Positions 1 through 64,000 of a DNA stretch of 64,000 bases are shown here, one piece after another (position 1 is the stretch's first letter; each line of letters opens with the position of its first letter). The stretch is from assembly GCA_963790475.1 (NCBI GenBank), contig CAWBOS010000010.1:288001-352000 (forward strand), in the 5' to 3' direction. The translations under genes were made by a program, and so were the position numbers. Under the pieces are notes generated by a model. It had not been told where the DNA came from and made no database searches. It saw only the letters and a list, made by a program, of their open reading frames with translations. This stretch comes from an uncultured delta proteobacterium (lineage in GTDB: Bacteria; Desulfobacterota; RBG-13-43-22).

Positions 1-5
1 TCCCC

Positions 6-932
6 ATGATGCGCCGGGACCTTTTGCCGCGGAAAAGATACCTGATGGACTCCATCTTCACTACCCGAGGTTGTCCGAATTTCTGCCGCTTCTGCCCGGT
101 TACACCCATATTCGGCCCCCAGATCCGTCACCGCCCCATAGACCAGGTTGTGGCGGAGGTGGAGACCCTGCGAAAATATTATTTCAACGTGGACGACAGC
201 GTTTTCGGCCATCCTCAACTGGTGGAACGGCCCGAAGAAAACCGCTACTATCTGGATCTTTACGGCGAACTGGCCCGGTTGAAAACCAAGAGACTGTGGA
301 GCGGGGCCGGTGGTCTTTCGGCGATAAATTACAAGGACGGCCGGAGGATTATCGAATTGGCGGTCGAAAGCGGTTTGTGCTCCATCGCCGCTGGCCTGGA
401 GTCGCTGACCTGTCCGGGTCAAAAACAGTCCGGCGCCTGGCGCAAGCTTCATTTCACCTCACCCGATGTCTTTGATGAGCGCACCTTGAAAGAGGATATC
501 CGGACCTTTCAGGGGCTGGGAATAGAGATTATGGCTTTCTTCGTGGTCGGTTGGGATGAAGACACCCTGGAAACCTATCAACGTACCCTCGATTTTTGTG
601 ATGAAATGAAAATTATGCCGATGATCCTGACCTTGGCCCCTATGCCGGGAAGCCCGATCTATGAGGAGTATTTGGCCCAAGGCCGGATCCTCACCGAACT
701 CCCCTGGGACCGCTACGGCGGGGAAGCGGTTGTCTTCCGGCATCCCACCATGAGCCCCGAACAAATGCAGGATGAAAATAACCGGGTCATGCAGGAAGGG
801 TTTACTTGGGGAAGGATCTTATCCCGGACCTGGCATACCTTCAGACACCGTCCTGCCCTGGGGGTGGGGATGAATTCATTTTTTACCCAGTTGGGCATGA
901 AGAAGGCATTCAAATACCGTTTGGGGAAATAG
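6..932 (+). CDS. Radical SAM protein, probably B12-binding class; N-terminus lies outside the window
   Basis: TRGCPNFCRFC (CxxxCxxC), FNVDD, GLES and PMPGSP motifs; the frame is open to the window edge. Confidence 0.85.
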   Translation: MMRRDLLPRKRYLMDSIFTTRGCPNFCRFCPVTPIFGPQIRHRPIDQVVAEVETLRKYYFNVDDSVFGHPQLVERPEENRYYLDLYGELARLKTKRLWSGAGGLSAINYKDGRRIIELAVESGLCSIAAGLESLTCPGQKQSGAWRKLHFTSPDVFDERTLKEDIRTFQGLGIEIMAFFVVGWDEDTLETYQRTLDFCDEMKIMPMILTLAPMPGSPIYEEYLAQGRILTELPWDRYGGEAVVFRHPTMSPEQMQDENNRVMQEGFTWGRILSRTWHTFRHRPALGVGMNSFFTQLGMKKAFKYRLGK

Positions 933-1064
933 AAAAACTCTTCGATCCTGATAAATAATCTGCCGATAATCCGGAAGGCTGCTGTTCAGTTTTATAATAA
1001 TTCACTTGCGTCCTAATTGTAACCGGTTGACCTTAAGCTAATAACTCTCGGGTGGAGTTGATTG

Positions 1065-1093
1065 TTGCAAAAGCTAACTTTTTCCGTTACGAT
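1065..1093 (+). promoter_or_regulatory. Sigma70-like promoter for hicBA
   Basis: TTGCAA-17 nt-TACGAT; a homologous copy lies at 1852-1880. Confidence 0.55.
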
Positions 1094-1158
1094 AAGTGCA
1101 AAAGTTATTGAAGCCAAAACGGATTTTCCATTTGAATAAATAAAGGTTAGGGGGGGGT

Positions 1159-1458
1159 ATGCCGAGAAAATTTACCGCAATCGTTCGCAGAAGCAAGCTG
1201 GAATACGTAGCCGTGTGTTTGGAATTGAATGTGGCCGCCAGGGGGGATAATCTCGCCGAGGTGGAGAGGAATCTCAAGGAAGCCATTGAGTTATATCTTT
1301 CTGATTTGAAGGATCATCAGGAAACAGTTGTTGAACCCATGGCCATTGAAGAGTTTATCGAATTTTTAAGGGATACGGAACCTGACTGGGTTAAAGAGCC
1401 AGAGAATGGTTTTATTCTGAAGCCGTTAGAGATCCACGAGGTCCCATCCTATGTCTAA
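1159..1458 (+). CDS. hicB: HicB-family antitoxin
   Basis: YVAVCLELNVAARGDNLAEVERNLKEAIELYL is the HicB N-terminal signature. Confidence 0.8.
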   Translation: MPRKFTAIVRRSKLEYVAVCLELNVAARGDNLAEVERNLKEAIELYLSDLKDHQETVVEPMAIEEFIEFLRDTEPDWVKEPENGFILKPLEIHEVPSYV

Positions 1459-1702
1459 TTTCCCGGCCTTGTCCAGCAAGGAATTATTGAAGCTTCTTGA
1501 AAAAGGCGGGGCCGATTTTGTTCGCCAGGGATCAACCGATCATGCCATATATGCCAGGATAGTTGAGGAAATTGAAAAGTTGATTATTAAGAAATCTGGT
1601 TCGCTTTTGGTTTCCGAACCTCATGAACAATTCACGCCCTTGATAAAAATCAAAAGAGAAACTCAAAAACACAAGAAGTCGAATAAAACCGGGAGTAAGT
1701 AA
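1451..1702 (+). pseudogene. hicA: HicA-family toxin, N-terminal half only, with an unrelated tail
   Basis: PALSSKELLKLLEKGG-FVRQGSTDHAIY matches HicA; similarity is lost after about residue 39; overlaps the hicB stop. Confidence 0.6.
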
Positions 1703-1851
1703 TGGCCGTGAAACCTTCATAGATGGCAGTTTCCCCCCCAGAGAAGATCTGTTGGAATGAAATCCTCTGGATGCATCCTAGTCCCCCATTTCTTCTGTCC
1801 CCAATGGAACCAGTTGACCTTATTTCGTAACGTTAAGGACGGAAGTGATTG

Positions 1852-1880
1852 TTGCAAAAGGGAATGGTTTTCGTTACTAT
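1852..1880 (+). promoter_or_regulatory. Sigma70-like promoter for the tandem selenoprotein genes
   Basis: TTGCAA-17 nt-TACTAT. Confidence 0.6.
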
Positions 1881-1948
1881 AAACAAAAAAAATTTATGAT
1901 CCGGAATAATTTTTCAGCGTTCGGGAAAAAATTCAAAACGAGGTGGGT

Positions 1949-2425
1949 ATGACTCCAGAAGAAATGCGATTAAGGGCCCGGGAACTTTTTCTAAAACGAT
2001 TTCATTGAAGCCAGGCGGTCCTGGCCGTGGGTCAGGAAAAGATGAATAGGGTGAACGAAGAAGTCATCAAGGCCGTGGGGGCCCTTGGCGGGGGGATCGC
2101 CAGCACCGGCCGGGTTTGCGGTGCCTTGCTGGGTGGAGTGGCCTTTATTTCCAGCCTGTACAGTCGGGGTAACTTGGAAGAGAAAGAAAATCCCAACATG
2201 TATCGGCTAAGCTATAAATTGTCCAAAAAATTCGAGGAATTCACCAGGGAATTTGGAAGCGTCAATTGCTCGGATATCGCCCGGGTGAATTGGGCCGACA
2301 GGGAACAAGTTAAAACATTTTATAATCACCCCGACAGTCGTCATCATTTCTGTATCAAGGTAGTTGAGGATACCGCTTTTGCCTTGGGAGAGATTTTGGA
2401 ACAAGCCGAGAGGGAAAATAAGTAG
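1949..2425 (+). CDS. C-GCAxxG-C-C family redox protein, probable selenoprotein (Sec at TGA 2006-2008), copy 1
   Basis: GAGGTG RBS then ATG 1949 in frame with ORF 2027; MTPEEMRLRARELFLKRFH-UGA-SQAVLAVG...GGG...VCGALLGG...NC...C; TGA falls at the family's first conserved Cys. Confidence 0.85.
2019..2037 (+). promoter_or_regulatory. Candidate bacterial SECIS hairpin, copy 1
   Basis: TCCTGGCC-GTG-GGTCAGGA stem (one G-U pair) starting 11 nt after UGA; identical in copy 2. Confidence 0.7.
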
Positions 2426-2480
2426 CCATTATGTTGTATAGATTTTCCAGTATCGAAAATAAAAGAAAAATGAGGTGGGT

Positions 2481-2957
2481 ATGACTCGAGAAGAAATGCG
2501 ACAAAGGGCCAGGGAATATTTTCAAAATCGTTTTCATTGAAGCCAGGCGGTCCTGGCCGTGGGTCAGGAAAAGATGAACATCCGGAATGAATCGCTGATC
2601 AAAGCCATGGGCGGTTTGGGGGGGGGTATAGCCGCCGACAGCCGTGGGATATGTGGGGCCTTGCTAGGGGGTGTGGCCTTTATCTCCAGCCTTTACGGCC
2701 GGGGTAATCCGGACGAGAAGGAACAATCCCGGTTGTGGCGTTTAAGGCAAAAGCTGGCCGAAAAATTTGAGGATCTTACCAAGGAATATGGAGGGATCTA
2801 TTGCTCTAATATCGCGCGGGTGAATTTTTTGGACCGAGAGCAGGTTAAGGCCTTTCGTAAAAATCCCGACAGCCGCCGGCAGCATTGTGTTCGAGTGGTG
2901 GAAGAAACAGCGGTTGCCTTGGGGGAGATTTTGGACGAAGCGGAAAGTAAAAGCTGA
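2481..2957 (+). CDS. C-GCAxxG-C-C family redox protein, probable selenoprotein (Sec at TGA 2538-2540), copy 2
   Basis: GAGGTG RBS, ATG 2481, MTREEMRQRAREYFQNRFH-UGA-SQAVLAVG...ICGALLGG...YC...HC; same codon-20 TGA as copy 1. Confidence 0.85.
2551..2569 (+). promoter_or_regulatory. Candidate bacterial SECIS hairpin, copy 2
   Basis: Same TCCTGGCCGTGGGTCAGGA hairpin at the same distance from UGA. Confidence 0.7.
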
Positions 2958-2963
2958 CCAGAC

Positions 2964-3446
2964 ATGTTGAATTTCAATCTAACTCCCGATCAATTGGAGC
3001 TTCGCCAAAAAGCCAGGACCTTTGCCCTCCAAGAGGTGCTTCCGGTCTCCTGGCAATATGATGAAAAGGACGCGACACCTCTCTTCCTATTGAAGAAGGC
3101 CTTTGAAGCCGGTCTGACGAACGGCGATATCCCTAAAGAATACGGTGGCCGGGGGGCCGGTCTGGTCGAGGCCGCCCTGGTCACCGAAGAGATTGCTGCC
3201 GCCCGTCCGGGAATCGCCACCTCCCTGTTTGATAATTCCCTGGGGCTGAGGCCCTTGATCCTTTCCCATAATGAGCCCCTTAAAGAAAAAATCCTTTCCA
3301 AGATCGCCTGAGAGTTCCAACTCATTTGCTTTGCCACATCCGAACCGACTACGGGATCGGATGTGGCCGCTATGCAATGCCGGGCCGCAAAAGAGGGAGA
3401 TGATTATATCCTCAACGGTACCAAATACTGGGTGACGAATGCCGGG
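2964..3446 (+). pseudogene. Acyl-CoA dehydrogenase fragment with an internal stop and 3' truncation
   Basis: ACAD N-terminus; after TGA 3309-3311 the same frame continues [15 protein letters not shown]...[12 protein letters not shown], then homology ends. Confidence 0.85.
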
Positions 3447-3722
3447 CAGGGATTGGTAGCAAGAAAAAAGCAGTCAGGTGCTTTCAAAAAACCACGGTTC
3501 TCCTGGAGAAGTTTGGCTTTCAACCCTTAGTCGAAGCGCTCGACAATAAGGAATTTAATTGACTTTTTGATTGTGGAAGGATAAAAATTCCTATGTAATA
3601 TTAAGCTGTTTTATTGCTGCAACCCTTAAATTAAGAAGTGTCAATGGTATAAATAAAGACCCCATTTCTTAAAAGAGAGGTGCGGTTTTTTGTTTAACTC
3701 AACTACAAGGGGGGGTCCGGTT

Positions 3723-4088
3723 ATGAAAAAAATTTTTCTTGTCTTGGCTTTAGTCCTTTTGTCTTTAACACTTCTTTCCTGTGACAGCGGGGACTCATCG
3801 TCTGGTGGTGAGGGCAGTCATCAGATAACTTATCAAGTTACGGGGTCAGCCTCGGCTGTTTTTATCACCTTATTAACTCCAGGCGCCGTGACGGCTCAAT
3901 TTTCGGGAGTTACTCCTCCATGGAGCGTAAATTATACTTTAACGTCGGGGTTTTTTCTCTATATCAGCGCGCAAAATCAAACCAGTTCAGGGTCCGTTAC
4001 TGTAAGTATTTATGAGGATGGCAATTTGTTAAAGCAATCATCATCAAGCGGCGCCTTTGTGACGGCCACCGCTTCGGGTACGTTGTGA
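3723..4088 (+). CDS. Secreted lipoprotein, MmpS-like beta domain
   Basis: MKK + hydrophobic stretch + LLSC lipobox; ITYQVTGS...PWS...SVTVSIYEDG pattern. Confidence 0.65.
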   Translation: MKKIFLVLALVLLSLTLLSCDSGDSSSGGEGSHQITYQVTGSASAVFITLLTPGAVTAQFSGVTPPWSVNYTLTSGFFLYISAQNQTSSGSVTVSIYEDGNLLKQSSSSGAFVTATASGTL

Positions 4089-4166
4089 AAGACATACGGG
4101 GGGATAGGCCGACGGGGTGAAAACGGGAACCCTCACCCGCTTCCCCCAAAAGAATAATGAGGCGCC

Positions 4167-4592
4167 TTGAGAGGGAAGGGCGAAATGCCAAGAATGAAAC
4201 CAGTTGAAGTGGACCCCAAAATAATTTCCTCAAGTAAAGGAAAGAAAATATTCAAACAATCAAAAAAGCGGTTAGACGAATACCAAATTGAGCGAGTTAA
4301 GAATTCCTTCAGGAATAAGAAAGGCGGACCTTGGCCGGATTTTGCTTTCAATTTTATAATCTATTTTCTTGTTGAATATGCGAAGGAAAATTCAAGAAAA
4401 CCGCATTATGGCTTAATAGCAAGTTTTCTTTCTGAGAAAGGTGTTGTTGATGGGGTAAACATTGAGAAACGATATAAAGGTATAGACCGGAACAAATTAT
4501 GGGTTCTTTATAATCGACTACGTATTTTTGAGCAAGAATACTTTGACAGATTATTTCAATACGGTGAACTTTCCCCACTTCTTGAAAAATGA
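4167..4592 (+). CDS. Hypothetical island protein
   Basis: 141-aa basic ORF, no recognisable motif. Confidence 0.45.
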   Translation: MRGKGEMPRMKPVEVDPKIISSSKGKKIFKQSKKRLDEYQIERVKNSFRNKKGGPWPDFAFNFIIYFLVEYAKENSRKPHYGLIASFLSEKGVVDGVNIEKRYKGIDRNKLWVLYNRLRIFEQEYFDRLFQYGELSPLLEK

Positions 4593-4786
4593 TTTCCGAA
4601 ACGAATGTCAGCCCCAGTTTGTTGATTTTTATCATCCTTCCTGGAAAAAGCGGAAACTTCCCAAATAGATAATATCCCCCGTGCCCACCAAAAAAATACC
4701 CCCAAAATCTCAGGTTAGGCCGTGCTCTTTGTCTATCCTTCGGTTATCCTGAATTGATAATTTAGGATAAATTAGGAAGATTTCAG

Positions 4787-4996
4787 ATGGAAAATATTGA
4801 AAGGTTATTTAAGGAACTCCCCCCTGTTGTTTTCAGAAATAACCCCCGTTTTAGGGAATATTTTGGGGTTTCCCCCCGAACTATCTTGAACCTTGAAAAT
4901 CTTGGGCGAGGGCCGGAAAGGGTAAAGATAGGGGGTTTAGTAGGGTATCCAAGGGAGGGGTTGATTAAATGGATGTCTGGGCGGACTTCTTTCTGA
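4787..4996 (+). CDS. AlpA/excisionase-like small DNA-binding protein
   Basis: GVSPRTILNLENLGRGPERVKIGGLVGYPREGLIKW winged-HTH pattern; island context. Confidence 0.65.
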   Translation: MENIERLFKELPPVVFRNNPRFREYFGVSPRTILNLENLGRGPERVKIGGLVGYPREGLIKWMSGRTSF

Positions 4997-5040
4997 GGTT
5001 AGGCTGAGGAAATCAAGGGTGAACCAATATTCCGTCAAGG

Positions 5041-6750
5041 TGGACCACTGCTTTCACCGCCTACACATACTATCTTCACCATAACAATGGAGATGGGATT
5101 CAGGGAATAGGCTTTGTTGTATCGGCTGCTGATTCGTATGTCGGTATCGATTTGGACCATTGCCGAGATCCTGAAACCGGGGAAATCCAGTGGCGGACGG
5201 AAGATATTATTAAAAGGCTAAATAGTTATAGGGAGATTAGCCCTTCCAGAGCCGGGGTTCGAATATCTGTTAAGGGAAAAATGCCCGGTCCTGCAAAGAA
5301 AAAAGGAGACTTTGAGATGTATGAACAGGGGCGTTTTCTAACCTGTACGGGAGATCATATTGAGGGAACGTCACTTGTGATTGAACATCGGCAAGACGAA
5401 ATTAACGAGATTCACAGACAGATTTTCGGCAAAGAAAAAAATCAAGAACCTACCCCCACACCGATTCGTCCGAGCCTATCTCTTAGTGATGATGAAATCA
5501 TAACAAGGGCCAGGAACGCAAAGAACGGCGACACTATTTAATCAATTATATGGGGGAGACCATAGTGGTTATCCTTCACATTCGGAGGCCGACCTTGCCT
5601 TGATATCCCTGCTTGGGTTCTATGTTCAGGACCCCAACATACTGGACCGCCTTTTTCAGCCTTTTTCGTTCAAGTGGTTTGATAAGGGATAAGTGGGATC
5701 GATCTGCTGGGCAAGGGAAAACTTACGGACAAGCCGACATTGAAAAAGTACTGTCAGGGGTTCGAGAAACCTATCGGGGGTCTCGTATTCAGGTTGAACC
5801 AGGGACACCCCAAAAGGAGCCGGAGCCCATATCAACATCCAGTGGGGGTCTTGAGTTTCCATCGGAGAGTATGAGTGGTGTGGCCGGAGAGTTTGCAAAA
5901 ATTTATTCATCTGTTTTAGAAGTTCCAGTTCATTTCTTTTTTATGTCCTTTTTGTCCTGCCTGGGTGCCATCTTATCAGACCGAATAAGGCTTAACACCG
6001 AACTCGATACACAACCGCGCCTTTATGCAATTCCCTTGGGGGAAAGTGGCGATGACCGTAAATCCACGGCCATAAGTAAAACGATTTCATTCTTCCAAGA
6101 TGTCTTGTCGGACTCCCCTGTTTGTTGGGGGAGTAGGTAGTGCCGAGGGGCTACAAAAGCGGATGGGTGAAGGTGATATTCCGGGTGGGACAAAAAAACC
6201 GCTTCTCTGTTTTGACGAGTTTAAATCCTTTGTCTCCAAGTGAAAAATTGAAGCAAGTGTTCTTCCCCTTTGTATCAATACCCTCTTTGAATCAAACCGA
6301 TATGAGAGCCAAACGAAGAAAACGGATATCCGGCATGAAAATGCACACCTGTCTATTTTGGCCGCCAGCACCATTCAGACCTGTGAACGGACATGGGATT
6401 CCTCTTTCTCGGATATTGGTTTTAATAACCGGTTATTTCTTGTTCCCGGAAGCGGTCAGAAAAATATTCCTTCCCCGAAAGAATAGAAGAGAGCGAAAAA
6501 TCCAGGCTAAAGAATCGGCTCGTTTCCCTTTTAAGGCAATTCAACGAACACCCTGAGCTTGATATTACCCCAGAAGCAAGGGTGCTTTATGATACCTGGT
6601 ACATGGATTTAGAGCGCTCCATCCATTCTAAACGGTTAGACACCCATGCCATTAGGTTTATGTCTATCTTTGCTGTGAATGAGGGAAAGAAAGGAATTGA
6701 CGAGAATGTGATTCAAAAAGTCATTCATTTAATGGATTGGCTGATTTGAC
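5041..6750 (+). pseudogene. Fragmented primase-polymerase (NrS-1-like prim-pol) with a DUF3987-like replication domain
   Basis: GIGFVV...VGIDLDHC, EISPS, EMYEQGRFLTCTG, SEADLAL, FRSSGLIRDKW, GESGDDRKS spread over several frames with stops. Confidence 0.7.
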
Positions 6751-6795
6751 ATAAAAAAAAGAGTTAACTTTTTTTGCTAACCCTTTGTTTTATCG

Positions 6796-6870
6796 TGGTA
6801 GGCGGTACTGGATTTGAACCAGTGACTTCCACCGTGTGAGGATGGCACTCTACCGCTGAGTTAACCGCCC
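6796..6870 (-). tRNA. tRNA-Val (anticodon CAC)
   Basis: Reverse complement GGGCGGTTAACTCAGCGGTAGAGTGCCATCCT-CAC-ACGGTGGAAGTCACTGGTTCAAATCCAGTACCGCCTACCA; cloverleaf, TTC arm, encoded CCA. Confidence 0.97.
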
Positions 6871-7071
6871 GAAACTATTATTCTCATTATTAATCAATAT
6901 TGAAATTTTTTTCAAGAGGAAAATTCAGTTGAGGGAAACACTGTTGAGCCGGCCAACTTTTCCCTTGACAACTTGAAGGGTTATTTTATAAGCAAGAAGA
7001 AATTCATTAAGGAATAAGCCAGAATCGGCTGAAGGAAGAAAAGTGAAAAAGGCCTATCCGGGATCATAAGA

Positions 7072-8664
7072 ATGAAATCCGTGAAGAAAACCCATCAACC
7101 CCAACCCAAGCCTGAAAAAGCCTTATCGTTAGGGTTACGGCGCTACCTGTATATCACCGCGACCGTCTCCGGCGCGGCGGTGCTTATCGTTGAAATCCTC
7201 GGGGCCAAGATGCTCTCGCCGTTTTTCGGCACTTCGCACTTTGTCTGGACAGCGCAAATTGCGGTGACGCTGGTATCCTTGGCCATCGGTTATTGGTTCG
7301 GCGGCTGGCTGGTGGACCGATCAAAGCGATTGAACCGGCTCTATATCTGCATTTTGATCGGAGCCGTATATTTGTGCCTGACGGTGCCGCTCTGCCGGCC
7401 GGTGGCCGAACGTTGCCTCGAACTGAGGCTGGCTCTGGGGTCCCTGGTGGCCTCCCTATTTTTGTTTTTTGTTCCCCTGGCCTTACTAGCCACAGTGGGG
7501 CCATTTTTGGTTCGGGTGATGACCGCCTCCATGAACGTCGTCGGCAGCCAGGTGGGCCGGTTAACGGCCATCGGCACGGCCGGAAGTGTGGGCGGAACGA
7601 TATTGATCAGTTACGCCCTGATTCCTTTCCTGCCCAATTCAGTGACCATGCTCTGCACGGTCGCGATACTTTTGGTGCTGGTGTCCGTTTATTTTATTCT
7701 GTGGGGTAAGGCATCAGGCATGGTGGGGATGGCTGTGATCGTTTCCTTGGCCGGATTGGGGATAGGGTGGTGGGGGGTCGGCCTGGATTCCCGCATTCGC
7801 GTCCCAGGCATCGTCGAACTGGAGCGGCGAAATTCTCATTTCGGACTGATGCAGGTTTTGGCCGGGACAAACCCGGCGCACCGGTATTTTTTCAATGATT
7901 ATCTCTGCCAGAACGGTTTTGATCCGGCGACGAAGCAGAGTATTCACACCTTCACTTACCTGCTGAAAGGCTTGGCCAACGCCTATACGGAGAAGATCAA
8001 GGATGCGCTGTGCATCGGTATGGGGGTGGGAATCGTGCCCATGCAACTGGCAGGCGAAGGGGTGAAAGTGGACGTTGTGGAAATCAACCCGGCGGTGGTT
8101 CCCCTGGCCAAACGATACTTTGAATTCGATCCCGGACGAGTGAACCTGTTTATAGACGACGGCCGTCATTTCCTGAATGATTGCCAGCGGCGCTATGATA
8201 CGATCCTTCTCGACGCCTTCCTGGGTGACTCCTCTCCCTCACATCTGATGACCCGAGAGGCGTTCACGGCTATGCGCGCGGTGCTTAAACCGGGGGGTAC
8301 CCTGGTTATCAACACCTTCGGCAATTTGAATCCCGGTCAGGATTTTTCCACGGCATCGTTGGAGAAAACACTGCGGGCGGTTTTCAAGAGTGTGAAACTC
8401 CATGCCGAGGACCAAGACGGGAACATATTTTTTGTAGCTTCAGACCGCAATGAGCTGACGATCCTGCACGAACCCGATCAAACCGGCGTTCACCCCTCCG
8501 TCGCCGGTCGAGTGAAAGCGGCCTTTGACGGTCAGGTCCAGTCGGATCCAAATCACGGACGGGTATTAACTGATGATTTCAACCCGGTTGAATACTATGA
8601 TGCCCCCAATCGGGAAAAGCTCAGGCGACAACTGGCCTTGGTCATGAACCCCTCCACCCGCTGA
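7072..8664 (+). CDS. Fused membrane/spermidine synthase-like SAM-dependent protein
   Basis: N-terminal TM helices (EILGAKMLSPFFGTS); IGMGVG, VEINPAVV, DDGR, DAF motifs. Confidence 0.9.
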   Translation: MKSVKKTHQPQPKPEKALSLGLRRYLYITATVSGAAVLIVEILGAKMLSPFFGTSHFVWTAQIAVTLVSLAIGYWFGGWLVDRSKRLNRLYICILIGAVYLCLTVPLCRPVAERCLELRLALGSLVASLFLFFVPLALLATVGPFLVRVMTASMNVVGSQVGRLTAIGTAGSVGGTILISYALIPFLPNSVTMLCTVAILLVLVSVYFILWGKASGMVGMAVIVSLAGLGIGWWGVGLDSRIRVPGIVELERRNSHFGLMQVLAGTNPAHRYFFNDYLCQNGFDPATKQSIHTFTYLLKGLANAYTEKIKDALCIGMGVGIVPMQLAGEGVKVDVVEINPAVVPLAKRYFEFDPGRVNLFIDDGRHFLNDCQRRYDTILLDAFLGDSSPSHLMTREAFTAMRAVLKPGGTLVINTFGNLNPGQDFSTASLEKTLRAVFKSVKLHAEDQDGNIFFVASDRNELTILHEPDQTGVHPSVAGRVKAAFDGQVQSDPNHGRVLTDDFNPVEYYDAPNREKLRRQLALVMNPSTR

Positions 8665-8761
8665 AGTTGTCCTATCCATCGGAAAATTTTTCTCATTCTC
8701 CCAAAAGACAATTTGTTTCGTTTTGGTTTTTCTTGATGATTTGATAGAGATCAAAACCCTT

Positions 8762-9949
8762 CTATCCACGCCACATGACCTCAAAGAGTTCGCGAAGGGC
8801 CGCCCCTTTGCATTCACAGGGGGTGGTGAACATATTGGGGTCCTTTTCGGCGATTTGAACCAGCGTGTCGATCTCCGCCATCATCCGCCCTTCCGATATG
8901 CCGGCATCCCTCAGACTCAAAGGCTCTCCGATTTCTTTCTGGATCGACCTGATTCTATCAATGAAAGCTTCTGCATTCTTCTTGGGGGAGGGTCCGTTGA
9001 TACCCACAAATCTAGCCAAGTCGGTCAAGCGTGCGACCGGGTCCGGGGCGCCTTGGATCGGGGGATGGGCGGCGATGTAGGTGAGGGAATAGGGCAGGGC
9101 AATTCCGATTGCCCGACCATGTGAAAGGTGGAATACCGCGCCGGCCGAATGGCCCAGGGCATGGGAAAGCCCGGTATTACTGTTGCCGAAACCCAATCCG
9201 GCTATAGTGGCGGCATTCTGCATCTTCTCCCTGGCCTGGAAGTTTGAACCGTCACGACAAACCACGGGAAGCCATTCCATAGCCATTTTCAGGGCCTGCA
9301 GACAAGGGCCATCGCTGAAATCGGTTTGTTGCCTTGAGGTGTATCCGTCCACGGCATGGGCGATAACGTCCAGGCCGGTACTGGACGTCAAATCCTTTGG
9401 CAAGGCCAGGGTAAGATTGGTTTCCAGGACAGACAGGTCAGGGACGATGTCGTTATGAGCAAAGACGATTTTCCGGTTCAGGGCCCTGTCGGTTAGAACG
9501 GCCACCCAAGTAACATCAGCCCCTGTGCCACTCGTCGTCGGAACGGCCACAAATCGCGCCTTTTGGCGCAGATTCAGCCTGACTTTGGGTAATATGGATT
9601 TGGTCAGGTCTCCTGAAGCCAAGTCCGGCCGCTCATAGAGTACCCAGGCGGCCTTGGCCGTGTCTATAGCTGAACCTCCACCGAATCCGATCACCCACTG
9701 GGGCTGGGAATCGAGGAGGAAGCGGCTGGCTGTAAGGGCGATATCCAAGGTGGGGTCGGCCTCCACCCCATCCCATATTTTTACTTCATATCCCACTGCC
9801 CTTAACCCTTCTACCAACTCGTTACATTTATCTTTGAGGATCCGATCGGTAATGAGCACGGCCCGGTCACCCTTACCCTCCAGCTCCAGAGAGAGTCTTT
9901 TGAAGGCTCCTTTACCGAATATCACTTTTGGACTAAGAAAATAAGGCAT
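8762..9949 (-). CDS. Iron-containing alcohol dehydrogenase
   Basis: GGGSAIDTAK, PTTSGTG, DVIAHAVD, HALGH, HGRA. Confidence 0.93.
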   Translation of the reverse strand: MPYFLSPKVIFGKGAFKRLSLELEGKGDRAVLITDRILKDKCNELVEGLRAVGYEVKIWDGVEADPTLDIALTASRFLLDSQPQWVIGFGGGSAIDTAKAAWVLYERPDLASGDLTKSILPKVRLNLRQKARFVAVPTTSGTGADVTWVAVLTDRALNRKIVFAHNDIVPDLSVLETNLTLALPKDLTSSTGLDVIAHAVDGYTSRQQTDFSDGPCLQALKMAMEWLPVVCRDGSNFQAREKMQNAATIAGLGFGNSNTGLSHALGHSAGAVFHLSHGRAIGIALPYSLTYIAAHPPIQGAPDPVARLTDLARFVGINGPSPKKNAEAFIDRIRSIQKEIGEPLSLRDAGISEGRMMAEIDTLVQIAEKDPNMFTTPCECKGAALRELFEVMWRG

Positions 9950-10264
9950 GGCATTTCTCCTTTGCTATTTTGATGTTATTTCTTGCCCCGTGCAGTACAA
10001 TGAATGACAAGAAAATTTTCGGCCAAACCAAATGCTTTGACGTTATTGAAAATATCTCCCTCGGGGCCTCGGAGGAGGGGGGGGTCGGGAAGGAGACTTA
10101 GGTGGAAAACTAATAAACTTTAGCACAGGTAATAAGGGAGTGCAAATATCATATTATTATACCCGGGTTATCAAATATTTTATGGATTTAGGATCAAAAA
10201 GAAAAGAATAGACTGATTAAATCTTTTAATCATCGGGAACCAACATGAAAGGAGGATCGCCATT

Positions 10265-11537
10265 ATGTATGATTTTATGCTGACCCCCGAACAACGGGAT
10301 CTGAAGAGGGAGGCACGACAATTTGTCCGGGAAGAGATAACCGGAGATTTTTTAAGACAAATGGACCGGGATGAGATCAAGTACCCCCGGGAATTCGTGG
10401 AGAAACTTGCCGAGCGTGGCCTGAGGGGCATACGATTCCCCCAAAAATATGGCGGACGGGGAATGAATTGGGTGGCGGATGTTGCCGCCACGGAGGAAAT
10501 CGGTTGTCTGGGGATGGCCCTGGGTTGTGCCTTCGTCATGCCCTCCATTGTGGGGGAGGCCCTTAATGTCTTCGGCACCGAAGCCCAGAAAGTAAAATAC
10601 TTAAAGCCCCTCATCGAAGGCAAGCTGGTCGCTGCCGAAGGGTTGACCGAGCCCCGGGGCGGGTCCGATTTTTTCGGAGCCATGACCCGGGCGGAACTTA
10701 AAGGGGATCATTTTGTCCTCAACGGGATGAAACGGTTTGTGGTCGGGGCCGAGGGTGCGGATTTTTTTCTGGTTTACTGCAAGACCAATTTTGATCCGGA
10801 TGCGCACAAATACAATCGCCTGAGCCTGTTGATCGTGGATCGCGGTCCGGGCGTGGAAACCGAGTATCTATATGGTCTGATGGGCTGCCGGGGCGGGGGG
10901 ACCGGACGGCTTGTTTTCCGTGACGTTAAAGTGCCTAAGGAGAACCTTGTCGGAGAACTTCATGGAGGGGCCTTATGCTTCAATCAGATGATGATCCCCG
11001 AACGTCTGACTTCGGCCGCCGGTTGTCTGGGCACCTGGGGCGCTCTTGATCTGGCGGTCCGCTATTCCGACAAACGCCGAGCCTTCGGCAGTCAAATTCG
11101 GAAATATCAGGCCGTGAGTTTCAAGGTGGCCGATTCCATTACCCAGCTTGATGCCGCCAGGGCCATCACCTTACCTGGCGGCCCGGGCGGTCGACGACAA
11201 TTATCCCCAGGTCCGGCGGTTGGTCAGCGAGGCCAAGCGTTTTGCCACGGAGGCCGCCTGGGAGGTGGTTAACAACGCCATGCAGATCATGGGGGGTATC
11301 GGTTATACGGACGTTTATCCTATCGAGCGGGCGGTTCGCGATACACGTCTGGGAATGATCTGGACCGGGACCAGTGAAATCATGAACCTCATGATTCAAC
11401 ATGAATACTATGGCCAGGTGCTTGATCCCTTATATGATCGGCGAAAAATGGAAAATGACGCCATGCATCCGGATGACACCGAATGGTGCCATACGGATGA
11501 GGATATGCTCCGTGTCTTCGGCGAGGGAATGGAGTAG
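10265..11537 (+). CDS. Acyl-CoA dehydrogenase with a +1 frameshift near 11171 (error or pseudogene)
   Basis: [17 protein letters not shown]; removing one T from ACC-T-TAC joins the C-terminus QIMGGIGY...IWTGTSEI. Confidence 0.85.
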
Positions 11538-11544
11538 GCGGGCT

Positions 11545-12345
11545 TTATCCGGAAAGGTAATCTTTCAGCGCCTGGATTTCTTTTGGCGATAAAGGACGTA
11601 TAGCCCCAGGAGCCAGCCGGCCGAGGGATAACGGTCCCAGGGTAACCCGCTTGATGGTCATCACCGGATGACCTATGGCCGCACACATGTTTTTGACCTG
11701 GTGTTTTTCCCCTTCCCGAATGGTAATCATCAGCCAGGAGCGGTCCAGTCCGGTCTTGACCATTTCCCATTGGGCCTGATGTTTTTTCCCGCTGGGAAGC
11801 CAGGTCCCGGCTTGCAGGCGGCGTAGGGAGTCGAGAGTTGGAATTCCCCGGACCTTGACCCGATAGGTCTTGGGGACCTGGTATTTGGGATGTTGAAGGG
11901 TTTGGGCCAGTTCCCCATCATTGGTCAAGAGCATTAATCCCTCGGCATCCCAGTCCAGGCGGCCGACCGGAAAAACCCGTTCCCGGACCTGGGCTTGGGA
12001 CAGAAAGTCTTTGATGGTCGGGCGGCCTTGGGGGTCCCTTAGGGTCGAGACAACCCCTGGGGGTTTATAAAAAAGATAATAGGCCTTGGATTCAGCGGAA
12101 GTTATAAGACGTCCGTCCACTTCGATTCGGTGATCAGAGGGGGCCAATTTGAGGCCGAGTTGGGTAACGACCCGGCCATCCACCCTGACCCGGCCGGCCC
12201 GGATCAAGTCTTCGGCCTTGCGGCGGGAGGCCAAACCGGAATGAGCCAGAATTCGCTGCAACCGCCAGGGAAGATTTCCGGGAGCAGGCTCCGCCGGGTG
12301 GAGATCCGGATGGGGCATCGATAATTCGCCGGCTGCCTTGTTCAA
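11545..12345 (-). CDS. rluB: 23S rRNA pseudouridine synthase (RluB/RsuA family)
   Basis: S4 domain RLQRILAHSGLASRRKAE; VGRLD catalytic motif; downstream of scpAB. Confidence 0.88.
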   Translation of the reverse strand: MNKAAGELSMPHPDLHPAEPAPGNLPWRLQRILAHSGLASRRKAEDLIRAGRVRVDGRVVTQLGLKLAPSDHRIEVDGRLITSAESKAYYLFYKPPGVVSTLRDPQGRPTIKDFLSQAQVRERVFPVGRLDWDAEGLMLLTNDGELAQTLQHPKYQVPKTYRVKVRGIPTLDSLRRLQAGTWLPSGKKHQAQWEMVKTGLDRSWLMITIREGEKHQVKNMCAAIGHPVMTIKRVTLGPLSLGRLAPGAIRPLSPKEIQALKDYLSG

Positions 12346-12890
12346 TCCGTTTCGTTTTCACTTAAATCAGCATGCAGGGCCTTGATTTCTTCCAGAGAAG
12401 GAAGAAAGGACAGATTTTTTAGTTCAAACAATTCCAAAAAACGCTGGGTGGTCCCGTAAAGAATGGGGCGGCCCGGAATTTCCTTGCGTCCCACAATACG
12501 AATCAAATTCTTTTCCAGAAGGGTCCGGACGATTCCGTCGACTTCGACACCGCGCAGCCGTTCCATGTCTCCCCGGGTGACCGGTTGTTTATAGGCAATA
12601 ATGGCCAGGGTTTCCAGAGAGGCTTTACTGAGACGGGCAGGGCTGATCTTCTTCAGCCTTTTGATCCATTCGCTGAACCGTGGTTTGGTTCGAAACTGGA
12701 ACCCATCGGCCACTTCCTGAATATAGAGGCCCCGTTCCGGGGTTTCATATTCCTTCAGTAGCCGGGTCAAGGCCGCTTCTATGTCTTTTTTAGGAAAACT
12801 ATCTCCGATGACTTCCAGGATCTTTTTAAGTCCTATGGGAGCAGGGGAAACGAAAATCAGGGCTTCGAGTAGGGATTTAATTTCGTTCAT
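12342..12890 (-). CDS. scpB: SMC-Scp complex subunit ScpB
   Basis: LETLAIIAYKQPVTR, GRPILYGTT. Confidence 0.95.
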   Translation of the reverse strand: MNEIKSLLEALIFVSPAPIGLKKILEVIGDSFPKKDIEAALTRLLKEYETPERGLYIQEVADGFQFRTKPRFSEWIKRLKKISPARLSKASLETLAIIAYKQPVTRGDMERLRGVEVDGIVRTLLEKNLIRIVGRKEIPGRPILYGTTQRFLELFELKNLSFLPSLEEIKALHADLSENETD

Positions 12891-12972
12891 GGGTGCCTAT
12901 TTTATCATAACAGTAAGTTTTATAAATCCGAAATCACATAATCAAACGGGGTTGGATTATCTCAAGATAGTT

Positions 12973-13097
12973 AGACTGAAGGTATTTAGACTGAAGGCTG
13001 AAGGTAAAAGACTTTTTATAACTAATATACCCTTCAACCGGTCTCTGGATCCAAATATTCAATGTTCTTTCCTAAAAGCCTTCGGTCTTCAGCCTAT
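12973..13097. repeat. Intergenic heptamer-repeat element with inverted arms
   Basis: AGACTGAAGG...AGACTGAAGGCTGAAGG versus CCTTCGGTCTTCAGCCT. Confidence 0.5.
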
Positions 13098-13109
13098 TTT
13101 CCTGACCTT

Positions 13110-13829
13110 TCAAGAGATCGTTGCCGGGGGAAGAAAATCATAAATCAGGATGTTCCCTCCCTGTATTTCCTGATAGACGATAATTTTTTGAAGCCGGGCC
13201 AGCTCCAGCAGGGCCAGAAAAGCGACAATCAGTTCCGCCCGGGTGAAATGGCCGGGAAATAATTCTTCCAGCAGGAGGCGCCCCATTTGTTTAAGTTTGG
13301 CCAGGATTTCTTCCATCTTGTTTTCAATGGGGATCAGAGGGCTGGGAAAATGGGAAAAGGCCTCCTCTTTCTTCTCCAGAAGTATTCTCCGGACGGCGTC
13401 CATCAACTCGAAAAGTCCCACCCGGATAAGGCCTTCTTCTTTGCCTTCCATTTCTTTGGCCAGAAAATCCCGGGTGAAGACATCGCGGTATAACAATGGA
13501 CGTTGCCCCAGTTGTTCCGCAGCTTCTTTCAACTGGAGGTATTCCAGCAACGGCCGGGTCAATTCCAGACGGGGATCATCCTCCTCTTCCTCTTCCGGCG
13601 GTCGGGGCAGCAGCATCCGGGACTTGATATGGATCAAGGTTGCGGCCATGACCAGAAAATTTCCGGCAATATTGATATTAAGATCTTTCATCAGGTCCAG
13701 ATATTCCAGATATTGGGCGGTGATAACGGCGATGGGGATGTCATAGATATCCATCTCGTTTTTCCGGATTAAATGGACCAGCAGGTCCATAGGCCCTTCA
13801 AAGATATCGAGTTTAACGTTGTAGTCCAT
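13110..13829 (-). CDS. scpA: Segregation/condensation protein ScpA (start taken at ATG 13829)
   Basis: FEGPMDLLVHLI, IKSRMLLP, FLALLEL; the upstream ORF extension is repeat-derived. Confidence 0.93.
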   Translation of the reverse strand: MDYNVKLDIFEGPMDLLVHLIRKNEMDIYDIPIAVITAQYLEYLDLMKDLNINIAGNFLVMAATLIHIKSRMLLPRPPEEEEEDDPRLELTRPLLEYLQLKEAAEQLGQRPLLYRDVFTRDFLAKEMEGKEEGLIRVGLFELMDAVRRILLEKKEEAFSHFPSPLIPIENKMEEILAKLKQMGRLLLEELFPGHFTRAELIVAFLALLELARLQKIIVYQEIQGGNILIYDFLPPATIS

Positions 13830-13835
13830 ATTGCA

Positions 13836-13948
13836 AGTGACGAGTGACGAGTGACGTGTGACGAGATTAAAAAGGGAATTTTTCATCCTTAAACTCCAAT
13901 CCCGCAACTCGCAATTAAATTCAAAATTCCCATTCCGCAATCCGCAAT
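13836..13948. repeat. Intergenic heptamer tandem repeats
   Basis: (GTGACGA)x4-like run, then CCGCAAT-like repeats. Confidence 0.6.
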
Positions 13949-14932
13949 CTAAAATCCAATGGCCTGTCTGACTTCTTCCATGGTTTTCTGGGCGAAGGTT
14001 CGGGCTCGATCATTGCCGGCCCTGAGAATCGATCGGACTTCTTCGGTGTTTTGGGTCCAATAATCCCGTTTCTCCTTAATCGGTCGGAGGGCCTCCAGGA
14101 CCTGATCGATCAACCATTTTTTACAATCCACACAACCGATCCCGGCCCGGGGGCATTCCAGCTCTATCTCTTCGATCCGCTCCGGGGAAGAATATATTTT
14201 ATGGAGGGGAAAGAGGATGCAGACTTCAGGATTACCCGGGTCTTTGCGACGGGCCCTCTGGGGATCGGTAACCATCTGGGACAGTTTTTGGCGTATTTCC
14301 TCCATGGAATCGGAGAGGAAGACGGCATTATTGTAGCTCTTGCTCATCTTTCGACCGTCGAGTCCCGGTAATTTCGGGGTCTCGGTCAAAAGGAGGTCGG
14401 GAACGGGAAAGACCTCCTCATACAGGAAGTTGAACCGGCGGGCGATTTCCCGGGTCAATTCCACATGAGGGGCCTGATCAATGCCCACCGGAACGGCATG
14501 GGCCTTGTACATCATAATGTCGGCGGCCTGCAGGACCGGATAGCCGATGAAGCCGTAGGTCCCGATGTCTTTGCTTTCCAGTTCCTGTTGTTGTTCCTTA
14601 TAGGTCGGGTTGCGTTCCAACCAGCTTAAGGGAGTGATCATGGACAGGATCAAATGGAGTTCGGCATGTTCTTTGACGGCCGATTGTAGAAAAAAGGTGC
14701 TGACTTCAGGGTCCAATCCGACACTGATCCAATCAATGACCATGTCCAGGATATTTTCGTGAATAGCCTTAGGTTCTTTATATTCGGTGGTCAAGGCATG
14801 CCAGTCGGCAATAAAAAAGAAGCATTGATAGTCTTTCTGAAGTTCTTTCCAGTTCATCAAGGCCCCGTGCAGATTGCCGAGGTGTAATTTCCCGGTGGGG
14901 CGTATCCCGCTTAAAATTCGTTTTCGTTCCAT
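13949..14932 (-). CDS. trpS: Tryptophanyl-tRNA synthetase
   Basis: SGIRPTGKLHLGN (HIGH-like), YPVLQAADI, KMSKS. Confidence 0.97.
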   Translation of the reverse strand: MERKRILSGIRPTGKLHLGNLHGALMNWKELQKDYQCFFFIADWHALTTEYKEPKAIHENILDMVIDWISVGLDPEVSTFFLQSAVKEHAELHLILSMITPLSWLERNPTYKEQQQELESKDIGTYGFIGYPVLQAADIMMYKAHAVPVGIDQAPHVELTREIARRFNFLYEEVFPVPDLLLTETPKLPGLDGRKMSKSYNNAVFLSDSMEEIRQKLSQMVTDPQRARRKDPGNPEVCILFPLHKIYSSPERIEEIELECPRAGIGCVDCKKWLIDQVLEALRPIKEKRDYWTQNTEEVRSILRAGNDRARTFAQKTMEEVRQAIGF

Positions 14933-15072
14933 ATAAAAAATTCTCCCTCAGATTCAAAGATGCAAGGAATTGAAGTCTCGTGGTACAAGTTTCAAAGAGA
15001 AACCGCAACCCATGAATCTAACCCAATAACCTACTGCAACCCTTGAATCTTATAATCTCTGATTACGTATTT

Positions 15073-15753
15073 TCACATTAAATAAAAATTGACGCCCCCT
15101 ATTATCTCAAACAATTTGATCAAAAGAATAATCGGGGGTGAAATCAACCAATCCAAAATATGGGTGACTAACAGCCCGATGAGAATAAAGAAACCATAGG
15201 GCTCAATTTTGCTGTATTTATAAGCAGCCTGTAAAGGCAGTAAACCGACCATAACCCTCCCGCCGTCCAAGGGGGGGATGGGAATGAGATTGAATATAGC
15301 CAGAGCCACGTTGATTTTTATTCCGAAGTAAATCATCTGGACCAGAGGCAGAAGCACAAGACTTAAAAAAGGCGATTCCAAGAGGGGTGAGGCGACCAAT
15401 AAGATACGAAGAAGAATAGAAAACCCTAAAGCCAAAAGAAGATTGGCAGCCGCTCCGGCCAGGGCCACCCATACCATGTCTTTTTTAGGATTCCTGAGGT
15501 TTCTAAAATTCACCGGGACCGGTTTGGCATAACCGAACAGAAAAGGTGAGTGCGATAAAAGAAGAATCCCGGGGATCAGGATGGACCCGAAGGGATCGAT
15601 GTGGGAGATGGGATTAAGGGTTAAACGACCCATCAATCTGGCCGTAGGGTCCCCCAGCTTATTGGCCACCCAGCCATGAGCCACTTCATGTAAAATAACC
15701 CCCAAAAGAAGGGGTAAGGCCATGATACTGATCTGTTGAACAAAGGAACTCAT
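15073..15753 (-). CDS. Site-2 protease (M50) family protein
   Basis: HEVAH zinc motif; FNLIPIPPLDG. Confidence 0.93.
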   Translation of the reverse strand: MSSFVQQISIMALPLLLGVILHEVAHGWVANKLGDPTARLMGRLTLNPISHIDPFGSILIPGILLLSHSPFLFGYAKPVPVNFRNLRNPKKDMVWVALAGAAANLLLALGFSILLRILLVASPLLESPFLSLVLLPLVQMIYFGIKINVALAIFNLIPIPPLDGGRVMVGLLPLQAAYKYSKIEPYGFFILIGLLVTHILDWLISPPIILLIKLFEIIGGVNFYLM

Positions 15754-15836
15754 TTTTATCTTATTTCCATAGCTGAGTCTGTGAATTTGTCACCCATGAT
15801 TTTCCAATTCTGTCTCCTGGATTCGGATTCCTGAAT

Positions 15837-18533
15837 TCATGTATTTTGGATATGGATCTCTTCCGGAGACTCAAAATGTTTTTTAACATAGGCTAATTCG
15901 TCCTCCCGGGTCAATACTTTTCCGTTGATTCGAGCTTCCAGAAGATCTCCCAGGATTGTTTTATAAAGAGGACCGGGAACCAGTCCCAGGGCTTTAAGTT
16001 CTTCCCCCCCGATCGATAGGCAGGTGGATTTCAACTGGGTAAAATAAAGCGAAATCGCCTTTCGTCCGGTTTCCTGGGTGGTCTTGGCCATCAGGAAAAG
16101 CAGAGCTTCGTTGGGCAGAGGTGAAAGGAGCTTATATATTTCACTCCGGGAAAATTTTGGATTTTTCTGAAGGGTCATCAAAACCTTTTCCCCTTCGTTG
16201 CGGCATAAGGTCCAAATCTCAAAGACCCTTTTGGGCAACCCCAAGCGCTGGCGCAATTCGACGAATTGAGTGATGGGCTGGGCCAAAGCCAGAAAATAAA
16301 TCATCCATTTTTCGTAGGGTTCATTGAGATAAAGGAGATCAAACCAAGCCAGGACGGTTCGAATTTCACCAAAGAGGACCTCTCCCTTCGGGGGCAGGGT
16401 CCATTCCGGATGAATAGCCTGGAGCAGTTTTAAGTCAATCAGCCTTTTGATGACCGGCAGAGGGTTTTCTTCGCTCAGGATCAGCTGGAGTTCGGTGAAA
16501 ATCCTTTTGGGCGCCAGCTTTTCAATACCGCCGATGCGAATAGCGTTTTCGATCAGGTTGGCGGTCAGTTTTCCAATCTTGAATCCGAACCGTTGCTCAA
16601 AACGAACGGCTCGAAAGGCCCGGGTCGGATCTTCCACAAAGCTTAGGTTATGAAGGACCCTGATAGACCGTTCTTTCAGGTCTTTTTGGGCCCCGAAAAA
16701 GTCGATCAGGATACCAAACTGGCGGGGGTTCAGTTTCACGGCCAGGGTATTGATGGTAAAGTCGCGCCGGTAGAGGTCCATCTTAATGGAGCTGAGTTCC
16801 ACCACGGGGAGGGCGGCCGGGGATTCATAATACTCCGAACGGGCGGTGGCCACATCCACTTTAAAGCCGTCCGGGAAGATGAGGACCGCGGTTTTAAATT
16901 TAACATGATAACGGATTCGGGCCGGGAACCTTTTAGCGTATTCCTGGGCGAATTTAATCCCGTCTCCTTCGACAACAATATCGATATCCAGATTGTCGAA
17001 TTTCAGGAAGAGGTCGCGGATAAATCCGCCGATGGCATAAACGTTGTACCCCAGGCTGTCGGCCACCTCACCCAGGGACTTAAGCAGTTCGACAATCCGC
17101 CTGGGCAGCCTTTCATCCATCAAATAACCGACATTCTTTTTACGGACGAAATGGGGGGCCTTTCGGGAATCAAAAAGATACTCGGATATACCCGGACCGC
17201 TGATGAGGATATTGAGCAGGTCGGTGCGGGTGATAACCCCCTGGACCTTCCCGTGTTTGACCACCGGCAGGATCCTCTGTTTGTCCTCGATGATGAATTC
17301 CTGGATTTGAAACAAAGTGGCTTCAGGTTCAACAGTCGAAAATTCCGTAGTCATGTATTCCCGGACCGGCAGGTCCTTGAGACCGTGGAAGATAGCTTTT
17401 TCGATAACCTGCCGGGTGATCAGGCCCAGCAGTTTTTCGTTTTCCATCACCAAAAGGACATTGATATTATAGCGGGTCAGCAGTTCGTTGGCATGTTCGA
17501 TGGTCTCCCCGGGCTGGATCGATTTCACCGGAAAGGTCATCATGTCCCGGGCCTTCCGCTGAGGGTTGATGCGGCGTTTAAGCTGGGCGATCAGCTTTTC
17601 TTCCACCTGAACCAGGGTTTGATCCTTGATCGTGGCCGAGGCTGCAAAAGGATGTCCCCCTCCACCGAAGGTCAAAAGGATTTCTCCGACATTGATTTCC
17701 CGTATTCGGCTCCGGGCTACCAGATAAACCCGGTCTTCCATTCGGGCCAGGGCAAACAGACAATCGAGGTTTTCCATCTCCATCATCTTGTGGACCAAGA
17801 CGGCGAAATCACCCACATAGGAATCAATGGAGGCCTTGGCCACTACAATCTCCACGTTGTTAATCCGATGGCGGGTGGCCGATTCCAACATTTGATTCAA
17901 TAGGGAAACCTGTTCGGCGGTCAACTCCCGGGTCAGCATATCCGAAATCAGATTCAGATTGGCCCCTTGTTCCAGCAGATAGGCGGCCGCCTGATAATCC
18001 TCGGAGGTGGTTGATCCAAATGTGAAAGACCCCGTATCCTCGTAGATCCCCAAGGCCATCAGGGTCGCTTCGTCCGGGGTCAGGAGGATATTTTTTTCCT
18101 TCAAGAAACGCGTCATCAGGGTCATGGTCGCCCCCACCGGTTGAATATTTTCCAGGTCTCCTTTGATGTCGTTTTTGGCTGAAGGATGATGGTCATAAAT
18201 ATGAATATCCAATCCGGGACGATTTAATATCTCCGCAAATCGCCCGATTCTTTCCGGTTGACGGGTATCCACCAGGATCAAACGATGAATCCGTTCCAAC
18301 GGTACCTGTTTTATCTTGGTGAAATTGTATAGATAGACCGTGGATTGGAGAAAAAAATTGCGCAGATTTTGCTCTTGAGAACCTGGAAAGACCAGCCAGG
18401 CATCGGGATAGAGCTTTTTGGCGGCCATCATGGAGGCCAGACCGTCGAAATCGGTATTGAGGTGGGTGGTGATGACCTCAATACCGGTTGAATCCTGGAT
18501 ATCGGAATGGTTTGCTGCCGGGATGGATTCCAT
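15837..18533 (-). CDS. DHH/DHHA1-CBS-tRNA nucleotidyltransferase (A-adding-type architecture)
   Basis: HLNTDFD, YDHH, GGGGH, CBS pair, GGFIRD...DIDI, RRDFTIN, EDPTR. Confidence 0.9.
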   Translation of the reverse strand: MESIPAANHSDIQDSTGIEVITTHLNTDFDGLASMMAAKKLYPDAWLVFPGSQEQNLRNFFLQSTVYLYNFTKIKQVPLERIHRLILVDTRQPERIGRFAEILNRPGLDIHIYDHHPSAKNDIKGDLENIQPVGATMTLMTRFLKEKNILLTPDEATLMALGIYEDTGSFTFGSTTSEDYQAAAYLLEQGANLNLISDMLTRELTAEQVSLLNQMLESATRHRINNVEIVVAKASIDSYVGDFAVLVHKMMEMENLDCLFALARMEDRVYLVARSRIREINVGEILLTFGGGGHPFAASATIKDQTLVQVEEKLIAQLKRRINPQRKARDMMTFPVKSIQPGETIEHANELLTRYNINVLLVMENEKLLGLITRQVIEKAIFHGLKDLPVREYMTTEFSTVEPEATLFQIQEFIIEDKQRILPVVKHGKVQGVITRTDLLNILISGPGISEYLFDSRKAPHFVRKKNVGYLMDERLPRRIVELLKSLGEVADSLGYNVYAIGGFIRDLFLKFDNLDIDIVVEGDGIKFAQEYAKRFPARIRYHVKFKTAVLIFPDGFKVDVATARSEYYESPAALPVVELSSIKMDLYRRDFTINTLAVKLNPRQFGILIDFFGAQKDLKERSIRVLHNLSFVEDPTRAFRAVRFEQRFGFKIGKLTANLIENAIRIGGIEKLAPKRIFTELQLILSEENPLPVIKRLIDLKLLQAIHPEWTLPPKGEVLFGEIRTVLAWFDLLYLNEPYEKWMIYFLALAQPITQFVELRQRLGLPKRVFEIWTLCRNEGEKVLMTLQKNPKFSRSEIYKLLSPLPNEALLFLMAKTTQETGRKAISLYFTQLKSTCLSIGGEELKALGLVPGPLYKTILGDLLEARINGKVLTREDELAYVKKHFESPEEIHIQNT

Positions 18534-18539
18534 TAAAGA

Positions 18540-19430
18540 TCAGGCTCGAGGATGATATCTCCGGTAAACTTCCCGGAGATGTTCATGGGTTACCAGGGTG
18601 TAGATCTGAGTGGTGGAAATATCCGCATGACCCAGCATGGTTTGAATGGATCGGAGGTCGGCCCCGCCTTCCAGAAGATGGGTGGCAAAGGTATGCCTCA
18701 GAGTGTGAGGGGAAATCTTTTTCAGTATTCCCGCCTGCCGGCCGTATTGGCCCAGTATTTTCCAGAATCCCTGCCGGGACAGCCGGCCTCCCCGGTTGTT
18801 GAGAAAGACCCAGGGGGCCATCGGTTGTTTAAGCAGGGGAGGGCGTCCTTTTTCAAGATATTCCATCAGGCACCTGGAAGCCGCTTTTCCGATAGGGACC
18901 AATCGTTCTTTGGAACCCTTGCCCATGGTGCGAATAAGATGGGCTTCCAGTTCCAGCTGATCCAATCTCAGGGCAACTAATTCGGAGACTCTCAGACCGG
19001 TGGCATAAAGGACTTCCAGCATGGCGGCGTCCCTCAAACCCCGGGGTGATTCGGTTTTGGGTTGGTGGATCAGAGTTTCCACTTCCCTTTCCGAGAGGGT
19101 CTTGGGTAAGGCCCTTTTGGGTTTTGGGCCTTGTAAAAGGAAGGTCGGGTTGTCTTTCCGTAAGTTTTCTTCTTGAAGAAATCGGTAAAAAGACCTTAAG
19201 GCGGAGAGTATCCTGGCTTGAGTTCGACTGGAGAGTTTTCTGGTTCTCAAGGTTCCCAAGTATTCGTAAAGGGTTTCAGGTTGGGTTTGAGAAAGGTCGG
19301 AAATATCTATGGACTCCAGAAACCGGAAGTATTGGGTAAGATCTCGGCTGTAAGCCTCCAGGGTATTTGGAGAAAGGCCTTTTTCAACCACTAAAAAATG
19401 CAGGAAACGGTCAAGGGGTGTATCCAACAT
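18540..19430 (-). CDS. xerD: Tyrosine recombinase XerD
   Basis: YATGLRVSEL, GKGSKER, HTLRHTFATHLL, LGHADISTTQIY. Confidence 0.93.
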   Translation of the reverse strand: MLDTPLDRFLHFLVVEKGLSPNTLEAYSRDLTQYFRFLESIDISDLSQTQPETLYEYLGTLRTRKLSSRTQARILSALRSFYRFLQEENLRKDNPTFLLQGPKPKRALPKTLSEREVETLIHQPKTESPRGLRDAAMLEVLYATGLRVSELVALRLDQLELEAHLIRTMGKGSKERLVPIGKAASRCLMEYLEKGRPPLLKQPMAPWVFLNNRGGRLSRQGFWKILGQYGRQAGILKKISPHTLRHTFATHLLEGGADLRSIQTMLGHADISTTQIYTLVTHEHLREVYRRYHPRA

Positions 19431-19436
19431 GAGGGA

Positions 19437-19465
19437 AATATAGCAGACCTTGACCGGTCTGTCAA
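19437..19465 (-). promoter_or_regulatory. Sigma70 promoter directly before the xerD ATG
   Basis: TTGACA-17 nt-TATATT with extended TG, then 6 nt to ATG. Confidence 0.7.
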
Positions 19466-19480
19466 GAACAGAAGAAATTT

Positions 19481-19960
19481 CTATTGGTTAGGCGTCAAAA
19501 GCTTTTTCTCGTCGGTTGTCCTTCGTTTGATAAAATGCCTCACTCTTCCAGGTAGTTGAAAGGTGGCGAACAAGGGCAAAACAAGGAGTGCAGAGAGCGG
19601 GGTCAGCAAGGTGCCCAAAACAACCGAAATCCCGAATCGCCGGGTGGGAGGAAAACCGGAAAGAATGAATATTCCAAAGCCGTGCAGACCGCGGGCATCG
19701 AATAGAGAGTAGGTTTCCATAGCCGAGAGCAGACGGCCGACCAGGCTTCCCGGGAGCGCGTGCCGGACGGGTGTCTCCTCACCCATACGAGCAGGTGAAT
19801 CATGGCATCGACACCTATGCCGATGGCGATATTGGCGCCCGGTGCTGAAATAATATCCACCGGGACGCGGAAATGACCGAGGAGACCGAGCATCAAGACG
19901 GGGATGATCGCCAAACTGATGAATACCGCCCCGATCACACGAAATGAGCGGGAGATTAGG
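19481..19960 (-). pseudogene. C-terminal fragment of an MMPL/RND transporter
   Basis: ANIAIGIGVDAMIH and FPPTRRFGISVVLG in two frames. Confidence 0.6.
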
Positions 19961-20291
19961 CCCCCATGATCGTAAACAACACGGTCACCATCGATTCTTC
20001 CGGGAATTCGACCGAGAGGTGAGCCAATCCAAGCCCAAACCCCCTTCAGTGAAGGAGTGAATTGAAAAGAATTTCCTTTTTGATAGGAAGGAAGCTGAGA
20101 ATCCGACGAGTCTATCTGAAATTCGAGGGCCAAAATACCTTATTTCTTAGCCAAAAATACTGAGTTTATTCTATTTCTTTACACCATTTTTTCCCATATC
20201 GTAAAATAGATAGAATATGATTCGAATAACCCAGGGCCGAAGACCGTTGCAGTCGATTCGATTGATTCGTCTAAAAAAGGAGACCAGGCCT

Positions 20292-20520
20292 ATGAAACCG
20301 ATGATCCTTATCGGAATTGTTTAATCATTTCCGGGTAGCAGCTCTTACCTACCAGGGCGTTACTTATACAACCCGTGAAAAGGTTCTCGATATCGGTCCT
20401 AATCCAAGCCACCAAAAAGACGGAGAAAACCATCCCATTGCCACCTCTCCTCCGCGGGGTCGCACTTGCAGCCGGGATTGTGTTGCTCATCAAGGGATCG
20501 AAGAAGTGAAGTGCCGGTGT
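20292..20520 (+). pseudogene. Frameshifted small membrane protein (DUF3185-like)
   Basis: MKPMILIGIV / ALTYQGVTYTTREKVLDIGP / ATKKTEKTIPLPP in different frames. Confidence 0.55.
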
Positions 20521-20555
20521 TTCCGGGTCAGTATCAAAATAAGGAGGTGATTCCA

Positions 20556-20699
20556 GTGATTCGAAAAGTCAAGGAGGGTTATCGTGTGGTTTCTGAAAGC
20601 GGGCGCAACATGGGAACCTATGCAACTAAAGAAGAGGCAGAGAAACGTTTAAAACAAATTGAATATTTTAAACATAAAAAGAATAGAACAGACTCCTGA
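20556..20699 (+). CDS. Small basic hypothetical protein (47 aa)
   Basis: Strong AAGGAGGT RBS, GTG start, IRKVKEGYRVVSESGRNMGTYATKEEAEKRLKQIEYFKH. Confidence 0.7.
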   Translation: MIRKVKEGYRVVSESGRNMGTYATKEEAEKRLKQIEYFKHKKNRTDS

Positions 20700-20874
20700 G
20701 ACCGTTTCAGCGAACCAATGGCCGAAGGAGAGGCCGCGCCCGAGAATAGGGAAGGACCTCAAACTCCCTTCATCCTTTGGGCCAAGAGGGGTATATTAAA
20801 ATCCGATTGATTCCACGAAGGCTGCCGGGGGTGATCTGAAAAAAGATTGAGGTTGCACGAAGGGAGGTAACGTT

Positions 20875-21262
20875 ATGGCAATGACGGGGGCTGACATACT
20901 GATCGAAACGATTATGGATTGGGGGGTGGATGTCATTTTCGGGCTGCCCGGAGATGGAATCAATGGAATCATTGAGGCCCTGCGTAATCGACAAGACAGA
21001 GTCCGTTTCATCCAGGTCCGCCACGAGGAATCCGCCGCTTTCATGGCCTGCGCCTACTCCAAATATACCGGGAAACTTGGGGTCTGCTTAGCCACCTCCG
21101 GTCATTATTGAAGCCGTCGTCGATCCCCATGAGCCCCCCTATCCTGCAAGAATCAAGCTTGAACAGGTTGAAAAAATGGCTGAAGCCCTTGCCAAAGGAA
21201 CGCCCTATAGAGGGGAGATTATAATGACCATTCTGTCGGATAAAGTTCGTGAACTCCTTTAA
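20875..21262 (+). pseudogene. Pyruvate oxidase-like ThDP enzyme with a large internal deletion
   Basis: N-terminus FGLPGDG...VRHEESAAF...ATSG joined directly to C-terminus IIEAVVDPHEPP...ILSDKVRELL. Confidence 0.8.
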
Positions 21263-21391
21263 TCTGCTGCTTTTACCTTTGTTAGTACTGCAGGAAAATC
21301 CCAAGCCCCGGCCTTTCCGATGCTCCGTTAAAGAATTAATGATGCGGGGCATGATGAGAGCGGCTGGTAATGAACTTAGGAGGATAAAACT

Positions 21392-21880
21392 ATGGCAGAG
21401 GAGAAAACATTGAAACGTGCGCGTCGTGATGCGCAGGAGGGAAAAGCTGCGAGCACACAGGCTGGTGAGTTCGTTCGCGAAGAGATAGAACACATCCGTG
21501 AGGGGAAGCATGGCGCGCGATCGACCAAGCAGGCGATTGCCATCGGCCTCTCGAAAGCACGCCGCGCCGGAGTACCCCTTCCCCCTCCTGAGAAGGAAAA
21601 GACTTCCGAGAAAACGCGTAAGAGCGCCGAGCGTGCCTACGAAAAAGGGCAGGCTCATGATCCGATCTCTCCTCGGCGTTCAGAAGCAAGAGAGATGGCA
21701 CTGAAGCAAGAGTCGCGTGAGGCAGCCACGCCCTACGGCACTTTCGCGCCAGGCCCGGGCTTCCGCTGCTCAGAGAACGCCGGAAGAGCGCTCCGCTGCG
21801 GCACGAAAAGCGGCCCGCACCAAGGGACCTCGTGGACGATCAGAAGCGGCCAAAAAGGCGGCAAGAACACGGACCCATAA
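21392..21880 (+). CDS. DUF6496-like basic protein; probable frameshift near 21731
   Basis: HGARSTKQAIAIGLSKARRAG; the Ala/Arg/Lys-rich tail resumes in another frame. Confidence 0.65.
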   Translation: MAEEKTLKRARRDAQEGKAASTQAGEFVREEIEHIREGKHGARSTKQAIAIGLSKARRAGVPLPPPEKEKTSEKTRKSAERAYEKGQAHDPISPRRSEAREMALKQESREAATPYGTFAPGPGFRCSENAGRALRCGTKSGPHQGTSWTIRSGQKGGKNTDP

Positions 21881-21893
21881 AGAGTAGAAGGCC

Positions 21894-22199
21894 ATGGAAC
21901 GAAAAGCAGGGAAACGCTGGTCGAAAAGTGTTATGGAAACAAGCAATGCCCTTGATCTCGAAGAAGGCGTCTTCAAAAAAGATAGCCCGCAAGAAATAGC
22001 AAAATCGCTGAAGCGCTCCGCGGAACGAAGCAGGCGCAGAAAATCCGGGCCTTTCGCATCGGCGATGTCCATGCTCAACTTCTACATCAACCGGGCGGGT
22101 AAAAACCTTCCTGATAACGAGAAAGAGAGGCTGGATGCGGCCAAGGACGAATTGCGCGAGTTGTATCATCGGCCGAAGCGGAGCGCTGCAAAGTCATAG
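21894..22199 (+). CDS. DUF3175 family protein
   Basis: SNALDLEEGVF, SAMSMLNFYINRAGKNL. Confidence 0.8.
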   Translation: MERKAGKRWSKSVMETSNALDLEEGVFKKDSPQEIAKSLKRSAERSRRRKSGPFASAMSMLNFYINRAGKNLPDNEKERLDAAKDELRELYHRPKRSAAKS

Positions 22200-22326
22200 A
22201 GAGTGGTGCGAGAAATGGTATTAGTCAACTATTGTCGGCCTGCTCGGCCCTTTCTTCGCTGTAACCGTATCTAAGAAATGGAGTACGGACAGGGGGCGGG
22301 TGACCAAGAACATTCAGGAGGCTTTT

Positions 22327-22800
22327 ATGACTGATCAAAGCAAGCAAATGAGTCTCTTCAGCCGGTCGCTGACCGGTTTTATTGCTGGTTTTATAGCCAC
22401 GTTGATCTTCCACCAGTTGACGGTGGCCTTCCTCCGGGGAGTGGGAGTGGCGCCCTTCTTACCTTTTTCATGGACGCCAACAGAACCGTTCGGGGTGCCG
22501 GCGGTGCTCTCGCTGTCATTCTGGGGGGGCCTCTGGGGCATTATCTTTGCGCTGGTCCATGGCAGTTTTCCGCAGGGGGGCGGTTACTGGGTGGTGGCTT
22601 TTCTGTTCGGGGCCGTCCTTCCTTCTCTGGTCGCTCTTGTGGTGGTCCTGCCGCTCAAAGGACGACCCATGGGCGGAGGCTGGCACTTATCTCTGCTCGC
22701 AACCGCGTTCTTTGCTAACGGTGCCTGGGGTGTCGGCACCGGGGTCTTCCTCAAGGCATTGCGGGGTTGGTTCAGCGGATCGCGTGGCGCCGGAGTTTGA
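22327..22800 (+). CDS. Membrane protein
   Basis: GGAGG RBS; four hydrophobic segments; PFGVP..LSLSFWGGLWG. Confidence 0.7.
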   Translation: MTDQSKQMSLFSRSLTGFIAGFIATLIFHQLTVAFLRGVGVAPFLPFSWTPTEPFGVPAVLSLSFWGGLWGIIFALVHGSFPQGGGYWVVAFLFGAVLPSLVALVVVLPLKGRPMGGGWHLSLLATAFFANGAWGVGTGVFLKALRGWFSGSRGAGV

Positions 22801-23084
22801 ATTTATGGAAGCGCGTTTCTGGCTGAGAGGGACTTCTTTGGCCTGATGCCCGAGGAAGCGAAACAGCACGAGCCAGCACTACCGTACACACAAAGGCTGA
22901 GCCCTTTCCCCGATCCGGTTGGGCCTCACCCATGAAGGCATCGCCTCCTGGAAAGACCACTTGCACCCATAGTGGAATTCCTGCCGCCCGGGCCCCCAGC
23001 GGCAATCCCATCGATATTCCATCGTGATTATTTGTCTTCGAGTTTCCATTATTATGAAGGAAATCAGCCGATCCGAGACAACCA

Positions 23085-23111
23085 TTGACAATTTCTCCTT
23101 ATTGTTATAAT
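23085..23111 (+). promoter_or_regulatory. Promoter upstream of fabG
   Basis: TTGACA, then TG-n-TATAAT (15-nt spacer); 11 nt before the ATG. Confidence 0.5.
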
Positions 23112-23122
23112 TAAGATACCCG

Positions 23123-23851
23123 ATGGATAAACATAAAATTGCACTGGTTACCGGCGGAAGCAAAGGAATCGGGGCGGCCATCGCCCTGACCCTGGCCGAG
23201 GACGGTTTTGATATTTGGCTTAACTACCGGAGCGACAAGGAAGCGGCCTCCAAGGTTTCAAGAACGATTGAGCAGGCCGGAGGAAGGTGCCGCTTACTCC
23301 CTTTTGACGTTTCCAACCCGCAGGATATCCAGACCCATCTGCTTCCCTTGCTGGAAAATGAAACGCCTTATGCCTTGATCAATAACGCCGGGTTTACCTG
23401 TGATGTGATCCTGGCCTGGATGACCGAGGAAGAATGGACGGATGTCCTCTCGGTCACCCTGGGCGGTTTCTTCCAGGTCACAAAACCGGTGATCAACGCC
23501 ATGTTAAGAAAAAGGGAAGGCCGCATCATCAACATTGCTTCCACTTCAGGCCAGAGCGGAATGGCCGGCCAGACCAATTATTCGGCGGCCAAGGCCGGGC
23601 TGATCGGGGCTACCAAGGCTTTAGCGGCCGAAGTGGGCAAAAGGAATATTCTGGTCAACGCTGTTTCTCCCGGGTTCATTGAAACGGAAATGGTCAAAGA
23701 GCTTCCCCGGGAGAAAGTCCTGCCGATGATCCCCCTGGGGCGTTTCGGAACCCCCCGAGAAGTGGCCGGAGTAGTGAGCTTTCTGTGCTCGGATAAGGCC
23801 TCGTACATCACCGGACAGGTGATTTCCGTCAATGGGGGCGCTTACCGGTGA
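23123..23851 (+). CDS. fabG: 3-oxoacyl-ACP reductase
   Basis: TGGSKGIG, NNAG, YSAAK, VSPGFIET. Confidence 0.9.
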   Translation: MDKHKIALVTGGSKGIGAAIALTLAEDGFDIWLNYRSDKEAASKVSRTIEQAGGRCRLLPFDVSNPQDIQTHLLPLLENETPYALINNAGFTCDVILAWMTEEEWTDVLSVTLGGFFQVTKPVINAMLRKREGRIINIASTSGQSGMAGQTNYSAAKAGLIGATKALAAEVGKRNILVNAVSPGFIETEMVKELPREKVLPMIPLGRFGTPREVAGVVSFLCSDKASYITGQVISVNGGAYR

Positions 23852-23960
23852 AATTAATCCCCATTGGCTGACAGGTATTTATTCAAATCCGGCCGGCTTT
23901 CCCCGTTAATAACCTGCGCCTTAACCTGTCAAAAAATCGATAGGGGAAAAATATCCCGGC

Positions 23961-24824
23961 ATGATAAACGCCTTGGTTTTTGACATTGATGACCTGGCCT
24001 ACAGCCTTAACGAAGTGAAAGGGACCAGCCTTCCCAATCGATATCTCGTGGAACAGGAAACCTACGCCTTATTGGAATCCTTAGACGTTTTGGCCATTAA
24101 GGCCACCATGTTCATTCCGGGATATGTAGCCCAGCTTTTCCCCGGTCTGGTCCGGGAGATCGACCGATCCGGACATGATATCGGATCGCACGGCTTCAAA
24201 CATTGGGTGGCCAGCCGCCTGCAAAGAAAAGGGTTCCATGAAGATGCTTCGGCCGGCAAAAAGATATTAGAAGATATCCTGTCCAAAGAGGTTGATACTT
24301 TCAGGGCCCCCGACTGGGGGATTTCTCCCAACACCCTTTGGGCTTATGAAGAATTGATTGCCCTGGGTTACCGGGTGGACAACAGCGCCCAACCCTCCTT
24401 ATTAAAATCACTGGGAAGGCTCCCGGAAGATATGACCCCTTTTTTCTATCACGGGGCCTTAACCATTATACCGGTGACCTCTTACCGGTTATGGGGAAAG
24501 GTTTTCCCTTTCAACGGCGGGCTTTTTTGCAGTTATGTGCCCATAAGTATCCAGATCAGCCACTACCAACATTTGAACCAAAAGGGGATTCCGATTAATT
24601 ACTATTGTCATCCCTATGAATTTTGTCCGCAGGGGATGAATAGACAGACCTGGAAATACGGTTCAATTCGGGCGGCTTTTTACGGGATCCACTTTGGACG
24701 ATATCGAGAAACCCTAACCCGGCTGGCCAGGGTTTTCAAATTTGCCCCGCTGCAAACCGCTTATCACCGGTTCCTCCAATACCAGGACCAGGGATCTATT
24801 TCGATCCCGGAGGCCTTACACTGA
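23961..24824 (+). CDS. Polysaccharide deacetylase family protein
   Basis: FDIDD, GSHGFKH, FRAP, YCHPYE. Confidence 0.8.
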   Translation: MINALVFDIDDLAYSLNEVKGTSLPNRYLVEQETYALLESLDVLAIKATMFIPGYVAQLFPGLVREIDRSGHDIGSHGFKHWVASRLQRKGFHEDASAGKKILEDILSKEVDTFRAPDWGISPNTLWAYEELIALGYRVDNSAQPSLLKSLGRLPEDMTPFFYHGALTIIPVTSYRLWGKVFPFNGGLFCSYVPISIQISHYQHLNQKGIPINYYCHPYEFCPQGMNRQTWKYGSIRAAFYGIHFGRYRETLTRLARVFKFAPLQTAYHRFLQYQDQGSISIPEALH

Positions 24825-24929
24825 AAGGGTTCTTCTGGGTTGTGCTCTCGAACCGTTTTTGCTATAATACTTTATTTCGATTTGAGCTTAGTCCCTGAAA
24901 GAAAGACCTGAGAAAGAAATTAACCTGGA

Positions 24930-25040
24930 ACCGCGATTACCGGCGTCGGCATCATCTCCTGTCCGGGGAAGGACGTAGAAACCGTTGATCGTCCCCTTGT
25001 CAGATGAAATCCGGCATTATCATTGACGAGAAAAAGAAAG
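24930..25040 (+). pseudogene. Ketosynthase N-terminal remnant
   Basis: TAITGVGIISCPGKDVETV with no start codon or continuation. Confidence 0.45.
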
Positions 25041-25149
25041 TGCTGAAATGCTTACCTTGGGCCATATACTTCGATCCGTCATCAACAGAATCCGCATTTT
25101 GAATCAATCTGAAGGTGTCTGATAACCACCCCAATAGGAAGGCCGAAGA

Positions 25150-25587
25150 ATGAACAAGTCTCCGAATTTCCCCATCCCGGTGGAACAATTGATTCCGCAC
25201 CGGCTTCCCCTGCGCCTCGTTGATCGCCTTTTGGATTATAACGGGCTCCTGGGGGTGGTGGAGTCAACTCTCTTGCCCGACAGTATTTGCATCCGGGATG
25301 ACGGTTCGATCGAGCAGGCGGCCATGGTGGAAATGATTGCCCAATCTTTTGCGGCGGTCAAGGGTTTTGCCGACCATCAGGAGGGAAAACAGGTCAACAG
25401 GGGTTTTTTAGTGGGGGTCAGGCAGTTCACTTTCCAGGGAACGGCCTATAAGAATGAGCGGTTGTTGATTTATATTACAAAAACCGGGGAGACGGACGAA
25501 TTTGCCCTGGCTGAGGGTCGGGTGACGCGTGAGGGAGAGGTGCTGGCCTTCGGAAATGTCATGGTTTGGATTCCCAGGGAGGGTTGA
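25150..25587 (+). CDS. Hotdog-fold dehydratase (ApeP-like)
   Basis: LIPHRLPLRLVD, EMIAQS, GFLVG. Confidence 0.8.
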   Translation: MNKSPNFPIPVEQLIPHRLPLRLVDRLLDYNGLLGVVESTLLPDSICIRDDGSIEQAAMVEMIAQSFAAVKGFADHQEGKQVNRGFLVGVRQFTFQGTAYKNERLLIYITKTGETDEFALAEGRVTREGEVLAFGNVMVWIPREG

Positions 25588-26249
25588 TGTTTTTCAAGCA
25601 ATGTTTCACATTATCCCTTGTCTTTTTTTCCTGCCTCTGTTGGGGGCCCTCGGATCCGGCGGCAGAGATAAAAACCGAGCCGAAGGCCAAAGATTTAAAA
25701 TCTCAAATCTTTACCCATATTGCCGCCGGTGCCGAAACCATGCAAAACATCTCCAGCGATTTTTCTCAGGAAAGACACCTTTCCATGTTGAAAGAGCCCT
25801 TGATCTCCACTGGAAAGTTTGCTTATGAAAAACCTGATCACCTTTACTGGGAGATTGTTAAACCGTCTCCGGCAGGATTTGTGGTTCAGGGGGACAAGGC
25901 CAAGCGATGGACCAGCGACCCACGGATCACCGAAACCGTGGAGATAGATCAGGTCCCGATGGTCCGGGCTATTGTCGATCAGGTATTTGCCTGGACCAGG
26001 GCTGATTTCCCGCGGCTTGAAAAAAGGTACCGGATTATTGTGACCGAAGAGACTCCTCACCTGTTGAAGCTCATCCCCCTTTCTTCCCAGGAAAAGAGAT
26101 TTCTTTCTCATATCACCATTGCCTTTTCCGAAGACTGGACCTATGTCCGTTCCGTCGAGCTACACGAAAAAGGCGGAGATTTCACCCGAATCCGGTTTCT
26201 CAACCCTCTTTTGAATTCATCCCTGCCGAAAGACCTTTTTGAAAAATAA
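25587..26249 (+). CDS. LolA-like periplasmic carrier protein
   Basis: Signal peptide; FSQERHLSML...G.F...KP..LYWE. Confidence 0.8.
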   Translation: MFFKQCFTLSLVFFSCLCWGPSDPAAEIKTEPKAKDLKSQIFTHIAAGAETMQNISSDFSQERHLSMLKEPLISTGKFAYEKPDHLYWEIVKPSPAGFVVQGDKAKRWTSDPRITETVEIDQVPMVRAIVDQVFAWTRADFPRLEKRYRIIVTEETPHLLKLIPLSSQEKRFLSHITIAFSEDWTYVRSVELHEKGGDFTRIRFLNPLLNSSLPKDLFEK

Positions 26250-28642
26250 TGGCCTCTTTCTTTTCCTGGTTTTCAAGATGTTTTGATTTTTTTTCAGGTC
26301 ACAGATTGGTCCTGTATGCCGCCATCCTGATCATCGCCGCATTAAGCGGTATCACCTTAAAGAGCATAAAACTCAATGAAGACCTTCAACCTATGATACC
26401 TGCCGGGCAATCCGAAACCGCCCGAGATATCGCTTTACTGCAGCAGGCGCCTTTTATGCAAAAGGTCGTATTCAACCTCAAGGCCAATCCGCAGGTCGAC
26501 CAAAAGACCCTGGCTCAAGCGGCGGACAACCTGGCTGGGGCCTTAAAAAGGCCTTTTTACGACCGGGCGATCGCCGGGCCTCCGATGCCCTCACCGGAGG
26601 TGTTCTTCCCCTGGCTTCTGGAGGCCGCACCGGCGCTGATGACCGAGAAGGACCGGCAAGAAATCAAGTCGGGGCTGTATTCTCAAAGGATCCATTCCAA
26701 ACTTCAGGACATCCGGACCAGGCTGAATTCGCCGGAAGGATGGGTTATGAAAAACCTTTTGCAAGAAGATCCCCTGGATCTGCACCGGGTCACCCTGGAC
26801 AAATTTCGCTTCCTGAATATGTTTAAAGGGATGGTCCTTAAGGACCGGCATTTTATCAGTGCCGACGGGCGGAATGCCCTGGTCGTGGCCGATACTCCCC
26901 TGAAAATTACCGATTCCCAAGGGTCAAAAGACCTGATTTTATACACCCGGAAAATCATCGAAAACCAGACCCAGCCGGGCATCAGCGTTTCTTTCCTATG
27001 TGGCCACGCTTATACTTATGCCAATGCTGAGACGATAAAATCCGATCTCTATGTTATATTCTCCTGCACCTCGATAACGATTCTGGTCCTCCTTTTCCTT
27101 TTTATGCAGAATTGGAGGGCCGTCTTTGTCTTCCTGGTACCCGCTTCGGTAGTCTTAATTGCTACAGCCGGGGTGGTGGCTGTCTATCAGACGATATCGG
27201 CCATCACCATCGCCTTCGGTTCCGTGCTTATGGGTATTGCCGATGATTACCCGATATTCACCTATTTCTCCCTGAGGAACCGGAAGGCCTATTCCGGGGA
27301 GGCGGTAGCCGAAATTGCGCCTCCGGTCCTCTTCAGCGGGTTGGCCACCATGGCCACCTTCAGCGCCCTTTTTTTTTCCGATCTTCCCGGCCAGCGTCAA
27401 ATCGCTTTTTTTTCCATTGTAGGCATCATCGCCTCCCTGGCCTTTTCCCTTCTGGTTTTGCCCCACTTCATCCACGGACTGCCGCCGGCCCGGTACTCCA
27501 TAAAAACCGGGATGCCTATCAAGGGCAGGCCCTATCGGGTCCTTATCCTCGGCAGTTGGCTGCTCCTGTTGGCTATCGGCCTATGGCAGGGAAGCCGGCT
27601 GATCTTTAACGGGGATATGCGAACGGTCAACAGGGTCCCCAAGGCATTAATGGAAACGGAAGAGAAATTCAAAAAAACCTGGGGTGATTTCCGGGAAACG
27701 GCCATGGTTTTCACCGAGGGGAAAGACCTTCAGTCGGCCATGGTCGACAATGAACGTTTATTCGCCTATCTCAAAAGAAAAATCCCCGATGAAGGGATCG
27801 TAAGCCTCGCCCCCCTTTTCCCCTCAAAGGCAACCCAGGAGGAAAATATCCGGCGATGGGAAACCCTGTGGGACAAAGAGACCCAAAACAAGGTCCGGAC
27901 CCTTTTGATCAGGGAAGGAGACAGGGCTGGTTTTCAGCCCCGGGCCTTTGCTCCTTTTTTTGAAAGATGGTCGCTTAAACCCACCCTGGTTACTCTGGAA
28001 GGTGTTAAAAGAGCAGGGTTTGGCGATTTAATCAATTCGCTGATCATCACCCAGGGCAATACAACCCGGGTGATCACCCTGGTTCCGGACACCCTACAGG
28101 TGGCGGCACTTTTCGGTCATAATGAGAATCTTCCTTTCGCCGCCCGTTTTGTATCCCAAACGGGTTTCAATCAAACCATCAGCCGGGCCATGATCAGAAA
28201 TTTTATTCAATATATCATCACCGCCTCCTTGGTGATCCTGGTGTTCCTGGTGCTGCTTTTCCGCAATCCGAGAAAGGTGTTCTGCGCCATGATCCCTGGG
28301 ATCACCGGTCTTCTGGTTATGTTCGGTGTTATGGGATGGCGGGGGATTGAATTTAATCTGTTCAATATCATCGCTACCATCCTGGTCATCGGGTTGAGCG
28401 TCGATCTGGGTATTTTTATGGTCAGCCGGGTTTCCGGAGGCTATGACTCCAACACCGGCCCGGCCGTTCTTCTCGGGGGATTAACCAGTCTGGTAGGGAT
28501 GGGGGCTTTAACTCTGGCCCGCCATCCGGCCCTTTATTCCATCGGCATAACCGTGCTTCTGGGCATGTGCGGGGCTATCCCTTCGGCCCTTCTGGTCATC
28601 CCCGTCTTTTTTAATTCAAAAAAGGACAGAAAAAATGGATAA
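26249..28642 (+). CDS. MMPL-family exporter
   Basis: Two TM repeats; GIADDY and GLSVDLG. Confidence 0.85.
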   Translation: MASFFSWFSRCFDFFSGHRLVLYAAILIIAALSGITLKSIKLNEDLQPMIPAGQSETARDIALLQQAPFMQKVVFNLKANPQVDQKTLAQAADNLAGALKRPFYDRAIAGPPMPSPEVFFPWLLEAAPALMTEKDRQEIKSGLYSQRIHSKLQDIRTRLNSPEGWVMKNLLQEDPLDLHRVTLDKFRFLNMFKGMVLKDRHFISADGRNALVVADTPLKITDSQGSKDLILYTRKIIENQTQPGISVSFLCGHAYTYANAETIKSDLYVIFSCTSITILVLLFLFMQNWRAVFVFLVPASVVLIATAGVVAVYQTISAITIAFGSVLMGIADDYPIFTYFSLRNRKAYSGEAVAEIAPPVLFSGLATMATFSALFFSDLPGQRQIAFFSIVGIIASLAFSLLVLPHFIHGLPPARYSIKTGMPIKGRPYRVLILGSWLLLLAIGLWQGSRLIFNGDMRTVNRVPKALMETEEKFKKTWGDFRETAMVFTEGKDLQSAMVDNERLFAYLKRKIPDEGIVSLAPLFPSKATQEENIRRWETLWDKETQNKVRTLLIREGDRAGFQPRAFAPFFERWSLKPTLVTLEGVKRAGFGDLINSLIITQGNTTRVITLVPDTLQVAALFGHNENLPFAARFVSQTGFNQTISRAMIRNFIQYIITASLVILVFLVLLFRNPRKVFCAMIPGITGLLVMFGVMGWRGIEFNLFNIIATILVIGLSVDLGIFMVSRVSGGYDSNTGPAVLLGGLTSLVGMGALTLARHPALYSIGITVLLGMCGAIPSALLVIPVFFNSKKDRKNG

Positions 28643-29012
28643 CCTGAGATCCGCCATCAGATTATCGGCCTCGGGGCCGATCAGGGAAACAGAGCCCGGC
28701 ACCTTTGTCCGGCCCTATAATTTTCCCTCTGATTTTATAGGATTTTCCGGTCATTTTCCCGGATACCCCATCCTTCCCGCATTTGTCCAGGTACTCACGG
28801 TGCTGACCATGGCCGAAGAAGTTAAAGGCCGCCGTCTCCAGGTCCTGACCCTGGAAAAGGCCAAATTTCAAAAGGAAGTTTTTCCCGGTCAAGAAATAAT
28901 AGTAAAATACCGGGAAAGGATCACCCAAGGAAAGAAGAAGATCGAAGCCACCTTTACAGTCGGGGAAAACCCAGCGGCTTCTTTCCTGCTCACTATTACT
29001 GAAGAAGAATGA
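28635..29012 (+). CDS. FabZ/ApeI-like dehydratase
   Basis: FSGHFPGYPILPA. Confidence 0.8.
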   Translation: MDNLRSAIRLSASGPIRETEPGTFVRPYNFPSDFIGFSGHFPGYPILPAFVQVLTVLTMAEEVKGRRLQVLTLEKAKFQKEVFPGQEIIVKYRERITQGKKKIEATFTVGENPAASFLLTITEEE

Positions 29013-29491
29013 CAGAGAGGTTTGGAACCATGCGTAAATTCTATTTTCCTTCCATAAAAGGGAGTCCTCCACCTCTTCGGATCCGGGTGGAACGAAGGGT
29101 GCGATTTGAGGAGGTGGACCAACTCGGCATCGTCTGGCATGGCCGATATGCCAGCTTTTTTGAAGATGCGCGCAGTGCAGCGGGAGAGAAGTACGGTTTT
29201 GGTTATTCAGACTTCCATAAGAATGAGGTCATCGCACCGATTAGGATCCTGCATACGGAATTCCTGCTTCCTTTAAAATTTGACGAAACCTTTGTGATCG
29301 AAGGGGCTCTTCATTGGACCGAGGCGGTGAAGATCAATATCGAGTACCTCATATGGAACTCCGAAGGCCGCTTGGCAACCACCGGCTACACGGTGCAGGT
29401 GCTGCTGGATAAGGACGAACAGCTCCTTCTGATTCCCCCTCCCTTTTACCAGGAATTTCGCAGAAAATGGCGGGCCGGAGAATTCGAATGA
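29009..29491 (+). CDS. Acyl-CoA thioesterase (4HBT family)
   Basis: VRFEEVDQLGIVWHGRY..FFEDAR. Confidence 0.88.
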   Translation: MTERFGTMRKFYFPSIKGSPPPLRIRVERRVRFEEVDQLGIVWHGRYASFFEDARSAAGEKYGFGYSDFHKNEVIAPIRILHTEFLLPLKFDETFVIEGALHWTEAVKINIEYLIWNSEGRLATTGYTVQVLLDKDEQLLLIPPPFYQEFRRKWRAGEFE

Positions 29492-30621
29492 GAGAAATCT
29501 GGATCACTGAAGCCGGGGTGGTTACCGCAGCGGGTAAGAACCTGGATGCCACCTGGCTGGAGCTGATGGCCGGCCGGACAGCCATCCGGAAGATCGACCG
29601 ATTTCCGGTGCAGGCCTACCAGTCGGAGGTCGGCGCCTCCATCCCGGATCTAAAATCTTCCGGGACAGGTTCATTACTCCGCAAGATCATGAGCCTCCTC
29701 TTGGATCAAATTGATAAAGTTCCGGCTGATTCCCTTCTGATAACCGCCTCGACCAAGGCCGGTACTGATAACCTGGAAAAAATCAAACAGGGGGTGGCCG
29801 CTGATCCGGAGGATATGTTGCCGTCTTCGATAAGCAAATGGGTGGCCGACGGTCTGGGTCTGAAAGGCTGTTCATTTCACATCAGTGCCGCCTGTGCCTC
29901 TTCCACCGTGGCCGTGGCCCGGGCGGCGTCGCTCATTTTCTCCGGGGTGGCAGAATCGGTTCTAATCTGTTGCCTGGATTTGATTACTGAATCCGTATTT
30001 TCCGGATTTTCGGCCCTGCAAGTCCTGTCACCTTTTCCCAGCCAACCCTTTGACCGGGACCGATCCGGTCTATCCGTGGGGGAGGGGGGGGCCTTTCTTA
30101 TGCTCATGAGCGCCGAAAGGGCCCGGCGTCTGGGCTGCTCCCAAAAAGGGATTATTGCCGGGGCAGGGATATCCAGTGATGCCCGGCATATTACCGCTCC
30201 GGACAGAAATGGTGCCGGACTTATCCGGGCCGTCAGGGGGGCCTTAAAGACCGCCGATATAAATCGAAAGGATATCGCCGGGATCAGCGCTCACGGAACC
30301 GGCACGATTTACAACGATCTGATGGAACTGACCGCTTTTCGAACAGTCTTTGAAAAAAATTGCCCCCCGATCTATTCAGTAAAGGGATGCCTGGGTCATA
30401 CCTTCGGGGCGGCGGGGGGGATTGAGGTAGCCCTGGGGACACAAACCTTATCATCACAAACCTTACCGCCTACGGTGGGTTTCGTCCATCCGGAAAAGGG
30501 TGCGGAAGGATTGGTCAGCTCTCACCCGGTTTCCATAAAAGGGGATTATCTTTTAACGACCAACTCCGGTTTCGGCGGCATCAACGCGGCCATCATGCTG
30601 AAAAGGGGGGTATGGCCATGA
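29488..30621 (+). CDS. Beta-ketoacyl-ACP synthase (catalytic C-H-H intact)
   Basis: SAACASS, AHGTGT, KGCLGHT, SGFGG. Confidence 0.9.
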   Translation: MREIWITEAGVVTAAGKNLDATWLELMAGRTAIRKIDRFPVQAYQSEVGASIPDLKSSGTGSLLRKIMSLLLDQIDKVPADSLLITASTKAGTDNLEKIKQGVAADPEDMLPSSISKWVADGLGLKGCSFHISAACASSTVAVARAASLIFSGVAESVLICCLDLITESVFSGFSALQVLSPFPSQPFDRDRSGLSVGEGGAFLMLMSAERARRLGCSQKGIIAGAGISSDARHITAPDRNGAGLIRAVRGALKTADINRKDIAGISAHGTGTIYNDLMELTAFRTVFEKNCPPIYSVKGCLGHTFGAAGGIEVALGTQTLSSQTLPPTVGFVHPEKGAEGLVSSHPVSIKGDYLLTTNSGFGGINAAIMLKRGVWP

Positions 30622-31331
30622 AGGCCATGATAACCGGTCTGGGCTGGGTGAACACCTCCGGCAGCGGACAAGGGAGGCAGGCCGTTTTCCATGCCGGGTC
30701 ACAGGAAGGACTGTTGAACCTTTCCACCAAGGGCATTTTTGATAAACCGGTTCCACGCTACGGAAGAATGGATGAGTATTCCCGACTCGGATTAACAGGC
30801 ATAGCCCTGGCCCTGAAGGATGCAGAATTGGATCAATGGACGGAGATGAGGAACATCGCCGTTTTGGCCTCCACCGTTTATGGATGCTTACAAACGGACT
30901 CCGATTACTATGACACGGTGAGTCTCGAGGGAGGCCGCCTGGCCAGCCCGAACCTTTTTGCCTATACCCTGTCCAATACCTTTCTCGGAGAGGCGGCTAT
31001 CTATTTCGGGTTGACCGGAGCGGGTTTTATCATCCATGAGCCCTCACTTTCCGGTAGTTCCGGCCTGCTCCTGGCCATGGACAGCCTGGCGAGAAAGGAG
31101 TGCGAAGCAGTTGTTACCGGGATTTGTGACACAGGCCCCCCCCTGTCTCTTGGTTTGAAAGGAAGGGCAGTTCCCGGTGCCCTCTTCTTTGTTCTCCAGC
31201 CGGCATCAACCGGGGAGGGGTTTTCTTATGGGACACTGACTCAAGGAAAGAACGGAAGAATATTTTTTGAAGGAAAAACGCTCAAAGACCTCGATGAACT
31301 GGCCGGCCGGTGCACCCATAGTTCTGAGTAA
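30612..31331 (+). CDS. Ketosynthase-like chain-length-factor subunit
   Basis: RMDEYSRLG, ASPNLFAYTL; no catalytic Cys motif; short. Confidence 0.75.
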   Translation: MAMKAMITGLGWVNTSGSGQGRQAVFHAGSQEGLLNLSTKGIFDKPVPRYGRMDEYSRLGLTGIALALKDAELDQWTEMRNIAVLASTVYGCLQTDSDYYDTVSLEGGRLASPNLFAYTLSNTFLGEAAIYFGLTGAGFIIHEPSLSGSSGLLLAMDSLARKECEAVVTGICDTGPPLSLGLKGRAVPGALFFVLQPASTGEGFSYGTLTQGKNGRIFFEGKTLKDLDELAGRCTHSSE

Positions 31332-31455
31332 TTAGTTTCGAGTTGGGAGTTCTTTACTCCGAACTCCGAACATTGAACTCCAATGGAATTATAACGCGAA
31401 TAATTTTTGAAACCGTAGAACATTATTTGCTTTTTAGAGAAGGACCACAAAACCG

Positions 31456-32724
31456 ATGAAAATGACCCTTATTTATCCCTCCTGGCCGAAGTTGGAAGGG
31501 CAAAGGGAATACCATCTGCCGCCCCACGGGCCGGTGGTATTCGCCGCCGAGGTCCCTCCGGAGGTCGATCTGACCTTCATCGATGAAAACGTCCAGGAGA
31601 TCTCTTTCGACTTGCCGGCCGATATCATTGCCCTTTCAGTGATGTTGACCAGTCAGCTTCCCCGGGCCTTTGAGATCGCCCGGCGTTTTCGGGAGCAGGG
31701 AATACCGGTCCTGTTCGGTGGGATCGCCGTCATGCTCCATAGTGAGGAGGTGCTGGCTCAAGGGGACTCCGTCTTCCTGGGTGAGGTAGAGGGCCGACTG
31801 GCCGCAGTCCTTTCCGATTTCAAGCAGGGTCGAATGAAAAAGTTGTACAACTATATGGATAATTTTCCGGATATCCGTTTGGTGGGCAAAGCCAGGCGGG
31901 AGATTCTTAATCGTTCCCTTTACAATTACCGGGGTGTCCAGATGTTTGACCTTGTTCACGCCTCGAGGGGCTGCAGATTTAATTGTTTTCCCTGCTGCAC
32001 GGGTTTCCTGGGCGGAAGGAAATTCCGCCCCCGCCCTATTGACCAAGTCGTCGAAGAAATGGCCGCTATTCCCAATAATCGCCTGTTCATTGTTGACAAC
32101 TCTCTGGCTCAGGACCGTCAATGGTTATTAGATCTGTTCTCGGCCATGATTCCTCTGAAAAAAAAGTGGGTTTCCCATCCCATTCTGGACGACGACCGGG
32201 TCCTGGCCCTGGCGGCCGAAGCCGGTTCCTGGTATGTGTACCAAGCTATTTTTGACACCTCGGAGGTGATCCGCACCCGGGTTAAAAGACTGAAAGACCA
32301 TGGTATCGGCATTGAAGGCACCATTCTTCTCGGAACCGACGAACAGGACGAGGATTATATTAAGAGATTGATCGATTTCCTGTTGGAGATCGGGATTGAT
32401 ATGGCGGAATTTACCATCCTGACGCCCTTCCCCCATTCCCCCATACGGGAACGCCTTGAAAGAGAGGGTCGGATACTAAGCAACAACTGGCTCGACTATA
32501 CAGCGGACAAGGTCGTCTTTCAGCCAAAGCGCATGACTCCAGAGAAATTACGGGAAATGTTTCTTTATGCCTGGGACACCTTTTATCAGGGCGGGGGCTA
32601 CCAGATCAAGATGGGTGAGCTATTCAAAAAAATCATTCGCCGGGAAATTGATGACGGGACCTACCGGCGATACGATATCAGAAAGAAGCGCTCTTTCAAG
32701 ATCAAGGCCGGAGAAAATGAGTAG
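31456..32724 (+). CDS. B12-binding radical SAM protein
   Basis: N-terminal cobalamin-binding domain; SRGCRFNCFPC. Confidence 0.88.
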   Translation: MKMTLIYPSWPKLEGQREYHLPPHGPVVFAAEVPPEVDLTFIDENVQEISFDLPADIIALSVMLTSQLPRAFEIARRFREQGIPVLFGGIAVMLHSEEVLAQGDSVFLGEVEGRLAAVLSDFKQGRMKKLYNYMDNFPDIRLVGKARREILNRSLYNYRGVQMFDLVHASRGCRFNCFPCCTGFLGGRKFRPRPIDQVVEEMAAIPNNRLFIVDNSLAQDRQWLLDLFSAMIPLKKKWVSHPILDDDRVLALAAEAGSWYVYQAIFDTSEVIRTRVKRLKDHGIGIEGTILLGTDEQDEDYIKRLIDFLLEIGIDMAEFTILTPFPHSPIRERLEREGRILSNNWLDYTADKVVFQPKRMTPEKLREMFLYAWDTFYQGGGYQIKMGELFKKIIRREIDDGTYRRYDIRKKRSFKIKAGENE

Positions 32725-34114
32725 GATATTTCTTCTTTCTACCAATACCATGATCGAACCCTATCCGGTATTCCCCCTGGGGATGGCTGTGGTGGCTTCG
32801 GCCCTGATCTCGGCCGGGCATACGGTCCGGCAGTTTGATCTTCTAACGGAAGACCGATCCGTTAAAAGGCTTATTGAAGCCCTCCTCGCCTTCAGCCCGG
32901 ATTTTGTCGGAATATCCATGCGAAATATCGACACGGTGGATTATTTTACGTCGGAGGAGTCCTGGGCGTTGCAACCGGATCGGGAGATCATCCGCAAGAT
33001 CAAAGAGAATAGCAAGGTCCCGGTGATCCTGGGCGGATCGGCCTTTTCGATCATGCCGGAGGAAATACTGAACTATGTGGGGGGCGATTACGGGATTGTC
33101 GGGGATGGGGGGATGCTTTTTAATCACTGGATTGAAAGAGTCAAGCAGGGGGAAAAGGTTCCCTTGATTTTAAGAGAAGACAACCTCCTTGAATCCGGAG
33201 ATATCTCTCTGCGTCCTTTTTGGAATGAGACCATCTTGCAACATTATACCGATCAGGGCGGCCTAATCGGTTTGCGGACCAAGTGCGGGTGCCCGCATCA
33301 TTGTGCCTATTGCACCTATCCGGCCTTGGAAGGAACGAGATTCCGACACCGGGAAGCCGGGGAGGTGATCGAGGATATCCGGCAACTGCAGAAAGACTAT
33401 CAGATCGAGTCCCTTTTTTTTGTGGACTCGGTATTCAACGACCTCAAGGGTCACTATCTGGAGATTGCCGAAGGACTCATTAGCCGGGAAATCCGTATTC
33501 GCTGGTCTGCTTTTTTTCAACCGGCAGGGATTGAAACCGAACAGTTAAGACTATTGAAACGATCCGGCCTCTTTGCTGTGGAAGCCGGTACGGATGCTGC
33601 CAGCGACACCACGCTGAGGGGGCTCAACAAGCACTTTGGGTTTGACGATGTGGTGAGGTTCAATGAGGCCTGTTTGAAAGAGGAAATCCCTTGCGCCCAT
33701 TATGTGATGTTCGGTGGACCCGGAGAGACCTCCTTCACCGTCCAGGAAGGATTGCTCAATATGGACCGGTTGCAAAACTGCGTCGTCCTGGCCTTCTCCG
33801 GGGTGCGTATTTTCCCTGGTACGCTGCTTCACCGCAAGGCGGTGGAAGACGGGATCGTGGGTGAAAAGGACTCCCTTTTAAAGCCCGTTTTCTATTTTTC
33901 TCCGGATATTAACCCTGAAACCATGAACAGAACCCTTGAGGAGTCTTTTAAAAATCACAGACAAAGGATTTTTCCTCCCGCTTCCTGCCAGAAAATAACG
34001 AATGTCATGAGACGATTCGGCTACAAGGGTCCTTTGTGGGATACCTTGATATCCTTTAAAAATAAAAGACCTCCGGATGTGGGGATGGGGAGGAAAGGAC
34101 CGGATGGGGTCTGA
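32717..34114 (+). CDS. Lipid-biosynthesis B12-binding radical SAM protein
   Basis: EPYPVFPLG, GISMRNID, CPHHCAYC; ATG 32717 overlaps the upstream stop. Confidence 0.85.
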   Translation: MSRIFLLSTNTMIEPYPVFPLGMAVVASALISAGHTVRQFDLLTEDRSVKRLIEALLAFSPDFVGISMRNIDTVDYFTSEESWALQPDREIIRKIKENSKVPVILGGSAFSIMPEEILNYVGGDYGIVGDGGMLFNHWIERVKQGEKVPLILREDNLLESGDISLRPFWNETILQHYTDQGGLIGLRTKCGCPHHCAYCTYPALEGTRFRHREAGEVIEDIRQLQKDYQIESLFFVDSVFNDLKGHYLEIAEGLISREIRIRWSAFFQPAGIETEQLRLLKRSGLFAVEAGTDAASDTTLRGLNKHFGFDDVVRFNEACLKEEIPCAHYVMFGGPGETSFTVQEGLLNMDRLQNCVVLAFSGVRIFPGTLLHRKAVEDGIVGEKDSLLKPVFYFSPDINPETMNRTLEESFKNHRQRIFPPASCQKITNVMRRFGYKGPLWDTLISFKNKRPPDVGMGRKGPDGV

Positions 34115-35267
34115 AAAGATAAAAGTCATCCTGGTCATCCCCGTATATAATCATGGAAAAGACCTTACGTGGAGTGGTGCAAAGGGCCTTGAAAACAGGG
34201 GCCGAGGTCCTGGTGGTGGACGACGGAAGTACGGACGGAGGTCTGGAAACGCTTTCCGGGTTGAGCCATAAAGTCATCCGCCATCCGAAAAACCAAGGGA
34301 AAGGCGCTGCCATCATTGACCGCAGCTAAGGAGGCCGAAAGACTGGGGATGACGCACATCGTCACCATCGATGCCGACGGGCAGCATGACCCGGCCGATT
34401 TCTTGCGTTTTCTCCCGCTGATTCAGGAAAATCCTCTGGCCCTGGTGGTGGGGATCAGGGTCTTTGATAAAAAGGCTTCACCCCTGTTATCCAGGTTCGG
34501 CCGGAGTTTCTCCAATTTTTGGTTCCGGGTCCAGACCAGCAGTTCCGTGAAGGATACTCAGAGCGGATTCCGGGCCTACCCTTTGGCCGTTCTTACCTGG
34601 CTAAAGGTTCACGATCAACGATTTTCTTTTGAAGTGGAGGTCTTGGTGAAAGCGGCCTGGGCCGGGATTGAAATCAAGGAGGTGGATATTTCGGTTTTTT
34701 ATCCCCCTTCCCGGGAACGGGTTTCTCATTTTCATCTTATCAAAGATAATCTGGCCCTTTCTCTGCTCAACACCCGCCTGACTATGAGAGCCGTCCTTCC
34801 CCTGCCGCTATAAGCAGTTCAGACCCGCCCAAGACGGGTTGGAGGATATGTCGATTTTCCACCCTTTGAAATCTTTAAAAATTCTCAGTAAGAATACCTC
34901 CCCGGCACTGCTGGCGGTATCGGCCGGGATGGGCGTTTTTATCGGAACCCTTCCGCTGGTCGGTTTCTGGACTCTGGCTGTCCTTATTACGGCTAATTAT
35001 TTCGGTCTCAGCAAAATTGCCGCTTTGAGTTCCAATCAGTTGTGCAATCACCCTATTGTACCGGCCCTGTGCATTGAATTGGGGTATTTTTTCCGACACG
35101 GGAGCTTTCTTACGGAATTTTCCCTAAATACTCTGGGATATCAGGGACTGCAAAGAATTCTTGAATGGCTGATTGGGTCCCTGGTCCTGGCCCCCGTCTT
35201 TGGCTTGTTGACCGGCGGGCTGGTCTTTGTCCTGGCCTGGTCCATAATCCGGGAAAAGAAGGCTTGA
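34104..35267 (+). CDS. GT2 glycosyltransferase-DUF2062 fusion with three apparent +1 frameshifts
   Basis: IPVYNH / VVDDGSTD / NQGKGAA / DADGQH / DTQSGFR / DUF2062-like membrane tail; breaks near 34160, 34315 and 34808. Confidence 0.75.
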
Positions 35268-35472
35268 AAGAGGATCCCGGGTCGTCAGCGAATTTGATAT
35301 TAAAAAAAGGTTGAACCTCTCGCCTATCTATGTCAACCTTATTAAAGGGATTAAAAAGCAGGGCTGTTACCAGGATCATGGGTCTGGAAGGATAACCTCC
35401 CGGCCAGGTTCTTAATTTTTTCAAGAAGTGAAAGCAGAAGGGGACGTAATCTAAAAAGAGGAAGGTTAACCT

Positions 35473-35727
35473 ATGACCATTAAAGAAAAACTGAAAAAAA
35501 TGATTGTGGAAGAACTTAATCTGGAAGAGATTCAACCCGAGGAAATCGAGGATGATGCTCCTTTGTTCGGGGAGGGGTTGGGTCTCGATTCATTAGACGC
35601 CGTCGAACTCGTTGTTCTTGTTGAAAAGCATTTCGGCGTTGAAATCAAAAACCTCGATAAAGGTCGGATCGCCTTTCAGTCGATCAATTCACTGGCCGCC
35701 TTTATAGAGGAAAGAAACACACCATGA
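35473..35727 (+). CDS. Acyl carrier protein
   Basis: GLDSLDAVEL phosphopantetheine site; acidic. Confidence 0.93.
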   Translation: MTIKEKLKKMIVEELNLEEIQPEEIEDDAPLFGEGLGLDSLDAVELVVLVEKHFGVEIKNLDKGRIAFQSINSLAAFIEERNTP

Positions 35728-36928
35728 ACTCCTCTTCACCCGTCTCCATAACCGGAATGGGCTGTCTGTGCGCCCCGGGGCCTACTCTGGCTCTATGCTT
35801 AGAGTCTCTTTTCGGAGGGGATCGGAATCCGTTGCCACCCAGGAGATTCACGTCCAATCACCCTGTGGCCTATCCGGTTTTTGAAGTTGCCGACGACCTG
35901 GCTTCATTAAGGATCAAAGGGATCCCCGATATCTCACGCACGGCCAAGCTGGCATTGACCGCCGCCTGGGAGGCCATCGGCAATGCCGGACTGGACAGGG
36001 AAATGCTTCAATCAAAGCGAGTGGGGGTCTGCTTGGGACCAGCGTGGGCAGTGCCATGAACAATGAGGCTTTTTATCGCCAATACCGACTGGACGAGAAG
36101 CCGGATGTGTCCCCCATTACCCGGTATCTCAATAGTAATCCGGCGGACGTCCTGGCCAGGGAATTTGGGACAAACGGGCCCTGTCAGACCGTGGTCAATG
36201 CCTGTTCTTCCGGGACGGATGCTGTGGGCCTCGGAGCCCTCTGGATTCAATCGGGAGTATGCGATATCGTGCTGGCCGGGGGAGCCGATGAACTGTGCCA
36301 TGTCACCTATAATGGCTTTATTTCGCTTATGGTTACAGATGATTCACCCTGCAAACCCTTTGATAAAGAACGGAAAGGTCTGAATTTGGGAGAAGGAGCA
36401 GCCGTGCTGGTTCTGGAATCCGAAGAATCAAGAAGGGGCAGGGATAAACAGGCCCGGGCTTTTGTCAGGGGGTATGGGGCGTCCTGCGATGCCTTTCACC
36501 TGACCGCCCCTCATCCGCAGGGCCGTGGCCTAAGGCGAGCGATAGAGGAGGCGATGCGTTTAAGCGGCATTTCGACTAAAGATATTGGCTTCATCAATGC
36601 CCATGGCACAGGGACCAAGGATAATGACCGGGTCGAGTCCCAGGTCTTAATGGACCTATTGCCGGAAATTCCCTTTCTCTCCACCAAGGGGTATACGGGT
36701 CACACCCTGGGTGCGGCCGGTGCCATTGAAGCGGCCTTCACCGTGGCCTGTCTGGAAGAGGGGAGGATACCGAAAAATGCCGGTTTCACAACCCCTGATC
36801 CGGAACTGCCGTCCTTTCCAGTCGACAGCGAAAGGCCAGTCAAAGGAACGGTCGCCCTGTCAGAGTCCCTGGCCTTTGGCGGTCATAACGCAGTTCTGGT
36901 TATCGGGATAGAAAGAGGTTTGTTATGA
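35724..36928 (+). CDS. Beta-ketoacyl-ACP synthase with a -1 frameshift near 36036
   Basis: ITGMG N-terminus; adding one G gives CLGTSVG; NACSSG, AHGTGT, KGYTGHT. Confidence 0.85.
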
Positions 36929-38055
36929 GGCTGGCGATTCAAGGGGTTGGGATCTTGGGCGGTTTCGGTTGTGGGATAGAGGCCTTAAGGAATTCACTCA
37001 TCGATCAAACCTGTCGGGTCCAAAGTGTTTCCATCAAAACAGCCCAGGGACTCCGAGACCAGCCTGCCTTCCTGGCGGATACGGACAAGCTGGACGATTT
37101 TGTGAACAAGAAGGCCCTGCGCCGGGTGGACCACTTTTCAAAAATGGCCCTTTTAGGATCTTTCCTGGCCCTTGAGGATGCCGGGCAGTTGGAGGGAGAC
37201 CGTCAAAGGATGGGCATGGTCATAGCCACCGGTTATGGGGCCAGCCGGACCACTTTTGCTTTTCTCGATTCTTTTATCAATGACGGAGACCAATTGTCCT
37301 CGCCGACTCATTTTTCCAATTCCGTCCACAACGCTGCCGGGGCCAATATCTCCATGCTCCTGAACATAACCGGGCCTGCTCTGACGGTCAGCCAGTTCGA
37401 GATGTCCGTCCCGTCGGCCCTTCTCGCCGCCGGAACCTGGCTGGAGGAAGGACGGGTCGATTCGGTACTTTTGGGAGGGGTTGACGAATATAGCGAAATC
37501 CTTGGCTATTGCTACAATCGTTTTTTCGGGAACCAGGGGATGGGTGTGAAGAATTTGAATCCGTTGACCTTCCATCTACAGAGCGCCATTCCGGGGGAAG
37601 GTGCGGCTTTCTTTTTGCTGACCAGGTCAGAGGAGGAAGGTCGATCCCCCTATGGATTAATCGAGAACACGGAATTGGAGAGATTCGCTGGGGACAAGTT
37701 GAAAATCTCGGAAGAGACCTTACTGTTTATCGGTGCCGATGGGCATAAACGCTGCGGTAGTCACTATGCCCATTATCTTCCTGAAAAAGCGAGCATGGCC
37801 TGTTACACGCCCCTTTACGGAAGCCTTCCGGTCGGCCCGGCCTTTGATCTGGCCATTGCTGCTTTATCCCTAAAAAACAAAAAGGTTTTCCCTTCTCCTT
37901 GCGGCCGCGAGATTCCTGAGAAAAGGATCATCCGTGAAGAGGCTGATCTTCATTGGGAAAAAATTTGCTGCCTAAAATTAGGAAAAGATGGTGAATTGGG
38001 AAGGATTACCTTGAACCCTTCCTCGTCAAACCGTCTTAACAAGGGTCTCAAATAG
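36925..38055 (+). CDS. Ketosynthase chain-length-factor-like subunit
   Basis: LRRVDHFSKMAL, SPTHFSNSVHN; SQFEMS replaces the catalytic Cys motif. Confidence 0.8.
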   Translation: MRLAIQGVGILGGFGCGIEALRNSLIDQTCRVQSVSIKTAQGLRDQPAFLADTDKLDDFVNKKALRRVDHFSKMALLGSFLALEDAGQLEGDRQRMGMVIATGYGASRTTFAFLDSFINDGDQLSSPTHFSNSVHNAAGANISMLLNITGPALTVSQFEMSVPSALLAAGTWLEEGRVDSVLLGGVDEYSEILGYCYNRFFGNQGMGVKNLNPLTFHLQSAIPGEGAAFFLLTRSEEEGRSPYGLIENTELERFAGDKLKISEETLLFIGADGHKRCGSHYAHYLPEKASMACYTPLYGSLPVGPAFDLAIAALSLKNKKVFPSPCGREIPEKRIIREEADLHWEKICCLKLGKDGELGRITLNPSSSNRLNKGLK

Positions 38056-38438
38056 TGAAGACTCAATGCGGGCAAAAAAATCCATCTAATTCGTGATTAT
38101 TTTTTTCAGACATGAGGTTCCTCTAAGCCGGATTTTTTATTAGTTCGGATGGGGGAAAACTTGCGAGGGCCAACTTTTGAGACCGGTCCCAGTCCGTTGA
38201 TAATAACCAGGATAGCCTACCTTACTCAGGAATAGGATTCAATCCCCTTCTTGGGGGGAATCCCTTTTTCCCCTTGACCCCTCTCCGGAATTATTTTATA
38301 CATTTCCGATTGCTAAGCCGTTTTCGGTCATATTGAAATCGGCCTCTGACTAAGTCATTCGTTTCAGATTGGATTCCTAATAACCAGAAAGTGGGAGAGC
38401 TGCGTTTTGCTTTCAGTTGAGACCAAGGATAAAATCAG

Positions 38439-39203
38439 GTGAGAGAAAAGGGACCTTCCAACGAAATCATGCTCGAGGCTCGAGATCTGGTCAAATTCTA
38501 CCGGAAGGGTGCCCGGCCGGCTTTGAACGGACTTAGCGTCTCAATCAAGGAAAGGGAAGTTTTCGGTCTCCTGGGACCCAACGGGGCCGGAAAGACTACG
38601 GCCCTCTCGATTATGAACACGCTGCTCAAGCCTACCAGCGGCAGCATTTCGGTTTGCGGAATCGATGCCCTCCGATCACCGGCCCAGGTCAGGGGGCTCA
38701 TCGGATTTGTTCCCCAGGAGATCGCCCTTTATCAGAACCTCACGGTTCGTGAGAACCTCCACTTCTTTGGGCGGATATACGGTCTGCGGGGAAAAGAACT
38801 GGCTAAGAGGATTTCGGAATTTCTTGAACTGGTCGGTCTTGAGGAAAGTGCCGGGCAGCGTGTCTTTGCCTGTTCCGGGGGGATGAAGCGCCGGGCCAAC
38901 CTGGCGGCGGGCATTCTTCACCGGCCGAAACTCCTTTTTCTGGATGAGCCGACGGTAGGGATCGATCCCCAATCCAGGAATCTGATCCTGGAGAGACTTT
39001 CGGCCATGAAAGAAAGAACTACCATGGTTTATACCACCCATTATATGGAAGAAGCGGAATCGCTTTGTTCCTATGTGGCCATCATGGACGCCGGGCACAT
39101 CATTGCCGAGGGATCACCGGAAGAGTTGATTGGGTGCCCTCCCGGATATGCCGACCTGGAGGCTCTTTTTCTGGTCCTTACCGGGAAACAACTCAGAGAT
39201 TGA
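38439..39203 (+). CDS. ABC transporter ATP-binding protein
   Basis: GPNGAGKT, SGGMKRR, LDEPT. Confidence 0.95.
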   Translation: MREKGPSNEIMLEARDLVKFYRKGARPALNGLSVSIKEREVFGLLGPNGAGKTTALSIMNTLLKPTSGSISVCGIDALRSPAQVRGLIGFVPQEIALYQNLTVRENLHFFGRIYGLRGKELAKRISEFLELVGLEESAGQRVFACSGGMKRRANLAAGILHRPKLLFLDEPTVGIDPQSRNLILERLSAMKERTTMVYTTHYMEEAESLCSYVAIMDAGHIIAEGSPEELIGCPPGYADLEALFLVLTGKQLRD

Positions 39204-39212
39204 AAGGGTCTC

Positions 39213-40565
39213 ATGCTTAAACTGTGGTCCTGTATCCAGAAAGAACTCCTTCTCCTTTACCGTGATTTTTCGGGTTTGATGGTTTTGTTTGTCATGCCAG
39301 TGGCCCTGGTGATTGTGGTCACGTTAGTTCAAGAGAATGTTCTCAAAGCTATGGGTGAAACCCGGACCGGCGTGCTGTTAGTCGACCTTGACCGGAAAAC
39401 GGTAGCTCAGCGGATTGAAGACTCTTTAAGAAAGTCCGGGTCGGTCAAGATCATAAAGGAAATTAATGGAAAGCCCATCGATATTGAAACAGCCCAAAAA
39501 GCCGTAGCCAGGGGAGAATTTCAAGTCGGGATTGTTATCCCCCAGGGGATTTCCGACGCCTTCAGAAAAACCGCCAGACAAAGGGTGAAAGATTCTATAT
39601 CTTTCGAAGGGACCGAGAAAAAGAAGCGCATTGCCGACCAGGAACCGATCCCTGGAATTCTGGTTTATTTTGATCCAACCCTGCGGGAAAACTTCCGGGC
39701 CGGGGTGGTCAGCTCCCTGGAAAAGGTCATCCTGGGCCTGGATGTTAAAGAAAGGCTCGACCTCTTGTTCCAGCTCCTTCCGGGAGAAACGGAAGTGGTG
39801 GCCAAAAAAGCGGCCGGCCCTATGTGGTCGGAGGAATTTAAAAAAAGAATTCCCAAAGTTCAGATCGACTGGGATGATACCCCCCTCATGACGGTAAAGG
39901 AGAAGGTGGCCCGCTATGGTAAGGAAGCCATCATCCCCAATACCGTCCAACAAAATATTCCGGCTTGGACCCTCTTCGGGATGTTCTTTATAGTCGTCCC
40001 TCTGGGCGGATCGATTATCAGGGAAAGACAGGATGGGATGCTGTCCCGCCTGCTGACCATGCCTACCTCCTACCTGACCATAATCTCCGGCAAGATTACC
40101 GCCTATGTGATGATCTGTTTGGTCCAGTTTGTGCTTATTATGGCCTTAGGAAGATTATTACTTCCTCTCCTCGGGGCCCCTGTCCTGGATTTGGGATCAT
40201 CCCCGGCGGCCCTTATACTCATCGTGATAAGTGCGGCCCTGGCCGCCTCCGGCTACGGCATTCTCCTGGGGACCATCGCCAGGACCTATGAGCAGGCCTC
40301 TATGTTCGGGGCCGTCTCCGTGGTCATTGCCGCGGCCCTGGGCGGAATCATGGTGCCGGTCTTTGTCATGCCCAGGATTATGCAAGTCATCAGTGAATTT
40401 TCCCCTCTGGCCTGGGGCCTTAACGCCTTTTTAAACGTCTTTGTCCGTAACGGCGATGTGCAGTCGATTCTTCCTCAGACGACCCGGCTGCTGATCTTCT
40501 TTGTTTCGACCACGGTTCTGGCCTGGTTCTTTATGTCTCAGAGGGGTCGTTTCCGCATCAGATAA
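39213..40565 (+). CDS. ABC-2 type permease
   Basis: N-terminal TM, large loop, QQNIPAWTLFGMFF, LGGIMVP. Confidence 0.9.
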   Translation: MLKLWSCIQKELLLLYRDFSGLMVLFVMPVALVIVVTLVQENVLKAMGETRTGVLLVDLDRKTVAQRIEDSLRKSGSVKIIKEINGKPIDIETAQKAVARGEFQVGIVIPQGISDAFRKTARQRVKDSISFEGTEKKKRIADQEPIPGILVYFDPTLRENFRAGVVSSLEKVILGLDVKERLDLLFQLLPGETEVVAKKAAGPMWSEEFKKRIPKVQIDWDDTPLMTVKEKVARYGKEAIIPNTVQQNIPAWTLFGMFFIVVPLGGSIIRERQDGMLSRLLTMPTSYLTIISGKITAYVMICLVQFVLIMALGRLLLPLLGAPVLDLGSSPAALILIVISAALAASGYGILLGTIARTYEQASMFGAVSVVIAAALGGIMVPVFVMPRIMQVISEFSPLAWGLNAFLNVFVRNGDVQSILPQTTRLLIFFVSTTVLAWFFMSQRGRFRIR

Positions 40566-40773
40566 CAGCCGGAACCGATTTACCCTGCCCGCAAGAAAGC
40601 CCCTTAATTAGTCGTTGCTCTTCGTTTTACAAAAAACCCTGAACGGACTGGAGAGCAGTGGTGGAGAATTGTTCAGGGATTCGGATTTTATTTCTTTTTC
40701 CATTCTTTTCTGATAAATATCCTCATCATCAACCAGCCTTAATCGATATTCCCCAAAGAAGATAGGAAATAAA

Positions 40774-42219
40774 ATGGATTTTTCGCCCAATGGTCTTGAG
40801 ACCCTTTTTTCACCTCAATCGGTAGCTGTCATCGGGGCCTCCGACAGTTTTAGAAAATGGGGGTTTAGTGTATTCAGTCGTATCCTTAAGGGCAATGGAC
40901 CTTACCGGATCTATCCGGTCAATCGAAACGCGGCAGAGGTCCTCGGCATCAAGGCCTACCAGCGAGTGAGCGATATTCCAGACCAGGTCGAATTGGCCGT
41001 ATTGGTCATCCCTCCTTCTTTCGTTCCGGAAGCCATGAACGATTGTGTGCGAAAAGGGGTCAAGACCGCTCTGGTTATAACGGCTGGTTTCCGAGAAACA
41101 GGTCCCGAGGGGGCCTCTCTGGAAGCCGAGATGGTTCGGGTAGCAAAACAGGGCGGGATCAGGGTAGTGGGGCCCAATTGTAATGGCCACTTCCATACGG
41201 CCGCAAAACTGTTTACAGCGGGCGGGCTGGAGATTAATCCCGGACCGATCAGTCTGATATCCCAGAGCGGCAATTTCGGAGGTTTCATCGTCAGCCAGGG
41301 GACCCAAAAAGGGATCGGCTTTGACAAGTATGTGAGCAGCGGAAACGAGGCCGATCTGACGTTCGAGGATTATCTGGAATATCTGGGTGAAGATAAGGGA
41401 ACCAGGATCATTTGCGGTTATGTAGAAGGGTTTAAGGATGGAAAGCGTTTTTTCCGTTTGACCAAAGAAATTTCACGAAAGAAGCCGATTATTATTTTGA
41501 AGGCCGGGCGGAGCCCGGAAGGGGCCGGTGCCGCCAAGTCGCATACGGGCTCCTTGAGCGGTTCGGCTCCTATTCACGACGCGGTGTTCAGACAAACAGG
41601 GGTTATTCAGGTAGAGAAGGTGGACGAAATGCTGGATGTGGCTTCAGCTCTGATTCATCAACCTCTGCCAAAGGGTAAACGGGTGGGCATCGTCACTGCC
41701 GGTGGGGGTTTCGGGGTCGTGGCCGCCGATGCCTGTCGCCGTCTGGGACTGGAGGTGCCGACCCTGTCCCAGGAGACCATTGAAGGTCTGGATCGATTTA
41801 TGGAATCACGTTGGTCCCACTCCAATCCTGTGGACATGGCCGGAGACGCTTATCTTTCCACCCCGACTCTGGGAACTATGTTGAAGAGCAACGATGTCGA
41901 CGCCGTACTGGCCGTGAGTTGTTTAGGCTTTGTCTCCTCCTCCCCGGACAGTGTTCCGAAACAATACCGAGAAGAGTTTGTTCAATATCAGCAACAGATG
42001 GTTGAGGGCGAGAAGGGCCTGATGGAGGGTTTGATACAACGCGTTGAAAAATACCAAAAACCCCTCATTGTGGCCGCGGTAAGCGACCCCTCCCGATCAG
42101 GAGCCATAGCCCAATTGATTGCCAAGGGCATATACCCCTATCGAACTCCCGAAGACGGGGCCAAGGTCCTTGCTTATTTAGTCCAATATGCCGACTACCT
42201 GGCCCAGCAGGGGAGATAA
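40774..42219 (+). CDS. Acetate/acyl-CoA ligase (ADP-forming) alpha-type subunit
   Basis: VAVIGAS, GPNC, SQSG, SHTGSL, NPVD. Confidence 0.9.
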   Translation: MDFSPNGLETLFSPQSVAVIGASDSFRKWGFSVFSRILKGNGPYRIYPVNRNAAEVLGIKAYQRVSDIPDQVELAVLVIPPSFVPEAMNDCVRKGVKTALVITAGFRETGPEGASLEAEMVRVAKQGGIRVVGPNCNGHFHTAAKLFTAGGLEINPGPISLISQSGNFGGFIVSQGTQKGIGFDKYVSSGNEADLTFEDYLEYLGEDKGTRIICGYVEGFKDGKRFFRLTKEISRKKPIIILKAGRSPEGAGAAKSHTGSLSGSAPIHDAVFRQTGVIQVEKVDEMLDVASALIHQPLPKGKRVGIVTAGGGFGVVAADACRRLGLEVPTLSQETIEGLDRFMESRWSHSNPVDMAGDAYLSTPTLGTMLKSNDVDAVLAVSCLGFVSSSPDSVPKQYREEFVQYQQQMVEGEKGLMEGLIQRVEKYQKPLIVAAVSDPSRSGAIAQLIAKGIYPYRTPEDGAKVLAYLVQYADYLAQQGR

Positions 42220-42504
42220 GGCAACACCTAGGGGACAATATCTATTCCTTTCAGCCGGGATACAATTCCTGGGAATGGGTATCTATCACAATCAAACAAG
42301 ATAGCTGAGAAAGTTTCATTTGTGCGCGAACCCAAGAAGAAATCCCCTAAATAATACTCTAAGAACCTCAACCTGTTCATTCATTGAAAAGAAGAACTAT
42401 CTGCTATGGAAGAAAAATTTTTTTTTAAATTATTACTCATAATTTGTCACAAAAAAATGCTTGACATCATAGTCATAATAAAGTAAATAAACTACGCCTT
42501 AAAA

Positions 42505-42522
42505 AATGAACATTCATTCATT
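42505..42522. promoter_or_regulatory. Candidate TetR operator
   Basis: AATGAA-N6-TTCATT palindrome before tetR; degenerate copy at 43158-43175 before the RND operon. Confidence 0.5.
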
Positions 42523-42539
42523 AATGAAGGGATTGAATC

Positions 42540-43115
42540 ATAAAAAGTTTAGTTAAGCGAGGAAACATCCTGCAAGCGGCCCTGGAACTCATTACCAAAC
42601 AGGGTTTTCATGGCGCCCCGATGGCCGATATCGCCAAAAAGGCAGGCGTGGCCGCCGGAACGATCTACCGCTTCTTCGAGAGCAAGGACGTCCTAATCAC
42701 CGAATTGCATCGGGAATTAACAGACAAAATAAAAGTGGTTCTCCAGGAAGGCTATCCTTCCGGAAAGCCTCTTCGGGAAAAATTCCTCTACCTATTCAGG
42801 GAACTTCTCCAGTATTTTATAACGAATCCCGTTCACTTCCGTTACTTAGAGCAGTACTTCAACTCTCCCTACGGCATCTCCTTACGCAGAGATAGGCTTA
42901 TTAGCGAGTCCAGTAACCAGGATATCATGATGGATATTTTTAACCAGGGGATCGAGCAGCAGATTCTCAAAGAGTTACCCAAGGCGGTGCTGGTTTCCCT
43001 GGCCTTCGGTCCCCTGACTTTTCTGGTACGTGAACAATCCCTCGGTTTTGTCAACTTTGACGAAACTCTGATTAAGCAGACCGCGGAAGCCTGTTGGGAC
43101 ACCATCAAAAGGTGA
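42540..43115 (+). CDS. TetR/AcrR family regulator; helix 1 lies upstream of the annotated ATG 42621
   Basis: KRGNILQAALELITKQGFHGAPMADIAKKAGVAAGTIYRFF; the frame is closed by TGA 42534, leaving ATA 42540 as the apparent start. Confidence 0.8.
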   Translation: MKSLVKRGNILQAALELITKQGFHGAPMADIAKKAGVAAGTIYRFFESKDVLITELHRELTDKIKVVLQEGYPSGKPLREKFLYLFRELLQYFITNPVHFRYLEQYFNSPYGISLRRDRLISESSNQDIMMDIFNQGIEQQILKELPKAVLVSLAFGPLTFLVREQSLGFVNFDETLIKQTAEACWDTIKR

Positions 43116-43282
43116 CCCCGGCTATTTTATGGAGGAAGACGGGTTTATTTCTAATATAAAGAATATTCTCTCATTCATTTGTGTTTCGAATTTATTCTTA
43201 AATTGTTTACTCATGAGCAAAACACCATCATCCAGCCGTGATCGATGATGGGTCGGTAAATTTTATATGACAGAGGTGTCGC

Positions 43283-44491
43283 ATGCATATTTATGACAGG
43301 GCTAAACTAGTTGCCGCCGGGGGGGTTCTCGCCGGACTTTTGATCCTGGGCGGTTGCGGGCAAAAAACCGTCACCGGCGGACCGCCGATAGGCCGAACTC
43401 CCGAAGTTGCCGTAGTGACGATGCAACCGCAGCGGTTGGTAATAACGACCGAATTGGCCGGGCGGACGTCCCCCAATCTGGTGGCTGAAGTGCGTCCCCA
43501 GGTAGGCGGTATCATTCAGAAACGCCTGTTTGTGGAAGGCTCTGATGTCAAGGCCGGCCAGGTGCTCTACCAAATCGATCCGGCTCCCTATCAGGCGGTG
43601 CTGGACAATGCCAAGGCCGCCCTGAGCCGGTCGGAGGCCAATCTGCCGGCGATCCGGTTGAAGACGGACCGCCTGCGGGAATTGCTGCCCGATAAAGCAG
43701 TCAGCCAGCAGGACTATGACGATGCGGCTGCGGCAATGAAACAGACGGAAGCTGACATCCAGTATTGGAAGGCCATGGTTGAGACGGCCCGTATCAATCT
43801 GAAATACACCTCCGTCAATGCCCCGATCTCCGGCCGGATCGGAAGATCCATTGTAACGGAGGGCGCCCTGGTAATGTCCAACCAACCCACAGCCCTGTCT
43901 ACCATTCAGCGACTGGATCCCATGTATGTGGATGTGCCCCAATCCACGACCGAACTGCTGCGATTCCGACGACACCTGGAGGAAGGCCGCCTCAGTCGCA
44001 ACGGGCAGATCCGGAACAAGGTACGTCTCCTCCTGGAAGACGGGACTAAATATCCCCTGGAAGGGGCGCTTCAATTCCGCGACGTCACGGTAGATCCGAC
44101 GACCGGATCGGTCATTCTGCGGATTGTCTTTCCTAATCCGAAGGACGTTCTGCTGCCGGGTATGTTCGTCCGGGCAGTCGTGGAAGAGGGTCTTAATCCG
44201 AAGGCCCTCCTGATTCCTCAACAGGGGGTTTCACGCAACCCCAAGGGAGATCCCCTGGCTTTGATCGTGGATGCCGAGGGAAAGGTCCAACAACGGACGC
44301 TGACACTCGATCGGGCCGTCGGCGATGCCTGGCTGGTTTCATCCGGTCTGGCGCCCGGTGATCGGGTGATCGTGGAGGGGAGTCAGAAGGTGAGACCCGG
44401 TGCACCCGTGAAGGCTGTTCCTTTTGAAACCGGTAACGAAAATAAAAACGGGGAACAAAAGTCTGCGGCACCGCCGGCAAAATCGAACTGA
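43283..44491 (+). CDS. RND efflux periplasmic adaptor (AcrA/MexA-like)
   Basis: LGGC lipobox, AEVRPQVGG, APISGRIG. Confidence 0.93.
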   Translation: MHIYDRAKLVAAGGVLAGLLILGGCGQKTVTGGPPIGRTPEVAVVTMQPQRLVITTELAGRTSPNLVAEVRPQVGGIIQKRLFVEGSDVKAGQVLYQIDPAPYQAVLDNAKAALSRSEANLPAIRLKTDRLRELLPDKAVSQQDYDDAAAAMKQTEADIQYWKAMVETARINLKYTSVNAPISGRIGRSIVTEGALVMSNQPTALSTIQRLDPMYVDVPQSTTELLRFRRHLEEGRLSRNGQIRNKVRLLLEDGTKYPLEGALQFRDVTVDPTTGSVILRIVFPNPKDVLLPGMFVRAVVEEGLNPKALLIPQQGVSRNPKGDPLALIVDAEGKVQQRTLTLDRAVGDAWLVSSGLAPGDRVIVEGSQKVRPGAPVKAVPFETGNENKNGEQKSAAPPAKSN

Positions 44492-44503
44492 GGGAGGGGC
44501 CTG

Positions 44504-47500
44504 ATGTTATCAAAATTTTTCCTGGATCGGCCAGTCTTTGCCTGGGTCATCGCCATCATCATCATGCTGGGGGGCGGTCTGGCCATTTATAATCTCCCTA
44601 TATCGCAGTATCCGCCCATTGCACCCCCGTCGATCTATATTGCCTCCAACTACCCCGGTGGTTCGGCAGAGACCGTGGAAAACAGCGTTACCCAGGTCAT
44701 CGAGCAGAAGATGACCGGTCTCGACAAAATGATCTATCTTTCCGCTACCAGCGATTCGGCCGGCAACTCCCGCATCGAGTTGACTTTTGCTCCGGGGACC
44801 GACCCGGATCTGGCCTGGGCCAAAGTACAGAACAAGCTCCAGCTGGCCATGGCCAGCCTGCCTCAAGTCGTCCAACTGAGGGGTATCACGGTCGGCAAGG
44901 CCACCAGAAATTACCTGATGATGATAGGCCTGATATCGGAAGACGGCAGCATGGACGGCATCGACCTGAGGGATTATGCCCAGTCCAATCTGGAGAAGGT
45001 CTTGTCCCGGGTGCCGGGGGTTGGCGAGGTGGAAATGTTCGGGTCCCAGTATGCCATGCGTATCTGGCTGAACCCCGACAGGCTGGTTGATTACCAGTTG
45101 ACAATGGATGATGTTATTGGTGCCCTCAAGTCTTATAATGTCGAAATCTCCGCCGGCCAGTTCGGCGGGGCTCCGGCGGTAAAAGGTCAACGGCTGAATA
45201 CTTCGATTGTCGTCCAGAGCCTGCTCAAAACCCCGGCTGAGTTTGCCTCCATTCCCCTCCGGGTCAATCCGGACGGCTCCATTGTGCGCATCAAGGACGT
45301 GGGACGAACGGAACTGGGAACGGACGCTTATAATGTCGACGTCCTTTTCAATGGAAAGCCCGCCGCCGGTATGGCCATCCGGCAGATGGCCGGCGCCAAT
45401 GCCCTGGATACGGCCGATGCGGTTAAAGCCAGACTGAAAGATATGAGCCGCTACTTCCCTCCGGGAATGAAGGCCGTCTATCCCTTCGACACCACCCCTT
45501 TTATCAGGGTAGCCATTTATGAGGTGGTCAAGACCTTATTGGAAGCCATTCTGCTGGTTTTCCTGGTCATGTGGCTTTTTATGGGGAACATCCGAGCCAC
45601 CCTGATCCCGACTATCGCCGTGCCGGTGGTCCTTCTGGGGACCTTCGCGGTGATGGGCTTATTCGGGTTCTCCATCAATATGCTGACCATGTTCGCCATG
45701 GTGCTGTCCATAGGTCTTCTGGTGGACGATGCCATCGTGGTGGTGGAAAATGTGGAGCGGATCATGAGCGAGGAAGGGCTCCCTCCCAAGGCGGCCACCC
45801 GGAAATCGATGTTGCAGATTACCAGCGCCCTGATCGGCATCGGCCTGGTGCTCTCGGCCGTCTTCGGCCCCATGGCCTTCTTCGGCGGCTCTACGGGCGT
45901 CATCTATCGCCAGTTTTCCGTAACCCTTATGGCCGCCATGCTCCTGTCCGTGGTGGTGGCCTTGATCCTGACACCGGTCCTGTGCGCCTCCCTTCTCAAA
46001 CCGGTAAAGGCCGGACATGAACCGGCGGAGAATGCCATTTCCTTCCTCCGCCCTTTCTTTTCCTGGTTTGACCGCTTCTTTTTCCGGACCAGGGACCGGT
46101 TTGTTAGAACGGTCGAGCGCTCCCAGTCGAGGAAGCTGCGCTATATTATCGTTTATGTCGTGATCGTGGCGGCGGTGGGGGTCCTCTTTTTTCGGATGCC
46201 AACCGGTTATCTTCCTGATGAAGACCAGGGGTCCATGATGTCCCAGGTCATCCTGCCGACAGGCTCAACACTTGAGCAGACCAATGTAGTCTTAGAAAAG
46301 ATGCGGAGTTATTTCATGGAAAGCGAAAAGGAGGCCGTCAAATCCTGTATGACGATTTCCGGCTCCGGCTTTTCCGGAACGGCCCAGAATAATGGCATGA
46401 TATTTGTCATGCTCAAAGACTGGGAACTCCGCAACCGGGCCGATCTCAGGGTCAAGGCCGTGGCCGAACGGGCCACGAAGGCCTTTTCTCGCTTTCGCAA
46501 CAGTATGGCCTTCGCCTTTCCGCCGCCTCCGGTAGTCGAGCTGGGTACCGCCACGGGGTTTGACTTCCAGTTGCTGGACCGGGGAGGACTCGGGCATGGC
46601 AAGCTGATGGCCGCCCGCAACCAGCTTCTCGGCCTGGCTTCAAGGGATCCGCGTCTCACCAAGGTCAGACCCAATGGCCTGGAAGATGTGCCCGAATACC
46701 GGGTTGATGTGGATTGGGACAAGGCCGGCGCCCTGGGGGTCCCCATAGACTCGATCCATGACACCATCGTCGCGGCCTTCGGGAGCGCCTACGTGAATGA
46801 CTTTATTCAGGGGGGCCGGATCAAGCGTGTTTTTGTTCAGGCGGACGCACCCTACCGGATGTTGCCCAAGGATATTGATAATCTTTACGTACGAAATAAT
46901 ACGGGGAAGATGGTGCCTTTTTCATCCTTTGCTTCAGGCCACTGGACATCGGGTTCCCCCCGGCTGGAGCGTTTTAACGGCTTTCCCTCCATGAACATTC
47001 AAGGCGAGGCGCCGGCGCGGAGAAGTACCGGTGAAGCCATGCAGGCCATGGAAGAGATCGTGACCAAGCTGCCCAAGGGCATCGGTTTTGAATGGACCGG
47101 CCTGTCCTATCAGGAGAAAATGTCCAGTTCTCAGGGGCCCCTGCTCTATGCCTTTTCCATCATCGTCATTTTCCTCTGCCTGGCCGCGCTTTATGAAAGC
47201 TGGACGATCCCGATCTCGATCATGCTGGTTTTGCCCCTGGGGGTTATCGGGGCGGCATTGGCCACCTGGTCCCGGGGGATGTACAATGGCGTCTACTTCC
47301 AGATCGGATTTCTCACCACCCTCGGTCTGACGACCAAGAACGCCATTCTGGTCGTTCAGTTTGCCAAGGAACAGATGGCCCGGGGGGCCGGGCTGATCGA
47401 GGCCACAGTGGAGGCGGCGAAATTACGGTTTCGTCCCATCATCATGACCTCTTTGGCCTTTTTCTTTGGGGTCTTGCCTTTGGCCATTGCCACAGGCGCG

Positions 47501-47710
47501 GGCGCCGGGGCCATGAAGGCCATAGGTACCGCGGTGGCCGGCGGGATGCTTACGGCGACAGTCATTGCCATTTTCTTCATTCCGCTCTTCTTTGTCCTCA
47601 TCTCCCGCATATTCAAGAGAAAACAACCCTCCCGGGAACTTGACAACGGCCTCAATTCCACCCCTTCACCGGAGGACCAACCCGATACCATGAATTCTCC
47701 AGAGGAATAA
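44504..47710 (+). CDS. RND efflux transporter (AcrB/MexB-like, HAE1)
   Basis: FFLDRPVFAWV, GLLVDDAIVVVEN, KNAIL, RFRPIIMT. Confidence 0.96.
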   Translation: MLSKFFLDRPVFAWVIAIIIMLGGGLAIYNLPISQYPPIAPPSIYIASNYPGGSAETVENSVTQVIEQKMTGLDKMIYLSATSDSAGNSRIELTFAPGTDPDLAWAKVQNKLQLAMASLPQVVQLRGITVGKATRNYLMMIGLISEDGSMDGIDLRDYAQSNLEKVLSRVPGVGEVEMFGSQYAMRIWLNPDRLVDYQLTMDDVIGALKSYNVEISAGQFGGAPAVKGQRLNTSIVVQSLLKTPAEFASIPLRVNPDGSIVRIKDVGRTELGTDAYNVDVLFNGKPAAGMAIRQMAGANALDTADAVKARLKDMSRYFPPGMKAVYPFDTTPFIRVAIYEVVKTLLEAILLVFLVMWLFMGNIRATLIPTIAVPVVLLGTFAVMGLFGFSINMLTMFAMVLSIGLLVDDAIVVVENVERIMSEEGLPPKAATRKSMLQITSALIGIGLVLSAVFGPMAFFGGSTGVIYRQFSVTLMAAMLLSVVVALILTPVLCASLLKPVKAGHEPAENAISFLRPFFSWFDRFFFRTRDRFVRTVERSQSRKLRYIIVYVVIVAAVGVLFFRMPTGYLPDEDQGSMMSQVILPTGSTLEQTNVVLEKMRSYFMESEKEAVKSCMTISGSGFSGTAQNNGMIFVMLKDWELRNRADLRVKAVAERATKAFSRFRNSMAFAFPPPPVVELGTATGFDFQLLDRGGLGHGKLMAARNQLLGLASRDPRLTKVRPNGLEDVPEYRVDVDWDKAGALGVPIDSIHDTIVAAFGSAYVNDFIQGGRIKRVFVQADAPYRMLPKDIDNLYVRNNTGKMVPFSSFASGHWTSGSPRLERFNGFPSMNIQGEAPARRSTGEAMQAMEEIVTKLPKGIGFEWTGLSYQEKMSSSQGPLLYAFSIIVIFLCLAALYESWTIPISIMLVLPLGVIGAALATWSRGMYNGVYFQIGFLTTLGLTTKNAILVVQFAKEQMARGAGLIEATVEAAKLRFRPIIMTSLAFFFGVLPLAIATGAGAGAMKAIGTAVAGGMLTATVIAIFFIPLFFVLISRIFKRKQPSRELDNGLNSTPSPEDQPDTMNSPEE

Positions 47711-47714
47711 TGTT

Positions 47715-49136
47715 ATGACAGGAAAGAAAATATTCATTACCCTGGCCGCCCTTTCTCTGGCGGCCTGTACCATGACCCCGAAATATACCCGGCCAACGGC
47801 GCCTGTTCCCAAAAACTGGCCGACCGGTGCGGCCTACCAGGAAACACAGCCGGGCGAGTCGGCGCCAAAAGTATCGGAGTTGCCCTGGCGGGAATTCTTC
47901 ACCGACGAACGACTGCAAAAAATTATCGAGACGGCCTTGAACAACAACGGCGATCTGCGGCTGGCGGCTTTGAATGTCGAGAGAGCAGCGGCCCTTTACG
48001 GCATTCAGCGGGCCGAACTTCTTCCGTCGGTCTATGGGACCATCAGCGGGAGTAGAACCCATGAGCCCATCTCTATTTTCGGGAGTCTTGCCGGAAATCT
48101 CGGGGGATCGATCACGATTGAACAATACGATGTCAATCTGGGTATTCTCTCCTGGGAGATTGATTTCTTCGGCCGTATCCGCAGCCTGAAGGATCAGGCG
48201 CTGGAGGAGTACCTGGCCACGGATCAGATCCGCCGAGGCGCACAGACCATGCTGGTGTCGGCGGTGGCGGTCGCCTATCTTAGCCGGGCCGCGGACCAGG
48301 AAAACCTCAAGCTGGTGACCTCCACCCTGGAGACGCAAGAAACCTACTACCAGTTGATCCAAAAACGTTATAAGGTCGGTCTCGTCTCCGAGTTGGACCT
48401 GCGAAGAGCCCAAAGCCAGGTGGAGACGGCCAGGGGTGATGTGGCCCGCTATAGGCAAATGGTGGCGCTGGATGAAAATGCCTTGAACCTTCTGGTCGGG
48501 TCTCCGGTGCCGGTCAATCTCTTGCCAGCCGATCTGGACAGCGTCGGCCCACCCAAAGAGATTTCGCCCGGGGTTTCCTCCGAGGTGCTCCTGAGCCGGC
48601 CTGACATTCTGGCGGCAGAGCATCAACTCAAGGCGGCCTACGCCAACATCGGCGCAGCTCGGGCGGCGCTATTTCCCCGCATTTCCCTGACCGCCGTTGC
48701 CGGGACCGCCAGCAGCGATCTCTCCGGCCTGTTCAAGAGCGGCTCCGATGCCTGGACCTATTCAGGGCAGATTTTGGCGCCGATTTTTGACGCCCGTATC
48801 TGGCCGGCGTTGCGAGTAACCAAAGTGCAAAAAGAAATCGCCGTGACCCAATATCTGAAGACTATACAGACCGCCTTCAGGGAAGTGGCTGATGCCCTGG
48901 CTGTTCGGGGCACGGTAAACCAACAGATCACTGCCCAGCAATCCCTGGTCGACGCTGTTACCGAAACCTACCGCCTCTCCCAGGCGCGCTATACCAAGGG
49001 CATCGACAGCTACCTGGGCGTCCTCGATGCCCAACGTTCCCTCTATGGGGCGCAACAGGGACTGATTGGGCTCCGCCTGGCCCGTCTGGTCAATCGGGTG
49101 ACGCTCTATAAGGTTCTGGACTCGGGGAGTAATTGA
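47715..49136 (+). CDS. Outer-membrane efflux lipoprotein (OprM/NodT-like)
   Basis: LAAC lipobox, WEIDFFGR, RPDILAAE. Confidence 0.93.
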   Translation: MTGKKIFITLAALSLAACTMTPKYTRPTAPVPKNWPTGAAYQETQPGESAPKVSELPWREFFTDERLQKIIETALNNNGDLRLAALNVERAAALYGIQRAELLPSVYGTISGSRTHEPISIFGSLAGNLGGSITIEQYDVNLGILSWEIDFFGRIRSLKDQALEEYLATDQIRRGAQTMLVSAVAVAYLSRAADQENLKLVTSTLETQETYYQLIQKRYKVGLVSELDLRRAQSQVETARGDVARYRQMVALDENALNLLVGSPVPVNLLPADLDSVGPPKEISPGVSSEVLLSRPDILAAEHQLKAAYANIGAARAALFPRISLTAVAGTASSDLSGLFKSGSDAWTYSGQILAPIFDARIWPALRVTKVQKEIAVTQYLKTIQTAFREVADALAVRGTVNQQITAQQSLVDAVTETYRLSQARYTKGIDSYLGVLDAQRSLYGAQQGLIGLRLARLVNRVTLYKVLDSGSN

Positions 49137-49356
49137 GAGAAACCGGTTACGGCCTTGGATGTGATTAATAAATGCTCAAACTGATGTCGAGGTTATTTAT
49201 CAATACTGGGTAAAGAATATTTCCGATGTTGAACGAGGACATTTTCCCATTGTCTCCCACCTATGTCGGGCAAGGAAGACGAATTTAAGCCCGGATGTTT
49301 AAAAGGGCAGGGATGGATTTTGGCCATCCCTGCCAAGGGAATTATTTTATTCTTCC

Positions 49357-50229
49357 TTATTTCTTGGTGTAGTCGTACCACCCTTTTCCGGTTTTCTGCC
49401 CAAAATTTCCCTTGACGTATTTTTCGGTTACGCTCGGGAAGGGAAGGTCGGCCGGATTTCCGCTTTTCTTGAAGCGCTCGGTAGCCATGATATAAGCGAG
49501 GTCGATGCCGGTCAGATCCATAAGCCGGAAGGGCCCCATGGGATGGCCGGCCCCATAGACGCAGGCCTTGTCAATATCTTCCGCCGTGGCAATGCCCATC
49601 TCCAGCATCCACAAGGCCTCATGACTGATTACACCGAAAATTCGGTTCAATAAAAACCCATCGACTTCCTTTTTAATCAAGACAGGGACTTTTTCCAATT
49701 TTGTAGAAAGGTCCATGGTAATCTGGGCGGTGTCATCGGAGACATGAGGCCCTTTGACGACCTCGACCAGTTTCATCACCAGGGCCGGATTGAAAAAATG
49801 CATATTCACGACTTTATCGGGCCTTTTGGTGGCATCGGCAATTCGGGAACTGACGATGGCTGAACTGTTCGTGGCCAAGATGGCCTTAGGTGGCGTAAAA
49901 CGATCGAGATCGGCAAAGACCTTCCTTTTGATATCAAGCACTTCTATAGCGGCTTCGATGACATAATCGGCGTCTTTAGCCGCCGCTTCCAGACTGGGGG
50001 TAAAGGAAATATTTTTCCGGGCGGCCTCAGCCTGCTCTTTGGTCAATCTCCCTTTCTCTACTCGTCCGGGCAGATAGGTATTTACAAAGCTTTCCGCCTT
50101 TTTCAATGCTTCGGGCACCACATCGGTACAGGTGGTCTTGTACCCATAAATGGCGCAAAGAAGGGAAATCTGATGGCCCATATTGCCGGCCCCTACAACA
50201 CATACATTTTTAATGTCGTTAACGTTCAT
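49357..50229 (-). CDS. 3-hydroxyacyl-CoA dehydrogenase
   Basis: GAGNMG, ATNSS, HFFNP, PMGPF. Confidence 0.93.
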   Translation of the reverse strand: MNVNDIKNVCVVGAGNMGHQISLLCAIYGYKTTCTDVVPEALKKAESFVNTYLPGRVEKGRLTKEQAEAARKNISFTPSLEAAAKDADYVIEAAIEVLDIKRKVFADLDRFTPPKAILATNSSAIVSSRIADATKRPDKVVNMHFFNPALVMKLVEVVKGPHVSDDTAQITMDLSTKLEKVPVLIKKEVDGFLLNRIFGVISHEALWMLEMGIATAEDIDKACVYGAGHPMGPFRLMDLTGIDLAYIMATERFKKSGNPADLPFPSVTEKYVKGNFGQKTGKGWYDYTKK

Positions 50230-50564
50230 AATTTTTCTCCTTTTCTAAGATGGTAGAATGTAGATAGTGAATGGGTCAGTTTCATTATAATAGTATAGTC
50301 TTTTTAAATTATCTTTACAATTTCTTTTAATGCAGTCAATCCCAGGAAACCCGCAATCCAGATAAAAAATATCGGATCAAGATCAATTCCGGAAGGATTT
50401 GATTGTAAAGGCACCGTTGATACAATACAATAGCAAACGTTTAAAAACGGTCAACCCCTTGGGAGAGCTATCCAGTAATAAAATTTTGCATCATTGGAAG
50501 AGGCCGGTTTTAACTCGGCCTTCAAAAAAAATTTAACCCTTAAGATTATTTTGGAGCCATTGTC

Positions 50565-52436
50565 TTGGAAACTTATTATACCGATCTGCTTTGCATTGGG
50601 GCGGGGTTGGCCGGTGAACGGGTCGCGGTGGAGGCGGCCTCTCAAGGCTTTAAGAGCCTTTGCCTGAGTCTCGTGCCCCCCCGGCAATCCCACTCATCGG
50701 CCGCCCAGGGCGGCATGCAGGCCGCCCTGGGGAATTGCGCCATGGGCGCAGGCGATTGTCCGGATATTCATTTTGCAGATACCGTCAAGGGATCGGACTG
50801 GGGATGCGATCAGGAAGTGGCCCGTCTCTATACCGAGCAGGCGCCGATTGCCGTCCGTGAAATGGCCTTTTGGGGGGTGCCCTGGAACAGGGTCGTGGCA
50901 GGAAAAAGCACCTATTATAAAGGCGGAAAGGAATATGAAAAGATTGAGCCTAAAGAAAATGAGGGATTGATAACGGGTCGGGAATTCGGTGGCATATCCA
51001 AATGGCGGGGTTGTTATACCTCCGACGGGACCGGTCACACCCTTCTTTATACCATGGATAACGTTTGCGTACAAATGGGCGTACCGGTTCACGACCGGGT
51101 TGAAGCCATCGCCCTGATTCATGATGGGGTGAATTGTTTGGGCGTAGTGGCCCGCTGTTTAAAAACAGGCAGACTCCGCGTCTACTTAGCCAAAGCCACG
51201 GTGATCGCCACCGGAGGGTACGGCCGCCTTTACCGGGAGACGACCAATGCCGTCATCAATGAGGGCAACGGGGCCATCATTGCCCTGAATACCGGTATCG
51301 TTCCCCTGGGAAATATGGAGGCCGTCCAATTTCATCCCACCGGTATTGTGCCGCCCAACATATTGGTTACTGAAAGTTGTCGCGGGGATGGGGGGACTTT
51401 AAAGGATGTCAATGAAGATCGGTTTATGCCCGCCTATGAGCCGGTCAAACAGGAACTGGCCTCCAGGGATGTGGTTTCCCGCTGGATGACGCATCATATC
51501 CGTCAAGGCCTGGGGGTGAAGAGCCCTTACGGAGATTATTTGTGGCTGGACATCCGTCATTTGGGCCGGGCCCATATCAATTCCCATCTCCGGGAGGTGG
51601 AGGAAATCTGCAAAAAATTTTTAGGTATCGATCCGGCCGAAAAAATGATACCGGTGCGGCCGGCCCAACATTATAGTATGGGCGGCATCCGGGTGAATAA
51701 GTTCGGAGAGGCCTATGGACTGAGCGGTCTTTTCGTGGCCGGAGAAGCGGCCTGCTGGGATCTGCATGGCTTTAACCGCCTGGCCGGAAATTCCCTGGGT
51801 GAGACGATAGTTACCGGAAGGATTGTAGGTAAGAAAGTGGTTGAGTTTCTTTCAGGCCGGGAGGTCCATTTCAACACCCAGGTGGTCAAGGCCGCCTATC
51901 AAAAAGAGGAAGAGACCATTGAAAAGATTATTCGTGGCGGAAAGGGCCGGGAAAAAGTTTTTGAATTGAGAAAGATCCTGCAGGATGAGCTCATGGATCG
52001 GGTGTCCATCTTCCGGAACGGGAAGGACCTCCAAAGGGCGGTGGACAAATTACAGGAACTTTTGGATCGGTCCGACCGCATCGGACTCCATTCGGCCGGC
52101 TGGGGGGTCAATCCGGAATTGACTTTGGCCATCCGATTTAAAGGGATGGTCCGTTTGGCCCTCTGTGTGGCCTATGGGGCCTTGATGCGCGCGGAAAGCC
52201 GGGGTTGTCATGCCCGGGAAGATTATCCCGAAAGAAATGACCGGGATTGGCTGAAACGAACGCTGGCCACCTGGCAGGAGGGTCAAAGCCTTCCCCTTTT
52301 GACTTATGAACCCAACTCAAAGGTCTGGGAGCTGCCTCCGGGTGATCGGGGCTACGGCTCCACAAAAATCATTTGCTCCGAGGATGCCTCGGTCTGCGGA
52401 ACAGTGGAACAGACCCAATTGGATTATGAGGAATAA
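50565..52436 (+). CDS. frdA: Fumarate reductase/succinate dehydrogenase flavoprotein
   Basis: GAGLAG, SHSSAAQGG (covalent FAD His), QFHPT, HYSMGG, HGFNRL, ESRG. Confidence 0.92.
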   Translation: METYYTDLLCIGAGLAGERVAVEAASQGFKSLCLSLVPPRQSHSSAAQGGMQAALGNCAMGAGDCPDIHFADTVKGSDWGCDQEVARLYTEQAPIAVREMAFWGVPWNRVVAGKSTYYKGGKEYEKIEPKENEGLITGREFGGISKWRGCYTSDGTGHTLLYTMDNVCVQMGVPVHDRVEAIALIHDGVNCLGVVARCLKTGRLRVYLAKATVIATGGYGRLYRETTNAVINEGNGAIIALNTGIVPLGNMEAVQFHPTGIVPPNILVTESCRGDGGTLKDVNEDRFMPAYEPVKQELASRDVVSRWMTHHIRQGLGVKSPYGDYLWLDIRHLGRAHINSHLREVEEICKKFLGIDPAEKMIPVRPAQHYSMGGIRVNKFGEAYGLSGLFVAGEAACWDLHGFNRLAGNSLGETIVTGRIVGKKVVEFLSGREVHFNTQVVKAAYQKEEETIEKIIRGGKGREKVFELRKILQDELMDRVSIFRNGKDLQRAVDKLQELLDRSDRIGLHSAGWGVNPELTLAIRFKGMVRLALCVAYGALMRAESRGCHAREDYPERNDRDWLKRTLATWQEGQSLPLLTYEPNSKVWELPPGDRGYGSTKIICSEDASVCGTVEQTQLDYEE

Positions 52437-52439
52437 AGA

Positions 52440-53180
52440 ATGGGAAGAGAATTAACCTTTCATATCTTTCGTTATAATCCGAAAAATTCCCAGTCCCGGC
52501 CCCATCTCCAGACTTTCCCGCTCGAAGAAACGGAAGGGATGACCCTGTTTATCGTACTAAACCGGATTCAAGAAGAGCAGGATCCCACCCTGCAGTTTGA
52601 TTTCTGCTGCCGGGCCGGAATGTGCGGGTCCTGTGCTATATTAATCAACGGCCGGCCGGATCTGGCCTGCCATACCAAGACCATGGACCTTCCGCCGGAG
52701 ATTACCCTGTTGCCCCTGCCGGTCTTTGATTTGGTGGGGGACCTGTCCGTGGACAAAGGCCAATGGTTTCGAAAGATGAATGAAAGGGTGGAATCCTGGG
52801 TCCATACCGATAAAACTTTCGATCCTGGGGCCCTGGAAGAACGCATGGATAACCGGACCGCCGTTGAAATCTATGAGTTGGAAAGGTGCATTGAGTGCGG
52901 GTGCTGCATTGCTGCCTGTGGAACGGCCAATATGCGTCCTGATTTTTTGGGAGCGGCAGCCCTTAACCGGATCGCCCGTTTTATGGTCGATCCCCGGGAT
53001 CAAAGGAAGGACCAGGATTATTTCGAGGTGGTGGGTTGCGATGAGGGGATCTTCGGCTGCATGGGTCTACTGGGTTGTGAAGATGTTTGCCCCAAGAGCC
53101 TGCCTCTTCAGGATCAATTAGGCACGATGCGCCGGAAGATGGGCTGGAGCGCGGTAAAAAGGTTGTTTGTGGCTAGATAG
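52440..53180 (+). CDS. frdB: Fumarate reductase iron-sulfur subunit
   Basis: CRAGMCGSC, CIECGCCIAAC, CMGLLGCEDVCP. Confidence 0.92.
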   Translation: MGRELTFHIFRYNPKNSQSRPHLQTFPLEETEGMTLFIVLNRIQEEQDPTLQFDFCCRAGMCGSCAILINGRPDLACHTKTMDLPPEITLLPLPVFDLVGDLSVDKGQWFRKMNERVESWVHTDKTFDPGALEERMDNRTAVEIYELERCIECGCCIAACGTANMRPDFLGAAALNRIARFMVDPRDQRKDQDYFEVVGCDEGIFGCMGLLGCEDVCPKSLPLQDQLGTMRRKMGWSAVKRLFVAR

Positions 53181-53419
53181 CGTTTATCCTATGAATTTAG
53201 GTCTTTGAAAAAATAGTCCAATCCATAATTTTTTTTTGCCAGGGACAAGCCAGACAAAAACAGAGGAAGAATAGGCACTGATTGACAAACCGACAATCAA
53301 TGCCCCTCGTTTTTCCCCTGCGAAAGTCCGCAGGGAGATGGATTTTAAGAAAACCTATAAAGAGCAATTACCGTATCGGAATCACCGATAGAATAATGAT
53401 TAAAAAACCGGAGGGGCGG

Positions 53420-55612
53420 ATGAACCAGATCGATAAGAACGAAGAAAAAATTGTCCGCAGTATCTGCAGCAGCCACTGCGGGGGTACCTGCGAAATGAAA
53501 GTGCACGTAAAAGGGAACCGAATTGTTCGCATCGAACCCGAGGATGGGGAAGATAAACCTCGCATGTGCGCCCGAGGTCACGCCTATCGCCAGCGGGTTT
53601 ATGCCCCGGATCGGCTTCTATACCCTCTTAAACGAAGAGGACCGAGAGGGGCTGGTGAGTTTGCCAGGATTTCCTGGGACGAGGCCCTGGATACCGTGGC
53701 CGGTGAAATGAAACGAATCAAAGCCGCCTGCGGTAATGCGGCCATCCTTCACTTTTGTTCCATGTGCGATCCCCACACCCTGCATCATGTGGGCGCTTTT
53801 CATCGACTGCTTTGTCAGTTCGGAGGCTACACCGCCCCTTGGGGGTTTATCTCCCATGAAGGCGCCAGCTTTTCCTCCGGGGTGACTTACGGAATGCGGC
53901 GCCGATTCACTCAGACCGAACATAGGCCTGATGAATATCTTAACTCACGGCTGATCATCATGTGGGGCTGGAATCCGGTGACCACCGAGCAGGGGACCAA
54001 CGTTCCCCTGTATCTGGCCCGGGCCAAAGAAGGAGGAACCCGGTTTATCTGTGTCGATCCCCGATATACCGACTCCGCGGCCGTTTATGCCGATCAGTGG
54101 ATTCCGATTCGGCCGGGCACGGACGCCGCCGTTCTGATCGCCATGGCTTATATCATCATTAAGGATAATCTGTTGGACCAAAATTTCATCGAAACGTTCG
54201 TCATAGGGTTCGACCAATACAAAGATTATGTATTGGGCCTTAAGGACGGCTTGGCCAAAACCCCGGAATGGGCCGAGAAGATCAGTGCCGTTCCGGCTAC
54301 GACGATTACCGACCTGGCCCGGGCCTATGCCACTACTAAACCCGCGGCCCTGGTCACCAGTATCGGCCCGGGCCGGACGGCTTATGGGGAGCAGTACCAC
54401 CGGGCCGCAGCCGCCCTGGAGGTCATAACCGGGAATTGGCAGTTGGAGAACTGGCAACCGCCTCCATTCCGAGGTCCTAAGTATAATCCCCAGTTCTCCA
54501 GCCCGCCCAACCCGGTGGAGGCCGGGGCGCCTCCCCGCCGGAACGCCCTGCCTTACCGCGGGGCCAGTGTCAATTCCAGTGCCCGGGTCAATGTCAGCCT
54601 CTTTGCCGATGCCATTCTTAAAGGGAAGGCCGGTGGATACCCCGCCGATTACAAAATGGTCTGGCTGTCGAATACCAATTACCTTAATCAACTGGCCGAG
54701 GTCAACAAAACCGCCAGGGCCTTTCGGCAACTGGAGTTCATCCTGGTTACCGAACAGTTTATGACTCCCTCAGCCCGGTTCGCCGATATTGTCCTGCCTG
54801 TCTGTACCTTCCTGGAGCGCAATGACATCCTGGCGCCAAGGGGAGGCGGCGTTTATGGCCTTCTCAACCAGGTGATAGAACCCCTGGGGGAATCAAGGTC
54901 CCAGCTTCAAATTTGTCAGGCCCTGGCCCTGAAACTCGGTATTACCGACTATATCGAAAAGTCGGATGAGGAACTGGTGAAGGAGATTGTAAGCAAAATA
55001 TCGGAAGAGGTGGAGTTGCCGGCCCTTGAATCCCTTAGACATCAGGGCATCTACAGGGCAGGGTCAACTAAATCGGAAGGGACCGGTCCACAGGAAAAAG
55101 CACCGGCCCCATTGTTCCGCACCCCATCGGGAAAGATCGAAATCCTCTCGGAAATAGCGGCCAGGATAAACGATCCTTTGATACCTCCCCTTCCTGCCTA
55201 TATAGAGACCTGGGAGAGTCTGAACGATCCTTTGATCAAAAAATATCCCCTGCAGCTCATTACACCGCATTTCAAAAGACGGGCCCACAGCCAGTTTGAA
55301 AATCTGCCCTGGCTCCGTGAGCTCCAAGCCCAGGCCGTTACGATCAATACCGTCGATGCCGAATCCCGAGGGATCCGTCAGGGCGATATGGTTCGGGTGT
55401 TTAACGACCGGGGAGAAGTCAGAATTCCCGCCAGGGTGACTGAAAGGATTATGCCCAGTGTAGCCGCCCTTCCTCAGGGGGCCTGGTATAATCCCGATGG
55501 GAAGGGAATTGACTACGGCGGATGTGCCAATGTACTCACCAGGAACCGGATTTCCCCGGGTGGCTCCTTCACTCCGCATACGGCCCTGGTGCAGATAGAA
55601 AAGGTAGGGTGA
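53420..55612 (+). CDS. Molybdopterin oxidoreductase, DmsA-like, no Tat leader
   Basis: GGAGG RBS; CSSHCGGTC...CARG Fe-S motif, RISWDEA, PIRPGTD, ADIVLP. Confidence 0.88.
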   Translation: MNQIDKNEEKIVRSICSSHCGGTCEMKVHVKGNRIVRIEPEDGEDKPRMCARGHAYRQRVYAPDRLLYPLKRRGPRGAGEFARISWDEALDTVAGEMKRIKAACGNAAILHFCSMCDPHTLHHVGAFHRLLCQFGGYTAPWGFISHEGASFSSGVTYGMRRRFTQTEHRPDEYLNSRLIIMWGWNPVTTEQGTNVPLYLARAKEGGTRFICVDPRYTDSAAVYADQWIPIRPGTDAAVLIAMAYIIIKDNLLDQNFIETFVIGFDQYKDYVLGLKDGLAKTPEWAEKISAVPATTITDLARAYATTKPAALVTSIGPGRTAYGEQYHRAAAALEVITGNWQLENWQPPPFRGPKYNPQFSSPPNPVEAGAPPRRNALPYRGASVNSSARVNVSLFADAILKGKAGGYPADYKMVWLSNTNYLNQLAEVNKTARAFRQLEFILVTEQFMTPSARFADIVLPVCTFLERNDILAPRGGGVYGLLNQVIEPLGESRSQLQICQALALKLGITDYIEKSDEELVKEIVSKISEEVELPALESLRHQGIYRAGSTKSEGTGPQEKAPAPLFRTPSGKIEILSEIAARINDPLIPPLPAYIETWESLNDPLIKKYPLQLITPHFKRRAHSQFENLPWLRELQAQAVTINTVDAESRGIRQGDMVRVFNDRGEVRIPARVTERIMPSVAALPQGAWYNPDGKGIDYGGCANVLTRNRISPGGSFTPHTALVQIEKVG

Positions 55613-55617
55613 TCGCT

Positions 55618-56217
55618 ATGCAATATGGAATTTATATCGATGAAAATCGCTGTATGGGTTGTTTTGCCTGTGTGGTGGCCTGCAAAGACTGGCATGATGT
55701 TCCTGCCGGAACGGCCAGTTGGCTGAGGGTGAAAACCGTGGAAAAAGGCAGGTATCCCAGTCTCTTTGTCGCCTTTTTCCCCGTTACCTGCAACCATTGC
55801 ATCCATCCGGCTTGCATTCCGGTCTGCCCGGTGGAGGCCATCAGCAAACGGGAGGAGGACGGTATTGTTATCGTGGACCGGGAGGCCTGCCTGGGGAAGG
55901 ACCAATGCGGACAGTGTCTGGAAGCTTGTCCTTATGATGCTCCCCAGTTTGGAGAAGACGCCGATGCCCGAATGCAAAAGTGCGACTTTTGTCTGGACCG
56001 ATTGGCCAGCGGAGAAAAACCGATCTGTGTGGTCAGTTGTCCTATGGAGGCCATAGAAATAGGGCCTCTGGATGAATTACGGGAAAAATATGGAGACCTT
56101 CGGGAGACCGAAGGGTTCACATACCTGGAAGAACTGGAACCGGCGGTAATCTTCAAACCCAAGATAGACCCCGAAAATCTTGCCCTCCGGAAGGTCGATA
56201 CCGTGCCCGGGAATTGA
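55618..56217 (+). CDS. 4Fe-4S subunit, DmsB-like
   Basis: CMGCFACVVAC, CNHCIHPAC, CGQCLEACP, KCDFC. Confidence 0.9.
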   Translation: MQYGIYIDENRCMGCFACVVACKDWHDVPAGTASWLRVKTVEKGRYPSLFVAFFPVTCNHCIHPACIPVCPVEAISKREEDGIVIVDREACLGKDQCGQCLEACPYDAPQFGEDADARMQKCDFCLDRLASGEKPICVVSCPMEAIEIGPLDELREKYGDLRETEGFTYLEELEPAVIFKPKIDPENLALRKVDTVPGN

Positions 56218-56401
56218 TTGAGCAAAAGACTATGAATCGGACAAGGAGAGAAAATAAGTTGATTTGGAATCAACGTTAAGTTCAGAGAGTAAGGAATGTT
56301 TACCTATAGGATGGGACCCTAAGATAAAATGGATGGCCAAGCGATTGGTGATAACAATCCGGCGTCAGGCCGGACATTGAAAACCGGATAGGAGGAGAAA
56401 A

Positions 56402-56839
56402 ATGGAAAAATTGTCCTTTGAATTCGTGAATCCGGGGGATGTCCTTCCCCCATTCATCCGATCCGTCAGTCAGGAAACCTTTTGGAAATACGCCGTAGCC
56501 TCTTTCGATTATAACCCTGTCCACAATGATCCTGAATGGGTCAAAACGGCCCAACCCTTTAAAATACCTTTTACGGTGGGACATGGTATGATGACTATGT
56601 CTTTTATGACCTCTCTGGTTACCAACTGGGCCTTGCCCTCCATGCTTCAGATTCGAAAGATTGTTTCAAAATTTACCCGGCCGGTTGAACAGGGATGGAA
56701 AATTATCTGCACTGGAGTTGTTTCGGAAAAGCACTTTATCTCCAAAGGTAAAAACTATGTGGTGGTGGATGTCAAAGCTGAAAACCGGCAGGGAGACTTG
56801 CTGGCCCTCAGTGAAATCGAAGTGGTCTTTCCCGATTGA
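56402..56839 (+). CDS. MaoC-family dehydratase
   Basis: SFDYNPVHND, GHGM, KFTRPV. Confidence 0.85.
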   Translation: MEKLSFEFVNPGDVLPPFIRSVSQETFWKYAVASFDYNPVHNDPEWVKTAQPFKIPFTVGHGMMTMSFMTSLVTNWALPSMLQIRKIVSKFTRPVEQGWKIICTGVVSEKHFISKGKNYVVVDVKAENRQGDLLALSEIEVVFPD

Positions 56840-56896
56840 GGCCGGGAGTTTTATCGATTGGATCAATATCGAGATTCAAAGAAAGGAGAATGAACC

Positions 56897-57475
56897 ATGA
56901 GTCATGCCGACTTAGCCAAATATTTCAAAACAGAAAAGCAGCTCAAATTCAGCACCGATTTTTTTACCGATGCCGAGAAGTATGAAGTTTGGGATGAAAT
57001 TGATTTTTCCGATCTACAAGAAGTTGAAGGTGAAAACACCTTTGAAATAAAGGCCGAAGACATCACCTTTTACGCCGAAGGAGGCCTTGATGACAACCCG
57101 TTGATGAATGACGAGGAATATGCCAAGAAATCACCTTACGGCGGGCTGGTGGCCCACCCGATTTTTATAACCTCCATCTGTTTTTGGTGTGTAGGCGTCG
57201 AGGGGAAGGGGAATTGGATCAGAACGCCCGGGGCGAGAAACCCTGGTCAGGTTTTGGAAATCTATGAATATTTCAAAGTCGGAGAGACCATCCATGTAAA
57301 AATGAAGCCTCATGACCGCTATATCAAACGGGGTAAATGTTATCTCCAGTATCAAATGAACGCCTATAACCAGGACAATGTCTTGAAGTGCAGAATGTAT
57401 GCCACCCTGATCCTACCTCGGACACGACAGGATATAAGGAAATTTCTTAAAGGCGTCCGCGGACTGAGTGATTAG
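56897..57475 (+). CDS. MaoC-like hotdog partner subunit
   Basis: DDNPLMNDEEYAKKSPYGGLVAHP. Confidence 0.8.
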   Translation: MSHADLAKYFKTEKQLKFSTDFFTDAEKYEVWDEIDFSDLQEVEGENTFEIKAEDITFYAEGGLDDNPLMNDEEYAKKSPYGGLVAHPIFITSICFWCVGVEGKGNWIRTPGARNPGQVLEIYEYFKVGETIHVKMKPHDRYIKRGKCYLQYQMNAYNQDNVLKCRMYATLILPRTRQDIRKFLKGVRGLSD

Positions 57476-57589
57476 CTAAGAAACCGATTTGAACTTGGTG
57501 CCAGGATGCAGCTGTTCCGACAAGACCCGATTTTTTTAAAAGCAGATGGGGTTTTTGGACTAGATCTGTTCAAAAAGAAAGGGAATGAT

Positions 57590-57820
57590 ATGAAACACTG
57601 GGAACACCGTCCGGAAAAGTCCTGGAAAGAGTTTACTATAAACCAACCCTATGCCAAGGGGCTGGAAAGGCTCCGGGAGGAGGTGCTGGCAAAAACCGAT
57701 TTCGATCCGGCAACCCTCTGGCGGGCCACCGATGAAGAAGGACAGGCCTGGGAAAGGTACACCGCCCAATTGGAAGCAAAGGCTCTGCGGATCGCCGTCG
57801 ACGGCAAAAAGGAAAAATAG
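57590..57820 (+). CDS. Short hypothetical protein, possibly an internally deleted remnant
   Basis: AAGGGA RBS-like sequence and ATG; 76 aa; no clear family. Confidence 0.4.
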   Translation: MKHWEHRPEKSWKEFTINQPYAKGLERLREEVLAKTDFDPATLWRATDEEGQAWERYTAQLEAKALRIAVDGKKEK

Positions 57821-57833
57821 GGGCGAGCTTGTC

Positions 57834-58322
57834 GTGGAAAAAACCGGTAATCTTAATACACCGGCAGTGCGTTATCTTGGGGCAAAGAAAATTCATTTCA
57901 AGTCTCATCTTTACCCCTATGAAGAACATGGCGGTACTCGCCATGCGGCTGAGGTGCTTAAGATTCCCGAGCATGCCGTTATCAAGACATTGGTCATGGA
58001 GTCGGAGGCCGGCCGACCCTTTATCGTTTTGGAACATGGAGATTATCAGGTCTCTACTAAACAGCTAGCCCGAATCCTGGGGGTAAAACGGATCACCCCC
58101 TGTGTCGAGGAGAAGGCCCAAAAACACACCGGATATCAAGTCGGGGGGATAAGCCCTTTCGGAACAAGAAAAAGCATGGCGATCTATGTTGAAAAAAGTA
58201 TCCTTAGCCTTGATACCTTGTATATTAACGGAGGGAAACGAGGGTTTTTGATGGAGATAACCCCTGATGATCTGGTGCAGGCCTTGAAGGTGGAAGAGGT
58301 TGAAGCGAAGTTTAAACAATAA
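57834..58322 (+). CDS. ybaK: Cys-tRNA(Pro) deacylase, YbaK family
   Basis: VIKTLV, TGYQVGGISPFG, INGGKRG. Confidence 0.85.
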   Translation: MEKTGNLNTPAVRYLGAKKIHFKSHLYPYEEHGGTRHAAEVLKIPEHAVIKTLVMESEAGRPFIVLEHGDYQVSTKQLARILGVKRITPCVEEKAQKHTGYQVGGISPFGTRKSMAIYVEKSILSLDTLYINGGKRGFLMEITPDDLVQALKVEEVEAKFKQ

Positions 58323-58348
58323 AAAAATCAAAAAGTACGCTCCAGACT

Positions 58349-59365
58349 ATGAGCGAAGGATTACAAGAAGCGCAAAATATGATCAGCCTGATATCTCGTG
58401 GATCAAAATTTAAAACGATCGCTTGTTTCACTCTGATGGCCTTTTCTCTGCTGACCATGACTTCTTGCGTTCACTTTAAGGTAAATCAGGTCGCCATCAA
58501 ATCCAATGCGGAACAACCATCCATTTCAATGAAGGCTTATCTGAAAGCACCCGAAGAGGGACAGGAGGACGCCGTTTACGAAGGAGTGGGGACGAGTCTC
58601 TTTTTTCAGCAGGAAAATGGCACTTTTTCCCTGGTGGCTTCTTCCCGGAAGGGAAGTTGGGTTCTAAGAAACTCTCCGGCAGGAAACTACCGGATTGCGA
58701 TTGACCGGACTGTGGTGATCGATGGGGAGGCAGAAACTCTCGAAGGGTCTCTGACGAAGAACTTCACTTTAAAGCCTGGAGAGCGAGCAGAAATCACCCT
58801 TGTTCTGAAAAAGGTTCCGGTCGGTGTGATTGTGCTGATGTCTGTGCTCATTGTCGGATTGATTATCCTGATAATCTTAGCCAGAGACAACAGATTACCG
58901 AAACTGAGAGACTTCCCTCACCCCCCGATCCCGCACTCGCTCGGCGTACCCCACCCCAGGGCTTTATTAATACCGCTGGTAATCTTCTCCCCGCCGGGGC
59001 GACTATTCCCGGGACCTACCCCGATTTTCATCGACGGTGGTTTCTACTATGATCAAGGCTCCTCTTTGAACTGGGAATCCTCAATTGAAACAACCCCCCA
59101 TTATGGGCAGCTCCAGGAGTATCCGGCATCATCTATACCGCAGTTACAGGCTGAAAAGCTCTTTGTTTATCCCCGTAAAGGTCAAAGCGAAGAGCAACAG
59201 GCCAAAGATCGTTACGAGTGTCACACATGGGTAGTAGGCCAGATAGGTTGGGACCCGACTCGGCCGACAGGAGTTGTGCCTGAATCTCAGATAAACCAGA
59301 AGCGTGCGGACTATAAACGGGCGATGGGCGCCTGCCTCGATGCCCATGACTATACCGTGAAGTAG
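58349..59365 (+). CDS. Hypothetical membrane lipoprotein
   Basis: TSC lipobox-like site, internal TM helix, C-terminal VYPRKGQSEEQQAKDRYECHTW module. Confidence 0.6.
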   Translation: MSEGLQEAQNMISLISRGSKFKTIACFTLMAFSLLTMTSCVHFKVNQVAIKSNAEQPSISMKAYLKAPEEGQEDAVYEGVGTSLFFQQENGTFSLVASSRKGSWVLRNSPAGNYRIAIDRTVVIDGEAETLEGSLTKNFTLKPGERAEITLVLKKVPVGVIVLMSVLIVGLIILIILARDNRLPKLRDFPHPPIPHSLGVPHPRALLIPLVIFSPPGRLFPGPTPIFIDGGFYYDQGSSLNWESSIETTPHYGQLQEYPASSIPQLQAEKLFVYPRKGQSEEQQAKDRYECHTWVVGQIGWDPTRPTGVVPESQINQKRADYKRAMGACLDAHDYTVK

Positions 59366-59811
59366 CCACACACCATCATCTATATCCACAAACCCCGACG
59401 AAGAATAGGCGCCAAACTAATTTGGTGGTTATTTCCTGTAACCCGCAAATCTCTATAATAGGAAAAATTGAAGAGTACAAACCGATATTCGTTGATTGCG
59501 TAATTTATCAACATTGACCCATAAGCACGAACAAAATGATCAGGTGACAGTAGATTGAGGTAAATAAATTGCCCGGAGATCCGTCTTTCCCCTTGACATT
59601 TCTTACCATGGCTTCCCCCAAAAATCTCAATTATCCCAATTATCCCAATTGTTTTTGGTTATTCCTCGCAATTAATTAAAAGAATTAGACTTTTTTTCTC
59701 AGCAGTGCCATAAACTTACACCTTCTATGAATTATTGAGCAAAAATTCCAACTTAATCTCAACCTATCTGGAACGGGATATGAAGTGGGAACCTCAGAAA
59801 GTACCGATATG

Positions 59812-59853
59812 AAGCCTCCAGAGAGGGAATTAAATCTTTCTGGAGGCTTTTTT
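59812..59853 (+). terminator. Intrinsic terminator in the leader of the 59928 gene
   Basis: 14-bp stem AAGCCTCCAGAGAG/CTTTCTGGAGGCTT followed by a T run. Confidence 0.75.
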
Positions 59854-59927
59854 GAATCATTTAGTCTTGAAGCTTGGAAGAAATACTTTTTGATTTAATT
59901 TCTTAAACTAAAAGAAGGGGTTATAAA

Positions 59928-60575
59928 ATGAAAAAACTATCAATTGTCGAAGTTGTCGCAGTAATTTTTGTTTTTTGCAGTCTCTTAATAATGGGAGGAC
60001 AGGCGGTAGCAGCGCCTGATCGTTTGAATTGGGGAAGTCAAGTAAATGCATCACAGTGCGGGTCCCCGCCAAATAATCTCGTCATTAACGTTAACCAGCA
60101 TATAACAGGGGATATTGATTCGGGTTGTGCTGGCAACTATTGGGCATACGATGAATACAATAAACATGTACAAGTTTGGCAGATAGGAGATGGCTCCTTC
60201 TGCGTTGACGTCCGTTATGTGGGTTCATTTACAACAGTCGCTGGGCAAAGCCCTGGAACCGGGTGTGGAGGCAGCGCAGCAATATTAACATCAGGTATTG
60301 AAGGGACTTATGAAGGTGGGTACACAGCCAATGTTATAGGGACCCTTAGAGTTGCTCCTTCAAAGAAAACAAAGGGGAATATTGGATCAATTGATTTTGG
60401 CTGTGATACATCGACGGGAGAATGCCCGGGTTATGCTAGCTGGTTATCATACTATTTCGATACGGGCTATAATTTTTCATATACCTGGTGGGGATGGATT
60501 TACCATGGTGGAAATAATGGAACGTGGGTAAATACAGTGCCCCCGACCGGCAACTCAGGAGATATTATCCCTTAG
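59928..60575 (+). CDS. Secreted Cys/Gly/Trp-rich hypothetical protein
   Basis: Signal peptide ending AVA; six Cys in the mature region. Confidence 0.75.
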   Translation: MKKLSIVEVVAVIFVFCSLLIMGGQAVAAPDRLNWGSQVNASQCGSPPNNLVINVNQHITGDIDSGCAGNYWAYDEYNKHVQVWQIGDGSFCVDVRYVGSFTTVAGQSPGTGCGGSAAILTSGIEGTYEGGYTANVIGTLRVAPSKKTKGNIGSIDFGCDTSTGECPGYASWLSYYFDTGYNFSYTWWGWIYHGGNNGTWVNTVPPTGNSGDIIP

Positions 60576-60618
60576 TGTGATGAAATGAGATATTGCCTAA
60601 TTTAGTCGCAAAGAACCA

Positions 60619-62444
60619 GGCAGGGTCAAATGGCGAGCCGATAGCTTAACGTGTTGAAAAAGTACTTCACCTCTATCCCCCTACGAGGTAGAATCTGGTA
60701 GGGGGATTTTTTTGATCAAAGGACCAAACCAGCTCGATGAACGTGTCCCGATAGAAGTCGGCGGGATTCAGGTCAACTTCTGCAAGAATCCACAGTGCCA
60801 GAACTTCGGAGTTCCGGCAAGTACCAAGAGACAGCCCAGAGGGAAAGGAGCAGAGGAACGTGGCCGGGATACTTATAATGTAGTTGGTTCAGGCCGGGGC
60901 ACGCCCATGCTACGGTGCTGTTTTTGCGGCCAATATCCAACGATAAAGAGTAACAAAGCCATTCATGAAGAGCTGAGCCGCTTTTGGAAGCCTTTTGAAC
61001 CCACGGCGATCCCGACCTGCCCAAACCAAGACTGCCCGAACCACCATATAGATACCGAGAAAGGCAAGACTCACTACCACTCATTCGGACGGACCAAAGC
61101 AGGATCTATACGCTATCGTTGCAAGGCCTGCGGCAGAACATTCATTACCGCTTCATCACCGACAATCCGGCACCGGAAACCCCACAAGAATGCTGTCATT
61201 TTCCGTCTTCTGGTCAACAAGGTACCTTTCCGTCGTACCTGCGAGGTGGAAGGGATCTCCATGCCGACTCTTTATCGGAAGATTGATTTTATTCATCGGC
61301 AGTGCCTTTCCTTTGCGGCTGAGCGGGAACGCAATCTTCCCACCATGCCTCTCGCCCGCCTTTATATCGGAGTTGATCGGCAAGACTATATGATCAACTG
61401 GTCGGACGCCAAGGACCGGAGGAACATCATTTTCCGGGCTGTCGGCAGTGCTGACAACACGACCGGTTATGTGCTCGGAGTGCATCTCAACTTTGATCCC
61501 TTAATGGATCCGGATCTTATAGAAAGGGATGCGATTGCCTCGGGTGATTACGAAGTAAAGCCGTCCTATAGACGATATGCCCGCCTGTGGCTCCGGCGCG
61601 ATTACCTAGAGGCCATCAAGAAGGCCCGAGCCCAAAGGTTTGGTGCCCATACAGGATCCTTGAGGGACAACATAGCTGCCACCTATCGGGATGCCGAAAA
61701 TAGGGATGATGTCGAAGTGTTCGAAAGGAGGGACGCTGCGACGCTTTTTATGTGCGGATCAACTCCGAGGCAACCATTGATAAAAAACGCCAGATCCTGG
61801 CAGATAATCGACGCCACATGGAGGCCATGAAGCACCAGAATCCTGACCTGAAGGATTGGCAGGTAAAACTTCTCATGATAAAAGAGAAGATGGCCCAGGT
61901 GGTCAACATTGGCACCTGGCAGGATCGCTGGGTGGAACACCCCTTCCCGAATATGGGAGAGCCCGATAAGGCCATGTGCTATCTGACGGATATCCAGGGG
62001 TATGATGAGGACCATCTCGCCTGGCTCTACAACAAGGCCAGCCTCCACGCTATTGACTGCTTCTTTATGCAGGTCCGGAGGAGATTGTCTTTGCTGGAGC
62101 GACCGATCAGCAGTTCGGCCAGCCCGGGTCGTCGTTGGTTTGGTTATGGCCCTTACAAACCGGTTATAGTCGGCAAACTACTGGACATCTTTCGTGTTTT
62201 CTATAATTATGTGGAAGTGGGGAAGAACAAACAAACCCCAGCTATGCGGCTGGGGCTGGCAAAGGGCAAGATAACTGTTGAGGACATTATCTATTACCAG
62301 TAATAAGGCTGCTCAGAATTTTTCGGTCATGTCTCCTTGCGGAAGATTTCTTTTTAAAAAAAAGGACCGTTGATATTGAATCAACTGTCCTTTTTACTTT
62401 TCTTCAACACGTTAAGCTATCGGCTCGTCTAATTTGGCTCTGCC
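60619..62444 (+). mobile_element. IS1595/IS1-like insertion sequence with ~46-50 bp terminal inverted repeats
   Basis: Ends GGCAG...; perfect 25-bp IR core CGAGCCGATAGCTTAACGTGTTGAA at 60634-60658 and 62403-62427. Confidence 0.8.
60712..62303 (+). pseudogene. Zinc-ribbon transposase split near 61740
   Basis: CKNPQC, CCFC, CPNQDC, RYRCKAC, HTH; the C-terminal RVFYNY...TPAMRLGLAKG is in another frame. Confidence 0.7.
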
Positions 62445-62479
62445 TTTTTTTATGCACATTTTCGAATGATAATTAACCT

Positions 62480-63119
62480 ATGGTAAACCCCCGGCTGTGC
62501 CGGGGGACTCACAAAAGTTTGACAATTACGGGAATATATGAAAGCCCCTCTAACGTGAACCGCTCAAAATTCACAGAAAGAGAGGCTTTCAATGAGAAGC
62601 ACACAGAGTTTAAGTCATACGAAGTGGGAATGCAAATATCATTTAACCTGGATACCAAAATTTCGGAAAAAGGATTTATATGGGGAGCTTCGGAAACATT
62701 TAGGAGAAGCGATCCGAGAAATGGCACGGTAGAAGCGGAAGTGAAGTATTAGAAGGACATCTTATGTCGGATCATGTCCATATGCTTGTTTCGATTCCGC
62801 CCAAATATGCTGTTTCGCAAGTAGTGGGTTACATCAAGGGGAAAAGCGCAATTCATATTGCGAGAGAATTATTTGGGAAGAAAAGGAATTTCACTGGCGA
62901 AGAATTTTGGGCCAGAGGATACTATGTCAGCACAATAGGTAAGGATGAAGAGGCTATCCGTAAGTATATCAAAGAGCAGGAAAAAGAAGATCAGCGAATT
63001 GATCAATTAACGATGTTCTAAGTAAAGAGCCGCCACCTTTGAGGTGGCCCATAGGTTTTTCAACCGCTTTGAGCGGTTCACATATTTCAAGCCTCCGGCT
63101 TTGCCGGAGGTCTGGTGAC
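62480..63119 (+). mobile_element. IS200/IS605-family element (tnpA only)
   Basis: Left hairpin CCCCCGGCTGTGCCGGGGG, right hairpin GCCTCCGGCTTTGCCGGAGGT, HUH transposase between them. Confidence 0.88.
62592..63021 (+). pseudogene. tnpA: IS200 Y1 transposase with a premature TAG and a frameshift
   Basis: SLSHTKWECKYHLTWIPKFRKK...MAR*; then DHVHML (HUH), FWARGYYVST, IRKYI. Confidence 0.88.
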
Positions 63120-64000
63120 GTGCGCCTGGCATGATGCACTGGCCGACCTTCCAGGAATGAACCTGGAAGTAAAACATCCACCGTTACCGGACGGAAGGAT
63201 AACGCCAACAAGGCAAGGGCATTCTCAGAAATGAGGAGTCCGGAGGAAGCATGAGGCAGAATCTGTGTACGTAGCGAACAGCGAACCGACTATATGGCCG
63301 TGGGGAGGAGGTCGAGTTGACGTGACTAAACGAGACCGGATATCCGGTGAACCGAACCGCTGTGAAGTTGGACGGGATACAGGGAGGTTGGTGCATCTTA
63401 CCCAGGGAAGCCCTCCTGCACTGGAACCTAATTGGCGTCAAGGATTTCATAAAACCGAACCGCGAAGGCGAACCCGAAGCGGGGTAGGGTGCAAAGGGTG
63501 GCAGATTCACGGGTAGTACTGAGGACTCAGGGCCGATGAAGCCTGGTAACAGAGCGAAGGATAAAACCCTGACGACCGGGAGAAGGAAAAGAAGGGAAGG
63601 AATCCGATAGAGAACCCACCGCTGGCGATGGTAAACAAACAACTTAAGGACCTATCCTGAAGCCTGGGCAGCCCAAAGATCGTCCTTGGGATGCGGGAAG
63701 CCGTGGACGAGAGGCGATGGAGACGACATTAGAGAGCCGACTTAGAGTTACGATGGTACAAGAAGGGACCAGAAAACCGAAGGGGGATGAACGAAACCCG
63801 CAAGAGGGTACCGGACGGGAAGAGACTTGGACGGTCAACAGGCATCCGGTCCCCAGCCCAAAGGGCTGCTCGTAACCCGGCAATCTTTAATGGAAGAGCA
63901 AGTCACGGAGGAAGTTGGAAGTGAAGGTTAGGGAAGCACTGGAAAGGGTCTACGAACCGAGACGACTGCGGGAGGCATGGCACCAGATTAAACGAAACGC
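63120..64000 (+). mobile_element. Group II intron, 5' part (runs off the window)
   Basis: GTGCGCCTGGCATG 5' consensus; purine-rich structured ~800 nt; alpha/alpha'-like GTTACC (63183) / GGTAAC (63545); RT ORF start downstream. Confidence 0.85.
63921..64000 (+). CDS. ltrA: Group II intron reverse transcriptase/maturase, N-terminus only
   Basis: GGAGG RBS, GTG, LERVYEPRRLREAWHQIKRN matches the RT0 'L..AW..VK.N' motif. Confidence 0.75.
   Translation, partial: MKVREALERVYEPRRLREAWHQIKRN

Follow-up and report, generated by a model that had tools for sequence, protein, structure and literature searches.

A group II intron begins directly at the right end of an IS200-type insertion sequence (IS-A) near the end of the window (the whole 64,000-nucleotide stretch of DNA that was analyzed). 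Taken as a whole, the explanation that we consider probable is that this is an intact, recently mobile, endonuclease-less and hairpin-directed intron of class IIC or near class C, whose lineage would have moved from terminators to the IS200 right-end hairpin. The wider proposal, that it represents a distinct and widespread IIC-type sublineage whose natural homing site is the end signal of the IS200 transposase TnpA, with recognition that is almost wholly structural or protein mediated and includes only 2 bp of RNA-DNA pairing, has in our estimate an even chance of being right. A sequence-only reading of this DNA had described a right-end hairpin, a spacer and an intron start; inspection of the sequence, in which the first intron bases GTGCG directly follow the spacer CTGGTGAC, and a match to Rfam RF02001 (group-II-D1D4-3; 63222-63398, 63.5 bits, E = 2.3e-11) confirmed this arrangement (Table 1).

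Table 1. Features at the junction of IS-A and the intron, in window coordinates
Feature	Position	Strand	Basis or remark
IS-A, IS200-type insertion sequence, ~638 bp	62482..63119	+	blastn copies, Y1_Tnp matches; left boundary approximate
Left-end sub-terminal hairpin, CCCCCGGC, TGT, GCCGGGGG	62487..62505	+	read from sequence; kept in three related copies
tnpA (Y1/HUH transposase), two frames	62592..63021	+	PF01797; 62592-62732 (46 aa), 62764-63021 (85 aa)
Inner right-end hairpin 1, GCCACC-TTTGA-GGTGGC	63032-63048	+	read from sequence
Inner right-end hairpin 2, AACCGC-TTTGA-GCGGTT	63062-63078	+	read from sequence
Terminal right-end hairpin, 8-bp stem, 3-nt loop	63092..63110	+	structural part of putative intron target
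Spacer TCTGGTGAC, 9 nt, last IS bases	63111..63119	+	boundary from intron-free copies; TGAC at 63116-63119
Group II intron, 5' 881 nt	63120..64000	+	RF02001 match; continues past window end
Domain I basal helix, 5' strand CCTGG	63125..63129	+	pairs with CCAGG 63402-63406
AGGAA motif, IIC-type epsilon-prime bulge	63244..63248	+	aligned to UCUGAAGGAA of RF02001
EBS1 hairpin, stem GGTC/GACC, loop ACGTGACT 63320-63327	63310..63337	+	RF02001 alignment homology
Domain II (D2), 93 nt	63410..63502	+	begins after domain I closure; distal hairpin loop holds GTCA 63437-63440
IEP ORF start	63915..64000	+	TTG 63915 or GTG 63921; ORF listing

The upstream element had been called IS200-type, and two Y1_Tnp (PF01797) fragments within the window bear this out. 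A blastn search of the genome with the 800 nt that precede the intron found three copies of ~72% identity, which covered query positions 163-800 and shared the same last base. Two hallmarks of an IS200 element, a Y1 (HUH) transposase and sub-terminal hairpins at both ends, are present. Profile positions 2-36 and 49-121 of PF01797 fall in two different frames of the IS-A tnpA, the fragments score 6.9e-06 and 1.2e-22 (3e-38 for the intact TnpA of a second element, IS-B), and in a tblastn search with an intact relative the gene aligned in two pieces; IS-A is probably non-autonomous. The terminal right-end hairpin has a perfect 8-bp stem, formed by CCTCCGGC (63092-63099) and GCCGGAGG (63103-63110) around a TTT loop, and a multi-hairpin layout like that of the IS-A right end lies upstream of many related intron junctions.

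Intron-free copies place the end of the element at the same last base in both families, IS-A and IS-B. Because three related intron-free copies in this genome all end in ...GGAGGTCTGGTGAC and diverge beyond it, the junction of IS and intron is, by sequence comparison, beyond chance. Identical ends are common to the four copies of the IS-A family (ending in ...GGTGAC, one occupied) and to the six of IS-B (ending in ...GGATTATTTAC, one followed by an intron and five by unrelated DNA). Both introns of this genome thus occupy right-end junctions of two different IS200-type families, the transposases of which share only ~33% identity. The intron lies directly between the last IS base and flanking DNA in these two unrelated families and in a third in a sister genome. 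There, of ten copies of the IS-A' right end, six hold the intron, all at one identical base, and four are empty, a transposase-less IS-A' variant has one occupied and one empty copy, and the occupied copies sit in differing genomic contexts. From the IS boundary given by copy comparison, we infer that the terminal tetranucleotide may be the TnpA cleavage signal and the junction the cleavage point. All eight empty IS-A copies have T as the next base, so the true IS-A end could lie 1 nt past the intron site. Among the assembled contigs of four sequencing runs, none bridged an empty site, and we draw no inference from this set of contigs.

A metagenome scan yielded 203 relatives of the intron, and we surveyed 67 related junctions with 56 distinct flanks, mostly on metagenome contigs; the ten junctions from this genome and its sister are not independent lineages. 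A hairpin with a short spacer precedes 60 of the 67, compared with 53 of 2000 positions drawn at random. The common target combines a GC-rich stem of 8-9 bp, capped by a ~3-nt loop, with a further 6-9 nt that end in (T)NA-C/T. The exon end TGAC, named in the sequence-only reading, recurs in part: A is found at -2 in 64 of 67 flanks, C (53) or T (14) at -1 and T at -4 in 56 of 67, and the usual end is T-N-A-C/T, not strictly TGAC. At 32 of the 67 junctions, a Y1 transposase gene on the same strand ends no more than 400 nt upstream; 23 had flanks too short to judge, and the count is 32 of 44 where tnpA is seen or at least 700 nt of flank are present. Four more showed a right-end-like hairpin series or a disrupted tnpA, as judged by eye. 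Sites outside IS elements lie within a TPR-protein ORF (L014), after an MFS gene (L050), after an SLT gene (L011), after other hairpins (L129 and L090) and after the domain VI hairpin of another intron (L127). No hairpin was found at the L026 and L087 junctions.

The nearest outgroup (36-38% amino acid identity) sits after ordinary terminators. At least four consecutive T in the last 10 nt precede eight of nine outgroup junctions but only two of 67 in the clade, and a tnpA was found upstream of none of the nine outgroup junctions. A class-wide genome search gave a match in five of 21 genomes, all of one genus. The enrichment of hairpins, the upstream transposase genes and the contrast with the outgroup support the conclusion that the lineage is IIC-type (class-C-like) and hairpin directed, with the IS200 right end as its usual target. 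A lineage homing to IS200 right ends had been proposed from the single junction; the two families of this genome, the copies of its sister and the survey all agree with it. Metagenomes of sediment and wetland commonly contain IS200 ends occupied by an intron.

The remainder of the intron was retrieved from the contig, where it runs from C10:351120 to ~353279 (~2160 nt) and is complete. Its IEP, encoded by an intact ORF, is 428 aa long and matches Pfam RVT_1 (4.1e-33) and GIIM (2.4e-20); Pfam detected no endonuclease (En/HNH) domain in the 428 residues. A second genomic copy, identical from -2 to +2161 save at four positions, is placed after the right end of another IS200-type element. The 3' end, ...CCUACCAGAU(U), is common to ~30 relatives with unrelated 3' flanks, and the DNA immediately 3' of the intron is unrelated between copies. 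As domains V and VI are conserved, the ORF is intact and the two copies differ at four positions, the intron is, judging from these sequence features, intact and recently mobile. The long RNA before the ORF remarked on in the sequence-only reading is real: it extends ~800 nt, from 63120 to about 63915, a length explained by the size of D2 (93 nt) and by the ~300 nt of domain IV that precede the ORF. In the terminator-seeking outgroup the 5' part is of like length.

To describe the ribozyme we used an alignment of relatives. The basal helix of domain I (63125-63129 with 63402-63406) is paired in 99.4% of cells, with a middle pair that is UA in 26 sequences, CG in 8 and GC in 2; at that pair, 10 of the 36 sequences show a compensatory change. 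It was adopted over a D2 basal helix proposed by RNAalifold (TTACCC/GGGTAG), which showed 86% pairing and no compensatory change. Within D2, compensatory changes are numerous in two helices (alignment columns 335-347/419-443 and 348-353/370-376). In 36 relatives the segment GGAGGAAG (63242-63249), aligned with UCUGAAGGAA of RF02001, shows no variation. Domain V, identified by inspection and from its conservation, is a 31-nt element, GAGCGGCUUACC-UGGCC-GGUACGAGCCGUUC, compared with 34 nt in the outgroup, and its triad is AGC (G-A-G-C-G-G...) in all ~30 relatives; RF00029 (domains V/VI) gave no match in the intron at E <= 1.

By homology, EBS1 is GTGA at 63322-63325. In the outgroup, loop positions 3-6 of the homologous hairpin covary with the last four exon nucleotides (33 of 36 pairs). 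In the clade, exon positions -1 and -2 pair with EBS1 in 101 of 102 cells, and pairing at -3 and -4 (26/51 and 31/51) is no better than in shuffled data; the TGAC site of the window has a G-G mismatch at -3 with GTGA. The final AC of the spacer is the sole part that pairs consistently, with the first two bases of EBS1. Because pairing at -4 is at shuffle level, the conserved T at this position is unexplained by RNA pairing. Another candidate for EBS1, a GTAA/GTCA word ~60 nt into the intron (column-scan score 0.85), was dropped because it lies in the first domain I hairpins and is invariant with deviant exons.

The sequence-only reading had assigned EBS1 to a different word, the GTCA at 63437-63440, and homing would then be directed by a 4-bp pairing of this word with the terminal TGAC. 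The word does occur, within the loop of a hairpin, and is fully complementary to TGAC; one relative (L005) likewise has GTCA and a TGAC exon. The loop does not lie in domain Id, where it had been placed, but in domain II, past the closure of domain I; the closest relatives (an L004-type intron with at least seven copies at TGAC sites) have GCCA there; the complement of the last four exon nucleotides occurs in that hairpin in one of 29 relatives; and the covarying EBS1 of the outgroup is in another hairpin, the one modelled by RF02001. A 4-nt complement somewhere in a ribozyme of ~500 nt is the chance expectation, and we regard homing through this pairing as very improbable. Similarly faint is the prospect that the order of events was reversed, with the IS arriving beside the intron's 5' end or TnpA moving the IS and the intron as a composite. 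IS200/IS605 elements insert next to a short target of specific sequence (PMC5027513, in the part consulted), and the domain VI hairpin of an intron plus 8-9 nt resembles the right-end layout. Arrival of the IS does not readily explain why empty and occupied IS copies show no difference up to the shared last base, why near-identical introns (four differences) stand at two IS families with such divergent transposases, or why the 3' flanks are unrelated right after the intron; moreover, the left flanks of occupied IS copies have no hairpin+NAC target, and the intron is also found away from any IS.

It is also conceivable, though we think it unlikely, that any stable hairpin will serve the intron if the few bases after it end in A-C/T, and that IS200 ends are merely the commonest such sites, with no adaptation to the IS. 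The hairpin sites outside IS elements (L011, L014, L050, L129 and L127) would fit such behavior, as would the pairing of just two exon positions and, in the consulted parts of the literature, the use of varied stem-loops by IIC introns (PMC1702495) and of "I-shaped" terminators by class C introns (PMC8919778). Set against it is the distribution of occupied sites. Of 204 sites in this genome with a perfect 8-bp stem, a 3-4 nt loop and a spacer of 7-9 nt ending in AC, only 10 are IS-A or IS-B right ends, yet both introns are found there, and a 15-copy hairpin repeat of the same geometry is unoccupied. In the sister genome, seven of nine junctions are at IS-A'-type right ends. The T at -4, kept in most flanks with no RNA partner, also speaks against an undiscriminating search for hairpins.

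Under the preferred explanation, a hairpin-directed lineage with the IS200 right end as its usual target, the intron RNP would recognize the hairpin when the "top" strand of the IS extrudes it as single-stranded DNA, the same form that TnpA would use at replication forks. Reverse splicing would take place after A-C/T, and, as there is no endonuclease, the intron would probably be copied from a replication primer. The IS would supply many identical, harmless sites, possibly with read-through transcription from tnpA, and its sequence would stay intact after intron entry.

If this is true, group II introns would have in the IS200 right ends, besides terminators and attC, a third kind of folded single-stranded DNA target, and a fourth target specificity would join the three given for bacterial group II introns in reviews (homing sites, terminators and attC; PMC4424553, as far as consulted). 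As a hyperparasite, the intron would read the fork-exposed hairpin that the transposase also reads; it would remain in place on IS excision and in this way could give rise to new sites and affect IS200 transposition. The finding connects two mobile elements, each reliant on single-stranded DNA at replication forks. It also offers a natural target series for hairpin recognition by IIC RNPs, with many stems, one geometry and two paired bases, and for annotation it means that IS200 right-end hairpins can pass for "I-shaped terminators." We found no description of this IS200-right-end target in the literature searched; IS200-adjacent class C introns may be listed already in the neighborhood tables of PMC7306698 or the site lists of PMC8919778.

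The best solved relatives of the IEP among PDB sequences are IIC reverse transcriptases (6ar1, GsI-IIC, 293 bits; 7uim, E. rectale, 259 bits), followed by LtrA (137 bits) and TeI4h (102 bits); in this comparison with solved structures, the IEP may be class C or a close neighbor. According to the portion of PMC8919778 consulted, g6, U1 and U2 adjoin class C and act alike, and class C and its neighbors also insert after "I-shaped" terminators without U-tails. The corresponding portion of PMC1702495 describes AGGAA as an IIC-specific epsilon-prime motif, reports a CGC triad in IIC domain V, puts the splice sites of IIC introns 3-11 nt past stem-loops of various kinds, and calls "perplexing" the definition of the 5' exon with so little pairing.

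The clade resembles the terminator-seeking class C/IIC introns (B.h.I1 and GsI-IIC, as described in the parts consulted of PMC1702495, PMC4424553 and PMC7306698) in having reverse transcriptase and maturase but no endonuclease, a 5' exon in which a stem-loop precedes a very short IBS1 and leaves no space for IBS2, the AGGAA motif, a distal stem of domain V that is 2 bp shorter than in IIA/IIB introns, an essentially free 3' exon, and an EBS1 hairpin in the same place. It differs in that its stem-loop is not a terminator but usually an IS200-type right-end hairpin, its exons end in (T)NA-C/T rather than a T-run, two exon bases pair consistently where IIC introns are reported to have 3-4 bp of IBS1-EBS1 pairing in the domain Id loop, its domain V has AGC instead of CGC, and its D2 (93 nt) is enlarged, as is the 5' part of D4.

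IIC-attC introns such as S.ma.I2 (PMC4424553 and PMC7923331, in part) have likewise swapped the terminator for a folded single-stranded DNA signal of another mobile system; the clade targets the IS200 right end, with no attC and no integron, and the likeness is one of target type. The use of a multicopy IS as a safe site recalls RmInt1 in ISRm2011-2 (PMC3035460 and PMC4238363) and the F4 introns that T. elongatus carries at a conserved site in ISEL1, a member of the IS200 family (PMC2882425). Those introns are IIB and pair through long EBS1/EBS2 stretches with a single conserved sequence inside the IS, whereas the clade targets the structural signal at the ends of different IS200 families whose hairpins are unrelated in sequence. 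IStrons (PMC4227781 and PMC10690162, parts of each) also tie a self-splicing intron to the end of an IS200/IS605-family transposon. They are group I ribozymes within IS200/IS605- or IS607-type elements and move with them; the element described here, in contrast, would be a group II retroelement that moves alone and sits just outside the IS.

The group II intron that runs off the end of the window lies directly behind IS-A, a small IS200-type insertion sequence, and comparison of occupied with empty copies indicates that its insertion point is the exact boundary of the IS. The sequence-only reading had proposed that this intron lineage homes to IS200 right ends; when the end of the element is defined by intron-free copies, the intron begins at the same base where those copies diverge. 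A second intron copy in the source genome (C10:894090), differing from the window copy at 4 positions, is preceded by CCACGCCC-TAT-GGGCGTGG and ATTATTTAC, the right end of IS-B. IS-B, a different IS200-type element, is 691 bp long and encodes an intact Y1 transposase of 179 aa (PF01797, 3e-38), ~33% identical to the IS-A-family transposase (intact relative, C10:394358-394981). All 6 IS-B copies end in ...GGATTATTTAC, followed by the intron in 1 and by unrelated DNA in 5, and 4 IS-A-family copies end in ...GGAGGTCTGGTGAC, 1 of them occupied. In the sister genome G018, a related IS has its right end occupied in 6 of 10 cases, with the intron starting immediately behind ...GGTGAC, and empty in the other 4; a transposase-less end variant is occupied once and empty once. 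Genomic contexts differ among the occupied IS copies. The base after TTAC varies among IS-B copies (T, G, A, T, T), and T adjoins 8/8 empty IS-A-type ends, so the true end of the IS-A family could be one base further on.

Coordinates of features in the window
Feature	Position	Remarks
Overlapping ORFs directly upstream of IS-A	60712-62303	372 aa (several CxxC pairs) and 183 aa; no Pfam match for either
IS-A	62482-63119	Upstream of intron
IS-A left-end hairpin	62487-62505	
IS-A Y1 transposase gene, two frames	62592-62732 and 62764-63021	PF01797 (Pfam), 6.9e-06 and 1.2e-22
IS-A terminal right-end hairpin	63092-63110	CCTCCGGC-TTT-GCCGGAGG, then TCTGGTGAC
Group II intron start	63120	GTGCG; window end falls inside intron ORF
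Basal helix	63125-63129 / 63402-63406	Middle pair UA 26, CG 8, GC 2
Second helix	63133-63138 / 63392-63397	
RF02001 (Rfam) match	63222-63398	63.5 bits, E = 2.3e-11
Loop homologous to outgroup EBS1 loop	63320-63327	ACGTGACT
EBS1, assigned by homology	63322-63325	GTGA
Domain II	63410-63502	Strong covariation in helices
EBS1 of the sequence-only reading	63437-63440	GTCA; domain II terminal loop

The exact IS-A type is present as a single copy in the source genome. Its transposase frames (46 aa and 85 aa) cover positions 2-36 and 49-121 of the Y1_Tnp profile, and this copy, with its split transposase, is probably unable to move by itself. Three hairpins lie 3' of the gene, the last being the terminal one. 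The ORF pair upstream of IS-A may be a single gene, broken by a frameshift, from a transposase-like family not yet described. A complete IS-B copy (C10:353377-354067) lies outside the window, ~97 nt past the intron 3' end, giving the local order IS-A, intron, 97 nt, IS-B, a small cluster of mobile elements that depend on single-stranded DNA.

The full intron in the source genome, where the window spans C10:288001-352000, is ~2160 nt and encodes a 428-aa protein (IEP) with RVT_1 and GIIM domains, in which Pfam detected no endonuclease domain. Its 3' part contains a conserved 31-nt domain V and then a hairpin, domain VI, in which an A is unpaired. The terminal ...CCUACCAGAU(U) is common to ~30 relatives, with unrelated DNA beyond it; the final U may alternatively belong to the exon, as its first base. 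Bearing on the exact 3' splice site, ...CCAGAT is joined straight to GTGCG in a DNA contig (L127, ~1880-1910) and in a metatranscriptome contig (RNA library X16; joint of 3632 to 1501 in L001, the locus holding this intron's ORF); the joint reflects either the insertion of one intron behind the domain VI hairpin of another or an intron circle. The reverse transcriptase active site reads WADD, the usual form being YADD (IEP residues ~230-236; L001 ~2985-3000), and since many relatives were recovered with the peptide YGRWADDF, the change seems to be fixed in the clade. At another locus, L019 (3484-3918), an IS200 transposase gene <100 nt upstream of the intron ORF would lie inside the 5' part of the intron, unless that part has been replaced.

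Relatives were collected by scanning a genome collection (60 loci) and metagenomes (203 relatives; the 80 best, at 65-89% aa identity, were kept). When a profile built from the first 200 nt was used to place 5' ends, 75 candidates emerged, and 67 of them retained 30 nt or more of 5' flank (56 distinct flanks); L063-L076 were left out because they duplicate source-genome and G018 loci. A hairpin was scored if it had at least 7 Watson-Crick pairs and at most 1 mismatch and ended 4-13 nt before the intron. In the comparison of homologous intron flanks that the sequence-only reading had suggested, such hairpins are enriched before the intron. Y1 transposase genes recur upstream.

Junction census of the clade, with comparison sets
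Property	Clade	Comparison
Hairpin before intron	60/67	53/2000 (random positions, same loci)
3-nt loop	47/60 hairpins	
Spacer of 6-9 nt	58/60 hairpins	
Position -1 (last exon base)	C 53, T 14 (n=67)	
Position -2 = A	64/67	
Position -3	any base	
Position -4 = T	56/67	
Y1 transposase gene ending <=400 nt upstream, same strand	32/67	0/9 (outgroup)
>=4 consecutive T in last 10 nt	2/67	8/9 (outgroup)

Among the 35 junctions without a transposase match, 23 have <700 nt of flank, too little to judge, and 12 have at least 700 nt. Four of the 12, judged by eye, resemble right ends of IS200 elements that lack an intact gene: a right-end-type hairpin series is seen at L004, L094 and L150, and at L100 the 3' end of tnpA follows a UPF0236 transposase insertion. 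At L143 (1130-1168) the hairpin is left-end-like, matching the IS-A-family left end (GGTAAACCCCCGGC...) and not the right end, and the L127 junction lies after the hairpin of domain VI in a different intron copy. Five junctions follow other hairpins (L014, inside a TPR-protein ORF; L050, after an MFS gene; L011, after an SLT gene; L090; L129), and no hairpin was found at the L026 junction. The 33-nt hairpin-plus-spacer target at L011 (...CCGCTGGAAACCCAGCGGTTCATAT) is tandemly duplicated just upstream of the intron (2800-2866). In two intron-bearing IS200 copies, a further transposase gene splits tnpA (in L023, 1247-2795, a 497-aa ORF; in L100, 65-1504, the UPF0236 protein).

The junctions at other hairpins are what a purely generic hairpin seeker would produce, an explanation that we consider improbable but still worth weighing. 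The outgroup, made up of the nearest relatives recovered outside the clade (36-38% aa identity, mainly Paenibacillus), occupies textbook terminators, so that hairpin targeting is common to clade and outgroup; the IS200 right-end habit sets this clade apart. Hairpins with a perfect 8-bp stem and a loop of 3-4 nt, followed by a spacer of 7-9 nt that ends in AC, occur at 204 sites in the source genome. Only 10 of these are IS-A or IS-B right ends, yet both introns (2/2) are at such ends, and a 15-copy repeat with the same hairpin-spacer-AC geometry (ATACCGGC-GAAA-GCCGGTAT, then CCAGAAC) is intron-free, which argues, on small numbers, for extra specificity or accessibility beyond hairpin geometry. 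The reverse order of events, in which the IS inserted beside a resident intron or the two moved as a composite, would also place them side by side, but has very little probability: intron-free IS copies are identical, the 3' flanks of the intron are unrelated, and near-identical introns occur at two IS families.

We likewise give scant credence to the 4-bp EBS1 mechanism of the sequence-only reading, in which GTCA pairs with the exon-terminal TGAC. An alignment of 36 distinct relatives (96.0% of helix cells paired, against 35-48% in slid controls; observed values reached in 0/500 shuffles) places this GTCA in domain II, a separate later domain. The closest relatives using the same TGAC have GCCA instead, and among 29 relatives a complement to the final four exon nucleotides is present in this hairpin in a single case, that of the window's own intron. 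Outgroup exons covary at their last four positions with loop positions 3-6 of the RF02001-modelled hairpin (33/36 pairs), a position with which the layout of the O. iheyensis IIC intron agrees; the homologous loop of the window intron would make GTGA its EBS1. GTGA forms 4/4 pairs (one G-U) with the IS-B site TTAC and 3/4 with the window TGAC (G-G at -3). Across 51 distinct intron/exon combinations, positions -1 and -2 are paired in 101/102 cells, including A-T in two cases (200/5000 shuffles reach 101), and -3 and -4 in 26/51 and 31/51, both equal to shuffle means, so that RNA pairing appears to explain only the terminal A-C/T.

The intron has the same orientation as tnpA and so would enter the top strand of the IS, on which the hairpin recognized by TnpA forms. 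Passages of PMC5027513 describe recognition of IS200/IS605 ends through hairpins that the top strand forms when single-stranded, on the lagging-strand template, and the intron may read its hairpin in the same single-stranded DNA. Replication primers, which excerpts of PMC4424553 report to be used by En-less introns, could prime its reverse transcription. A full-text search of main articles returned no account of introns directed by hairpins to IS200/IS605 right ends; closest to it were the IIB introns of T. elongatus, which occupy a site internal to ISEL1 (PMC2882425, in part), RT-HNH introns within Anabaena and Nostoc IS605 elements (PMC4810608), and an IS605 element only adjoining intron-bearing cassettes (sections of PMC7923331).

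The window intron resembles IIC introns in its IEP without endonuclease, for which IIC reverse transcriptases are the best solved relatives, in its AGGAA epsilon-prime motif, in its short domain V, and in having a hairpin as 5' exon. It differs from IIC introns as described in passages of PMC1702495 in its domain V triad (AGC rather than CGC), in having only 2 exon bases paired consistently, and in a target without a terminator. According to portions of PMC8919778, IEP types g6, U1 and U2 adjoin class C and are also found after terminators, including "I-shaped" ones without U-tails, and this clade may be one of these types.
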